Sequence record: DRR723986_1726
Direction: 5' to 3' (one strand)
Length of the DNA stretch: 44,834 bases
The notes beneath the pieces are model-generated. The model had not been told where the DNA came from, searched no databases, and saw nothing but the letters and a program-made list of their open reading frames with translations. Below, piece by piece: positions 1-44,834 of this stretch; within the stretch, counting starts at the first letter, position 1, and each line of letters begins with the position of its first letter. Position numbers and translations under genes: made by a program.

Positions 1-1569
1 CCATTCCACATGGCTGTCGCCTTCAAAGGCCAGAATGTGCGTTGCTATCCGATCAAGGAAGAAACGGTCGTGGCTGATCACTACGGCGCAACCGGCGAAA
101 TTTTCCAGCGCTTCTTCAAGCGCTGCCAGCGTTTCAGTGTCCAGGTCATTCGTTGGCTCATCAAGCAGCAGCACATTGCCGCCCTCTTTAAGCATTTTGG
201 CCAAGTGTACCCGGTTGCGTTCACCACCGGAAAGCAGGCCAACTTTCTTTTGCTGGTCCCCGCCTTTAAAGTTAAAAGCCCCCACATAAGCCCGGGTGCT
301 AACTTCGCGCTTACCGAAGGTGAAAATATCATGCCCGCCGGAAATTTCTTCCCAAACATTATTATTAGAATCAAGTGCGTCCCGGCTCTGGTCAACATAA
401 CCCAAATGCACCGTATCACCGATGGTGATAGAGCCCTTGTCCGCCTGCTCCTGCCCAGTAATAAGCTTAAATAGCGTGGTTTTACCCGCACCGTTCGCAC
501 CAATGATGCCCACAATGCCGCCGGGTGGCAGGCTAAATGTAAGGTCTTCGAACAACAACTTATCACCGAATGCTTTGGTCAGGCCTTCGGCCTCAATCAC
601 CTTGCCGCCTAAGCGCGCAGGCGGCTGAATTTTGATCTGCGCTGGGCCGTTGACACGATCTTCCTGCGTTTTAAGCATTTCATCATAAGCTTTGATACGT
701 GCCTTAGACTTAGCTTGGCGTGCCTTCGGTGACTGCCTTATCCATTCAAGCTCATCATTCATTGCTTTCTGGCGCGCTGCATCGGCCCGCTCATCCTGTG
801 CCAAACGCTTGGTTTTCATCTCAAGCCAGGCGCTATAATTGCCCTCAAACGGAATGCCTTGCCCGCGGTCAAGCTCAAGCACCCATCCAACCACATTATC
901 AAGGAAATAACGGTCGTGAGTTACGAGGATGACACAACCTTTATAGTTCTGTAGGTGGTTCTCTAACCAGGCAACAGTCTCTGCATCCAAATGGTTGGTT
1001 GGCTCATCCAGCAGAAGGATGTCTGGCTTTTCAAGGAGCAATTTACACAGCGCCACCCGACGTTTCTCACCGCCAGACAAGTTATCTATCGCCCAATCAT
1101 TCGGTGGGCAGCAGAGCGCATCCATAGCCACTTCGGCTTCTGACTGCAGGTCCCACGCGTCAGCCGCATCAACCTTTTCCTGCAGCTCACCCATCTTGGC
1201 TAGTAAGTCCATATTTTCCGGGTCTTCGCCGTAAGCCATGGCGCACTCATTGAAGTCGTCAACCAGCTTCTGGGCTTCGGCCATGCCGTCCATTACGTTA
1301 CCGAGCACGTCTTTAGATGGATCAAGCTCTGGTTCCTGCGACAGGTAACCAACTTTGATGCCGTCTGCAGCCCATGCTTCGCCGCCAAATTCCTTTTCCT
1401 GACCCGCGATAATCCGCATGAGCGTAGATTTACCCGCACCGTTCTGGCCGATAATTGCAATTTTGGCATCGGGGAGAAAATTAAGGCTGATGCCCTTTAG
1501 AACTTCTTTGCCACCAGGATACTTCTTGGTGAGCTTTTGCATTTGATAAACATACTGGTAAGCAGCCAT
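1..1569 (-). CDS. ettA: Energy-dependent translational throttle protein EttA (ABC-F family); 3' end runs off the window edge
   Basis: Absent from the ORF track; translated by hand from ATG at 1569: MAAYQYVYQMQKLTKKYPGGKEVLKGISLNFLPDAKIAIIGQNGAGKST. Contains LSGGEKRRVALCKLLLEKPDILLLDEPTNHLDAE and a second Walker A (GANGAGKT). Confidence 0.93.
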   Translation of the reverse strand, partial: MAAYQYVYQMQKLTKKYPGGKEVLKGISLNFLPDAKIAIIGQNGAGKSTLMRIIAGQEKEFGGEAWAADGIKVGYLSQEPELDPSKDVLGNVMDGMAEAQKLVDDFNECAMAYGEDPENMDLLAKMGELQEKVDAADAWDLQSEAEVAMDALCCPPNDWAIDNLSGGEKRRVALCKLLLEKPDILLLDEPTNHLDAETVAWLENHLQNYKGCVILVTHDRYFLDNVVGWVLELDRGQGIPFEGNYSAWLEMKTKRLAQDERADAARQKAMNDELEWIRQSPKARQAKSKARIKAYDEMLKTQEDRVNGPAQIKIQPPARLGGKVIEAEGLTKAFGDKLLFEDLTFSLPPGGIVGIIGANGAGKTTLFKLITGQEQADKGSITIGDTVHLGYVDQSRDALDSNNNVWEEISGGHDIFTFGKREVSTRAYVGAFNFKGGDQQKKVGLLSGGERNRVHLAKMLKEGGNVLLLDEPTNDLDTETLAALEEALENFAGCAVVISHDRFFLDRIATHILAFEGDSHVEW

Positions 1570-1662
1570 GACGCGCGCCTTCAATTAGGGAAATTTGATT
1601 GCGCATCAATTACCGCAGAAACTGGCCCTTAACAAGGGCGATTAGTTAACTCTGCAGAGAAT

Positions 1663-2079
1663 TTATTCCTCATCCGAATTGAATAAATTATACGTCGGCA
1701 GACCGTCTTGCATATGTAACCACGGTAGTTGGTTTTTTACATATACATGCCCCCCGGGCGTAAAGTCTGCTGCGTCATCTAATAGCACCATATGCAGATG
1801 TATCTCGTTGGGCCATGCTTCGCCCTCGAACGACACGGCGCTACCGCATTTACTGCAAAACCGCCGGGTTACACCGGGACTGGACCGAAACACTGTTAGT
1901 TCATCGCCGGTGATAAGAACGGATGACTTATCAAACCCCGCATAAGTGGCAAAGGCTGCACTGGTCGCCTTCTGGCAGCTGGGGCAATGGCAATGACCCG
2001 TCCATTTGGGCTCGCCCATCACTTCAATTTTGACAGAACCACATAAGCATTTTCCTACATGGTCAGGGCCCGTAGTCAT
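1663..2079 (-). CDS. GFA / CENP-V family Zn-binding protein
   Basis: Cys pattern CLCG...CHCPSCQK...FCSKCGS. Confidence 0.9.
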   Translation of the reverse strand: MTTGPDHVGKCLCGSVKIEVMGEPKWTGHCHCPSCQKATSAAFATYAGFDKSSVLITGDELTVFRSSPGVTRRFCSKCGSAVSFEGEAWPNEIHLHMVLLDDAADFTPGGHVYVKNQLPWLHMQDGLPTYNLFNSDEE

Positions 2080-2732
2080 TTTTTATTCCCAAAAAACTTG
2101 GCGACAGACTTGTCCGCTCGTGCCTTGCTGGCTTGGTAAATATCGGTTTTTTTGGCGTTCTCCCAATACGGGGAAAGCGCTGGATAAGTTTCAAGGCCCG
2201 GCACACCAAAACGCGGCATTAACTGCTCAAACCAATAAAGCTGAGACATGATCGCTGCGTCTGCGTAGCTCCAAGCTTTGCCCACGGCAAACTGTTCACC
2301 TTCAATGCAATAATCCAGATACCGCAACGCTTCAGGGAGCGCGCGCTCTTTAGCATCAGCCAACTCTTCTTCTGTCGTTGTGCCACCAAACGCCACCTTG
2401 CCCATGGGGCCGATGGCATTTGTATAATAAATATCCAGCACCCGCACGATGCGGCTTGCTTTCGCCGCCATCATGGGGTCGGCCGGCGTTACGCTTTCAC
2501 CGCCAATAACTGCGTCCAAATATTCAACGATTGATTGGCTTTCGGAAAGCGACGTGTCGTCATCAAGCAGTAGGAATGGAATTTTCCCCAACGGATGATG
2601 GCTGAAGTGCTCGTCTGACTTAAAGCCCCCAGCCACGTCGGCCAAGGGTACCTCGCCAGCTTTGCCTTTCATCTCCAACGTGATAAGAATTCTCTCCACA
2701 TATGGGGAAACACTGTGGCCGCATAATTTCAT
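2076..2732 (-). CDS. Glutathione S-transferase family protein
   Basis: SPYVERI, HPLGKIP, SESQSIVEYLD, WSYADA motifs; 4-nt overlap with the GFA gene. Confidence 0.9.
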   Translation of the reverse strand: MKLCGHSVSPYVERILITLEMKGKAGEVPLADVAGGFKSDEHFSHHPLGKIPFLLLDDDTSLSESQSIVEYLDAVIGGESVTPADPMMAAKASRIVRVLDIYYTNAIGPMGKVAFGGTTTEEELADAKERALPEALRYLDYCIEGEQFAVGKAWSYADAAIMSQLYWFEQLMPRFGVPGLETYPALSPYWENAKKTDIYQASKARADKSVAKFFGNKK

Positions 2733-2836
2733 TGGAAGTTCCTCTTAATACTTCGTTACAATTTATTAAAACCCTAATTCACCAATGCTGACACCGCAAC
2801 GACATTATAGGCTTCATCAACTACCGAAATCATCAT

Positions 2837-3481
2837 TCAACCAGCCAATTGAAAACGAACGAGGTTCAAAGCCACAAGGATCATAACTGTTGCAATAAAA
2901 CTGTCCAGAATTCGCCAAGTAATCGCCTTTTGAAACAGGGGCGCTGCTTTTTTTCCACCGAAGGCAAGGCCGTAAAACCACACGGCGGATGCCGCAATAG
3001 CACCGATTAAAAACGCGCCGCGTTCAATGTCCGATCCATACCTGACGCTTACGCCGCCGATAAGCACCATGGTGTCCATATATACCCAAGGGTTCAGTAG
3101 CGAAAAGGCAGCAGCATGAAGCATCGCGGTTCGCGCACTGCCCCCGGCGGCGCTGCCTGCCGCTTCTTCCATCCGGTTGCCGTCCAATACATCGGGACTA
3201 ATGGCAGAGCGAATGCTACGAATTGCAAACCAAGTCAAAAACACAACTCCGCCCCAGCCCAACCAAGTTGCCAAAGTATCGTTCCCGGCGATATACCGCC
3301 CGACACCCATGACACCGAGTGTGATGAGCGTCGCATCAGCCGCAAAACATACGCTGGCCACCGGAACCGCATGACGTTGGCGAATTCCCTGTCTCAGCAC
3401 ATAGGCATTTTGCGGCCCAATCGCGACAATAAGGCCGATTGAGATGATAAAACCTTCCAGCAGTATTAATAGATTATCCAC
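2837..3481 (-). CDS. LysE/ArgO family amino acid exporter
   Basis: LIVAIGPQNAYVLRQG and LLNPWVYMDT signatures; hydrophobic helices. Confidence 0.9.
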   Translation of the reverse strand: MDNLLILLEGFIISIGLIVAIGPQNAYVLRQGIRQRHAVPVASVCFAADATLITLGVMGVGRYIAGNDTLATWLGWGGVVFLTWFAIRSIRSAISPDVLDGNRMEEAAGSAAGGSARTAMLHAAAFSLLNPWVYMDTMVLIGGVSVRYGSDIERGAFLIGAIAASAVWFYGLAFGGKKAAPLFQKAITWRILDSFIATVMILVALNLVRFQLAG

Positions 3482-3516
3482 GCAAATTCTTTCAAACTTG
3501 TAAGTGCATTAGGCCG

Positions 3517-4518
3517 TTAGAAATGCCTAGCAAGCCAGTCCAGCAAGGATGCATTCACATCATTAGCACGCTCTAATTGGGTCCAGTGACCGCACGCCGC
3601 GTAATCTATCCGCGCATAGGGCTCGCACAGCTCTTCCATGCCGTCAGCCAACTTGGGTGGGCACACACCGTCTCGTTCGGCCGTATACATCAGACATGGC
3701 TTTTCAACCTTTGGCAGCGCACCATCCACAAGGAACTGTTTCTGTGCTTCCCAGTTATTTGCCATGTTGCGGTACCAATGCAGTGGCCCGGTCATACCGT
3801 TCCGCGAATAGCCATCAACGAAATAGGCCAACTCTTCTTCGCTGAGCAATGGTTCTCCCATCGTAGTCTCGTCGCGCGCTTCAAGTAGCGTTACAAGATC
3901 AATACCTTTCATCGCCTTCAATATTTCCGGGCGGATCGGCTGTTTAAAACGCTTGCCACCGGTAGCAGTTCGAATAAAAAAGCTGAAAGTTGCAGCAAGG
4001 TCTTCTTCCAGAATTGGTTCGCACGCACCTTCTGTTTGGTAACGCACAATATACATGTTTTCGCCCAGCGTTTGACGAAACAACGTAATCGGATCAATGG
4101 GGAAATGGCGCATCAAAGGCACATTCATACCCACGCAACCTTTCACCCGGTCACTAATGTAAAACGGCGTTTGCCACAACACAATTGCACCCCAGTCATG
4201 GCCCACTAGCACCGCGTCTTTAAGCCCGTAATGGTCCTGAATAGCAGCGATATCGCCGGTCAGTTTGGCCATGGTGTAATTTTCCACACCCTTCGGCGCA
4301 TCTGACCTGCCGTAACCGCGGCCATCATGCGTGAAAACCGGGTATCCTGCAGATGCCAATGCATTCATCTGGCTCTTCCAGCCAATCGCCAAATCTGGCC
4401 AACCATGCAAAAACATCACGGCAGGCTTATCAGTTGTATCTGGGTTTGGGCCGCTACGGTAGACCGCCAAATTTACCCCGCTATTGTTCACAAATTCAGG
4501 ATTATAGAAATCAGTCAT
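3517..4518 (-). CDS. Alpha/beta hydrolase, epoxide hydrolase-like
   Basis: HGWPD oxyanion motif, GHDWG nucleophile Asp, WYRN, CGHWTQLE catalytic His. Confidence 0.88.
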   Translation of the reverse strand: MTDFYNPEFVNNSGVNLAVYRSGPNPDTTDKPAVMFLHGWPDLAIGWKSQMNALASAGYPVFTHDGRGYGRSDAPKGVENYTMAKLTGDIAAIQDHYGLKDAVLVGHDWGAIVLWQTPFYISDRVKGCVGMNVPLMRHFPIDPITLFRQTLGENMYIVRYQTEGACEPILEEDLAATFSFFIRTATGGKRFKQPIRPEILKAMKGIDLVTLLEARDETTMGEPLLSEEELAYFVDGYSRNGMTGPLHWYRNMANNWEAQKQFLVDGALPKVEKPCLMYTAERDGVCPPKLADGMEELCEPYARIDYAACGHWTQLERANDVNASLLDWLARHF

Positions 4519-4544
4519 AGTTACGTTCCCTGCCCTTCCAATAA

Positions 4545-5912
4545 CTAGCCACCAAAAGCTGCGGCAATAAATAATGCTATAATCGCTACAGGCACCAAAT
4601 AACGAATAGCACCGTATAACAGTGAGAATAGCGCAGTGCTTTCCAGCGGCAAGGCCTGCCTGAACGTCTCTTTAGGTATGCCCCACCCCACCATCAACGC
4701 GAAAGCGAGCCCACCAAGCGGCAACACAATATTGTTCACGCCCTCCCGGATAAGGTCAAACCATGTGTGCCCTTCAAGGCCCATAAACGCCAGTGGGTAA
4801 AACTCACTCCAACTGGAAAAAGACAGAACCGTCAACAGGCTGAGTACAAAAACCAGCCCGGCCATTAACCATGCCGCTGCCCATCTGGGCACGCCCATTT
4901 GTTGCAATTTGGCTGTCGTGGGCGACAGCAAGACAATCGAAGAGGTCAGCGCCGCAAATGTAAGCAAAAGGAAAAATACAAAGGCAACCACCGCCCCTAA
5001 CGGAATTTCAGCAAAGACCACTGGCAAGGTTACAAAGACCAACCCTGGCCCAACACCGGGTTCCATCCCGCTGGCAAATAAAAGCGGAAATATCGCTAAG
5101 CCCGCCAGCAACGCCACCGCAAGATCCATGGCAACAACCCAGCCTGCTGCGCGCGGTAAATGCACGTCACTGCCCATGTATGAGCCCATGATCATAATAC
5201 CACCCACACCGACACCAATAGTGAAGAAAGCCTGCCCCACTGCGTCCATAAACAGCTGAGGCCCGAAAGTCATCTGGTTGAAACCAAACAAGAAGCGCAG
5301 TGCTTCGGTGAAAGCGCCGGTAACCGCAGAATAAATTACCATGCCAGCAAGCATGAAAAACAGCGCTGGCATCATCAATTTGCTGGCACGCTCAATACCA
5401 CCGCGAACACCCGAGGCAACAATGATTGCTGTTAACGCACAAAAAATTGCTGACCACAAAAGCGGCCCGGCTGGGTCCGCCTTAAATACGGCGTCATACT
5501 CGCGGATAGCCTCCACGCTCCATCCGGTCATACCACCAGCTATTGCATTATAGCCGTAAGCCATAATTTGCCCGGCAATGACGGCATAAAAGCTCAGAAC
5601 AAAGATGGTGGCGACAAGCCCCATCCAAGCAGCCCAATGCCAAGGCAACCTTGCACCCACGGAGTTACCAAGCGTTTTCAGTGCCGTAACCGGGTCGGCT
5701 TTCCCCATGCGCCCTAGTGCAAGTTCAGCAACGAATACTGGCGTGGCAATGAAGGCCAAAGCAATCAGATAAACAAATATAAAGCCTGCACCGCCATTTT
5801 TGCCGGCAACATAGGTAAAGCTCCAGATATTGCCCAGCCCAATCGCAGATCCTGCTGTAGCTATAATGAAGGCGAACCGGCTGGAAAATGTCGGTTGCTT
5901 TTTTTGTGGCAT
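4545..5912 (-). CDS. Sodium-dependent transporter, NSS/SNF family
   Basis: AGSAIGLGNIWSF...NGGAGF, ELALGR, GQAFFT and GPGLVFVTLP motifs. Confidence 0.92.
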   Translation of the reverse strand: MPQKKQPTFSSRFAFIIATAGSAIGLGNIWSFTYVAGKNGGAGFIFVYLIALAFIATPVFVAELALGRMGKADPVTALKTLGNSVGARLPWHWAAWMGLVATIFVLSFYAVIAGQIMAYGYNAIAGGMTGWSVEAIREYDAVFKADPAGPLLWSAIFCALTAIIVASGVRGGIERASKLMMPALFFMLAGMVIYSAVTGAFTEALRFLFGFNQMTFGPQLFMDAVGQAFFTIGVGVGGIMIMGSYMGSDVHLPRAAGWVVAMDLAVALLAGLAIFPLLFASGMEPGVGPGLVFVTLPVVFAEIPLGAVVAFVFFLLLTFAALTSSIVLLSPTTAKLQQMGVPRWAAAWLMAGLVFVLSLLTVLSFSSWSEFYPLAFMGLEGHTWFDLIREGVNNIVLPLGGLAFALMVGWGIPKETFRQALPLESTALFSLLYGAIRYLVPVAIIALFIAAAFGG

Positions 5913-6069
5913 AGGGCCCTCCCCTTGCGCTCTACCCTATAGGTAACCAAGCCGATTTCAATAGCCCTGTGCAAGTCGCCAGTCGCTTTGGATTGACTAC
6001 CCACCAAACAAACTATGCTTGGTCGTACGGCCCCGATTGGTTATGAAGGATATAGGGAGGGATCACATC

Positions 6070-7707
6070 ATGAAATCACTTTTGGCATCATCGTTTTTCG
6101 CAGCGTCCATATTGCTTACTAGCAGCGCTCTGGCGTGGCAAAGCGAAACAGTTGAAATCGGCGAAGAACGTGCTCAGCGCATTGAAAAGTTGCCGCAAGT
6201 AGCAAGCCCCCGTGAAACCCGTCTAAGCGCTGGCCCTTTCAAGCGAATGGTCATTCGCGGCGCCACCATGGTAGACGGCACCGGCTCGCCTCCCATTGGC
6301 CCGGTTGATATTGTAATAGAAGATAACCGCATCAGTGAAATTCGCCTTGTGGGCAACCCCGGCGTGCCCATACGCCCTGAAGGCCGTCCAGCAAAAGGCG
6401 ATCATGAAATTGACGCCAGCGGCAGTTATATTCTGCCCGGCCTTATTGATAGCCACAGCCATATTGGTAACGCACTTTGGGGCCTAACCGGCGACATGCC
6501 GTCGATGGACTATATCTTCAAACTATGGCTCAGCCACGGCATCACCACCAGCCGCGAGGTGGGCTGCGGTCTAGGTGCCGGCTATACACTCAGCGAAAAA
6601 GAACGTTCAGCCAAGAACGAGATCACCGCCCCTCGTTTGGTGGTTCATTGTGCTTTCCCTACTGGCTTTTCAGAACCAAAACAGGCGCGCGACTGGGTTA
6701 AAGGTATCAAGAAACGCGGTGCAGACGGCATCAAATTCTTCGGCGGCCACCCGCGCATTTTGGAGGCTGCCTTCGCAGAGGCAAAAAAGCAAAAACTGCG
6801 CACAGCCTTTCACCATGCACAAGTATCTGTCGCCCGGGTTAATGTGTTGACCAGCGCCCGATGGGGCCTGAATTCAATGGAGCATTGGTACGGCCTGCCC
6901 GAAGCCTTGTTTGATGACAAAGTTATCCAAGATTATCCGCTGGATTATAATTACGCCAATGAGCAGGACCGTTTCGGCGAAGCGGGCCGGCTGTGGAGGC
7001 AGGCTGCCAAACCCGGTAGCGATAAGTGGAATGCAGTGATGGATGAATTGCTGTCGCTTGATTTTACGCTTGACCCCACTTTCACCATTTATGAGGCCAA
7101 CCGTGATGTGATGCGGTCACGCAATGCCGATTGGCATAAGGAATATACGTTGCCGTCCGTTTGGCGCTTTTTCCAACCGAACCGGGTGTTGCATGGCAGT
7201 TATCATTTTGACTGGACTACGCAAGACGAAATCGACTGGAAAAATAATTTCGAAATGTGGATGACCTTCGTCAACGAATATAAAAACCGCGGCGGGCGCG
7301 TAACCGCGGGCTCAGACAGTGGGTTTATCTTCAAACTGTTTGGTTTCGATTATATTCGCGAACTCGAACTGCTGCAAGAAGCGGGCTTTCACCCATTGGA
7401 GGTGTTGCAATCAGCCACCATTAACGGCGCAGAACTCATTGGCCGGGAGGCAGACCTTGGCAGCATTGAGGTTGGCAAGCTGGCCGACTTGGTGATTGTG
7501 GATGAAAACCCCATCAACAACCTGAAAGTACTGTACGGCACTGGTCACATGCGCCTTAACGACGCAAGTGGTGAAGTTGAGCGGGTTGGTGGAGTAAAAT
7601 ACACGATCAAAGACGGCATTATATATGACGCCGTCATGATGCGCGCCGATGTTCGTGCGATGGTTCAGGCTGCGAAAGACGCAGAAAACGCTGGAGCTAT
7701 GAATTAG
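6070..7707 (+). CDS. Secreted amidohydrolase family protein
   Basis: Start moved to ATG 6070 (GGGAGGGA SD upstream; signal peptide ...SSALA). PGLIDSHSH metal motif, AGSDSG, GSIEVGKLADLVIVD. Confidence 0.85.
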   Translation: MKSLLASSFFAASILLTSSALAWQSETVEIGEERAQRIEKLPQVASPRETRLSAGPFKRMVIRGATMVDGTGSPPIGPVDIVIEDNRISEIRLVGNPGVPIRPEGRPAKGDHEIDASGSYILPGLIDSHSHIGNALWGLTGDMPSMDYIFKLWLSHGITTSREVGCGLGAGYTLSEKERSAKNEITAPRLVVHCAFPTGFSEPKQARDWVKGIKKRGADGIKFFGGHPRILEAAFAEAKKQKLRTAFHHAQVSVARVNVLTSARWGLNSMEHWYGLPEALFDDKVIQDYPLDYNYANEQDRFGEAGRLWRQAAKPGSDKWNAVMDELLSLDFTLDPTFTIYEANRDVMRSRNADWHKEYTLPSVWRFFQPNRVLHGSYHFDWTTQDEIDWKNNFEMWMTFVNEYKNRGGRVTAGSDSGFIFKLFGFDYIRELELLQEAGFHPLEVLQSATINGAELIGREADLGSIEVGKLADLVIVDENPINNLKVLYGTGHMRLNDASGEVERVGGVKYTIKDGIIYDAVMMRADVRAMVQAAKDAENAGAMN

Positions 7708-7708
7708 A

Positions 7709-8188
7709 TCACAGCAACGCTTCGATAGACTTGCGAATGGCGCTTGGGGTGTCGGTGGGGGCAAAGCGCTTAACCACCTTGCCCTCGCGGTTCACCAAAA
7801 ACTTGGTGAAATTCCATTTGATACGCTGCGACCCCATTAGGCCGGGCTTTTCTGCTTTCAAATATTTGTAAAGCGGGTCTGCCTTAGGGCCATTAACATC
7901 AATCTTAGAAAACATAGGGAAGCTGACGCCGTAGTTGATTTGGCAAAATTCGCCAATCTGCTCGTCGGTGCCGGGGTCTTGCGCACCGAACTGGTTGCAA
8001 GGAAAGCCCGCAATAACCAAGCCCTTGTCTTTCAGGTCACCGTATAGCTTCTCAAGGCCTTCAAACTGCGGTGTAAATCCGCATTTTGACGCTGTATTAA
8101 CAATCAAGATCACTTTGCCTTCATAGTCAGCAAGCGGCTGCTCTTTGCCATTTAAAAGATCGGCACTGAAATCATAGATAGAGGTCAT
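7709..8188 (-). CDS. Glutathione peroxidase (cytoplasmic, Cys type)
   Basis: [34 protein letters not shown]. Confidence 0.95.
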
Positions 8189-8214
8189 GGTTTGCTCAAT
8201 TCATCAAAGAAGTT

Positions 8215-8595
8215 TCATTCCTCTGACAAGATAGGGTTTTTATCCCTGATAGCAAGTTCCAGTCGTGAAATGGACCGCATAGTGGCAGCGCGGTTAACCT
8301 CCATCCAAGCCCACAACTCAAAGCTCAGCATGGTGACACCGGCCAGAACAGACCAAACACCCCAAAAAATCTGGCCCTCAACCGAAGCCGCCCCGAGGAA
8401 CCCCCATATACAGTAAAGCGCGATTAGGAAAAACACCGTGGTTAACCCAATAACCAGCTTTACCGTGCCGCCTGTACTGCCCTTCAAGGCATCACGGAAC
8501 ATCTGGCTTATATCACCGGTTTCACCCAGAATTTCATCAACATCAAGGCTCTCGGCCTCAAGCTCGCGTTTAATACGATCATCAATACTATTCAT
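8215..8595 (-). CDS. Small two-TM membrane protein (DUF6768-like), putative anti-sigma partner, copy 2
   Basis: Two hydrophobic segments; C-terminal WAWMEVNRAATMRSISRLEL; paralog of 9335..9709; overlaps the sigma gene by 4 nt. Confidence 0.75.
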   Translation of the reverse strand: MNSIDDRIKRELEAESLDVDEILGETGDISQMFRDALKGSTGGTVKLVIGLTTVFFLIALYCIWGFLGAASVEGQIFWGVWSVLAGVTMLSFELWAWMEVNRAATMRSISRLELAIRDKNPILSEE

Positions 8596-9215
8596 ATAAC
8601 ACTCTCCAATTTTTGTCTGTCGCTGCTCGGGCTTTGGCTTAAGGCCTCACCGTTATCACTTGGGGGTTCGATTTGTTGTTTTAGTCGATTGCGCGCCCGC
8701 GACAGGCGCGACTTCACCGTACCAGACGGCACACCTTGCACAGCGGCTATTTCTGCAACGTTCAAGTCTTCTAAGTAAAACAAATAAAGGGCTTCACCTT
8801 CCCCTGAAGGAAGCGCTTGAATTAGCCGTCTAAGTTGGTCTCCGGTTGTCCAGGCTTCAGGGCAGTCATCAGCTGTAATTTCCTCAACCAATTCTTCGCC
8901 TGCGTTTTTGCTGCGCCGCCTAATGTGGTCAAAAGTGCGCCAGCGGACTGCTTTAAATACGCGCGCGCGAAATGTATGTGGCGGAAACACTTGCTTCATT
9001 GACCGCAACGTCAACATCCATGCATCCTGCACAGCGTCCCGGGCCAGCGTGTCATCATTGCAAAGACGAAACGAAAACCTAAGCAGCGATGGCTGATAAA
9101 GGCGGTATAGTGCTTCAAAAGCTCTCTCATTGCCTGCCAAGGCCGCCAGCACCAGCTTTTCTTCTTTTGCCCGAACATCTAGTCGGGCACTTGTTTTTGT
9201 ATGACTGGCATTCAT
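8592..9215 (-). CDS. ECF RNA polymerase sigma factor, copy 2
   Basis: Region 2 (AFEALYRLY...DAVQDAW) and region 4 (EIAAVQGVPSGTVKSRLSRAR). Start placed at ATG 9215 (GAGGA upstream) instead of TTG 9299. Confidence 0.88.
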   Translation of the reverse strand: MNASHTKTSARLDVRAKEEKLVLAALAGNERAFEALYRLYQPSLLRFSFRLCNDDTLARDAVQDAWMLTLRSMKQVFPPHTFRARVFKAVRWRTFDHIRRRSKNAGEELVEEITADDCPEAWTTGDQLRRLIQALPSGEGEALYLFYLEDLNVAEIAAVQGVPSGTVKSRLSRARNRLKQQIEPPSDNGEALSQSPSSDRQKLESVI

Positions 9216-9270
9216 TAAGGCCTGCAATCCTCGCTGCCGTTTTTCTAGTTCACTAACGTCTGCCCATAAC

Positions 9271-9295
9271 AACGCAGGACAAACGTATTTGGTTC
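9271..9295 (-). promoter_or_regulatory. Putative ECF sigma promoter GAACC-N16-CGTT upstream of sigma copy 2
   Basis: Minus strand GAACC aaatacgtttgtcctg CGTT; canonical ECF AAC/CGT geometry. Confidence 0.6.
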
Positions 9296-9334
9296 TCAAG
9301 GATAGCTGATATTCTCTGCGCGAGCTATTTCTGA

Positions 9335-9709
9335 CTATTTGGTCCGAGCGGCCAGTGCTGCCACTGCAAGTTCTAGCCGTTTAATTTCGCGCATCAGGCT
9401 GGCACGGTTCATTTCCATCCATTGCCACTGTTTCAAAGCGACCTGTGCCATTGCGGATGTAATGAAACATACACCCCAGAAAATATGATCGTCAGCACCT
9501 ACAGCCTGAAAAAACTCATACCCGCACCAAACCATTATACCTGAAACGACAAGCGTAATAACACCAGCAATCCATACCCACCGGCGCATGCTGCCTTTAA
9601 ATGCTGCTCCTACCATGTCGGGCAAGCCGCCGTCTTCAGCCAATAGTTCATCAATGGCAGAGGTTTCCTCAGCCAGTTCTTTTTGGATACGTTCGTCTAA
9701 GTTGGACAT
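9335..9709 (-). CDS. Small two-TM membrane protein (DUF6768-like), putative anti-sigma partner, copy 1
   Basis: MSNLDERIQKEL start, two TM segments, WQWMEMNRASLMREIKRLEL tail. Confidence 0.78.
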   Translation of the reverse strand: MSNLDERIQKELAEETSAIDELLAEDGGLPDMVGAAFKGSMRRWVWIAGVITLVVSGIMVWCGYEFFQAVGADDHIFWGVCFITSAMAQVALKQWQWMEMNRASLMREIKRLELAVAALAARTK

Positions 9710-10266
9710 ATACTGTCTCCTATACTGTTGCCGTAGTAACTTGGCTGTTTTGCCTTTACGTTACTTCGCGCTGTATTAAGCCGGGACTTGACGGTGCCAA
9801 TCGGAATGTCAAGAACAGCGCTTATCTCCGATAGTTTCATTTCTTCCAGATAAAAAAGTGCCAATATCTGTCGCTCACCATCCGGAAGCCTCTTCATGAT
9901 TGCGGAAAGCTGGTCACTTGTTGCCTCCGGCTCTGAGGTAACAGCTGTTTCCGGCACAGCATCAAGCGACTCGGCTTTTGGCGGTAACTTGCGCGCTAGA
10001 TCAATCACTCTCCAGCGCACTGTCTTGTAGACCCATAGGCGAAAGCTGCGTGGGTCTTTTAAGCGCCGCAGTGTTTTTGAGAGGGTAATCCATGCTTCCT
10101 GCACGGCGTCTACTGCAAGCTGCTCGTCGCCGCAAAGCCGGTAAGCAAAGCGCTTTAACGCTGGGTTATAGACCCGAAACAACGCTTCAAAGGCCCGCGT
10201 ATCACCGCGCTGTGCTGCGATAACCAGAAGGTCTTCTTTTACCTTGTCTAATTTAGCTTTAGCCAC
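9697..10266 (-). CDS. ECF RNA polymerase sigma factor, copy 1
   Basis: AFEALFRVY...DAVQEAW; EISAVLDIPIGTVKSRLNTAR; GTG start with GAGAGG SD. Confidence 0.92.
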   Translation of the reverse strand: MAKAKLDKVKEDLLVIAAQRGDTRAFEALFRVYNPALKRFAYRLCGDEQLAVDAVQEAWITLSKTLRRLKDPRSFRLWVYKTVRWRVIDLARKLPPKAESLDAVPETAVTSEPEATSDQLSAIMKRLPDGERQILALFYLEEMKLSEISAVLDIPIGTVKSRLNTARSNVKAKQPSYYGNSIGDSICPT

Positions 10267-10291
10267 GGAGTTATCCTCTCAATAGCTATAA

Positions 10292-10318
10292 AGACGGGCG
10301 CATATCACAAAAGGTTCA
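10292..10318 (-). promoter_or_regulatory. Putative ECF sigma promoter GAACC-N16-CGTC upstream of sigma copy 1
   Basis: Minus strand tGAACC ttttgtgatatgcgcc CGTCT, about 26 nt before the start codon. Confidence 0.65.
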
Positions 10319-10332
10319 GTTTTTAACGCCCA

Positions 10333-11145
10333 TTAATCGGGGATTGCCATCACCCCTTGCATAACCTCAACCGCTTGGCCCGAAATCAGCACACGATCAC
10401 CGATGACTTCTAGCCATAACTCGCCGCCGCGGGCGGATATTTGACGCGCAATCAGTTTAGGGAAACCCAACTTTTGCGCCCAATAAGGCGCGGAAACACA
10501 GTGAGCCGAGCCAGTAACCGGGTCTTCGCCTATGCCGTGGTTGGGGAAAAAGCAGCGTGAGACAAAATCCGCGCTGCCATCACTGGGAGCTGTAGCAATA
10601 AAGCCGTATGGTGCGAACGCCTTAAGAGCATTCATGTCTGGCGACAAATTCCTGACCGTTTCAGCATCAGGATATACCAACAATAAATCGCGGTCACCCT
10701 GCTCGCTTTTCAGCACAGCGTCAGGCTCAACACCCATAGCGGCGCCAAGCCCAAATGGCGCTTCAAAAGGAAACTGTGGAAGGCTAGGAAAATCCAAGCG
10801 GTAGCGAGCACCCTCCCGCACCACCGTTAAAATGCCAGATAGCGTTTGAAACCGCACGGTTTCAAGGTGTGCCTGCAAATGGTTGAACACCACATACGCC
10901 GCCGCCAATGTGGCATGACCGCACAATGCCACTTCCACCCCTGGTGTGAACCAGCGCAGGTGATAGTCAGCGTCACCGCCATTTAACGGCACAATGAAAG
11001 CGGTTTCAGACAGGTTGTTCTCAAGCGCTATAGATTGCAGCAATCCATCATCGAAGAACCCATCAAGCGGACACACCGCTGCCGGGTTGCCACCGAAAGC
11101 CTGGTTCGTGAAAGCATCGACCTGATATATGGGAATATTGATCAT
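10333..11145 (-). CDS. PhzF family isomerase/epimerase
   Basis: YQVDAFT...GNPAAVC, NLSETAF, LCGHATLA, EDPVTGSAH. Start set at ATG 11145 (MINIPIYQVDAF). Confidence 0.92.
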   Translation of the reverse strand: MINIPIYQVDAFTNQAFGGNPAAVCPLDGFFDDGLLQSIALENNLSETAFIVPLNGGDADYHLRWFTPGVEVALCGHATLAAAYVVFNHLQAHLETVRFQTLSGILTVVREGARYRLDFPSLPQFPFEAPFGLGAAMGVEPDAVLKSEQGDRDLLLVYPDAETVRNLSPDMNALKAFAPYGFIATAPSDGSADFVSRCFFPNHGIGEDPVTGSAHCVSAPYWAQKLGFPKLIARQISARGGELWLEVIGDRVLISGQAVEVMQGVMAIPD

Positions 11146-11155
11146 GCCCTGCAAC

Positions 11156-11521
11156 TCAAGTTGACGCCCAAGTTTTGATTTCATCGGCATCTTTGGCCGC
11201 AAAACCCAACCGGAACTCGCTACCCTTTTGCCAAACAGGTCGCTTTACCAGCGCATCATTGGCAGCCATTAAAGTAATGGCTTTTGCTTCACCAACGTCT
11301 TGCTTATCAGCATCATCCAGCTTGCGCCATGTGGTGCCGCGCGTATTCAAAAGGCTTTCCCAGCCCAGCTTTTCACTAAAGCCAGAGAGCAATTCAGCGC
11401 TAATACCGTCTTTACGGTAATCGTGAAATTGATACTCAATACCCGCGCTCTCAAGCCACTTGCGGGCTTTCTTCACCGTGTCACAATTTTTAATGCCATA
11501 CAGTGTTATCATCGCTATCAA
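11156..11521 (-). CDS. ArsC/Spx-MgsR family reductase (YffB-like)
   Basis: YGIKNCDTVKKARKWL, LLNTRGTTWRKL, LVKRP. Confidence 0.92.
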   Translation of the reverse strand: MIAMITLYGIKNCDTVKKARKWLESAGIEYQFHDYRKDGISAELLSGFSEKLGWESLLNTRGTTWRKLDDADKQDVGEAKAITLMAANDALVKRPVWQKGSEFRLGFAAKDADEIKTWAST

Positions 11522-12438
11522 TCCTTCTGATTTGGCAGTTCCGCATGGGTTAAATTATCTGATTGTTCACTGAGCGGGTCCACATGAATGAGAATTTCAG
11601 CATCAGGATACTGCTCCCCCAGTGTGGCTTCAACCTCATCGGCTATGAAGTGAGCCTTGCGCACAGATAAATCGCCGTCCACTTCGATATGCAACTGGAT
11701 AAATTTATCCCGGCCCGAGGCACGGGTGCGCAAATCATGCAAGCCCAGCACGCCGGGGCTTTCCATCACGGTGTTAAATATTTGCTCGCGTTCATCACCG
11801 GGAAACTCGCGGTCCATAAGCATGTCAGTGGCAGGCTTAGCCACCCCGAAAGCAGACCACAGAATGTAGGCACCAATAGCCAAACCGATAAACCCGTCTG
11901 CTAAAAACATGTTATTCATGGCACACAGTGCTGACCCCACAACTGCAAGGTTAAGCAGTATGTCGCCTTTGTAGTGCAAATGGTCCCCGGCCACGGCGAT
12001 AGAACCAGTTTTCTTGATGACATAGGCCTGAAACCTGACAAGAACGAGCGATAGCACAATGGCAAACACTGAAACGCCGATCATTGTTTCGGTGGCATCA
12101 ACATACGTAGGAGCCCATAGCCTGCCCAATGAACCCAATATAAGAAACATCGCCGCTGTCGCCATCAACGCGCCTTGAAACAAACCAGAGAGTGCCTCTG
12201 CTTTGCCGTGGCCAAACCTATGCGCTTCATCAGCTGGAGCAATGGCAGTACGAACCGCCAGCAACGTGATTAATGATGCAGCAAAATCCAAACCTGAGTC
12301 TGTCAAAGAGCCAAGCATAGCAACTGAATCTGACCGCCACCATGTGGTGGTTTTAACCAGCACCAGAGTGATCGCAACCGATACAGATGCATAGGTTGCC
12401 AGCTTCATCAACCGGTCAGATTTTTCGCGCGCGTTCAT
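11518..12438 (-). CDS. Cation diffusion facilitator (FieF/YiiP-like)
   Basis: DSGLD, HRFGHGKAEAL, DHLHYKGD, HDLRTR, ILIHVDP. Confidence 0.92.
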   Translation of the reverse strand: MNAREKSDRLMKLATYASVSVAITLVLVKTTTWWRSDSVAMLGSLTDSGLDFAASLITLLAVRTAIAPADEAHRFGHGKAEALSGLFQGALMATAAMFLILGSLGRLWAPTYVDATETMIGVSVFAIVLSLVLVRFQAYVIKKTGSIAVAGDHLHYKGDILLNLAVVGSALCAMNNMFLADGFIGLAIGAYILWSAFGVAKPATDMLMDREFPGDEREQIFNTVMESPGVLGLHDLRTRASGRDKFIQLHIEVDGDLSVRKAHFIADEVEATLGEQYPDAEILIHVDPLSEQSDNLTHAELPNQKD

Positions 12439-12519
12439 TATGCAATAGCCTTGATTTTCATGGCTCTACTGTCGCGGAACACTGGCTGTTTGTCACCTTC
12501 AATTTTATGACTGTAGACT

Positions 12520-12552
12520 AAAAAAAAGCGCCCAGAAGTCTGGGCGCTTTTT
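12520..12552 (-). terminator. Rho-independent terminator of the F0 atp operon (possibly bidirectional)
   Basis: AAAAAAAAGCGCCCAGA-AG-TCTGGGCGCTTTTT. Confidence 0.85.
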
Positions 12553-12578
12553 AAAATTGTATGCGTAAGCTGTTCAGC

Positions 12579-13082
12579 TTAATGAAGCTTTTTCTCAACT
12601 TCAGCAATGGCGTCATCCACCAGTGCAGCGCCAGATTTGCCCTTCATAGAGCTTGCAAGAACCGAAGTAGCAGCTTCAACCGCCACGGTAACCGCAGCCG
12701 CTTTAACTTCTTTAATCGCATTAGCTTCAGCCTGCGCAATTTTTTCTTCGGCGCTGCGTTCGCGGCGGGCCATCAAGTCAGCCAGATCAGCTTTGGCTGT
12801 TTTAGCCATAATCTTGGCATCTGCCTTCGCTTGGGCCACCATATCAGCGGCTTCCTGCTCGGCGTCGCGTTGCTTGCGCTGGTACTCAATAACCATATTT
12901 TCGGCTTCGGCCCGAAGAGCTTTGGCTTCGTCAATTTGCGCCCGAATGGCATCCAGCTTTTCGTCCAAGCCTTCAACAACTTTCTTGTGAATGCCCTTGT
13001 ATAGCAAGCCACCAACGAAAACAGCGAAAGACCCCGCAACCCAGAAGGTTGTATCAGCGTAAAATGGTACATCACCCGCCAT
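12579..13082 (-). CDS. atpF: F0F1 ATP synthase subunit b
   Basis: N-terminal TM (FWVAGSFAVFVG) followed by a coiled coil; last gene of the F0 operon. Confidence 0.9.
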   Translation of the reverse strand: MAGDVPFYADTTFWVAGSFAVFVGGLLYKGIHKKVVEGLDEKLDAIRAQIDEAKALRAEAENMVIEYQRKQRDAEQEAADMVAQAKADAKIMAKTAKADLADLMARRERSAEEKIAQAEANAIKEVKAAAVTVAVEAATSVLASSMKGKSGAALVDDAIAEVEKKLH

Positions 13083-13083
13083 G

Positions 13084-13632
13084 TTATGCTCCCTTCGCCG
13101 TCATAGCAGCTTTCACTGCGCTTGAGATGTCTTTGTCGCTTGCAGGCGTTTGCGCAAGGCGATTAACAATATCAGATGCAACTTCAACCGCTATTGTTTC
13201 AAGTTCAGCAAGAGACTGCTTCTTGGCATCGTTAATACGCCCTTCCGCAGCACTGGCAGCCGCCGCAAGCTTTTCATCAAGCTTTGCCTGCTCAGAGGCT
13301 ATATCAGCAGCAGCCTTGTCCTTCGCAGCTTGAATGGTTTTCTGAGCCTGAGCACGCGCATCAGCCACGGCCTTCTCATAAGAAGCCCGAACCTCATCTG
13401 CTTCACCGCGCAGCATTTCTGCAGCATCCAGGTCCGCAGCAATCTTTTCCTCACGTCCTTCCAGCGCCGTGGCCACCCGTGGTAGCACCAGCTTGGAAAT
13501 TACAAAGTAAAGAAATGCAAAGGTTAGTACCAACCAGGCAATCTGGTTAGTATAACTGCCGTCCTCAAGCACATTTAGCTGCGGAATACCGCCTGCTTGC
13601 TGCTCGGGAATTTCTGTAGTGGCCTGGAGCAT
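13084..13632 (-). CDS. F0F1 ATP synthase subunit b'
   Basis: GGIPQL...NQIAWLVLTFAFLYFVISKLVLPRV, the alphaproteobacterial b' pattern. Confidence 0.9.
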   Translation of the reverse strand: MLQATTEIPEQQAGGIPQLNVLEDGSYTNQIAWLVLTFAFLYFVISKLVLPRVATALEGREEKIAADLDAAEMLRGEADEVRASYEKAVADARAQAQKTIQAAKDKAAADIASEQAKLDEKLAAAASAAEGRINDAKKQSLAELETIAVEVASDIVNRLAQTPASDKDISSAVKAAMTAKGA

Positions 13633-13726
13633 CGTGCGCCTCTATGCCTTTATGCTAACGATAAATTACATTCAGTAAAAACTACATGGCACTGCAGTAT
13701 ACAGCGCCATTAGTTCGCGTCTGAAC

Positions 13727-13951
13727 CTATGTGAACAGGATCAGGAATGCGATCAACAGAGCGAAAAGACCTGTTGCTTCTACGAGCGCAAATGCAAGCA
13801 TCATTGTTGGGCGTTGCTTGTCAGCAGCAGCCGGGTTGCGCATAGCACCAGTAAGGTAGCTACCGAATACGTTACCGAGACCAGCACCAATGCCAGCCAA
13901 AGCGATAGTTGCAAGACCAGCACCGATCATTTTTGCAGCTTCAAGTTCCAT
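13727..13951 (-). CDS. atpE: F0F1 ATP synthase subunit c
   Basis: AAKMIGAGLA...MRNP...FALVEA. Confidence 0.97.
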   Translation of the reverse strand: MELEAAKMIGAGLATIALAGIGAGLGNVFGSYLTGAMRNPAAADKQRPTMMLAFALVEATGLFALLIAFLILFT

Positions 13952-14007
13952 TTTACGTTCCTCTTTTACAATAAAATTTGGGTAGTGTTAAAATTTAAGA
14001 CAAGCAC

Positions 14008-14757
14008 CTAATGCGAAGGATGCATAGCATCATTCAAGTAAATACAAGTCAAAATGGCGAATACATAAGCCTGCAAGAAGGCTATCAAAATCTCTAGTCC
14101 TGTGAGCATCACGTTAATGGCAAACGGTGCAACCGCCGCGACCGCACCGAAAGCACCAGCAGCAGACATGCTGATGATGAAGCCCGCGAAAACTTTCATC
14201 ATAATATGGCCAGCCATCATGTTCGCAAACAAACGCACAGACAAGCTAACAGGGCGGATGAGATAAGAGATAATTTCAATCGGTACGATCAGTGGTATCA
14301 TTGGTGCTGGCACACCGGAAGGCAAAAACAGCTTCAAATACCCAAAGCCATGCTTTGCAAAACCAATCACGGTTACGCCGAGAAAAACAAACATCGCAAT
14401 GGCCAAGTTGAACGCGATGTGGCTCGTAACGGTGAAGCTATACGGTATCATGCCGGCCAAATTCAGGCCCAGAATGAAGAAAAACAGGGTGAAGACAAAA
14501 GGAAAATAGCTTTTTCCCTCACGGCCCACATTATCTTTCACCAAGTTGGCAATAAATGTATAGGACATTTCCACCACCAACTGCCAGCGACTGGGCACCA
14601 GCTGGTTTTTCCGCGTTCCACCAAGAAAGAAAATAGTCAGAGCAAGCGTCACGAGCACCATCCACATCGAACTGATGGTGAAAGACACATCAATGCCTGC
14701 CACTTCAAGTTCAATATACTTGTCTACGTTGAATTGTTCGATAGGGCTGCTGGCCAC
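14008..14757 (-). CDS. atpB: F0F1 ATP synthase subunit a
   Basis: RPVSLSVRLFANMMAGH, LQAYVFAILTCIYL. Confidence 0.97.
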   Translation of the reverse strand: MASSPIEQFNVDKYIELEVAGIDVSFTISSMWMVLVTLALTIFFLGGTRKNQLVPSRWQLVVEMSYTFIANLVKDNVGREGKSYFPFVFTLFFFILGLNLAGMIPYSFTVTSHIAFNLAIAMFVFLGVTVIGFAKHGFGYLKLFLPSGVPAPMIPLIVPIEIISYLIRPVSLSVRLFANMMAGHIMMKVFAGFIISMSAAGAFGAVAAVAPFAINVMLTGLEILIAFLQAYVFAILTCIYLNDAMHPSH

Positions 14758-14808
14758 GGCAATAATCTCTTCAGTTTAGTGACACTCTCATGAGCGCGCG
14801 TTTAAAAC

Positions 14809-15162
14809 TCAGTCGTTATTCAATTCATCACCTTGAGCGTTATCCCGGGAGGCGGCATCCATCCGCTCTACATCTCGAAATATATTTCTAATTCCGCCTG
14901 CAAACCCGAGAATCAACAGCGTCACCATAAAAATCGGTGTCAAACCAGACCATTTATCGAACCAGTATCCGATAAAGGCACCAAGGCCGCTGCCAACCAC
15001 GAGTTCAATTCCCATTTTGAAGGCCATACCCATCGGTGAAGTCGGTTTATCTCCCGCTGCTTCAAACGATGTATCGTTGCCTGCCTTCACCTGGGCCTGA
15101 CGCAAGCGCTCTTCAAAAGACTGCTCATCCGGGCTTTTGTTGTCATTAGCCACCGAAAACAC
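14809..15162 (-). CDS. atpI: AtpZ/AtpI family ATP synthase protein I (true start may be GTG 15153)
   Basis: ELVVGSGLGAFIGYWFDKW...P...LGFAGG; first gene of the F0 operon. Confidence 0.88.
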   Translation of the reverse strand: MFSVANDNKSPDEQSFEERLRQAQVKAGNDTSFEAAGDKPTSPMGMAFKMGIELVVGSGLGAFIGYWFDKWSGLTPIFMVTLLILGFAGGIRNIFRDVERMDAASRDNAQGDELNND

Positions 15163-15313
15163 CTCTTGTTTATGCGCTTTAATCAGAGTGTTCCAAGCTG
15201 AATCAAAACTCTGCCAAAGGCACGCGCAACATAGTGAAGCCTTTATCTAGTGTCAAGAAACAATAAAAATATATTAAGTCATTGTTTTATATGGTATAAT
15301 ATGAATTTATAAG

Positions 15314-18300
15314 CTAGCCGGCATCACGCAATGCCTCTGCTCGTTCAAGGTCTACGGAGACAAGGGTAGAGATTCCTCTTTCCGCCATTGTCACACCAAA
15401 CAAACGGCGCATCCTAGCCATACTGACCGCATTATGGGTCACAATCAGAAAGCGCGTGTCTGTTCGGCCCATCATTTCATCAAGCAAATTACAGAATCGC
15501 TCCACATTGGCATCATCAAGCGGGGCATCCACCTCATCAAGCACACAGATAGGTGCAGGGTTGGTGATAAACACGGCAAATATCAACGAAAGCGCAGTCA
15601 AGGCCTGCTCACCACCAGACAGCAGCGACAGCGCTTGCAGGCGTTTGCCGGGTGGGCTTGCAAAAATTTCCAGGCCAGCATCCAGTGGGTCATCAGATTC
15701 AGTTAACTTCAAATGCGCTTCGCCGCCACCAAACAAAGATTTGAACAGCTCTCCGAAATGATTATTCACAATATCAAACGCTGTCAAAAGTCTTTCGCGG
15801 CCTTCCTTGTTAAGGCTGGAAATTGCCTGCCTCAACCGGGCAATTGCCTCTTCGAGATCTACACGCTCACGCACTAAATGGGTCATTTGCTCGTCAATTT
15901 CGTTCAGCTCCTCGTCTGCCCGTAAATTAACCGCTCCCATGCTGTCGCGTTCGCGTTTCAATTTCTCCAGTTTGGTTTCCAGCACGCTTACATCTGGCAA
16001 CTCATCCGAGCTTTCAATCTCAACTTTCTTAAGCAAGTCAGTTGGGGCGCATTCAAAACGTTCACCAACCTGTGCCGCTATGTCCTTCCTGCGACTGACA
16101 GCATTTTCAACAGCGGCATCTGCCCGAATTTGGCGCTCGCGAGCGTTGGCCTGTGCTTCCTGAATACCCTTTAATGCTGCATCTTTTTCCGCAAGCTTCG
16201 CCTCTGCCGACATGAGAGCGTCACTTGTTTCGCTGCGCGTTGCTTCCGCTTTGCCAATTTCTTCAAGCAACGCATTTCGCTGACGAACCAGATCATCAGG
16301 ACCAGCTTCAATTGCTGTCAGTTGTTCTTTCGCAGATGTTTCTCGCTCATCCAGCGAAGCAAGCTGCTTTTTCGCGCTTGTAACGCGCAAGTTCCAGGCA
16401 CCGCTCTCTGTATTAATGGCCGTTAGCCTATCGTTACGGGCTTCGGCTTCACGGCGCAGACTGTCATATGCCGCACGTGCTGAGCTTAAATCAGACCTAA
16501 GTTTCTCCACCAACGCCCGTACTTTAGCCAAATCCGCATCTAGCTGGTCCATTTTAGGCAAAGCGGTAATTTTTGCGTCGATATCCGCAAGGCGCTTATT
16601 TGTGTCGCTGGCTTCGCTTGCAATCCGGTCTTTGGTTTCCTTAAGCAAACTCACTTTACTGGCACGTGTACTGGCTTGCTGCTCCACACTAAGGAATGAC
16701 CGGCGGGCCTCCGCCAGTGCTTTTTCAGCGTCTTGTCTAACCTGCCTTTGGGTTTGTTCTGCTGTTCTTGCGCCGTCATGAGCCTGTATCGCCGCATCTG
16801 CTGCGGCTTCAGCGTCTGAAACACGTTCGCTGGCTTTTTCTAATTCTGTCGAAAGATCATTCAAGCGGTTTTTCTGTTCAAGCCTCATTGCTGCTTGGCT
16901 TGGCGCATCTGCTCGCGCTGTAAAGCCATCCCACCGCCACAATGAACCCGCTTTGCTCACTAGACGCTGGCCAGGCGCAAGAGACGGTGCAAGCTTATCG
17001 CCTACCGCATCACTATCCACAACGGCAGTGGCGGCAAATAATCGCTCTAGTGCAACTGGCCCCTCAACATAATCAGCGAGTGGATGTGCGTCTGTGTCCC
17101 AGTCAAATTTAGGCGCACTTCCCAGTGCCTGCCAGTAACGCGTAGCAGCAGCGTCGGTGCCAGCGTCTGCATCATCGCCGAGCGCTGCACCTACTGCTTT
17201 TTCGTATCCGGGATTGGCCGTTAAAGCATCGGCCACAGGCGTATCATCAGCGTCTTCATCAGACTGCAACAGCCGGGTTAAGCTATCCACTTCCGCCGAA
17301 AGCGCCTTCACATGGCCCGAAAGTTCCGCCCGCGCGCTATCTGCATCTTGGCGGCGCGTTCGCGCCTCCCCTGTGGCTTTCTCGGCTGCGTCCAATGATG
17401 TTGCCGCCGCCTCCAAGCGCTTTTCCTCCGCTGCAATGGCTTCTTCAGCATTTTTAAGCGCAGACAAGCTTTCGTCTGATTCCATCAAGGCTGAAAGCTC
17501 GCTATCAAGCCGAAATGTCTCAGCCACAAGTTGTTCAGCCCGGCGCGCAATCGCCAATTTATCACTTTCTAAGCTAGACCGCTGAGCTCTGGCGCCTGCC
17601 GCCTGCTCGCTTATGCGGTCAAATTCAGCCTCGGCCTCACCGGCAGCCTTCACCGCCGCATCCAAGGTTTCTTGTGCCGCTATTTCATCTGCTTTTTCTG
17701 CATCCCGCGCTGTCTCCAGTCGAGATTTTTCTGTGTTTAACCGATCAAGTGCCGCACCGGCATCGGTGGCAATTTCTTTTTCTCGAACCCGATCACCGGT
17801 AATCTGCTCAAGGCTAGCCCGCAGTGAAAGTGCGGTTTGCTTGCGCCGCTCAGCCTCGGACTCCATATTTTCACGAGCAATCGACAAACGCTGCAACGCT
17901 GCTGCAGCTGCTGCATCCTTATCTCGAAGTGGCGGCAACGCAGCGGCAATTTCGACTTGCTCTTTACTAATAGAAGCCACCTGCCCTGTGATATCGGCTG
18001 CCGCAGCTTCGGCCTCGCGCAGTTTGCGCTCCAGATCAATCACTTGCTCAGACGCCTGCCGCCAGCGCAAAAACATTAGACTTGCGTCAGCGCGGCGGAT
18101 ATCGCCGGAAATATTGCGGTACCGAACGGCCTGTCGGGCTTGGCGTTTCAGACTATTGATTTGGCTTTCCATTGCCTGAATAACATCATGCACTCGAACC
18201 AAATTGCCTTCAGCACCCCGCAAACGGCTTTCGGCATCTTTACGACGAGAATGGAGCCCGGAAATACCGGCCGCTTCTTCAAGAATAGCCCGCCTGTCCT

Positions 18301-18772
18301 GCGGCTTTGCATTAATTAGGCTGCCGATACGGCCCTGACTAACCAGAGCAGGTGAATGGGCACCTGTCGCCGCATCAGCGAACAATAGCTGTACGTCTTT
18401 CTGCCGCACATCATTACCATTAATACGGTATGCGGAACCGCTCTCACGCTCAATACGACGGGTTACTTCGATAATATCCTGATCGTTGTAATCCGCTGGC
18501 GCAGAACGGTCCCGGTTATCAATAACCAAAGTCACTTCAGCCATATTCCGTGCGGGACGACGGTCAGTTCCTGCAAAAATTACGTCGTCCATGCCAGAGC
18601 CACGCAAAGATTTTGCACGGTTTTCGCCCATAACCCAGCGAATTGCCTCCAGCAGATTGGATTTACCACAACCGTTTGGCCCCACAACACCTGTAAGGCC
18701 GGGCTCAATTAAAAGCTCGGTCGGGTCAACAAATGACTTAAAGCCTGATACTCGCAGTCGCGAAAATCGCAT
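15314..18772 (-). CDS. smc: Chromosome segregation protein SMC
   Basis: GFKSF, GPNGCGKSN, long coiled coils, LSGGEQALTA, LDEVDAPLD. Confidence 0.97.
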   Translation of the reverse strand: MRFSRLRVSGFKSFVDPTELLIEPGLTGVVGPNGCGKSNLLEAIRWVMGENRAKSLRGSGMDDVIFAGTDRRPARNMAEVTLVIDNRDRSAPADYNDQDIIEVTRRIERESGSAYRINGNDVRQKDVQLLFADAATGAHSPALVSQGRIGSLINAKPQDRRAILEEAAGISGLHSRRKDAESRLRGAEGNLVRVHDVIQAMESQINSLKRQARQAVRYRNISGDIRRADASLMFLRWRQASEQVIDLERKLREAEAAAADITGQVASISKEQVEIAAALPPLRDKDAAAAAALQRLSIARENMESEAERRKQTALSLRASLEQITGDRVREKEIATDAGAALDRLNTEKSRLETARDAEKADEIAAQETLDAAVKAAGEAEAEFDRISEQAAGARAQRSSLESDKLAIARRAEQLVAETFRLDSELSALMESDESLSALKNAEEAIAAEEKRLEAAATSLDAAEKATGEARTRRQDADSARAELSGHVKALSAEVDSLTRLLQSDEDADDTPVADALTANPGYEKAVGAALGDDADAGTDAAATRYWQALGSAPKFDWDTDAHPLADYVEGPVALERLFAATAVVDSDAVGDKLAPSLAPGQRLVSKAGSLWRWDGFTARADAPSQAAMRLEQKNRLNDLSTELEKASERVSDAEAAADAAIQAHDGARTAEQTQRQVRQDAEKALAEARRSFLSVEQQASTRASKVSLLKETKDRIASEASDTNKRLADIDAKITALPKMDQLDADLAKVRALVEKLRSDLSSARAAYDSLRREAEARNDRLTAINTESGAWNLRVTSAKKQLASLDERETSAKEQLTAIEAGPDDLVRQRNALLEEIGKAEATRSETSDALMSAEAKLAEKDAALKGIQEAQANARERQIRADAAVENAVSRRKDIAAQVGERFECAPTDLLKKVEIESSDELPDVSVLETKLEKLKRERDSMGAVNLRADEELNEIDEQMTHLVRERVDLEEAIARLRQAISSLNKEGRERLLTAFDIVNNHFGELFKSLFGGGEAHLKLTESDDPLDAGLEIFASPPGKRLQALSLLSGGEQALTALSLIFAVFITNPAPICVLDEVDAPLDDANVERFCNLLDEMMGRTDTRFLIVTHNAVSMARMRRLFGVTMAERGISTLVSVDLERAEALRDAG

Positions 18773-18890
18773 TGGCTTTGGTTACTCCCCTCCGATCGGC
18801 TCTTCATAATTTTGATAGTTTTATCCCCATAAAACCACCCGAAGAACCGATATCACTTCCTCCTTGAACGCTCGAAAGACTCAAGCGCTT

Positions 18891-19592
18891 TTATGACTCT
18901 GCGTCGATTGCCGCTTTAATATTTTCCCATGTGGCAATCTCGACTGTGTCACCATTAACAATGATTGTCGGCGTGGCATTCACATTGTAACGAATGGCCC
19001 CGTCCTGGCCCATTTTTACTAAATGCTTGCGCATATCCGTGTTTGCCACGCAGCGGTCAAATTCTGTACGGCTTATACCGCCGGCGCGGCGTGCAAGACT
19101 CGCTAATTTATCATCCCAACCTTCACCGCCAGCCCATTCGCGTTGGCGCGCAAAAAACACACCCATGAGCTTTTTAGTAACTTCAGGTGACTTGCACCGG
19201 GCCGCAGCAGATGCGGCCATATCGTATTTATTCATTACAAAATTACGGTAGACGAATTTTATCTTGCCCGTATCAATGAAGTCTTCTTTAATTTTCGGGA
19301 AAACAGTTGCGGCAAAATTGGCGCAGTGAGGGCATGTAAGCGATGCATATTCAATCACTTCAATTGGCGCATCAGGGTCGCCGTAAACAATATCCCCCCA
19401 TGTTCCCTTGCCGCCGGCCTCATCGGCCAACCTGTTAGCCTCAGCCAAGGCCTCTGCTTCTTGAGCCTGAACCACTTCCGGGTCAACTGAAGGTGTATTA
19501 TCACCAGCGTCTTCGCTGCAAGCACTTACTGCAAGCAAAGCAAAGCCCGCTGCCACAGCTTTGAAGAAATTACTATAAATTTGGTAGTTCAT
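18891..19592 (-). CDS. DsbA family thioredoxin-fold protein, predicted lipoprotein
   Basis: Lipobox-like LAVSAC; EYASLTCPHC; cis-Pro loop ATPT. Confidence 0.88.
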   Translation of the reverse strand: MNYQIYSNFFKAVAAGFALLAVSACSEDAGDNTPSVDPEVVQAQEAEALAEANRLADEAGGKGTWGDIVYGDPDAPIEVIEYASLTCPHCANFAATVFPKIKEDFIDTGKIKFVYRNFVMNKYDMAASAAARCKSPEVTKKLMGVFFARQREWAGGEGWDDKLASLARRAGGISRTEFDRCVANTDMRKHLVKMGQDGAIRYNVNATPTIIVNGDTVEIATWENIKAAIDAES

Positions 19593-19718
19593 GGAAACCT
19601 CACATACTATATATTGTGTTTAACCCGAAATATTTTGCGTTACGAGTCATTTTTTACCAATCAGCGTATTGCGCTGTTCGCACGTAAAATGTGCTGGATA
19701 AATTTGCGCAAAACCGGC

Positions 19719-20402
19719 TTAGTCATTGTTTAGAAAGTTACTGCCTAGCTGCGCTTCAATTCTCAGCTTCAACGGGTCATATCCCGGAAAGCTCATGGCA
19801 ACACCGTTAAGTACAAGGGTTGGAATGCCTTTGATGTCATATTTTTTGGCACCATTCTGGGTCATCTCCACGATATGCACCCGTACTTGTTGGTCCATCA
19901 AACATGCCGTCAACCCTTCTTGGTCCAGCCCTTCGCGGCTGACAATCTCTGCCAATGCACCGAGCGGATTATCGGACTGCAACCACCGCGCCTGTTCGGC
20001 AAACAACGTTGACAGCGTTCGCTTGGTTGCATCAACGTTTGTCATGCAACGACTGGCTGCTGCAGCGGCTAAATCAAAGCGGTCCCGCACAAAATTACGG
20101 AAGACAAACCGCAGTTTGCCATCATTAATAAAATCAACCATCAAGCGTGGCAGCACATCACTTGAAAAGCTTGCACAATGAGGGCAAGTCAAGGAACCGT
20201 ATTCAATAAGTTCAACCGGTGCGTCAGGGCTGCCATAGACAATGTCACCCCACACGCCTTCGCGCTCAGGTATGGTTGGTTCCGATGGGGCCGCAGGGTT
20301 TGTTTGCGGGGCATTGTTTTGCGCGTTAACGCCGACTGTTAGACCGGTGAGCAAAAAGCTTGCCGCAGCAACAATTGTGAAAATAGGCAATTTCAAAGTC
20401 AT
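19719..20402 (-). CDS. DsbA family thioredoxin-fold protein, signal peptide type
   Basis: Signal peptide (...GVNA), EYGSLTCPHC, GIPT. Confidence 0.88.
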   Translation of the reverse strand: MTLKLPIFTIVAAASFLLTGLTVGVNAQNNAPQTNPAAPSEPTIPEREGVWGDIVYGSPDAPVELIEYGSLTCPHCASFSSDVLPRLMVDFINDGKLRFVFRNFVRDRFDLAAAAASRCMTNVDATKRTLSTLFAEQARWLQSDNPLGALAEIVSREGLDQEGLTACLMDQQVRVHIVEMTQNGAKKYDIKGIPTLVLNGVAMSFPGYDPLKLRIEAQLGSNFLNND

Positions 20403-20407
20403 TTTCC

Positions 20408-20998
20408 TTACTTTGATGGATATTTTTGATGGTTGTTCTCAGGAGTTTTAGTTTGTTCTTCGGACAAAACAAACTCACCCAAGCTTTTAACCGCTGACTG
20501 CAAGGGACTTAAGTCATCACTTTTTCCGCCCACCAAATCATCAAGACGCTTTTGGTGCGCAGGATCAAGGGGCTTTTTCTCCAATGCCGCTGTCGATTTT
20601 ACAATAGGCAGAGGGCCATGACGAACCTCCAACCGGTTCACCGCCGCATAACCAAGATACCGATTAACTAGCTCAAGAATGACGCCTGAACGTTGTTGCA
20701 ACACCGGAGCAAAGGCAGATTCTGCGCGAACATGCAATGTAGCTCCTCGCCTCTCGCCGCGCGGGAATGCAAGCCTAACCGGCACCGTAGACCGCGCTAA
20801 CTCCGCGCCGACAATACGACCCCAGCGGGTTACAATTTCTGCTTCGGCAAAACCTTTGGCGCGCACAGCCTTAGACACCAAGGCAGACGATGTCCGCGAT
20901 AATTTCGCAACACCACCACGTCTGCGCGCAGGTTTGGCGTTGTTCGCGGGCCTAACCCGCGAAGATCTAGGTTTTGCAGATGGTTGTTTCGTGACCAT
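20408..20998 (-). CDS. DUF721 / DciA family protein
   Basis: GFAEAEIVTRWGRIVG...P...ATLHV...VNRYLGYAAV; usual position between dsbA-smc and mutY. Confidence 0.85.
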   Translation of the reverse strand: MVTKQPSAKPRSSRVRPANNAKPARRRGGVAKLSRTSSALVSKAVRAKGFAEAEIVTRWGRIVGAELARSTVPVRLAFPRGERRGATLHVRAESAFAPVLQQRSGVILELVNRYLGYAAVNRLEVRHGPLPIVKSTAALEKKPLDPAHQKRLDDLVGGKSDDLSPLQSAVKSLGEFVLSEEQTKTPENNHQKYPSK

Positions 20999-21251
20999 TC
21001 AGTCAACTCTCCTGCCGCTTAAAGCGACAAACTTTGCTATCAGGTGCGGTAATCAACGGCAAGTATATTTCCCGCTAATCAAACGCTTGTGATAGCAGTG
21101 ACACTTTAGATTAGTTAAAAGGATTCAAATTCCTATTTCATGAGTTTGTCAGAAATATTATGCTTTCCAAAGCCACTTTGCCAACAGCGGCGTATATAAA
21201 ATCAGCCTGACAACAAAAAGCTTAACCAAACGATAGAACAAGGGCATCAGC

Positions 21252-22304
21252 GTGACGAACACCAAACATAATGTTTCCAAAGATTTGCTTGGTTGGTACG
21301 ACCGCGAACACCGCAAGTTGCCCTGGCGGGCAGAACCCAAACAGTTGGCAAACCCCTATCATGTTTGGCTTTCTGAAATTATGTTGCAGCAAACAACGGT
21401 TGCTACCGTTAAGTCTTATTTCGCCAAATTTCTAAAGCTTTGGCCGACAATTGATGCATTGGCACAAGCCCCTCAGGACCAAATCCTGAAAGAATGGGCT
21501 GGTTTGGGCTATTACGCCCGGGCGAGAAATTTGCACAAATGCGCCGGGGTTATCGTCACCGAGCATAATGGCAATTTCCCTGAAACCGAAGACGGCCTCC
21601 GCGCCCTGCCGGGTATAGGTGACTATACAGCTGCGGCTATTGCAGCAATTGCGTTTGGCGTTCCCGCAACTGTTGTTGACGGCAATATTGAGCGGGTCGT
21701 CTCGCGGCTGTTCCGCATTGGCGAGATGCTGCCCAAGGCTAAAAAGCCGATTAAAGCCGCAACCACAACCATCACCCCAAAAAAGCGTGCTGGCGATTTT
21801 GCCCAAGCCATGATGGACCTTGGGGCGCGAATTTGCACACCGCGGGCACCAAAATGCCTCTTATGCCCTATTGCAGCGCATTGCGCCGCCACCAAAGCTG
21901 GTGACATGGAAACTTACCCTGTGAAACAGCCCAAAAAGGTCAAACCAACCCGGCGCGCAGTTAGCTTTTGGCTGACGCATGACGATCATATTCTTTTGGA
22001 ACGCCGACCCGACAAAGGTTTGCTTGGGGGAATGCCCGGCTTATTTTCAACGCCGTGGCAAGAGCGTGCAGAATTCCCGTCCAGCGAAGAATGGGCAGCT
22101 GCTGCACCGCATGAATGTGACTGGACCTTGGGAGAGGCCATCGCCAAGCACACATTTACCCATTTTCACCTTGAAAGTCGCCTGGCAGTTGCCAAAGCGC
22201 CTGCCCGTCTGAACATAGAAAATGGTTTTTGGGTGCCTGCGGCAGACATTTCTGAAATTGGCCTGCCTACTGCTTTTGCTAAAATTGCATCGCTTTTGGA
22301 CTAA
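21252..22304 (+). CDS. mutY: A/G-specific adenine glycosylase
   Basis: VWLSEIMLQQT, GLGYYARARN, HhH LPGIGDYTA, VDGNIER, CTPRAPKCLLCPIAAHC, HTFTHF. Confidence 0.96.
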   Translation: MTNTKHNVSKDLLGWYDREHRKLPWRAEPKQLANPYHVWLSEIMLQQTTVATVKSYFAKFLKLWPTIDALAQAPQDQILKEWAGLGYYARARNLHKCAGVIVTEHNGNFPETEDGLRALPGIGDYTAAAIAAIAFGVPATVVDGNIERVVSRLFRIGEMLPKAKKPIKAATTTITPKKRAGDFAQAMMDLGARICTPRAPKCLLCPIAAHCAATKAGDMETYPVKQPKKVKPTRRAVSFWLTHDDHILLERRPDKGLLGGMPGLFSTPWQERAEFPSSEEWAAAAPHECDWTLGEAIAKHTFTHFHLESRLAVAKAPARLNIENGFWVPAADISEIGLPTAFAKIASLLD

Positions 22305-22423
22305 TTCAAACTGTTCCAAGCGGCAGTAATCAGGAGTTTGTGTTTGCAACAGCGGGCATACCTGGCTGTATATGCCTTTAAACTCAATGCGCCTCTCCTC
22401 TTATCGGCCATAATTATTATTAC

Positions 22424-22472
22424 TGTACGAAAACGAACAATTGCCCATTCGTTTAGTGTACGATAATGGACA
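22424..22472 (+). promoter_or_regulatory. Two TGT-N10-ACA enhancer (bEBP) sites
   Basis: TGTACGAAAACGAACA (22424-22439) and TGTACGATAATGGACA (22457-22472), 33 bp apart. Confidence 0.65.
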
Positions 22473-22544
22473 CACCTCAAAGCTTCATTAACACAAAAAA
22501 CCTTAAACTATTGTTTTATATTGAGAAAAATATGACGACGAATC

Positions 22545-22560
22545 TGGCCCAAGCTTTGCT
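22545..22560 (+). promoter_or_regulatory. Sigma54 (-24/-12) promoter
   Basis: TGGCCC-AAGCT-TTGCT fits TGGCAC-N5-TTGCW with exact spacing; IHF-like site at about 22504-22516. Confidence 0.7.
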
Positions 22561-22606
22561 GATATTAGGGTGACAGCAAAGCCCGACACGATACAACGAG
22601 GATAAA

Positions 22607-22741
22607 ATGTTTAAAAAATATATAAAGCTCACCTTTCAAACCTTAGTGCGCAACCGGCTTCATAGCTATGCCAATATCGCAGGTGTGAGCATGGGTTTAT
22701 ATAGCCGTGATCAGTTCGGCGCAGCCCATAAACAAACCTAA
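22607..22741 (+). CDS. 44-aa small ORF resembling the N-terminus of MacB/FtsX-type ABC permeases (small protein or remnant)
   Basis: GAGGA SD, then MFKKYIKLTFQTLVRNRLHSYANIAGVSMGLYSRDQFGAAHKQT*; below the ORF-track cutoff. Confidence 0.5.
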   Translation: MFKKYIKLTFQTLVRNRLHSYANIAGVSMGLYSRDQFGAAHKQT

Positions 22742-22789
22742 CCACAATGGCGGAAAGGCGGCTCGCAACGTCTGTTTTCCGTAACACTT

Positions 22790-22827
22790 GGCCAGAGGGT
22801 GATTAATTCACTCACTGGCCTTTTTTT
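22790..22827 (+). terminator. Rho-independent terminator
   Basis: GGCCAGAGGGTGA-TTAAT-TCACTCACTGGCC followed by T7. Confidence 0.8.
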
Positions 22828-22864
22828 ATGCCGCTAATTATCAATTATTTTGAATGTCTCATGC

Positions 22865-23188
22865 CTAACCCTGCACTTCAAAATGCTCGGCGTGGCTGTC
22901 CCAGCGCTTCAAATATTTCTGCGCTGCTTCCGGTACATGGGCTTCGGCATAGTTTTCGCCCTGAAATTTAATGATTGTTTCCAAACTATCAAACGTCATG
23001 ATGGTGACAAACTCAACTTCTGCATTGCCCGTCCAATCTTGGGTGGGAACTTTCCGGAGAAGTTCCAGACCGCCGTACCCCGCAATCTGTCGTTCGGCAA
23101 TGCCGGGTTCAACAATTTCGCGCACAATTTTCTGGTAACTACCTGCATTCTCAGGGGTTGTCCATCCATGCCATATACGCTTTATCAT
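22865..23188 (-). CDS. Antibiotic biosynthesis monooxygenase-like (dimeric alpha-beta barrel) protein
   Basis: MIKRIWHGWTTPENA...EVEFVTIMTFDSLE...AHVPEAA...AEHFEV; start at ATG 23188. Confidence 0.8.
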   Translation of the reverse strand: MIKRIWHGWTTPENAGSYQKIVREIVEPGIAERQIAGYGGLELLRKVPTQDWTGNAEVEFVTIMTFDSLETIIKFQGENYAEAHVPEAAQKYLKRWDSHAEHFEVQG

Positions 23189-23308
23189 AAACCCACCCAT
23201 AAGTTGTTACGCAGTTTAAAGAGCAACACTGCCTTCATTCAAGTTGAAGACACCTTTAAAGAAACCAAATTCTTTCGCCGTCGATGGTTCTGATACAAGT
23301 TGGCCAGT

Positions 23309-24061
23309 CTACCTGTAGAAAAAGCGTTTTGCGCCGCGAATATCGAACGGTTTCCAGTCATTTTCTGGCTGTGCCAACCGGTCAGCAATGGCGTACATCA
23401 CCAACGGGTTAACACCCAAGCCCAAGTGGCTGGCAGGCACTTCGATGTTTTCGGTTTGTTTGCCCTTTTTTTGTACTGACCGACGCCACGGGACAATGGA
23501 ATCAGTTTTGGAATAGATCGACGTTGTAGGTACTGGTGGTGCTTCACCCAACGAGCTATAACGTGCTCGTTCCGTGTCGGTTGGTTCACCGTTCACAGAC
23601 TTGAAAGCCTGATGAACCGGATCACGTACTATTTCACCCGAAATAGGACTGCCTAGTGAGATAACTTGGCGGACACATTCGGGGTGTACTTTAGCAATCT
23701 CGCGTGCGAACACGCCGCCAAGGCTCCAGCCAACAATTGAAACTCTGCGATTGTGGGCGGCGCTGAATTCTCGCAACAAGGCCTGCATGTCTGCCTCGCG
23801 TTCCTCGTTCACAAGAAGATTGCGCCCCAAGTCCCAACCAGAGGATTTGTAACCCAGATCATCAAACAAACGCCGCATGGGGCGGGTGGAAAAGTCACTT
23901 GCCATAAAACCAGGCAAGAACAAAACCGGATGGCCATCCCCCTTCGGAAAGGACCGCATCAACAATCGCATGGAGTAAAAGGCATTTAATTCAAAAACGG
24001 CTCTGCTTTCGCTGATCATGGCTGCCATAAGGCGAATATTCATTGCGTGACTTGGTCTCAT
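23309..24061 (-). CDS. Esterase/lipase family alpha/beta hydrolase
   Basis: GDGHPVLFLPGF, GWSLGG nucleophile elbow, LGSP, YSKTDSIVPW, SHLGLG. Confidence 0.88.
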   Translation of the reverse strand: MRPSHAMNIRLMAAMISESRAVFELNAFYSMRLLMRSFPKGDGHPVLFLPGFMASDFSTRPMRRLFDDLGYKSSGWDLGRNLLVNEEREADMQALLREFSAAHNRRVSIVGWSLGGVFAREIAKVHPECVRQVISLGSPISGEIVRDPVHQAFKSVNGEPTDTERARYSSLGEAPPVPTTSIYSKTDSIVPWRRSVQKKGKQTENIEVPASHLGLGVNPLVMYAIADRLAQPENDWKPFDIRGAKRFFYR

Positions 24062-24307
24062 TGGTGTCTCTCCTAATACTCCTCAACATAGAACGATTTT
24101 GATGAAAAGGAAGAAATCCACGCTGACAACAGCTTTGGGCCACAGGAAAAGCGACTAATTAATGAATACAGCCGCGGTTTTTCGCTCAGGCGGATACATA
24201 AGAAACGCCCCTCTTGGACCCATGACTGAGGCAAGAGAGGCGTAAACGGAGCATGCAACCACTTAAAAGCGATTGCGGCTCTGGGAATTTGTTACGGCTA
24301 CAGGCAG

Positions 24308-25522
<1,215 letters not shown>

Positions 25523-25553
25523 TTATTCGTGTTTTCCGGTGCGAATATGGGCT

Positions 25554-25591
25554 GAATCATGAGTCGAAATCGAATCGACGTCAAGTGATTC
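25554..25591. promoter_or_regulatory. Cluster of four GANTC sites in the ccrM upstream region
   Basis: GAATC 25554, GAGTC 25561, GAATC 25572, GATTC 25587. Confidence 0.75.
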
Positions 25592-25617
25592 TTTAATATA
25601 AATCAATATGTTGTAAG

Positions 25618-26295
25618 TTATTCTTTATCTAAAATATTGCGAATCGGTGCAAAACTACGTCGATGATGTGGACTGACCCCCACAAGCCCTAGTGCCAACC
25701 GATGTTTTTCAACACCATATCCTGCGTTTTGCGCCCAACCATACTCAGGGTACTCTTCGCCCAATTTCGCCATCAATTGATCACGAAAAACTTTTGCAAT
25801 AATGCTGGCAGCAGCAATCGAAAGCGACCTTCCATCACCTTTTATGAGCGTTCGAGTTGGCAAATAACCCAAATCAGGGTCGCGATTTCCGTCGACTAAT
25901 GCGCCCTCGGCAGGGAGTGACAAACCGGCCACTGCCCTTCGCATTGCCAGCATTGATGCTTGCAAAATATTGATTTCATCAATTTCCTCAACGGAAGCTT
26001 CTGCAATGCTCACTGACAAGGCTGTCGACTGAATGGCCTCAAACAAAGCCGCGCGTTTGTTCGCAGTCAGCTTTTTACTGTCATTCAACCCCTCCGGGAC
26101 ATTGGCAGGATTTAAGATAACTGCTGCTGCAACCACTGGCCCCGCAAGTGGCCCGCGGCCAACTTCATCAACGCCGCAAATTAGAGGATACGATGCCGGC
26201 AAAAAAGGCTTACCAAGGTCCCTGCCCATGGTTTGTTCAGCGCTAAAATCTGGGCCGCTGGGTAATGTTGCATTCACTGCATCGAATAGGTCCAA
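25618..26295 (-). CDS. rnhB: Ribonuclease HII
   Basis: GVDEVGRGPLAGPV, DSKKL, VDGN, KGDGRSLSIAAASIIAKVFRD, HHRRSF. Confidence 0.96.
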   Translation of the reverse strand: MDLFDAVNATLPSGPDFSAEQTMGRDLGKPFLPASYPLICGVDEVGRGPLAGPVVAAAVILNPANVPEGLNDSKKLTANKRAALFEAIQSTALSVSIAEASVEEIDEINILQASMLAMRRAVAGLSLPAEGALVDGNRDPDLGYLPTRTLIKGDGRSLSIAAASIIAKVFRDQLMAKLGEEYPEYGWAQNAGYGVEKHRLALGLVGVSPHHRRSFAPIRNILDKE

Positions 26296-26401
26296 CGGCT
26301 ATTCCCCTCAAATAGTTATTCTGCCCGTGTCATTGCGCCAGAAAACCGCTATAACGGCAAGCGCTAATCTGCTTTTTGCCTCGTAAATACAATCAGGGCC
26401 T

Positions 26402-27391
26402 ATGTCTGAAGCCGTAAAAACAACACTGATGAAAAAACTAATGCCAACGCTTAATGCACATGATGCAGAAGCGAATTGGCATATTACTGGCCCTGTTTTT
26501 CGCGCACGAAAATGCGATATATATAAGGTTACCGGAGCCAACCAACAATTCGCAGTAAAAGTTTACAAAGCCGGTGTAACCTCAAAAGCGACGCCCAAAA
26601 TACAATATGAAGCTTTGCAGCGCTGCAATCACGCAGCCAAACGTACCCCCCTAATTCGTGCGCCCATTGCTTTGGCTTTTATACCCGATCAAAACGCAAT
26701 TTTAATGACATGGCATGATACACCCACTTTGCGCACGGCTCTTTGGCGCAACGTAGCAGCGCCAAAGCAACGCTTGACGATTGTCAGCCAGTCAGCTGCT
26801 TGGCTTCGGGCGTTCCACAGCTTATCTGAAAACATTCAGAAACCGCTTGATGGCAGTAAACTGTCTGTAAAGCTGGAAACCCAAATCAAGAAAAAACCTG
26901 AAGCACAAGCCCTGTTGAAAAATTCTACTCAATTCCAGCACGCCTTGTCTTGCTTTCATAATGCTGTCGCCAAATGTAGTGAAACCACTCCTCACGCGCT
27001 CTTGCACGGAGATTTCACCCCTTCAAACCTGCTGGCTGACGGCGAAAACATTGTCGGAATGGATATGTGGGGCGCGCGGCATGCACCCGTTTATGAAGAT
27101 ATTACCCGCATGCTGGCCTATCTAGGCGTTGTCTCGCCCTATTGCCTGTACAATGCACCCCTTGCCCCCGATGGGCCACTCCTAAAAACATTCATGCGCG
27201 GATACGGCACCAAGCGCACTGACATCGAATCGAGAGCTTTCACCATAACCCTTTTATACCAACAACTGCGTCGTTGGCTTGTCTATGCTGACAAGAAAGC
27301 CAAACAACCTCACTCACTTGCCGCCAGATGGCAGGAGCGCAAAAGCCGACACTTATGCATGCAAACAAATACCTGGCTTGATAAATGTTAA
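26402..27391 (+). CDS. Aminoglycoside phosphotransferase / kinase-like fold protein
   Basis: FAVKVY (ATP Lys) and LLHGDFTPSNLL (Brenner motif); DMW in the DFG position. Confidence 0.75.
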   Translation: MSEAVKTTLMKKLMPTLNAHDAEANWHITGPVFRARKCDIYKVTGANQQFAVKVYKAGVTSKATPKIQYEALQRCNHAAKRTPLIRAPIALAFIPDQNAILMTWHDTPTLRTALWRNVAAPKQRLTIVSQSAAWLRAFHSLSENIQKPLDGSKLSVKLETQIKKKPEAQALLKNSTQFQHALSCFHNAVAKCSETTPHALLHGDFTPSNLLADGENIVGMDMWGARHAPVYEDITRMLAYLGVVSPYCLYNAPLAPDGPLLKTFMRGYGTKRTDIESRAFTITLLYQQLRRWLVYADKKAKQPHSLAARWQERKSRHLCMQTNTWLDKC

Positions 27392-27403
27392 TCACCCTCT
27401 GAT

Positions 27404-27435
27404 AAAAAGGCATCCTTAGGGGAAAGGATGCCTTT
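27404..27435 (-). terminator. Rho-independent terminator hairpin (may also stop the convergent kinase gene)
   Basis: 12-bp stem AAAGGCATCCTT/AAGGATGCCTTT; the minus strand ends in U5. Confidence 0.75.
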
Positions 27436-27658
27436 AAGACGGGGTTTTATCCTTGGGAGGGAAATAACACCTGTCGGGGTCGGGTATTAGGGGAATACCC
27501 TCGGGGTAGATTACTATGGCCGGACCCATGTGGGCACTAGGGGCTAGGGTCAGGGGTGTGATCCGCACTTGGGCCCGGCCAGAATCCGCAATCGTGTCAG
27601 GGCTATAAGATCATAAGCAGGAGCTTAAGGACGACTGCAGACCCAAACTTGGAAACTA

Positions 27659-27799
27659 CTAAGCCGCTATACCCAACCGCGATGAGCGGTCATAGCGCCT
27701 GCGATGCCGACGTGTGCGGGCACTTGAATGGTTCACGTGCGCTTTCGTGGCTGGCAGGCCCCTAGGCGGAGCTACGGCGTCAATTAAACTGGTAAACAT
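27659..27799 (-). CDS. 46-aa Arg-rich small ORF
   Basis: GAGGA SD, then MFTSLIDAVAPPRGLPATKAHVNHSSARTRRHRRRYDRSSRLGIAA, followed by TAG TAG. Confidence 0.4.
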   Translation of the reverse strand: MFTSLIDAVAPPRGLPATKAHVNHSSARTRRHRRRYDRSSRLGIAA

Positions 27800-27934
27800 G
27801 TCTTTTATCCTCGCTTTAGTTCGGGATTTCGGCGGCGACTTTAATGTCGCTTTGTCCGATAAACCCAGTGCTGTCGTTGTCGTGTCGCATTGTAGCTGCG
27901 CCTGTTTTCAGGCTTGTCTTGTTGCTACACTGTT

Positions 27935-27963
27935 AATTTAGGGATGGTGGCCAATAAGTTCAA
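27935..27963 (-). promoter_or_regulatory. Sigma70-like promoter TTGAAC-N17-TAAATT
   Basis: Minus strand TTGAAC ttattggccaccatccc TAAATT, pointing into the structured region. Confidence 0.55.
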
Positions 27964-28061
27964 TAGCACCTACCTCATTTTGCGCACGCTTCACCGCAAA
28001 CAACCGATAATTATGACAATCACACCGGCGAGCGGGCGGGCCTAATCGGCTTAGCCGTGGC

Positions 28062-28541
28062 CTATTCAGGCGCCAAGATAGAAAAATCACGTGTTTTTCC
28101 GGTCTCGCAAAGCGATTTCAAGCCCGCAATGACATATGGCCAACCGACAGAGACCATACGATATGTCGCACTCTCAGGACTGGTGAATTCATCATGCTTT
28201 ACTGTCAGTTTTGTTGCCCCGCTTGCGTCTTCAAGCAGAAACAAAACCCTTGAGTGCGGCTCTGGAGCACAAGTTGGATTAAGCGGAAAATGCCATGAAT
28301 AACACAGGCGCTCTGGTTCTATGCATTCCAGCACTTTACCCTCACACCCCACAAGGTTTCCTTGTTCGGTTGAAACCCAAAACTCTACCGCACTCCCCAC
28401 CTTCCAATTAGAGCGCACTTCCGCACCATGCCAATATTGCTTGGTAAATGAACCGCTTGTCAGTGCCCGCCACACTTTCTCGCGCGGCGCGTCGATTAGC
28501 GACACATATGTATATTCTGGGGTTTTTTCTGCTTTTATCAT
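28062..28541 (-). CDS. SRPBCC (AHA1/START-like) domain protein
   Basis: IDAPREKVWRALT...GKVLECIEPERLCYSW...GWPYVIAGLKSLCETG. Confidence 0.9.
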   Translation of the reverse strand: MIKAEKTPEYTYVSLIDAPREKVWRALTSGSFTKQYWHGAEVRSNWKVGSAVEFWVSTEQGNLVGCEGKVLECIEPERLCYSWHFPLNPTCAPEPHSRVLFLLEDASGATKLTVKHDEFTSPESATYRMVSVGWPYVIAGLKSLCETGKTRDFSILAPE

Positions 28542-28554
28542 ATCACGTCCTTAC

Positions 28555-28872
28555 TTAGTCTGAAGAACTGGCTTCCAGAGCCTGCTTGAGGTTAAGGATG
28601 GCCTCAACCCTTCCCTCTGAGTATTTATCAACCCAACGTCGGGTGATTTCCTGAATTGGCACCGGGTTGAGAAAATGCTTTTTTTCCCGCCCCTGCCATT
28701 GGGTCACGACAAGGCCCGCGGCTTCAAGAATAACCACATGTTTGCTGGCCGACTGTCTCCGCATATCAGAGCCAGCGATCAACTCACTCAATGTCAAACC
28801 AGGCTTATCAAGAAGCTTGTCCAGCATCTCTCTCCGGGTCGCGTCGGCCAGAGCCTTAAAAACCAAGTCCAT
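28555..28872 (-). CDS. ArsR/SmtB family transcriptional regulator
   Basis: VFKALADATRR...SKHVVILEAAGLV...GREKKHFLNPVPI. Confidence 0.92.
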   Translation of the reverse strand: MDLVFKALADATRREMLDKLLDKPGLTLSELIAGSDMRRQSASKHVVILEAAGLVVTQWQGREKKHFLNPVPIQEITRRWVDKYSEGRVEAILNLKQALEASSSD

Positions 28873-28897
28873 CCAGTTTTCTTTTCGTTATTCAATA

Positions 28898-28948
28898 ATG
28901 CAGCTTTTTAGCTGCTTATTTATATGCAGCCTTTTAACTGCCTGTCAA
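28898..28948 (-). promoter_or_regulatory. ArsR-gene promoter with two palindromic operators
   Basis: ATGCAGCTTTTTAGCTGC (28898-28915) and ATGCAGCCTTTTAACTGC (28924-28941); perfect TTGACA at 28943-28948 and TATAAA -10 on the minus strand. Confidence 0.7.
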
Positions 28949-29241
28949 GGCAAAACAAAAGGGGCCAAAGAGCCCCTCCGTATATACGCGCCGCCATTCT
29001 CACAGTTGGATTTTAGAAGCTCGTAAATTTCATCCTTCAGGCGCATTCGGCTTTTACGCATATCCTCTTCAGCAAACTGTGACACATGCTCGTCGCCAAT
29101 CTCAATTCGGTGAATTTCGCGATTAAGAACATGATATTGCTCTGATATCCGCCTGAAATGGGCATCAGTTTCCTTCAATTCGTGAATACGCTCTTCAAAC
29201 TCTGGGAAGTCTTCTCGCAGCTCGTGCGGCACATGACTCAT
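28945..29241 (-). CDS. YdcH / DUF465 family protein
   Basis: MSHVPHELREDFPE...DAHFRRISEQYHVLNREIHRIE...RMRLKDEI. Confidence 0.85.
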   Translation of the reverse strand: MSHVPHELREDFPEFEERIHELKETDAHFRRISEQYHVLNREIHRIEIGDEHVSQFAEEDMRKSRMRLKDEIYELLKSNCENGGAYIRRGSLAPFVLP

Positions 29242-29299
29242 AAATTTTCTCCTGATTGCAACTTGACAATCAGGCTAGATCAGAAGCCCGGCAGATTAT

Positions 29300-29313
29300 T
29301 TGATCTTGGTCAA
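29300..29313. promoter_or_regulatory. FNR/FixK-like box upstream of the YdcH gene
   Basis: TTGAT-CTTG-GTCAA versus the consensus TTGAT-N4-ATCAA (one mismatch). Confidence 0.55.
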
Positions 29314-29339
29314 AAACAGCAGGGAGCTATGGGAATTTT

Positions 29340-30590
29340 CTATTCGCTGTCATCGGCTGGCTCTGATGGCAAATAGACTTGCGCATCATTTGCACTTAAC
29401 TCATCTACACTTTTCAATGCACGCAACATGGCATTTTTCCGTGTATCCAGCTTACCAATATGCTTTTCCATGGCTTTAACATTTTTGCCCATTGCTGCTA
29501 TTTGCTCACCATAGGTATTGAACTCTTTTTTCACCGCACCCAATATTTTCCAAACTTCAGCCGCGTGTTCCTGCATCACAGCCTGCTGATAGCCCATACG
29601 GAATGTACTAAGAAGAACCTGAAAATTCGTGGGCCCGGTCACCGTAATCGCATAATCTCGCTGAATATCTTCCACTAGCCCTGGCACACGTAATACCTCG
29701 GCGTATAGCCCTTCGGTTGGCAGGAACAAAATCGCTTCGCTGGTTGTATTGGGCGGGTTGATATATTTGGTAACGATATCTTTTGCAAAAAGCCTAATCT
29801 GTCGCGACAAATCGCTGGATGCTTTTGTCAGGGCGTCTTTGTCGCCCGCCTCCACTGCACTTAGCACACGCTCGTAGTCCTCGGTGGGAAACTTGGAGTC
29901 CACAGGCAAATAACGCTGCTCGTCACCGGGCATTCGCACGCCAAACTCCACGCGCTTTTGCCCAGATGTGAACCCACAGTCATAATTTTCGATAAATTGA
30001 TCTGGGGTCAGAAAATCCTCAATTAGAATTTTTAACTGTACCTCCCCGAATGTACCCCGTGACTTAACATTGGTCAGTACTCGCTTAAGGTCCCCAACAC
30101 CTGTTGCTAAATTTTGCATCTCGCCGAGGCCTTTATGGACAGCTTCGAGCCGTTCAGAAACTGTTTTGAAGCTTTCCGACAAACGCTTTTCCAGCGTGGT
30201 CTGTAGCTTCTCATCAACTGTTTTGCGCATTTCATCCAGTTTTTGGCTGTTTTCCGTGCGCAGTTCTTTCATTTTATCATCAAGTTTATCGCGAAACTGT
30301 GCCTGCTGTTCGGTCTGATGCTGGCCGAATTTACGCAAGGTGTCAGACAATTCACCGATTGCTTTGGTGATTTCCTCACGGTTGCCTTGAAATTCTTCGC
30401 GAATTGCTTTTTCACGTGCGTCTGCCTGGCGCGCAGAAAGATCAAGCTGTGTTTGAATTTCAATCAACTTTTGGTCTGCCGCGCTGGTATCAGCGGGCTT
30501 TGAAAGGGTCCGTAATCGCACAAGCAATACAATCCCGAGGAGCATTGAGAGGCTGAAACCAACAAGCAAAATTATTTCAACAGAAGACAC
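29340..30590 (-). CDS. rmuC: DNA recombination protein RmuC
   Basis: N-terminal TM and coiled coil; KSRGTFGEVQL, PVDSKFPTEDY, LFLPTEGLYAE. Confidence 0.93.
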   Translation of the reverse strand: MSSVEIILLVGFSLSMLLGIVLLVRLRTLSKPADTSAADQKLIEIQTQLDLSARQADAREKAIREEFQGNREEITKAIGELSDTLRKFGQHQTEQQAQFRDKLDDKMKELRTENSQKLDEMRKTVDEKLQTTLEKRLSESFKTVSERLEAVHKGLGEMQNLATGVGDLKRVLTNVKSRGTFGEVQLKILIEDFLTPDQFIENYDCGFTSGQKRVEFGVRMPGDEQRYLPVDSKFPTEDYERVLSAVEAGDKDALTKASSDLSRQIRLFAKDIVTKYINPPNTTSEAILFLPTEGLYAEVLRVPGLVEDIQRDYAITVTGPTNFQVLLSTFRMGYQQAVMQEHAAEVWKILGAVKKEFNTYGEQIAAMGKNVKAMEKHIGKLDTRKNAMLRALKSVDELSANDAQVYLPSEPADDSE

Positions 30591-30770
30591 GCAGCATTAA
30601 CTCCAACTGGCAAAACTCTGACTACCTACCTCTGAGTAGCCTGCCAACAACGCTACAGCAAGACTTGACCGCAGAAATAAGCTGTGGTTGACTATTCATA
30701 TCAGGGATTTGCCTAAATCAACCTCCGTCAGACACCTGTCTAATCGGCGGGCAAACCCCCGGAGACAATC

Positions 30771-31664
30771 ATGATACCCCGTTTTGATGCAACAAACTTC
30801 AGCAATGTTACTGCTGAAATGAAACAGGCATTTGAGCGTGATGGCGTTTTAGTTCTGGATGGCTTAATCAGCAACCAAGCGTGTGACGACCTGAGAAATC
30901 ATATGGCGCAAATGATGACATCCTTCAGTGCCGAAGAACATGCCTCGGTTTTTTCATCTGCCAGTCAAGCCCACGCACAGGATGACTATTTTCTTTCATC
31001 CGGACACACCACGCGATTTTTCTTTGAAGAAGAAGCATTTGACCAAAATGGCAAGCTTACAAAACCGCTAGAGAAAGCAATCAACAAAGTTGGTCATGCC
31101 ATGCACGACACCGACCCAATGTTTGACAAATTTGCCCGCCAGCCCGCCCTTGCGGCCCTGTCAACTGGTTTAGGTCTTGCCGAACCAAGATTGGCTCAGT
31201 CTATGTATATTTTCAAACAGCCGGAAATTGGCGGCGAAGTGGTTTGCCACCAGGACGCGTCCTACATTCGCACCAACCCAAACAGCTGCCTTGGTTTTTG
31301 GGTAGCTCTTGAAGATGCAACAGAAGAGAATGGTTGCTTGTGGGGCATTCCGGGCGGGCATAAAAACACCGATGGCAATATGGCTGGTTCAGGCATGCCA
31401 AAATCACTCTTTATTCGCGAAGGTGACGGCACCCGAACCGAAATATTGGACGAAATACCTTATGAAGAAGAAGCCTGTGTGCCTCTTACGGCACCCAAGG
31501 GAACAGTTTTGGCTTTTGGCGGGCTGTTCCCGCATATGTCAAAGGCTAATCGGTCGGCAAAATCTCGGCACGCCTACACGTTGCACGTGATTGACGGTGC
31601 AACCACATATCCCGCAGACAATTGGCTACAACGCCCCAAAGATATGCCGTTTCGCAGCTTTTAG
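30771..31664 (+). CDS. Phytanoyl-CoA dioxygenase family (PHYHD1-like) 2OG-Fe(II) oxygenase
   Basis: QSMYIFKQPEIGGEVVCHQDASY, WVALEDATEENGCLW, HMSKANRSAKSRHAYTLH. Confidence 0.92.
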   Translation: MIPRFDATNFSNVTAEMKQAFERDGVLVLDGLISNQACDDLRNHMAQMMTSFSAEEHASVFSSASQAHAQDDYFLSSGHTTRFFFEEEAFDQNGKLTKPLEKAINKVGHAMHDTDPMFDKFARQPALAALSTGLGLAEPRLAQSMYIFKQPEIGGEVVCHQDASYIRTNPNSCLGFWVALEDATEENGCLWGIPGGHKNTDGNMAGSGMPKSLFIREGDGTRTEILDEIPYEEEACVPLTAPKGTVLAFGGLFPHMSKANRSAKSRHAYTLHVIDGATTYPADNWLQRPKDMPFRSF

Positions 31665-31684
31665 AGGCTACTTAACAAGGAAAC

Positions 31685-31720
31685 AAAAAAGCGGCCAGCC
31701 CTCTCGAGCCAGCCGCTTAT
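31685..31720. terminator. Probable terminator between convergent genes
   Basis: AAAAAAGCGGC...GCCGCTTAT; the U-tract is stronger on the minus strand. Confidence 0.55.
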
Positions 31721-31753
31721 TACTGCGTACCTGACGCCCAGCAATTAAAGGCT

Positions 31754-32323
31754 CTACTGAATAACCTGATCAATCGCTGCACGAAGTTCTGGTGATTCAG
31801 GCGTTACATTACTTGGGAAAAACGCAACAGCTTGGCCGTCAGGGCCAATGAGATACTTGTGGAAGTTCCACTTTGGCCGGGATTCTTCACCCAATTCAGC
31901 AGCCAACCAATTATAAAGCGGAGCATTTCCATCACCACCATCAACAACCATTTTCTTGGTCATCGGGAAATCAACTTTGAAGTTAACTTTGCAGAAGTTC
32001 TTGATATTACGCTCATCCCCAGGCTCTTGATCGCCAAAATCATTGGCGGGGACACCGAGCACAACAAGACCTTTTTCTTCATATTCGCTCCAAAGAGCCT
32101 GTAGCCCTTTATACTGTGGTGTGTACCCGCAATAAGACGCCGTGTTAACCAGCAGTACTGCTTTACCTTTGTACTGGTTCATCGCCATATCAGTATAGTC
32201 AATCGACTGAACGGTGAAATCATGCGCAGACTTTTCACCAGCGGCAAAAGATGCTGTCGCGAATGAGGCGGTTGCTAACAACCCAGCCGTTGCAACCATC
32301 ATAATTTTTTTCAACATACCCAA
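31754..32323 (-). CDS. Glutathione peroxidase with signal peptide (periplasmic)
   Basis: Signal peptide ending ASFA; VNTASYCGYTPQY, GVPANDFGDQEP, PKWNFHKYLI. Confidence 0.92.
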   Translation of the reverse strand: MGMLKKIMMVATAGLLATASFATASFAAGEKSAHDFTVQSIDYTDMAMNQYKGKAVLLVNTASYCGYTPQYKGLQALWSEYEEKGLVVLGVPANDFGDQEPGDERNIKNFCKVNFKVDFPMTKKMVVDGGDGNAPLYNWLAAELGEESRPKWNFHKYLIGPDGQAVAFFPSNVTPESPELRAAIDQVIQ

Positions 32324-32514
32324 ATCCCTACTTCATTTTGCTACTACGGTAGCGCCCATTTAAAACGCCCTAACGCAGTGCGTTGCTCTTATTACGCAGT
32401 TATAACAGGTTTGGTTTTGAAAACCAGATCCTGCCCCTTGAAATATGACAAGGACGAGCTAGCTAAACTGCAAATAGCAAAAAACCGCTAACCCTAAGTA
32501 AAAGAGAGACTTTT

Positions 32515-33618
32515 GTGACATACCCAGCCTTATTTCAACCGTTTAATCTTGGTCCCCTGCATTTGGATAACCGAATTGTGATGGCACCCATGACCCGCAG
32601 TTTCTCGCCGGGCAATGTGCCAAACAGCAAGAATATTGACTATTACCGCAGACGTGCAGCTGGTGGGGTTGGCCTGATTATTACCGAAGGCACATGTGTG
32701 AACCACATTGCTGCCAATGGTTATCCCAACGTACCGTATTTTTACGGCGAAGATGCGCTTGAGGGCTGGCGCAAAGTTGCAGAAGCCGTGCATGCGGAAG
32801 GCGGCAAGATAATGCCACAACTTTGGCATGTTGGCTCCATGCGCAAACCCGGCAGCGAACCTGTTGCCGAGGTGCCAGGTTACGGGCCATCAGGCTTGGT
32901 GGCACGCGGCAAGAAACGCTGCCATGAAATGACAGAACAAGACATTGCGGATGTTATTGAAGCTTTTGCACAAGGCGCAGCAGACGCAGAGCGCATTGGT
33001 TTCGACGGCGTTGAGGTACACGGTGCACACGGTTATATCATTGACCAATTTTTCTGGGAAGGCTTGAACGAGCGAACAGACCGATGGGGTGGTGACCTGA
33101 TTAAGCGCACTCGTTTTGCCGTCGAAATCATTAAAGCCATCCGAGCGCGCGTGAGCGATGACTTCCCTGTGATTTTACGCTGGTCCCAATGGAAACAACA
33201 GGAATATAGCAGCAGACTGGCCGAAACACCGGAAGAACTAGCGGCCTTTCTGGCCCCGCTTTCTGAGGCTGGTGTTGATGTATTTCACTGCTCGACCAGA
33301 CGCTTCTGGGAACCAGAGTTTGAAGGCAGCGATATGAACTTAGCGGGTTGGGTTAAAAAGCTAACTGGAAAACCAACTATTACTGTTGGCAGCGTTGGCT
33401 TGGACACTGCTTTCGCGGAAGAAGGACAAGGCGAGTTTTCTGAAGCACAAACTGTTAGCCTTGAGGGCGTCGAGCAGCGACTAAAAGCAGGTGAATTTGA
33501 TATGGTTGCGGTTGGACGCGCCCTGCTTGCCAATCCGGAATGGGCAAATCAAATAAAAGCGGATGGCGGTGCCAACTTAAAGCCCTACAAGCGTGAAATG
33601 CTGATGGAGCTGGTTTAG
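32515..33618 (+). CDS. NADH:flavin oxidoreductase (Old Yellow Enzyme family)
   Basis: NRIVMAPMTR, QLWHVG, GFDGVEVHGAHGY, VAVGRALL. Confidence 0.93.
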   Translation: MTYPALFQPFNLGPLHLDNRIVMAPMTRSFSPGNVPNSKNIDYYRRRAAGGVGLIITEGTCVNHIAANGYPNVPYFYGEDALEGWRKVAEAVHAEGGKIMPQLWHVGSMRKPGSEPVAEVPGYGPSGLVARGKKRCHEMTEQDIADVIEAFAQGAADAERIGFDGVEVHGAHGYIIDQFFWEGLNERTDRWGGDLIKRTRFAVEIIKAIRARVSDDFPVILRWSQWKQQEYSSRLAETPEELAAFLAPLSEAGVDVFHCSTRRFWEPEFEGSDMNLAGWVKKLTGKPTITVGSVGLDTAFAEEGQGEFSEAQTVSLEGVEQRLKAGEFDMVAVGRALLANPEWANQIKADGGANLKPYKREMLMELV

Positions 33619-33649
33619 ACCAACCCGGCACGCATGATGAAGCGGGGCA

Positions 33650-34879
33650 TTAAGCAGCCGATGCTTCGAAATTAAAACCCAGCTGGTTACCAGCCGGCGG
33701 GCGAAACAAATCTGTTTTAAGGTCAACCGATTGTTGATTGAGGTGCAACCTTCGGCACAGGTTGCCAAAACGTTGTTTCATTAAGTCAGCCTCTAGACCT
33801 TTGCCTTTCATCCGGTGCTTGAAGCGTGGGTCATTCAATTTGCCGCCCCTTAAGGCTGCCAGACGGTTTAAAACGCGGCTTTTCCGGTCGGGGTAATATT
33901 CTTCCAGCCATTCTTCAAATAACCCGGCAACCTCAAGGGGCAGGCGTAGCAATATATAGCCTGCGGTTCGCGCACCTGCATGCGCCGCCGCCGCCAGTAC
34001 TTGTTCCATTTCATGGTCATTCAGGGCCGGGATAACCGGTGCAAATACAACACCGGTTGGCACGCCCGCATCAGATAAAAGCTTGATTGCATCCAAACGG
34101 CGTTGAGGTGTCGCAGCTCTGGGCTCCAGCGTGCGCGCAAGGCTGCGATCAAGCGTCGTGACAGATAATGCCACTTTCACGAGCCCCCTTTTCGCCATCG
34201 GCACTAAAAGGTCCATGTCTCGAACAACTAAACGAGATTTCGTCAATATGGTTACCGGGTGGTCATGTGCTGTCAGCACTTCAAGAATGCTGCGCGTAAT
34301 CTCCCGTTCCTTCTCTATGGGTTGATAAGGATCCGTGTTAGTGCCTAGTGCAATGGGCGCAACCTTGTAATTCTTCTTTGAAAGCTCAGTCTCCAAAAGT
34401 GCTGCAGCATTAGGCTTGGCAAATAGCTTACTTTCAAAATCAAGCCCCGCAGACAGCCCCATAAACGCATGCGTTGGCCTAGAAAAACAGTATACACAGC
34501 CATGCTCACACCCACGGTAAGGGTTAATAGACCGATCAAACGGAATATCAGGTGATTGATTACGGGTCAGAACAGACTTGGGGAATTCGTCCGTTATTTC
34601 GGTACGCAATTGAGGCGGCACAGGAGTGACACGCTCGTCGTGGCTATAATGCGTATCCGCCCATCCGTCCTGAAAGACCGCACGACGAAGCGGTTCAAAG
34701 CGACCACTGTCATTAGAAACAGCGCCCCTGCCCTTAACAATTTGATTACGGTGTTGACCTTCATGCCGCCGCGGGCGTTGCTCTATAGAAATACCCTTCA
34801 CCTTCCAGGGGGAAGTGACATGAGGGTTATTCCCCAAACTTGTTCGAGAATGTGATTGAATTTCGCTTGTCATATCCAT
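33650..34879 (-). CDS. PA0069 family (SplB-like) radical SAM protein
   Basis: SINPYRGCEHGCVYC, GTNTDPYQPIE, LLRLPLEV; start codon uncertain. Confidence 0.92.
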   Translation of the reverse strand: MDMTSEIQSHSRTSLGNNPHVTSPWKVKGISIEQRPRRHEGQHRNQIVKGRGAVSNDSGRFEPLRRAVFQDGWADTHYSHDERVTPVPPQLRTEITDEFPKSVLTRNQSPDIPFDRSINPYRGCEHGCVYCFSRPTHAFMGLSAGLDFESKLFAKPNAAALLETELSKKNYKVAPIALGTNTDPYQPIEKEREITRSILEVLTAHDHPVTILTKSRLVVRDMDLLVPMAKRGLVKVALSVTTLDRSLARTLEPRAATPQRRLDAIKLLSDAGVPTGVVFAPVIPALNDHEMEQVLAAAAHAGARTAGYILLRLPLEVAGLFEEWLEEYYPDRKSRVLNRLAALRGGKLNDPRFKHRMKGKGLEADLMKQRFGNLCRRLHLNQQSVDLKTDLFRPPAGNQLGFNFEASAA

Positions 34880-34891
34880 GATATATCATGA

Positions 34892-34906
34892 GAACAAAAC
34901 AAGAAC
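34892..34906. promoter_or_regulatory. Alphaproteobacterial LexA (SOS) box
   Basis: GAAC-AAAACAA-GAAC, an exact GAAC-N7-GAAC just upstream of the radical SAM gene. Confidence 0.8.
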
Positions 34907-34927
34907 AAGTGATAATCGCAAGTTTGC

Positions 34928-34956
34928 TTGACGCGCTGGCGTTACACCATTACATT
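34928..34956 (+). promoter_or_regulatory. Sigma70 promoter with an overlapping Zur-like box
   Basis: TTGACG-N17-TACATT; imperfect palindrome CGTTACACCATTACATT (34940-34956) resembling TGTTAT-N3-ATAACA. Confidence 0.55.
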
Positions 34957-34989
34957 CCACCCATTCAAGTTAATAGAAGAAGCCGTTAC

Positions 34990-35274
34990 GTGACCGCAAG
35001 AACATCAACAGCGTTGAAACTGCTTGTCCTTTGCGCCCTATTATGGGTGCAGGCGCTGCAGGTTGACCATGTAACGGACCAGACAGTTGATAGCCAACAT
35101 ACTGAATGTATGGTTTGCAAAAGCTTCGGTGATGCAGCCCTTGGCGGTGCCGCGCCTTCTGTGCAAAATGACCATCCGTATTCAAATAGCATCATCAATG
35201 CGTTTTCTAAACGCCCGCTAAAAATTGCTTATTATAGCGAGCATCTAGCCAGAGCACCGCCTTATACATCCTGA
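34990..35274 (+). CDS. DUF2946-like leader protein (signal/TM segment, CxxC, C-terminal RAPP)
   Basis: GTG 34990 start preferred because it lies downstream of the promoter; LKLLVLCALLWVQ...HTECMVCK...HLARAPPYTS*. Confidence 0.7.
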   Translation: MTARTSTALKLLVLCALLWVQALQVDHVTDQTVDSQHTECMVCKSFGDAALGGAAPSVQNDHPYSNSIINAFSKRPLKIAYYSEHLARAPPYTS

Positions 35275-35388
35275 TTTGAACCTGCCAGCACGACAGTGCC
35301 GCGTTCAACACAATCATATCGTCATTCTACTTAAGCGCGCCCTTCCTATGGAACCGGTGCATGATACTGATTTTACAGGATAAAAATA

Positions 35389-37563
35389 ATGCAATCCTTT
35401 GCTCTTAATCGTACAAAAAAAGCACTTAAATACAGCCTTTTGGCCGCCACTGCTTGCTCATGCAGCTTTGCTGCAAATGCTGCTAATACAAACATTCCGC
35501 CGTTGGAGGAGCAGCTTGAGGAAATTATTGTTTCCGGCGCTATTGAAGGACGGAAGCTCGGCGAATCTATTCTTGGTGCGACAATCCTAAAGCAAGATGA
35601 AATATTACGCCGCCTAAATGGCACCATCGGTGAAACATTGCGCACACAGCCAGGCATAACATCAACCTTTTTTGGCCCCGGCGCCAGCCGACCAATCATT
35701 CGTGGTCTCGGCGGCGACCGAATCCGTGTGCTAGATAACGGCATTGGTTCAATTGACGCGTCGTCCACAAGCCCAGACCACGCGGTTGCGGTAGAGGCTG
35801 CATTGGCAGAGCGCATCGAAATTCTGCGCGGCACTGCCATGCTGATGTACGGTAGTTCTGCTGCAGGCGGCGTAGTTAATGTAATGGACGGCCGCATTCC
35901 AACAACTGCCCCAGAAGATGGTTTTGACGGTGCAGTGCGCTACGGATTTTCTACTGTAAACCAAGGCCATGAAGTTACAGGCGCATTTAATGCCCTAATC
36001 TCAGAATCAGACAAAGGCAAGCTTGTTCTGCACGGTGACTATTTCCTGCGTGACGCAGATGATTATGACATCCCTGGCTTTGCAGAAAGCGCTCAATTAC
36101 GCGCGCTTGAAGAAGCCGAAGAGGAAGAAGAAGGTCATGACGATGACCACGACGAGGAAGAAGAAGCATTCGGCACTGTAGAAAACTCTGCGGTTCGCAC
36201 AGAGGGAGGCTCTGCTGGCCTGAGCTGGATTTTCGATAATGGCTTCTTTGGATTCAATGTTCGTAAGCTTAATAGCCTATATGGTGTCCCCGGCGGCCAC
36301 GGCCATGGTCACGAGGAAGAGCATGAAGGCGAAGAACATGATGAAGACGAGGAAGATCACGACGAAGAGGAAGAAGAAGTTGTTCGTATCGACCTTGATC
36401 AAACCCGCTATGATTTAGCTGGTGAGGTAAGCGGTGACTTTGGCTTGTTCTCAAAAGCTAAAATTCGTTTTGGTTACTCCGATTACACGCATACGGAACT
36501 TGAAGGCGATGAAATCGGCACTGTGTTTAGTAACGAAGGGTGGGAAGGCCGCCTTGATCTTGTTGAAAAAGGCAATGACAACTGGAAAGGTTCAACTGGT
36601 GTTCAAATTCGTCACAGAGACTTTTCTGCTGTAGGGGCAGAGGCATTTGTACCGCCCGCCATCAGTTCCCAAATTGGTGTTTATACAGTGAAAGAATATA
36701 CCACAGGTAATTGGCGCTTTGATTTCGGCGGGCGCTATGAGCACACAAGTTATGATGTAGATAGCACCAACACAGAACGTTCTTTTGATGGCTTTAGCGG
36801 TAGTCTCGGCGCTGGATATGATATCAATGACAACACTTTCATTGGAGCCACTATATTCCGCACTGAACGAGCACCTTCAACCGAGGAGCTTTTCTCCAAT
36901 GGACCTCATTTGGCAACAAATGCTTTTGAAGTGGGCAACCCTGATTTGGGCTTAGAAACCGCAACCGGCATTGAAGGAACACTATCATACCAAACAGGTC
37001 CCTTCAGTTTCGTGGCAAACGCCTATTTTACGACCTACGACGATTTCATTTATGAAGTAGCCACAGGCGCAGAAGAAGACGAACTGCCCGTATTTGAGTT
37101 TCGTGCCAATGACGCCCAGATATATGGCTTTGAAGTCAAATCAGAATATCATGTAGGAACATATTCTACTGACGCACTCGGTGACATTGACATTCACCTT
37201 GACGGACAATTTGATTTGATCGAGGCTGATCTGGACAGAGGCGGCAATGATACTGTGCCGCGCTTACCACCTGTGAGTGCCCTGTTCGGCATCGAAGCTC
37301 AGTCAGAAATATTTGAATTTCGGACTGAACTTGAGATTGCCGGTAGCGTAGATGATGTCGCCGAAGTTGAATTGCCAACAGATGGCTATACCTTCTGGAA
37401 TGCATTTTTGTCTGTTAGACCTTTTGATAACAAAGGTATTTCATTCAATATTCAGGGCACGAACTTAACCAACTCAACCGGTCGGCCTCACACCAGTTTC
37501 CTTAAGGATGTCGCGCCGCTACCGGGCCGTAATGTGATGTTATCTGTGCGGGCAGAGTTCTAG
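35389..37563 (+). CDS. TonB-dependent receptor, ZnuD-like, with His/Glu-rich loops
   Basis: TonB box EEIIVS; plug GPGASRPIIRG...DASSTSPDHAV; NGPHLAT; C-terminal PGRNVMLSVRAEF; inserts GHDDDHDEEEE and GHGHGHEEEHEGEEHDEDEEDHD. Confidence 0.92.
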   Translation: MQSFALNRTKKALKYSLLAATACSCSFAANAANTNIPPLEEQLEEIIVSGAIEGRKLGESILGATILKQDEILRRLNGTIGETLRTQPGITSTFFGPGASRPIIRGLGGDRIRVLDNGIGSIDASSTSPDHAVAVEAALAERIEILRGTAMLMYGSSAAGGVVNVMDGRIPTTAPEDGFDGAVRYGFSTVNQGHEVTGAFNALISESDKGKLVLHGDYFLRDADDYDIPGFAESAQLRALEEAEEEEEGHDDDHDEEEEAFGTVENSAVRTEGGSAGLSWIFDNGFFGFNVRKLNSLYGVPGGHGHGHEEEHEGEEHDEDEEDHDEEEEEVVRIDLDQTRYDLAGEVSGDFGLFSKAKIRFGYSDYTHTELEGDEIGTVFSNEGWEGRLDLVEKGNDNWKGSTGVQIRHRDFSAVGAEAFVPPAISSQIGVYTVKEYTTGNWRFDFGGRYEHTSYDVDSTNTERSFDGFSGSLGAGYDINDNTFIGATIFRTERAPSTEELFSNGPHLATNAFEVGNPDLGLETATGIEGTLSYQTGPFSFVANAYFTTYDDFIYEVATGAEEDELPVFEFRANDAQIYGFEVKSEYHVGTYSTDALGDIDIHLDGQFDLIEADLDRGGNDTVPRLPPVSALFGIEAQSEIFEFRTELEIAGSVDDVAEVELPTDGYTFWNAFLSVRPFDNKGISFNIQGTNLTNSTGRPHTSFLKDVAPLPGRNVMLSVRAEF

Positions 37564-37591
37564 CGAACTCTCAGCAAAACCAAAACACAAT

Positions 37592-37628
37592 AAAAAAGCG
37601 GCGGACATCTGGATGTTCGCCGCTTTTT
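37592..37628 (+). terminator. Rho-independent terminator (bidirectional type)
   Basis: AAAAAAGCGGCGGACATC-TG-GATGTTCGCCGCTTTTT. Confidence 0.85.
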
Positions 37629-37681
37629 CGTTATGCTGTTTCATCGTTATTTAAACTATATGGTGACTTAGGGGAGAAGAT

Positions 37682-38794
37682 ATGGACTTAGTTGAGTTTT
37701 CGCTAGAGCGTATTCAGTCACTTTATGAAAACACCGTTGACCACAATTTATCAGACAGTGGCGTTCACCCCTACACCATGCGGGAATTGCTATCTCCCGA
37801 TCAGATAGAAAAAGTTTTGGACGTCGAGCTTGGCTATGGCTGGACAAACGGTGAGCCTGTTCTTCGGCAATCTATTGCCAACCTATACAAGGATCGAAGT
37901 GCTGATGAAGTGATCATAACCAATGGGTCAGCAGAGGCGAACATCATCATGGTGATGTCTATGCTCAATGCTGGCGATGAGCTTATCGTTGTGGTCCCAA
38001 ACTATCTTCAGATTTGGGGCTTTGCAAAGGCGTTAGGCATCATTGTTAGGGAAGTGCCGCTGCGGGAAGAAACCGGGTGGCAACCCGATATGGATGAATT
38101 GGCAAAAGCCGTAAATGCGCGCACCAAAATGATCACCATTTGCCACCCTAATAACCCCACAGGCAGCACGTTACCGCGCGAAAGTATGGATGAACTAGTT
38201 GACTTTGCTCGCAAGCATAACCTTTGGCTGCATGCTGACGAGGTGTACAAAGGATCAGAGCTTGACGGCAATGAAGGGCCTAGCTTCGTTGATCTATATG
38301 AAAAATGTACCATTACATCAGGATTATCAAAAGCGATTGCCCTGCCGGGGCTGCGCATTGGATGGCTGGTAGGCCCTAAGGATGAAATTTATAAAACTTG
38401 GCAAAGCAAGGATTACACGTCTATTACCGCCGGTGCGGTAAGTGAGTATATTGCCGACATTGTCGTGCAACCAGCCAAGCGTGCCCAAATTTTGGCGCGT
38501 AGCCGACGTATTCTCAATGAAAATGTCGATCTTCTTTCAAACTGGCTGGACAAAAATGCTAACCTGTTTTCCTGCATTTTACCCAAAGCTGGCGGTATGG
38601 CATTCGTGCGCTACACCATGGATGTAAACTCTACCGAATTAGTGCACCGCTTGCGTGATGAACGCAGTATCATGCTATTGCCCGGTGATGTTTACGGTAT
38701 GGACCAGTTTATTAGGTTAGGTGTTGGTGCGCCCAAAGACCATATTGAACAAGGCCTTATGCATTTATCAGACTTTGCGCGATCAGAGTTTTAA
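37682..38794 (+). CDS. PLP-dependent aminotransferase class I/II
   Basis: TNGSAEA, PNNPTG, DEVY, SGLSKAIALPGLRIGW. Confidence 0.9.
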   Translation: MDLVEFSLERIQSLYENTVDHNLSDSGVHPYTMRELLSPDQIEKVLDVELGYGWTNGEPVLRQSIANLYKDRSADEVIITNGSAEANIIMVMSMLNAGDELIVVVPNYLQIWGFAKALGIIVREVPLREETGWQPDMDELAKAVNARTKMITICHPNNPTGSTLPRESMDELVDFARKHNLWLHADEVYKGSELDGNEGPSFVDLYEKCTITSGLSKAIALPGLRIGWLVGPKDEIYKTWQSKDYTSITAGAVSEYIADIVVQPAKRAQILARSRRILNENVDLLSNWLDKNANLFSCILPKAGGMAFVRYTMDVNSTELVHRLRDERSIMLLPGDVYGMDQFIRLGVGAPKDHIEQGLMHLSDFARSEF

Positions 38795-39987
38795 CTCAAT
38801 CCCTCAATGGTAAGTACCCCGTCTTCATAGTCTTCAATCCAGATCAAAAACTCATCTGCGGACATGGGCTTCCCCAAATAATAGCCCTGAGCAAAATTGG
38901 CCCCCATTTGCATGGCCATTTTAAGCTGCGCTTGTGTTTCCACACCTTCTATTGTTGACGTTAGATTGAGCTTTTTAGTCAGGTCAATTGCTGCTTCAAA
39001 AATTGTTTTGGCTATTTCATCTTCGTTGGCCCGAACTAGAAAAGTACGATCGACGACTATTTCATCAAATGGGATTGATTTCAGCCTCATGAGAGGCGCA
39101 AAACCCGCCGCGAAATCATCTAGGGTAAGGCCAAACCCCCGCGCATGTAGTTTTGCCAAATTTTCCAGAGGCATGCGTTCATCAACTTGAAAGTCTGCCT
39201 CGGTTACTTCAAGGCGCACCATGGCAGGATCAACACCAAACTGTTCAGCAAGGCCAGAAACGACGTCGGCAAAATCAGCCTTACGCAAATTCTCGCTTGA
39301 TGTATTTATAGATAGCGGCACGTCTTTGCCTTCGCGTCGCCATTTGCCTTGTTGTTGTAAGGCAAGCTCTAACATTCTATAGGTTAGTGCGTCCATGTAG
39401 CCCTTTTCCCGCGCGATTTTGATAACCGCGCCAGCGCCTAGTAAACCACCCCCAGGCGCCTTCCAGCGGGCGAATGCTTCTGCACCCACTACTTTCCCGC
39501 TCTGCAGGTCAATTTTTGGCTGAAATACGGGCGATAAGCCGTCAGTCATAAGGCCGCGCATGAATTCCGTTTCAGCAAGCCCGGTTTGCGCGCCTTCGCT
39601 GTCACCGCCCCCAAGACTGGCCACATCACGCAATGCGCCGTGCAAATGGCTACGGTCAACCGGGCTGGATAAAGTGCCCAACAAATTAACACTATAAGCC
39701 AACGCATGATCACGAATTTTCTGTTGGGTTACGGGGTCATTGTCACCAACTAAAATAATCGAAGGCCGCCTTTCAAACGCAGCAACACACTCAATAAGCG
39801 CAAAACCGTCTAAGCCTGCCAAAGCCACATTAGCAACAACAACATCAAAGTGTTCGGTGTTTAATATGTCGCGCGCTTGATCACCGCCTATTGCGCCTGC
39901 CACCAGAAACTCACTGCCGGACAAATATCCCAGCAGCGTTTCTTGGAGGCTCGCAGTTGCATCAATGGCCAGAATACGCTTCGCCAC
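38791..39987 (-). CDS. REC-EAL domain protein with degenerate motifs
   Basis: FQPKIDL...GAEAFARW, LEVTE, LDDFAAG, EGVET, QGYY; N-terminal receiver-like fold. Confidence 0.85.
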   Translation of the reverse strand: MAKRILAIDATASLQETLLGYLSGSEFLVAGAIGGDQARDILNTEHFDVVVANVALAGLDGFALIECVAAFERRPSIILVGDNDPVTQQKIRDHALAYSVNLLGTLSSPVDRSHLHGALRDVASLGGGDSEGAQTGLAETEFMRGLMTDGLSPVFQPKIDLQSGKVVGAEAFARWKAPGGGLLGAGAVIKIAREKGYMDALTYRMLELALQQQGKWRREGKDVPLSINTSSENLRKADFADVVSGLAEQFGVDPAMVRLEVTEADFQVDERMPLENLAKLHARGFGLTLDDFAAGFAPLMRLKSIPFDEIVVDRTFLVRANEDEIAKTIFEAAIDLTKKLNLTSTIEGVETQAQLKMAMQMGANFAQGYYLGKPMSADEFLIWIEDYEDGVLTIEGLS

Positions 39988-40077
39988 ACGGCTTTCCTTT
40001 CATCAGCTTTAGCAGGCAATAGCTGCCAGTTGCGCTTGAAAGGTTATATTTTAAGAACGTATTGGTTAATATCTGCT

Positions 40078-41664
40078 TTACTTTTCCTCACCCGCAGGGT
40101 GAAAACGCAAAACAGGATGGCGAGCTGCCCTGGTTTCATCCAACCGCTTCCAAGGCGCAAAGTAAGGCGCACCTTCAAAGCGCTTGGTTTCGCCAGTCGC
40201 AGCTGTCTCGGCTAACCCACGCATTGAACGTATGAATTGGTCCATATTATATTTGGACTCGGTTTCAGTAGGCTCAATCAACATTGCACCGTGTACAACC
40301 AATGGGAAATACATGGTCATCGGGTGGTAACCCTCATCAATCATGGCTTTAGCAAAATCGAGTGTTGTCACACCCGTATCTTTCAGGAACCCATCATCAA
40401 ACAAAGCTTCGTGCATGCAAGGACCCTCAAAAGAGGCCGTCATAACATCTTGAAGGGAAGCCAGAATATAGTTAGCGTTTAAAACAGCATCCTCAGCAGC
40501 TTGACGAATGCCGTCTGACCCATGACTGAGCATATAGCTAAGCGCTCGTACATACATACCCATTTGGCCGTGAAATGCGGTTAATCGACCCAGTGACTGG
40601 TCAGTTTCATCGGACCATTCATGGATCTTTTTTCCGCTTCCAGTGGTGACAACGTTCGGCAGAGGCGCAAAGTTTTTCAAAGCGTCCGAGAACACAACAG
40701 GACCAGACCCCGGCCCGCCACCGCCGTGCGGCGTGGAGAATGTTTTGTGCAAATTAAGGTGCATGGCATCTACGCCCAAATCACCGGGACGTGCTTTGCC
40801 CATGATAGCGTTGAAATTTGCACCGTCACAATAAAAGAAAGCGCCTGCTTTATGAATTGCATCGGCTATTTCTTTAATTTCACTTTCAAATAAGCCGCAT
40901 GTGTTGGGATTGGTAATCATCACCGCAGCAACAGTGTCGTCCAATGCGGCAAGCAAAGCGTCTAAATCTACACGGCCATTTTCTTTTGCCGGAATTGACT
41001 TTACCTTATAGCCACAGAAGGCTGCTGTCGCCGGATTCGTGCCGTGTGCGCTTTCTGGACATAGAACCACTTCGCGGGCGTCGCCGCGGGCTTCAAGGGC
41101 AGCACGGATCGCCATAACACCGCATAGCTCACCGTGTGCGCCCGCCTTAGGCGAAAGCGCCACCGCAGGCATACCTGTTAAGGTGCATATCCAGTGGCTG
41201 AGCTGATCCATTAACTCCAGGGCGCCTTGCACAGTTGACATAGGCTGCAACGGATGAATGTCGCCAAAACCAGGCAATCGAGCCATTTTTTCATTAAGGC
41301 GCGGGTTATGCTTCATTGTGCAGGAACCAAGCGGAAAAACCCCCATATCAATACCGTAATTCCTGCGTGATAGGCGGGTAAAGTGTCGCACCACGTCAGG
41401 CTCAGGCAAACCGGGGCAGCCTATTTCGCCTGTTCGCTCAAGGGTGCCGATCGACATTTCAAAGTCGTCCGTTTCGTCAACATCAACGCCTGTTGTCCTG
41501 GTGGAACCAAGCTCAAAAATCAACGGCTCAAAAAGCCTAAGCCCACGATGGCCTGAAAAACTTTCGAAAACCGGCGTCATTTCAGCAGTGTTTTCATCTA
41601 TATTCACGCCCGCATCATTACTAACGGTAGGTGCAGTTGGACGGCCCTGTGCATTCATGCTCAT
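40078..41664 (-). CDS. gcvPB: Glycine dehydrogenase (decarboxylating) subunit 2
   Basis: [37 protein letters not shown]. Confidence 0.96.
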
Positions 41665-43010
41665 TGTACTGCCTCCTTCAACTTGGTTAGCAAGATATCA
41701 ATATCTTCATCGGTCACGGTTTCTGTTGCCGCCATAATTAAATGGTTTTCAAAGCCCTGTCCGGGATATAACCGTTCCATTGGCACGCCGGCCAGTACAC
41801 CCTCAGTTGCCAACGCATCAACAACCTCCGTCGCATTTCGCGGTAAGCACACTGTAAATTCATTGAAGAAGCTGGCATTCAAGACCGGGAAGCCTGCATC
41901 ATTTAAAGCATCGCGCAAGCCGCAGGCCTTTTTGTGGTTTACCTTTGCCAGTTGGCGCAGGCCTTTCTCGCCGAGCAAGCTCATGTGCACGGTGAAGGCA
42001 AGCGAACATAAGCCACTATTGGTGCATATGTTGGATGTCGCCTTTTCGCGCCTGATATGCTGTTCGCGTGTTGATAGCGTTAGCACAAAACCTTCTTCAC
42101 CGTCCGCATCTACCGTTTTACCGCACAAGCGGCCCGGCATCTGACGAACATATTTCTGATTGGTGGCAAACAAACCAAGATACGGCCCGCCAAAGTTTAG
42201 GCCGTTGCCAATAGACTGCCCCTCACCAACAACGATATCCGCGCCCATTTCACCCGGGCTTTTAATTAGGCCAAGCGACATAACTTCTGTCACGACAACA
42301 ATCAAAAGCGCCTTATGGGCATGGGCTGCCTCTGCAATAGGGCCAAGGTCAAGAACACTGCCATTAATCCCCGGGTTTTGCACCACCACGCAGCTTGTTG
42401 TCTCGTCAATTGCATCCAATGCGGCTTGTAATTCTACGCCTGCATCTGCCGGGTTTGGCAGCTGACAGACAATTTCATCATCGGTGAACTGCGTCGTCGT
42501 CTCAACCACGGCACGATAATGCGCATGAACGCTTCCAGCGATGATCGCTCGTTTTTTGCGCGTAACACGCCGCGCCATCATAACCGCCTCTGCCGTGGAC
42601 GTAGAACCGTCATACATACTGGCATTTGCCACATCCATGCCGGTCAATTGTGCCACAAGTGTTTGAAACTCAAATAAATATTGAAGTGTGCCTTGCGCAA
42701 TTTCTGGCTGATAAGGCGTATAGGCGGTTAAAAACTCACCGCGCTGGATCATATGATCTACGGTGGCAGGCACATGGTGCTTGTACGCGCCCGCACCAAC
42801 AAAAAAAGGTACAGACCCTGCTGCAGTATTTTTGCCTGCGAGCGCCGACAAGTGTCTTTCCACAGCCATTTCACTTTGGCGTTTTGGCAAGTCAATATCC
42901 GGGTTCAAAACCGCTTTGGGAACATCCCTAAACAAATCGTCAATGTGACGAACCCCAATTTTCGCCAGCATAGCCTGGCGATCATCACCCGTGAGCGGAA
43001 GATAACGCAT
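41661..43010 (-). CDS. gcvPA: Glycine dehydrogenase (decarboxylating) subunit 1
   Basis: [38 protein letters not shown]. Confidence 0.96.
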
Positions 43011-43085
43011 GTGCGTGCTCCTTACATATCGGCCTTACTCAGCAAACCCTGAGCATTGTCCTGAAACCAAAAACATTAAAAAGAG

Positions 43086-43463
43086 TTAGTCGAGACCTGC
43101 AACATGAGCATCATATGCAGCTTGGTCCATCAATGCATCTGCCTCGGCTGCATCCGCTAATTTTATTTTAAAAAACCAACCATTTTCGGTTGGGCTGGTG
43201 TTCACCAAAGCTGGCTCATCCTGCAGAGCTTCGTTAACCTCAACAATTTCACCATTAAGCGGCGCATATACTTCACTCGCCGCTTTCACAGACTCAACAA
43301 CTGCCACTTCATCGCCGGTACTAAAATCTGCCCCTACATCAGGTAGTTCAACAAATACAACGTCACCGAGCGCATTTTGCGCATAGTCTGTGATACCAAC
43401 AGTTGCGATATCGCCGTCAACCTCAATCCATTCATGGTCTTCAGTGTATTTAGTCATGGTCAT
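43086..43463 (-). CDS. gcvH: Glycine cleavage system H protein (true start may be ATG 43457)
   Basis: HEWI...GITDYAQ...[10 protein letters not shown]...[10 protein letters not shown] (lipoyl Lys). Confidence 0.97.
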
Positions 43464-43498
43464 TCCCCTCTAGTAATATCGTTTTTCACGTAATGAAC

Positions 43499-44629
43499 TT
43501 AAACTTGTTTGCGCTTGTAACGCTGCGGCACAAAGGGTGTCGCAGCCACTGTTGCGCTGTGCGCCTTACCTCTGATTATCAAGTGAACTTCCGTGCCATT
43601 CTCAGCATATGCCTTGGGTACAAACCCCATGGCAACGGGTCCGCCGAATGTGGGGCCAAACCCACCGGATGTGATTTTTCCAATGATAGTGCCATTTGCA
43701 TCCGCAATTTCGGTGCCCTCTCGCGCAGGGGCACGACCAGAAGGCACAATACCCACACGAATATTCTCTGCACCTGCCTCAAGCTCAGACAAAATCCGCT
43801 CTGCACCAACAAAATCACCCACTTCGCGCCGCTTTTTACCCAGGGCAAAGGTAATATTCGCCGCAACCGGGCTGGTTGAAGCATCAAAATCGTGGCCGGA
43901 CAGACATAAACCTGCCTCCAAGCGTAAGCTATCACGAGCGCCAAGGCCGATAAGTTCAACATCGTCGTTTAAGAGCAATCGCCGTGCAAATGCATCTGCT
44001 TCATCTGCAGGTACAGAAATCTCGTAGCCATCCTCACCGGTATAGCCAGAGCGAGACACCCAACACACAACACCCTCAAGAGTTACCATTGTTGCTTCCA
44101 TAAACGACATTTCAGCAACTTCAGGCGCAAGGGACGCCAGAACTGCTTCCGCTTTTGGCCCCTGCAAAGCAATCAAGGCTCTGTCTTCAAGAGGCTCAAG
44201 TGTTATGCGCCCATCAAGTTTGTCTTCAAGAATTTGATAATCTTTGTCTTTGCATGCCGCGTTAACCACAACATAAAGCGTACCTTCAGGTTCGAACGTT
44301 CGGGTCACCATTAGGTCATCTTCAATGCCGCCCTCGTCATTCAGTAAAACCGAATAGCGCATTTTGCCTGGCTTCAGCACCGCCAGGGCGCTTGGCATAA
44401 GCTCCTCAATAATTTTGGCTGGGTCGCTGCCGTCCGTTGAGCGAATATAAGCCTGTCCCATGTGAGACACATCAAACAAGCCAGCTTTTTCGCGTGTGTG
44501 GATATGTTCTTTCATAATTCCAAGGGGATACTGAACTGGCATGGAATAACCCGCAAACGGCACCATCTTGCCGCCAGCTTCCACATGAAGATCATATAAT
44601 GGTGTTGTTAAGAGGTGGTCGTCTGTCAT
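43499..44629 (-). CDS. gcvT: Glycine cleavage system aminomethyltransferase T
   Basis: Start ATG 44629 (MTDDHLLTTPL); GLFDVSHMGQ, RSGYTGEDGYEI, GLGARDSLRLEAG. Confidence 0.96.
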   Translation of the reverse strand: MTDDHLLTTPLYDLHVEAGGKMVPFAGYSMPVQYPLGIMKEHIHTREKAGLFDVSHMGQAYIRSTDGSDPAKIIEELMPSALAVLKPGKMRYSVLLNDEGGIEDDLMVTRTFEPEGTLYVVVNAACKDKDYQILEDKLDGRITLEPLEDRALIALQGPKAEAVLASLAPEVAEMSFMEATMVTLEGVVCWVSRSGYTGEDGYEISVPADEADAFARRLLLNDDVELIGLGARDSLRLEAGLCLSGHDFDASTSPVAANITFALGKKRREVGDFVGAERILSELEAGAENIRVGIVPSGRAPAREGTEIADANGTIIGKITSGGFGPTFGGPVAMGFVPKAYAENGTEVHLIIRGKAHSATVAATPFVPQRYKRKQV

Positions 44630-44674
44630 GGCAACACTCCGCGCGTGAGAAGCACCGGAAAAACCGGCAATCAC

Positions 44675-44834
44675 GCCCCATCTGTCACGGAACCTGAGAG
44701 ATTTCGCCGACGCAGTTGCGCCCGCTTACCCCGTCGGTGAGGAACAGTGACAACCGTGTCACTATCCCTGCTTTCCAGAGTGTCACTTTAATGCGCGGTC
44801 CTTTTGCCTGAGAGTTTCCGGGGCGGTTGCTCCT
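44675..44834 (-). ncRNA. Tandem glycine riboswitch (first aptamer truncated by the window edge)
   Basis: Minus strand AGGAGCAA...ACTCTCAGGCAAAAGGAC...CTCTGGAAAG...CACCGACGGGGTAA...AATCTCTCAGGT, directly upstream of gcvT. Confidence 0.93.

Follow-up and report, generated by a model that had tools for sequence, protein, structure and literature searches.

Small open reading frames (ORFs) that share one RNA with a structured regulatory part are found in the dual-function coding sRNAs, such as SgrS/SgrT and RNAIII/hld, families unrelated in sequence and lineage to the locus described here. In Rhodobacter sphaeroides, according to the published description (PMC8034643), ccaF1 and CcsR1-4 arise from one ~680-nt precursor with an RpoHI/HII promoter and a terminator. 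There, ccaF1 encodes a small arginine-rich RNA-binding protein, the CcsR sRNAs come from the 3'UTR by RNase E cleavage and carry C-rich loops, and CcaF1 binds the CcsR RNAs directly. That locus is of the CIN1 type among the cuckoo RNAs, in which 2-4 adjacent hairpins each display the motif CCUCCUCCC in the loop (PMC4615179). Caulobacter GsrN is a non-coding sRNA under sigma-EcfG control, encoded near the phyR-ecfG locus, and its C-rich loops pair with G-tracts in mRNA leaders (PMC5869019).

We examined a window of 44,834 nucleotides (the whole stretch of DNA that was analyzed, from sequence record DRR723986_1726) in which a 670-bp gap between ORFs (27392-28061) contains an element of comparable layout. 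The features of the gap and of its two flanks are as follows.

26402-27391, plus strand: APH-family kinase gene, convergent with the element.
27404-27435, minus strand: intrinsic terminator with a 12-bp stem (27435-27406), loop UCCCCU, then UUUUU.
27443-27471, minus strand: hairpin H4, GGUGUUAU/AUAAAACC, displaying CCCUCCCAAGG (27461-27451), from single-sequence folds.
27482-27500, minus strand: hairpin H3, GGGUAU/AUACCC with loop UCCCCUA, from single-sequence minimum free energy (MFE) folds.
27518-27580, minus strand: 3'UTR element H2, stem GGCCGGGCCCA (27580-27570) with UGGGUCCGGCC (27528-27518).
27583-27643, minus strand: 3'UTR hairpin H1, outer stem 27643-27631 with 27595-27583.
27659-27799, minus strand: small ORF of 46 aa, MFTSLIDAVAPPRGLPATKAHVNHSSARTRRHRRRYDRSSRLGIAA, uninterrupted in all 26 sequences and with substitutions of the coding kind.
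27800-27930, minus strand: 5' leader of ~130 nt, with a 5'-terminal stem-loop, an ACGACAG motif and a Shine-Dalgarno (SD) sequence.
27935-27964, minus strand: promoter, ATTGAA(C) at 27964-27958 and CCTAAATT at 27942-27935.
27964-28000, minus strand: upstream block TTTGCGGTGAAGCGTGC...AAATG...GGTGCT, adjoining the -35 hexamer, ungapped in 26 of 26 sequences.
28062-28541, minus strand: AHSA1/SRPBCC gene, the other flank of the gap.

Set against the published account of ccaF1-CcsR (PMC8034643), the locus has in common a single transcript of 500-700 nt (predicted here), a promoter resembling those of RpoH, an arginine-rich small-protein gene in first position, 3'UTR hairpins with C-rich loops, and an intrinsic terminator. 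It differs in that its peptide is not a DUF1127 protein, the CCUCCUCCC motif is missing, its lineage is Kordiimonas-type, and its hairpins are no repeated module, the core being instead one large element whose loop, CCCCUGACCCUAGCCCC, is invariant. With the cuckoo family as a whole (Rfam ar14 / RSs0680; Reinkensmeier and Giegerich, 2015) it shares an alphaproteobacterial origin and adjacent hairpins with C-rich, partly anti-SD-like loops, but it has neither CCUCCUCCC nor a covariance-model match at E up to 10. Compared with GsrN by the latter's published description (PMC5869019), the locus has an ORF, another promoter type and synteny with rmuC. The RNA and the peptide are both uncatalogued, and their architecture has a clear precedent.

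To place the element among relatives, two flanking genes served as baits. The kinase gene yielded 85 pattern matches, none of which was confirmed, and RmuC, whose gene lies farther along the minus strand beyond the ArsR/HTH_20 and DUF465 genes, yielded 80 loci, the best 33 of which were from Kordiimonas-type alphaproteobacteria (59-74% identity). When the gap sequence was used in an nhmmer search, 25 of these loci showed a colinear match of ~600 nt (E < 1e-10), with 3 further loci marginal; all the matches were on the same strand as rmuC and lay downstream of it, at a distance of 116-1675 bp. Cultured carriers of the locus include Kordiimonas gwangyangensis DSM 19435 (L015) and K. lacus (L016). 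The conserved span (~28002-27404 in window coordinates) therefore extends upstream beyond the promoter named in an earlier sequence-only reading of this DNA, which had proposed a minus-strand unit of ~525 nt with its own promoter and terminator. That unit was borne out, and these alignments establish the gap as one conserved, predicted minus-strand transcription unit running from ~27930 to 27404. In the window's clade, DUF465, ArsR/HTH_20 and AHSA1/SRPBCC genes stand between rmuC and the element (28062-29241, minus strand), and in five other loci (L007, L011, L018, L019 and L028) the element begins 116-196 bp past rmuC. Elsewhere in the window, a glycine riboswitch aptamer (RF00504) was matched at 44672-44788 on the minus strand (42.5 bits; gathering score 32).

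The promoter region, which reaches from the predicted start back to 85 nt upstream of it, aligned without gaps in 26 sequences, giving the consensus tTTGCGgtGAAgcGTgC...AAAtG.GgtggG.gCtATTGAA-N16-cCTA.ATTA-N4-TGTAGC, in which ATTGAA and cCTA.ATTA are conserved at fixed spacing. The window's own copy can be read as TTGAAC-N17-TAAATT or as ATTGAA-N16-CCTAAAT, and its hexamers score 8/12 by our own count. TTGAAC (27963-27958), the 17-nt spacer and TAAATT (27940-27935) do lie on the minus strand where the sequence-only reading had put them, and so does the terminator, although a simple consensus scan (sigma-70, terminator) flagged neither. The promoter core is also near the alphaproteobacterial sigma-70 consensus. 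In its second form, ATTGAA-N16-CCTAAAT, it resembles the Sinorhizobium meliloti RpoH1 consensus CTTGAA-N15-16-CCTATAT, as that is quoted in PMC4843759. The putative RpoH-type assignment is thus one of resemblance only, and an alphaproteobacterial sigma-70 promoter would fit about as well. Directly 5' of the -35 hexamer is the 37-bp upstream block, which is probably an activator or UP-type site. Each of the 5 genomes searched had a single exact copy of its pattern, and a regulon search of these 5 genomes returned only the locus itself at 0 mismatches and, at 1 mismatch, matches at about the level of the control.

At the 5' end of the predicted transcript, the invariant UGUAGC (27929-27924) pairs with 27896-27891 around an inner hairpin, the same TGTAGC/GCTACA stem enclosing CCTG/CAGG that had been described from the window. 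When the first 60 nt of each sequence were folded, at least 5 of the 6 UGUAGC bases were paired in the MFE structure of 22 of 26 sequences, and RNAalifold on a MAFFT alignment of the whole leader returned 0 consensus pairs. A thermometer in which the leader sequesters the SD was considered by eye and dropped because the SD pairing is not conserved.

Within this leader, an invariant SD sequence, GCGAGGA (27814-27808; 26-sequence alignment A2), is followed 4-9 nt on by an invariant ATGTTTAC start, and the ORF that it opens is uninterrupted in 26/26 sequences (41-52 aa). Within five clades, differences at codon positions 1, 2 and 3 numbered 564, 454 and 978, so that the third position varied ~2x as much as the first and second; in the closest clade these counts were 26, 20 and 78, with 66 synonymous versus 38 non-synonymous codon changes. 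The two other sense frames have stops in most sequences, and no antisense frame was stop-free in more than 7 of the 26. By its substitution pattern, the 46-aa ORF is demonstrably under purifying selection, which contradicts the proposal that the gap encodes a purely non-coding RNA; the ORF at 27799-27659 had been overlooked. The case shows that what is taken for a candidate 'long sRNA' may conceal a conserved small ORF.

The encoded peptide has eight invariant residues (M1, F2, T3, R28, R31, R34, R35 and R38), comprising an N-terminal MFT and arginines of an arginine-rich C-terminal helix. AlphaFold2, given the 26-sequence alignment, predicted coil followed by a single helix at residues 27-45, which bears the invariant arginines (mean pLDDT 68.8; 88 over residues 31-40). 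Searches of Pfam and NCBIfam with 4 of the 26 peptides returned no match at E up to 10, and none of these 4 matched DUF1127 (PF06568; threshold 23.3 bits) at that limit. PF06568 was likewise found in 0 of 5 related Kordiimonas genomes by a search that does match an E. coli control. The ESM Atlas gave no usable match to the peptide. A profile search of 1.84 billion representative proteins (E up to 1e-3) returned 18 matches, of which 17 were MFT peptides (16 with lengths of 37-52 aa, the other annotated with an N-terminal extension of 66 aa), carrying no source name other than 'hypothetical protein' or 'Uncharacterized protein'; the 18th, a long protein, was regarded as spurious. At the C-terminus (27659-27670, minus strand), 19 of the 26 peptides end in -AA, often LAA or IAA, an ending that resembles a C-terminal ssrA-type ClpX degron and would presumably make the peptide short-lived.

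We then turned to RNA structure. The minus strand (536 nt) folded better than its shuffles (z -4.48; 0/100 shuffles as good), and the plus strand gave z -2.46. RNAalifold on 26 sequences from the stop codon to the terminator (alignment A1) yielded 36 consensus pairs across a 257-nt 3' region, namely those of H1, H2 and the terminator. In this alignment 92.7% of cells were paired, versus 30-48% when the partners were slid by 1-3 columns, and 24 of 36 pairs showed compensatory change versus 8-13 in the slid controls; 0/500 shuffles attained any of five covariation measures. Judged by this covariation, the 3' part of 257 nt is genuinely a structured RNA. On the minus strand G-U cells outnumbered A-C cells 133 to 13, and on the plus strand only 79.8% of cells could pair; the structured RNA is therefore that of the minus strand.

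All 12 pairs of H1 were changed on both sides somewhere among the 26 sequences (92.9% of cells paired), and in the window's clade H1 contains an inner hairpin, UAAGC-UCCU-GCUUA (27627-27614). H2, closed by the GGCCGG (27580) and CCGGCC (27518) that had been described as a multibranch stem, has 12 pairs (93.1% of cells paired), of which 6 show compensatory change, and encloses the invariant loop CCCCUGACCCUAGCCCCUAG (27556-27537), in which the columns of CCCCUGACCCUAGCCCC(U/A)AG are invariant or at least 90% conserved. A mimic of the 16S 3' end, GGAUCAC, was considered in H2 and dropped because it is not conserved in other clades. The terminator, which lies 15 nt past the stop codon of the convergent kinase gene, has 7 consensus pairs (91.1% of cells paired), and compensatory change is seen in 5 of them.

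Between H2 and the terminator, an RNAalifold consensus fold on a MAFFT alignment of the clade-1 3' tail was uninformative, which leaves single-sequence folds as the basis for H3 and H4. In 10 of 10 window-clade sequences the H3 position is taken by a hairpin whose loop is C-rich (mostly CCCCUA) and whose stem sequence differs, and GGTGT and CCTCCCAAGG of H4 are invariant in the same 10. H4 holds the sole CCUCC (anti-SD-like) motif of the transcript, in a loop kept only in the window's own clade (10/26 sequences); the universally invariant motif CCCCUGACCCUAGCCCC has no CCUCC. Other clades have an unpaired CCUACCCAAG at the H4 position, ahead of the terminator, and their tail past H2 consists of an unpaired UUUCUUUCCUAAACCUACCCAAGCAC, then the terminator. 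CCCCU(A/G) recurs in H2 (twice), in the H3 loop and in the terminator loop. The plus strand has GGGG runs at 27419, 27441, 27476, 27490, 27503, 27540 and 27553, plus one GGGAGGG, and seven GGGG runs were attained by 1 of 5000 mononucleotide shuffles of 27404-27580.

The sequence-only reading of this gap, that of a ~525-nt structured RNA with an array of C-rich loops, was thus partly right. The sequence features that it listed are there, including the seven GGGG runs and the GGGAGGG, the terminator hairpin at 27435-27406 with its UUUUU, and the C-rich loops and linkers, and its structure in the 3' half is real, with covariation in 24 of 36 pairs. Its statement that nearly all of the unit folds was an overstatement: the central hairpins fall inside the conserved ORF (27659-27799), where RNAalifold found no consensus structure in 26 sequences and where close relatives retain the window's own pairs in 61% of cells and distant relatives in 37%. 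Covariation supports the 3' region, and neither the leader nor the ORF region has consensus pairs. As an interpretation it stands for the minus-strand unit, the 3' structure, the C-rich loops and the lack of an Rfam match, and fails on the purely non-coding nature of the RNA.

A covariance-model search at Rfam gathering thresholds returned no match in the gap, as that reading had expected, and only the glycine riboswitch in the rest of the window. With the limit relaxed to an E of 10, just two weak matches appeared in the gap, both on the plus strand and to unrelated families, flg-Rhizobiales and a vertebrate lncRNA fragment. The flg-Rhizobiales candidate (RF01736; 24.3 bits at 27409-27519, plus strand; gathering score 55) was rejected, its strand being contradicted because the G-U versus A-C counts favor the minus strand. 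We observe that the resemblance comes from plus-strand GGGA/GGGG loops, the mirror image of the minus-strand C-rich loops. A permuted tmRNA was rejected because ARAGORN finds 0 tRNA or tmRNA genes in the window. Membership in the cuckoo or AbcR families was also rejected, there being no covariance-model match and no cuckoo motif: CCTCCTCCC with up to 1 mismatch had no match within 27404-27963, and the nearest thing to it is a single CCCUCCC at 27461-27455. The comparison with cuckoo-type RNAs, which the sequence-only reading had drawn, is apt as an analogy. The invariant loop sequence occurred in no paper of the literature searched (main texts), and among reports on Kordiimonas and sRNAs nothing related was found, judged by title and abstract.

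The invariant 20-mer of the loop occurs at 24 places among species-representative genomes, 22 of them in Kordiimonas-type records (one each) and 2 of them strays. We built a covariance model, R1, from H1 and H2, which matched 1 of 151 genomes sampled across the class (G001, the query's own relative). Among 101 genomes sampled within its order the model matched 18, each with a single copy, and 16 of these were judged real. Two of these loci (L119 and L120) are divergent and still have the MFT ORF upstream of the RNA core; another two (L121 and L122), weak model matches at E 0.003-0.005, were treated as false because they had neither ORF nor core motif. A further divergent pair of ORF and RNA was found at L012. 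In the genomes sampled, the element is single-copy per genome and was found only in the Kordiimonas-type lineage.

One relative departs from this arrangement. In Yunchengibacter salinarum (L025, 7650-8080, plus strand), the H1+H2 model matched at 46.8 bits, and a promoter, CTTGAA-N17-CCATATT, lies ~45 nt before H1, with no MFT ORF and no SD at this locus. Its upstream block is shortened, with the TGCGGTGAA block 10 bp nearer the -35 hexamer. This single genome suggests that the RNA core can stand alone, and because it keeps promoter and core without the ORF, the core appears to be the primary functional unit.

The explanation that we favor, and to which we give about an even chance, is that of a stress-type small-protein mRNA whose 3'UTR would act as a C-rich riboregulator in the manner of ccaF1-CcsR; it draws on the analogies offered by ccaF1-CcsR (PMC8034643) and GsrN (PMC5869019). 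A stress-type (RpoH-like) promoter would drive an mRNA whose translation yields an arginine-rich peptide that binds RNA. The 3'UTR, either whole or cut by an endonuclease at the AU-rich linker after H2, would serve as the riboregulator, its exposed C-rich loops pairing with G-rich or SD-like sites of target mRNAs, and the peptide may bind and modulate the 3'UTR RNA. In searches for such targets, complements of CCCUCCCAAGG and of the invariant loop occurred at chance level within the window. The complement of the invariant 17-mer, allowing up to 2 mismatches, had no extended antisense partner in 5 related genomes; this search returned the locus itself and one same-sense coding match in G005. 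The latter, a one-mismatch copy of the loop at the start of a 455-aa ORF (MTPDPSPE...; L140, 1497-1530, plus strand), was judged to be chance.

How much of the locus acts as RNA, and on which strand, bears on two readings to which we give little credence. That the gap encodes a purely non-coding, 525-nt multivalent anti-SD regulator with a fortuitous ORF, as first proposed, is very improbable: the structure and C-rich loops are real and one relative (L025) has no ORF, but SD, start and ORF are conserved in 26/26 sequences with threefold codon periodicity, the divergent loci L119, L120 and L012 also keep the MFT ORF upstream of the RNA core, and the ORF region has no conserved structure. A functional RNA on the plus strand, with GGGA/GGGG loops of the CsrA type or like those of flg-Rhizobiales, is more remote still and scarcely credible. 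The weak flg-Rhizobiales match and the plus-strand fold (z -2.46) speak for it, yet 24.3 bits is far below the gathering score of 55, the G-U excess and the 79.8% pairing on the plus strand count against it, and promoter, SD, ORF and U-tail all belong to the minus strand.

Three further readings keep the coding capacity of the transcript and assign its 3' part otherwise. If the locus were a plain small-protein mRNA, the peptide would be the sole effector and the 3'UTR hairpins would work only in cis, in mRNA stability, in termination, or in autoregulation by a peptide that binds its own 3'UTR. The strong coding signature, the position of the structure between stop codon and terminator, and the failure to find a trans target in the window or in 5 related genomes agree with this, but conservation is higher in the invariant 17-20-nt loop than in the coding sequence, and the persistence of core and promoter without the ORF in L025 would be unexpected of a purely cis-acting element; we consider this reading unlikely. 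It is equally doubtful, in our estimation, that the 3' part is a platform or sponge whose repeated, exposed CCCCU(A/G) and CCC motifs, instead of base-pairing, recruit an RNA-binding protein or titrate it away, the candidate binders being the arginine-rich peptide that the locus encodes or a factor with a preference for C, such as Rho. An invariant loop sequence within covarying stems is typical of protein or tertiary contacts, CCCCU(A/G) recurs as described above, no complementary partner was found in 5 genomes, and there is the precedent of CcaF1, which binds CcsR RNAs directly (PMC8034643). Against it, outside H2 the number and sequence of the C-rich loops differ among clades. We also entertain, with a similarly low expectation, a lineage-specific ribonucleoprotein module in which a peptide with an arginine-rich helix and its cognate, ultraconserved C-rich RNA would be made from one stress-induced transcript, the RNA being the older, autonomous effector that survived the loss of the ORF in one genus. 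The RNA of such a module would either sequester a C-binding factor, as a decoy, or regulate mRNAs with G-tracts, with the peptide tuning the RNA; if true, the module would be a counterpart of CcaF1-CcsR that evolved independently and from unrelated components.

The locus adds two uncatalogued items, a small-protein family and a structured RNA that covaries strongly and has an invariant loop of 17 nt. Because the lineage is environmental, marine and little studied, the finding's immediate impact is modest. Should the favored reading of a small-protein mRNA with a riboregulatory 3'UTR hold, the pairing, within a single stress transcript, of a tiny arginine-rich protein with a structured, C-rich 3'UTR RNA would have arisen more than once in the Alphaproteobacteria, from unrelated sequences, and such a repeated origin would suggest a general design and not a quirk of DUF1127/cuckoo loci.
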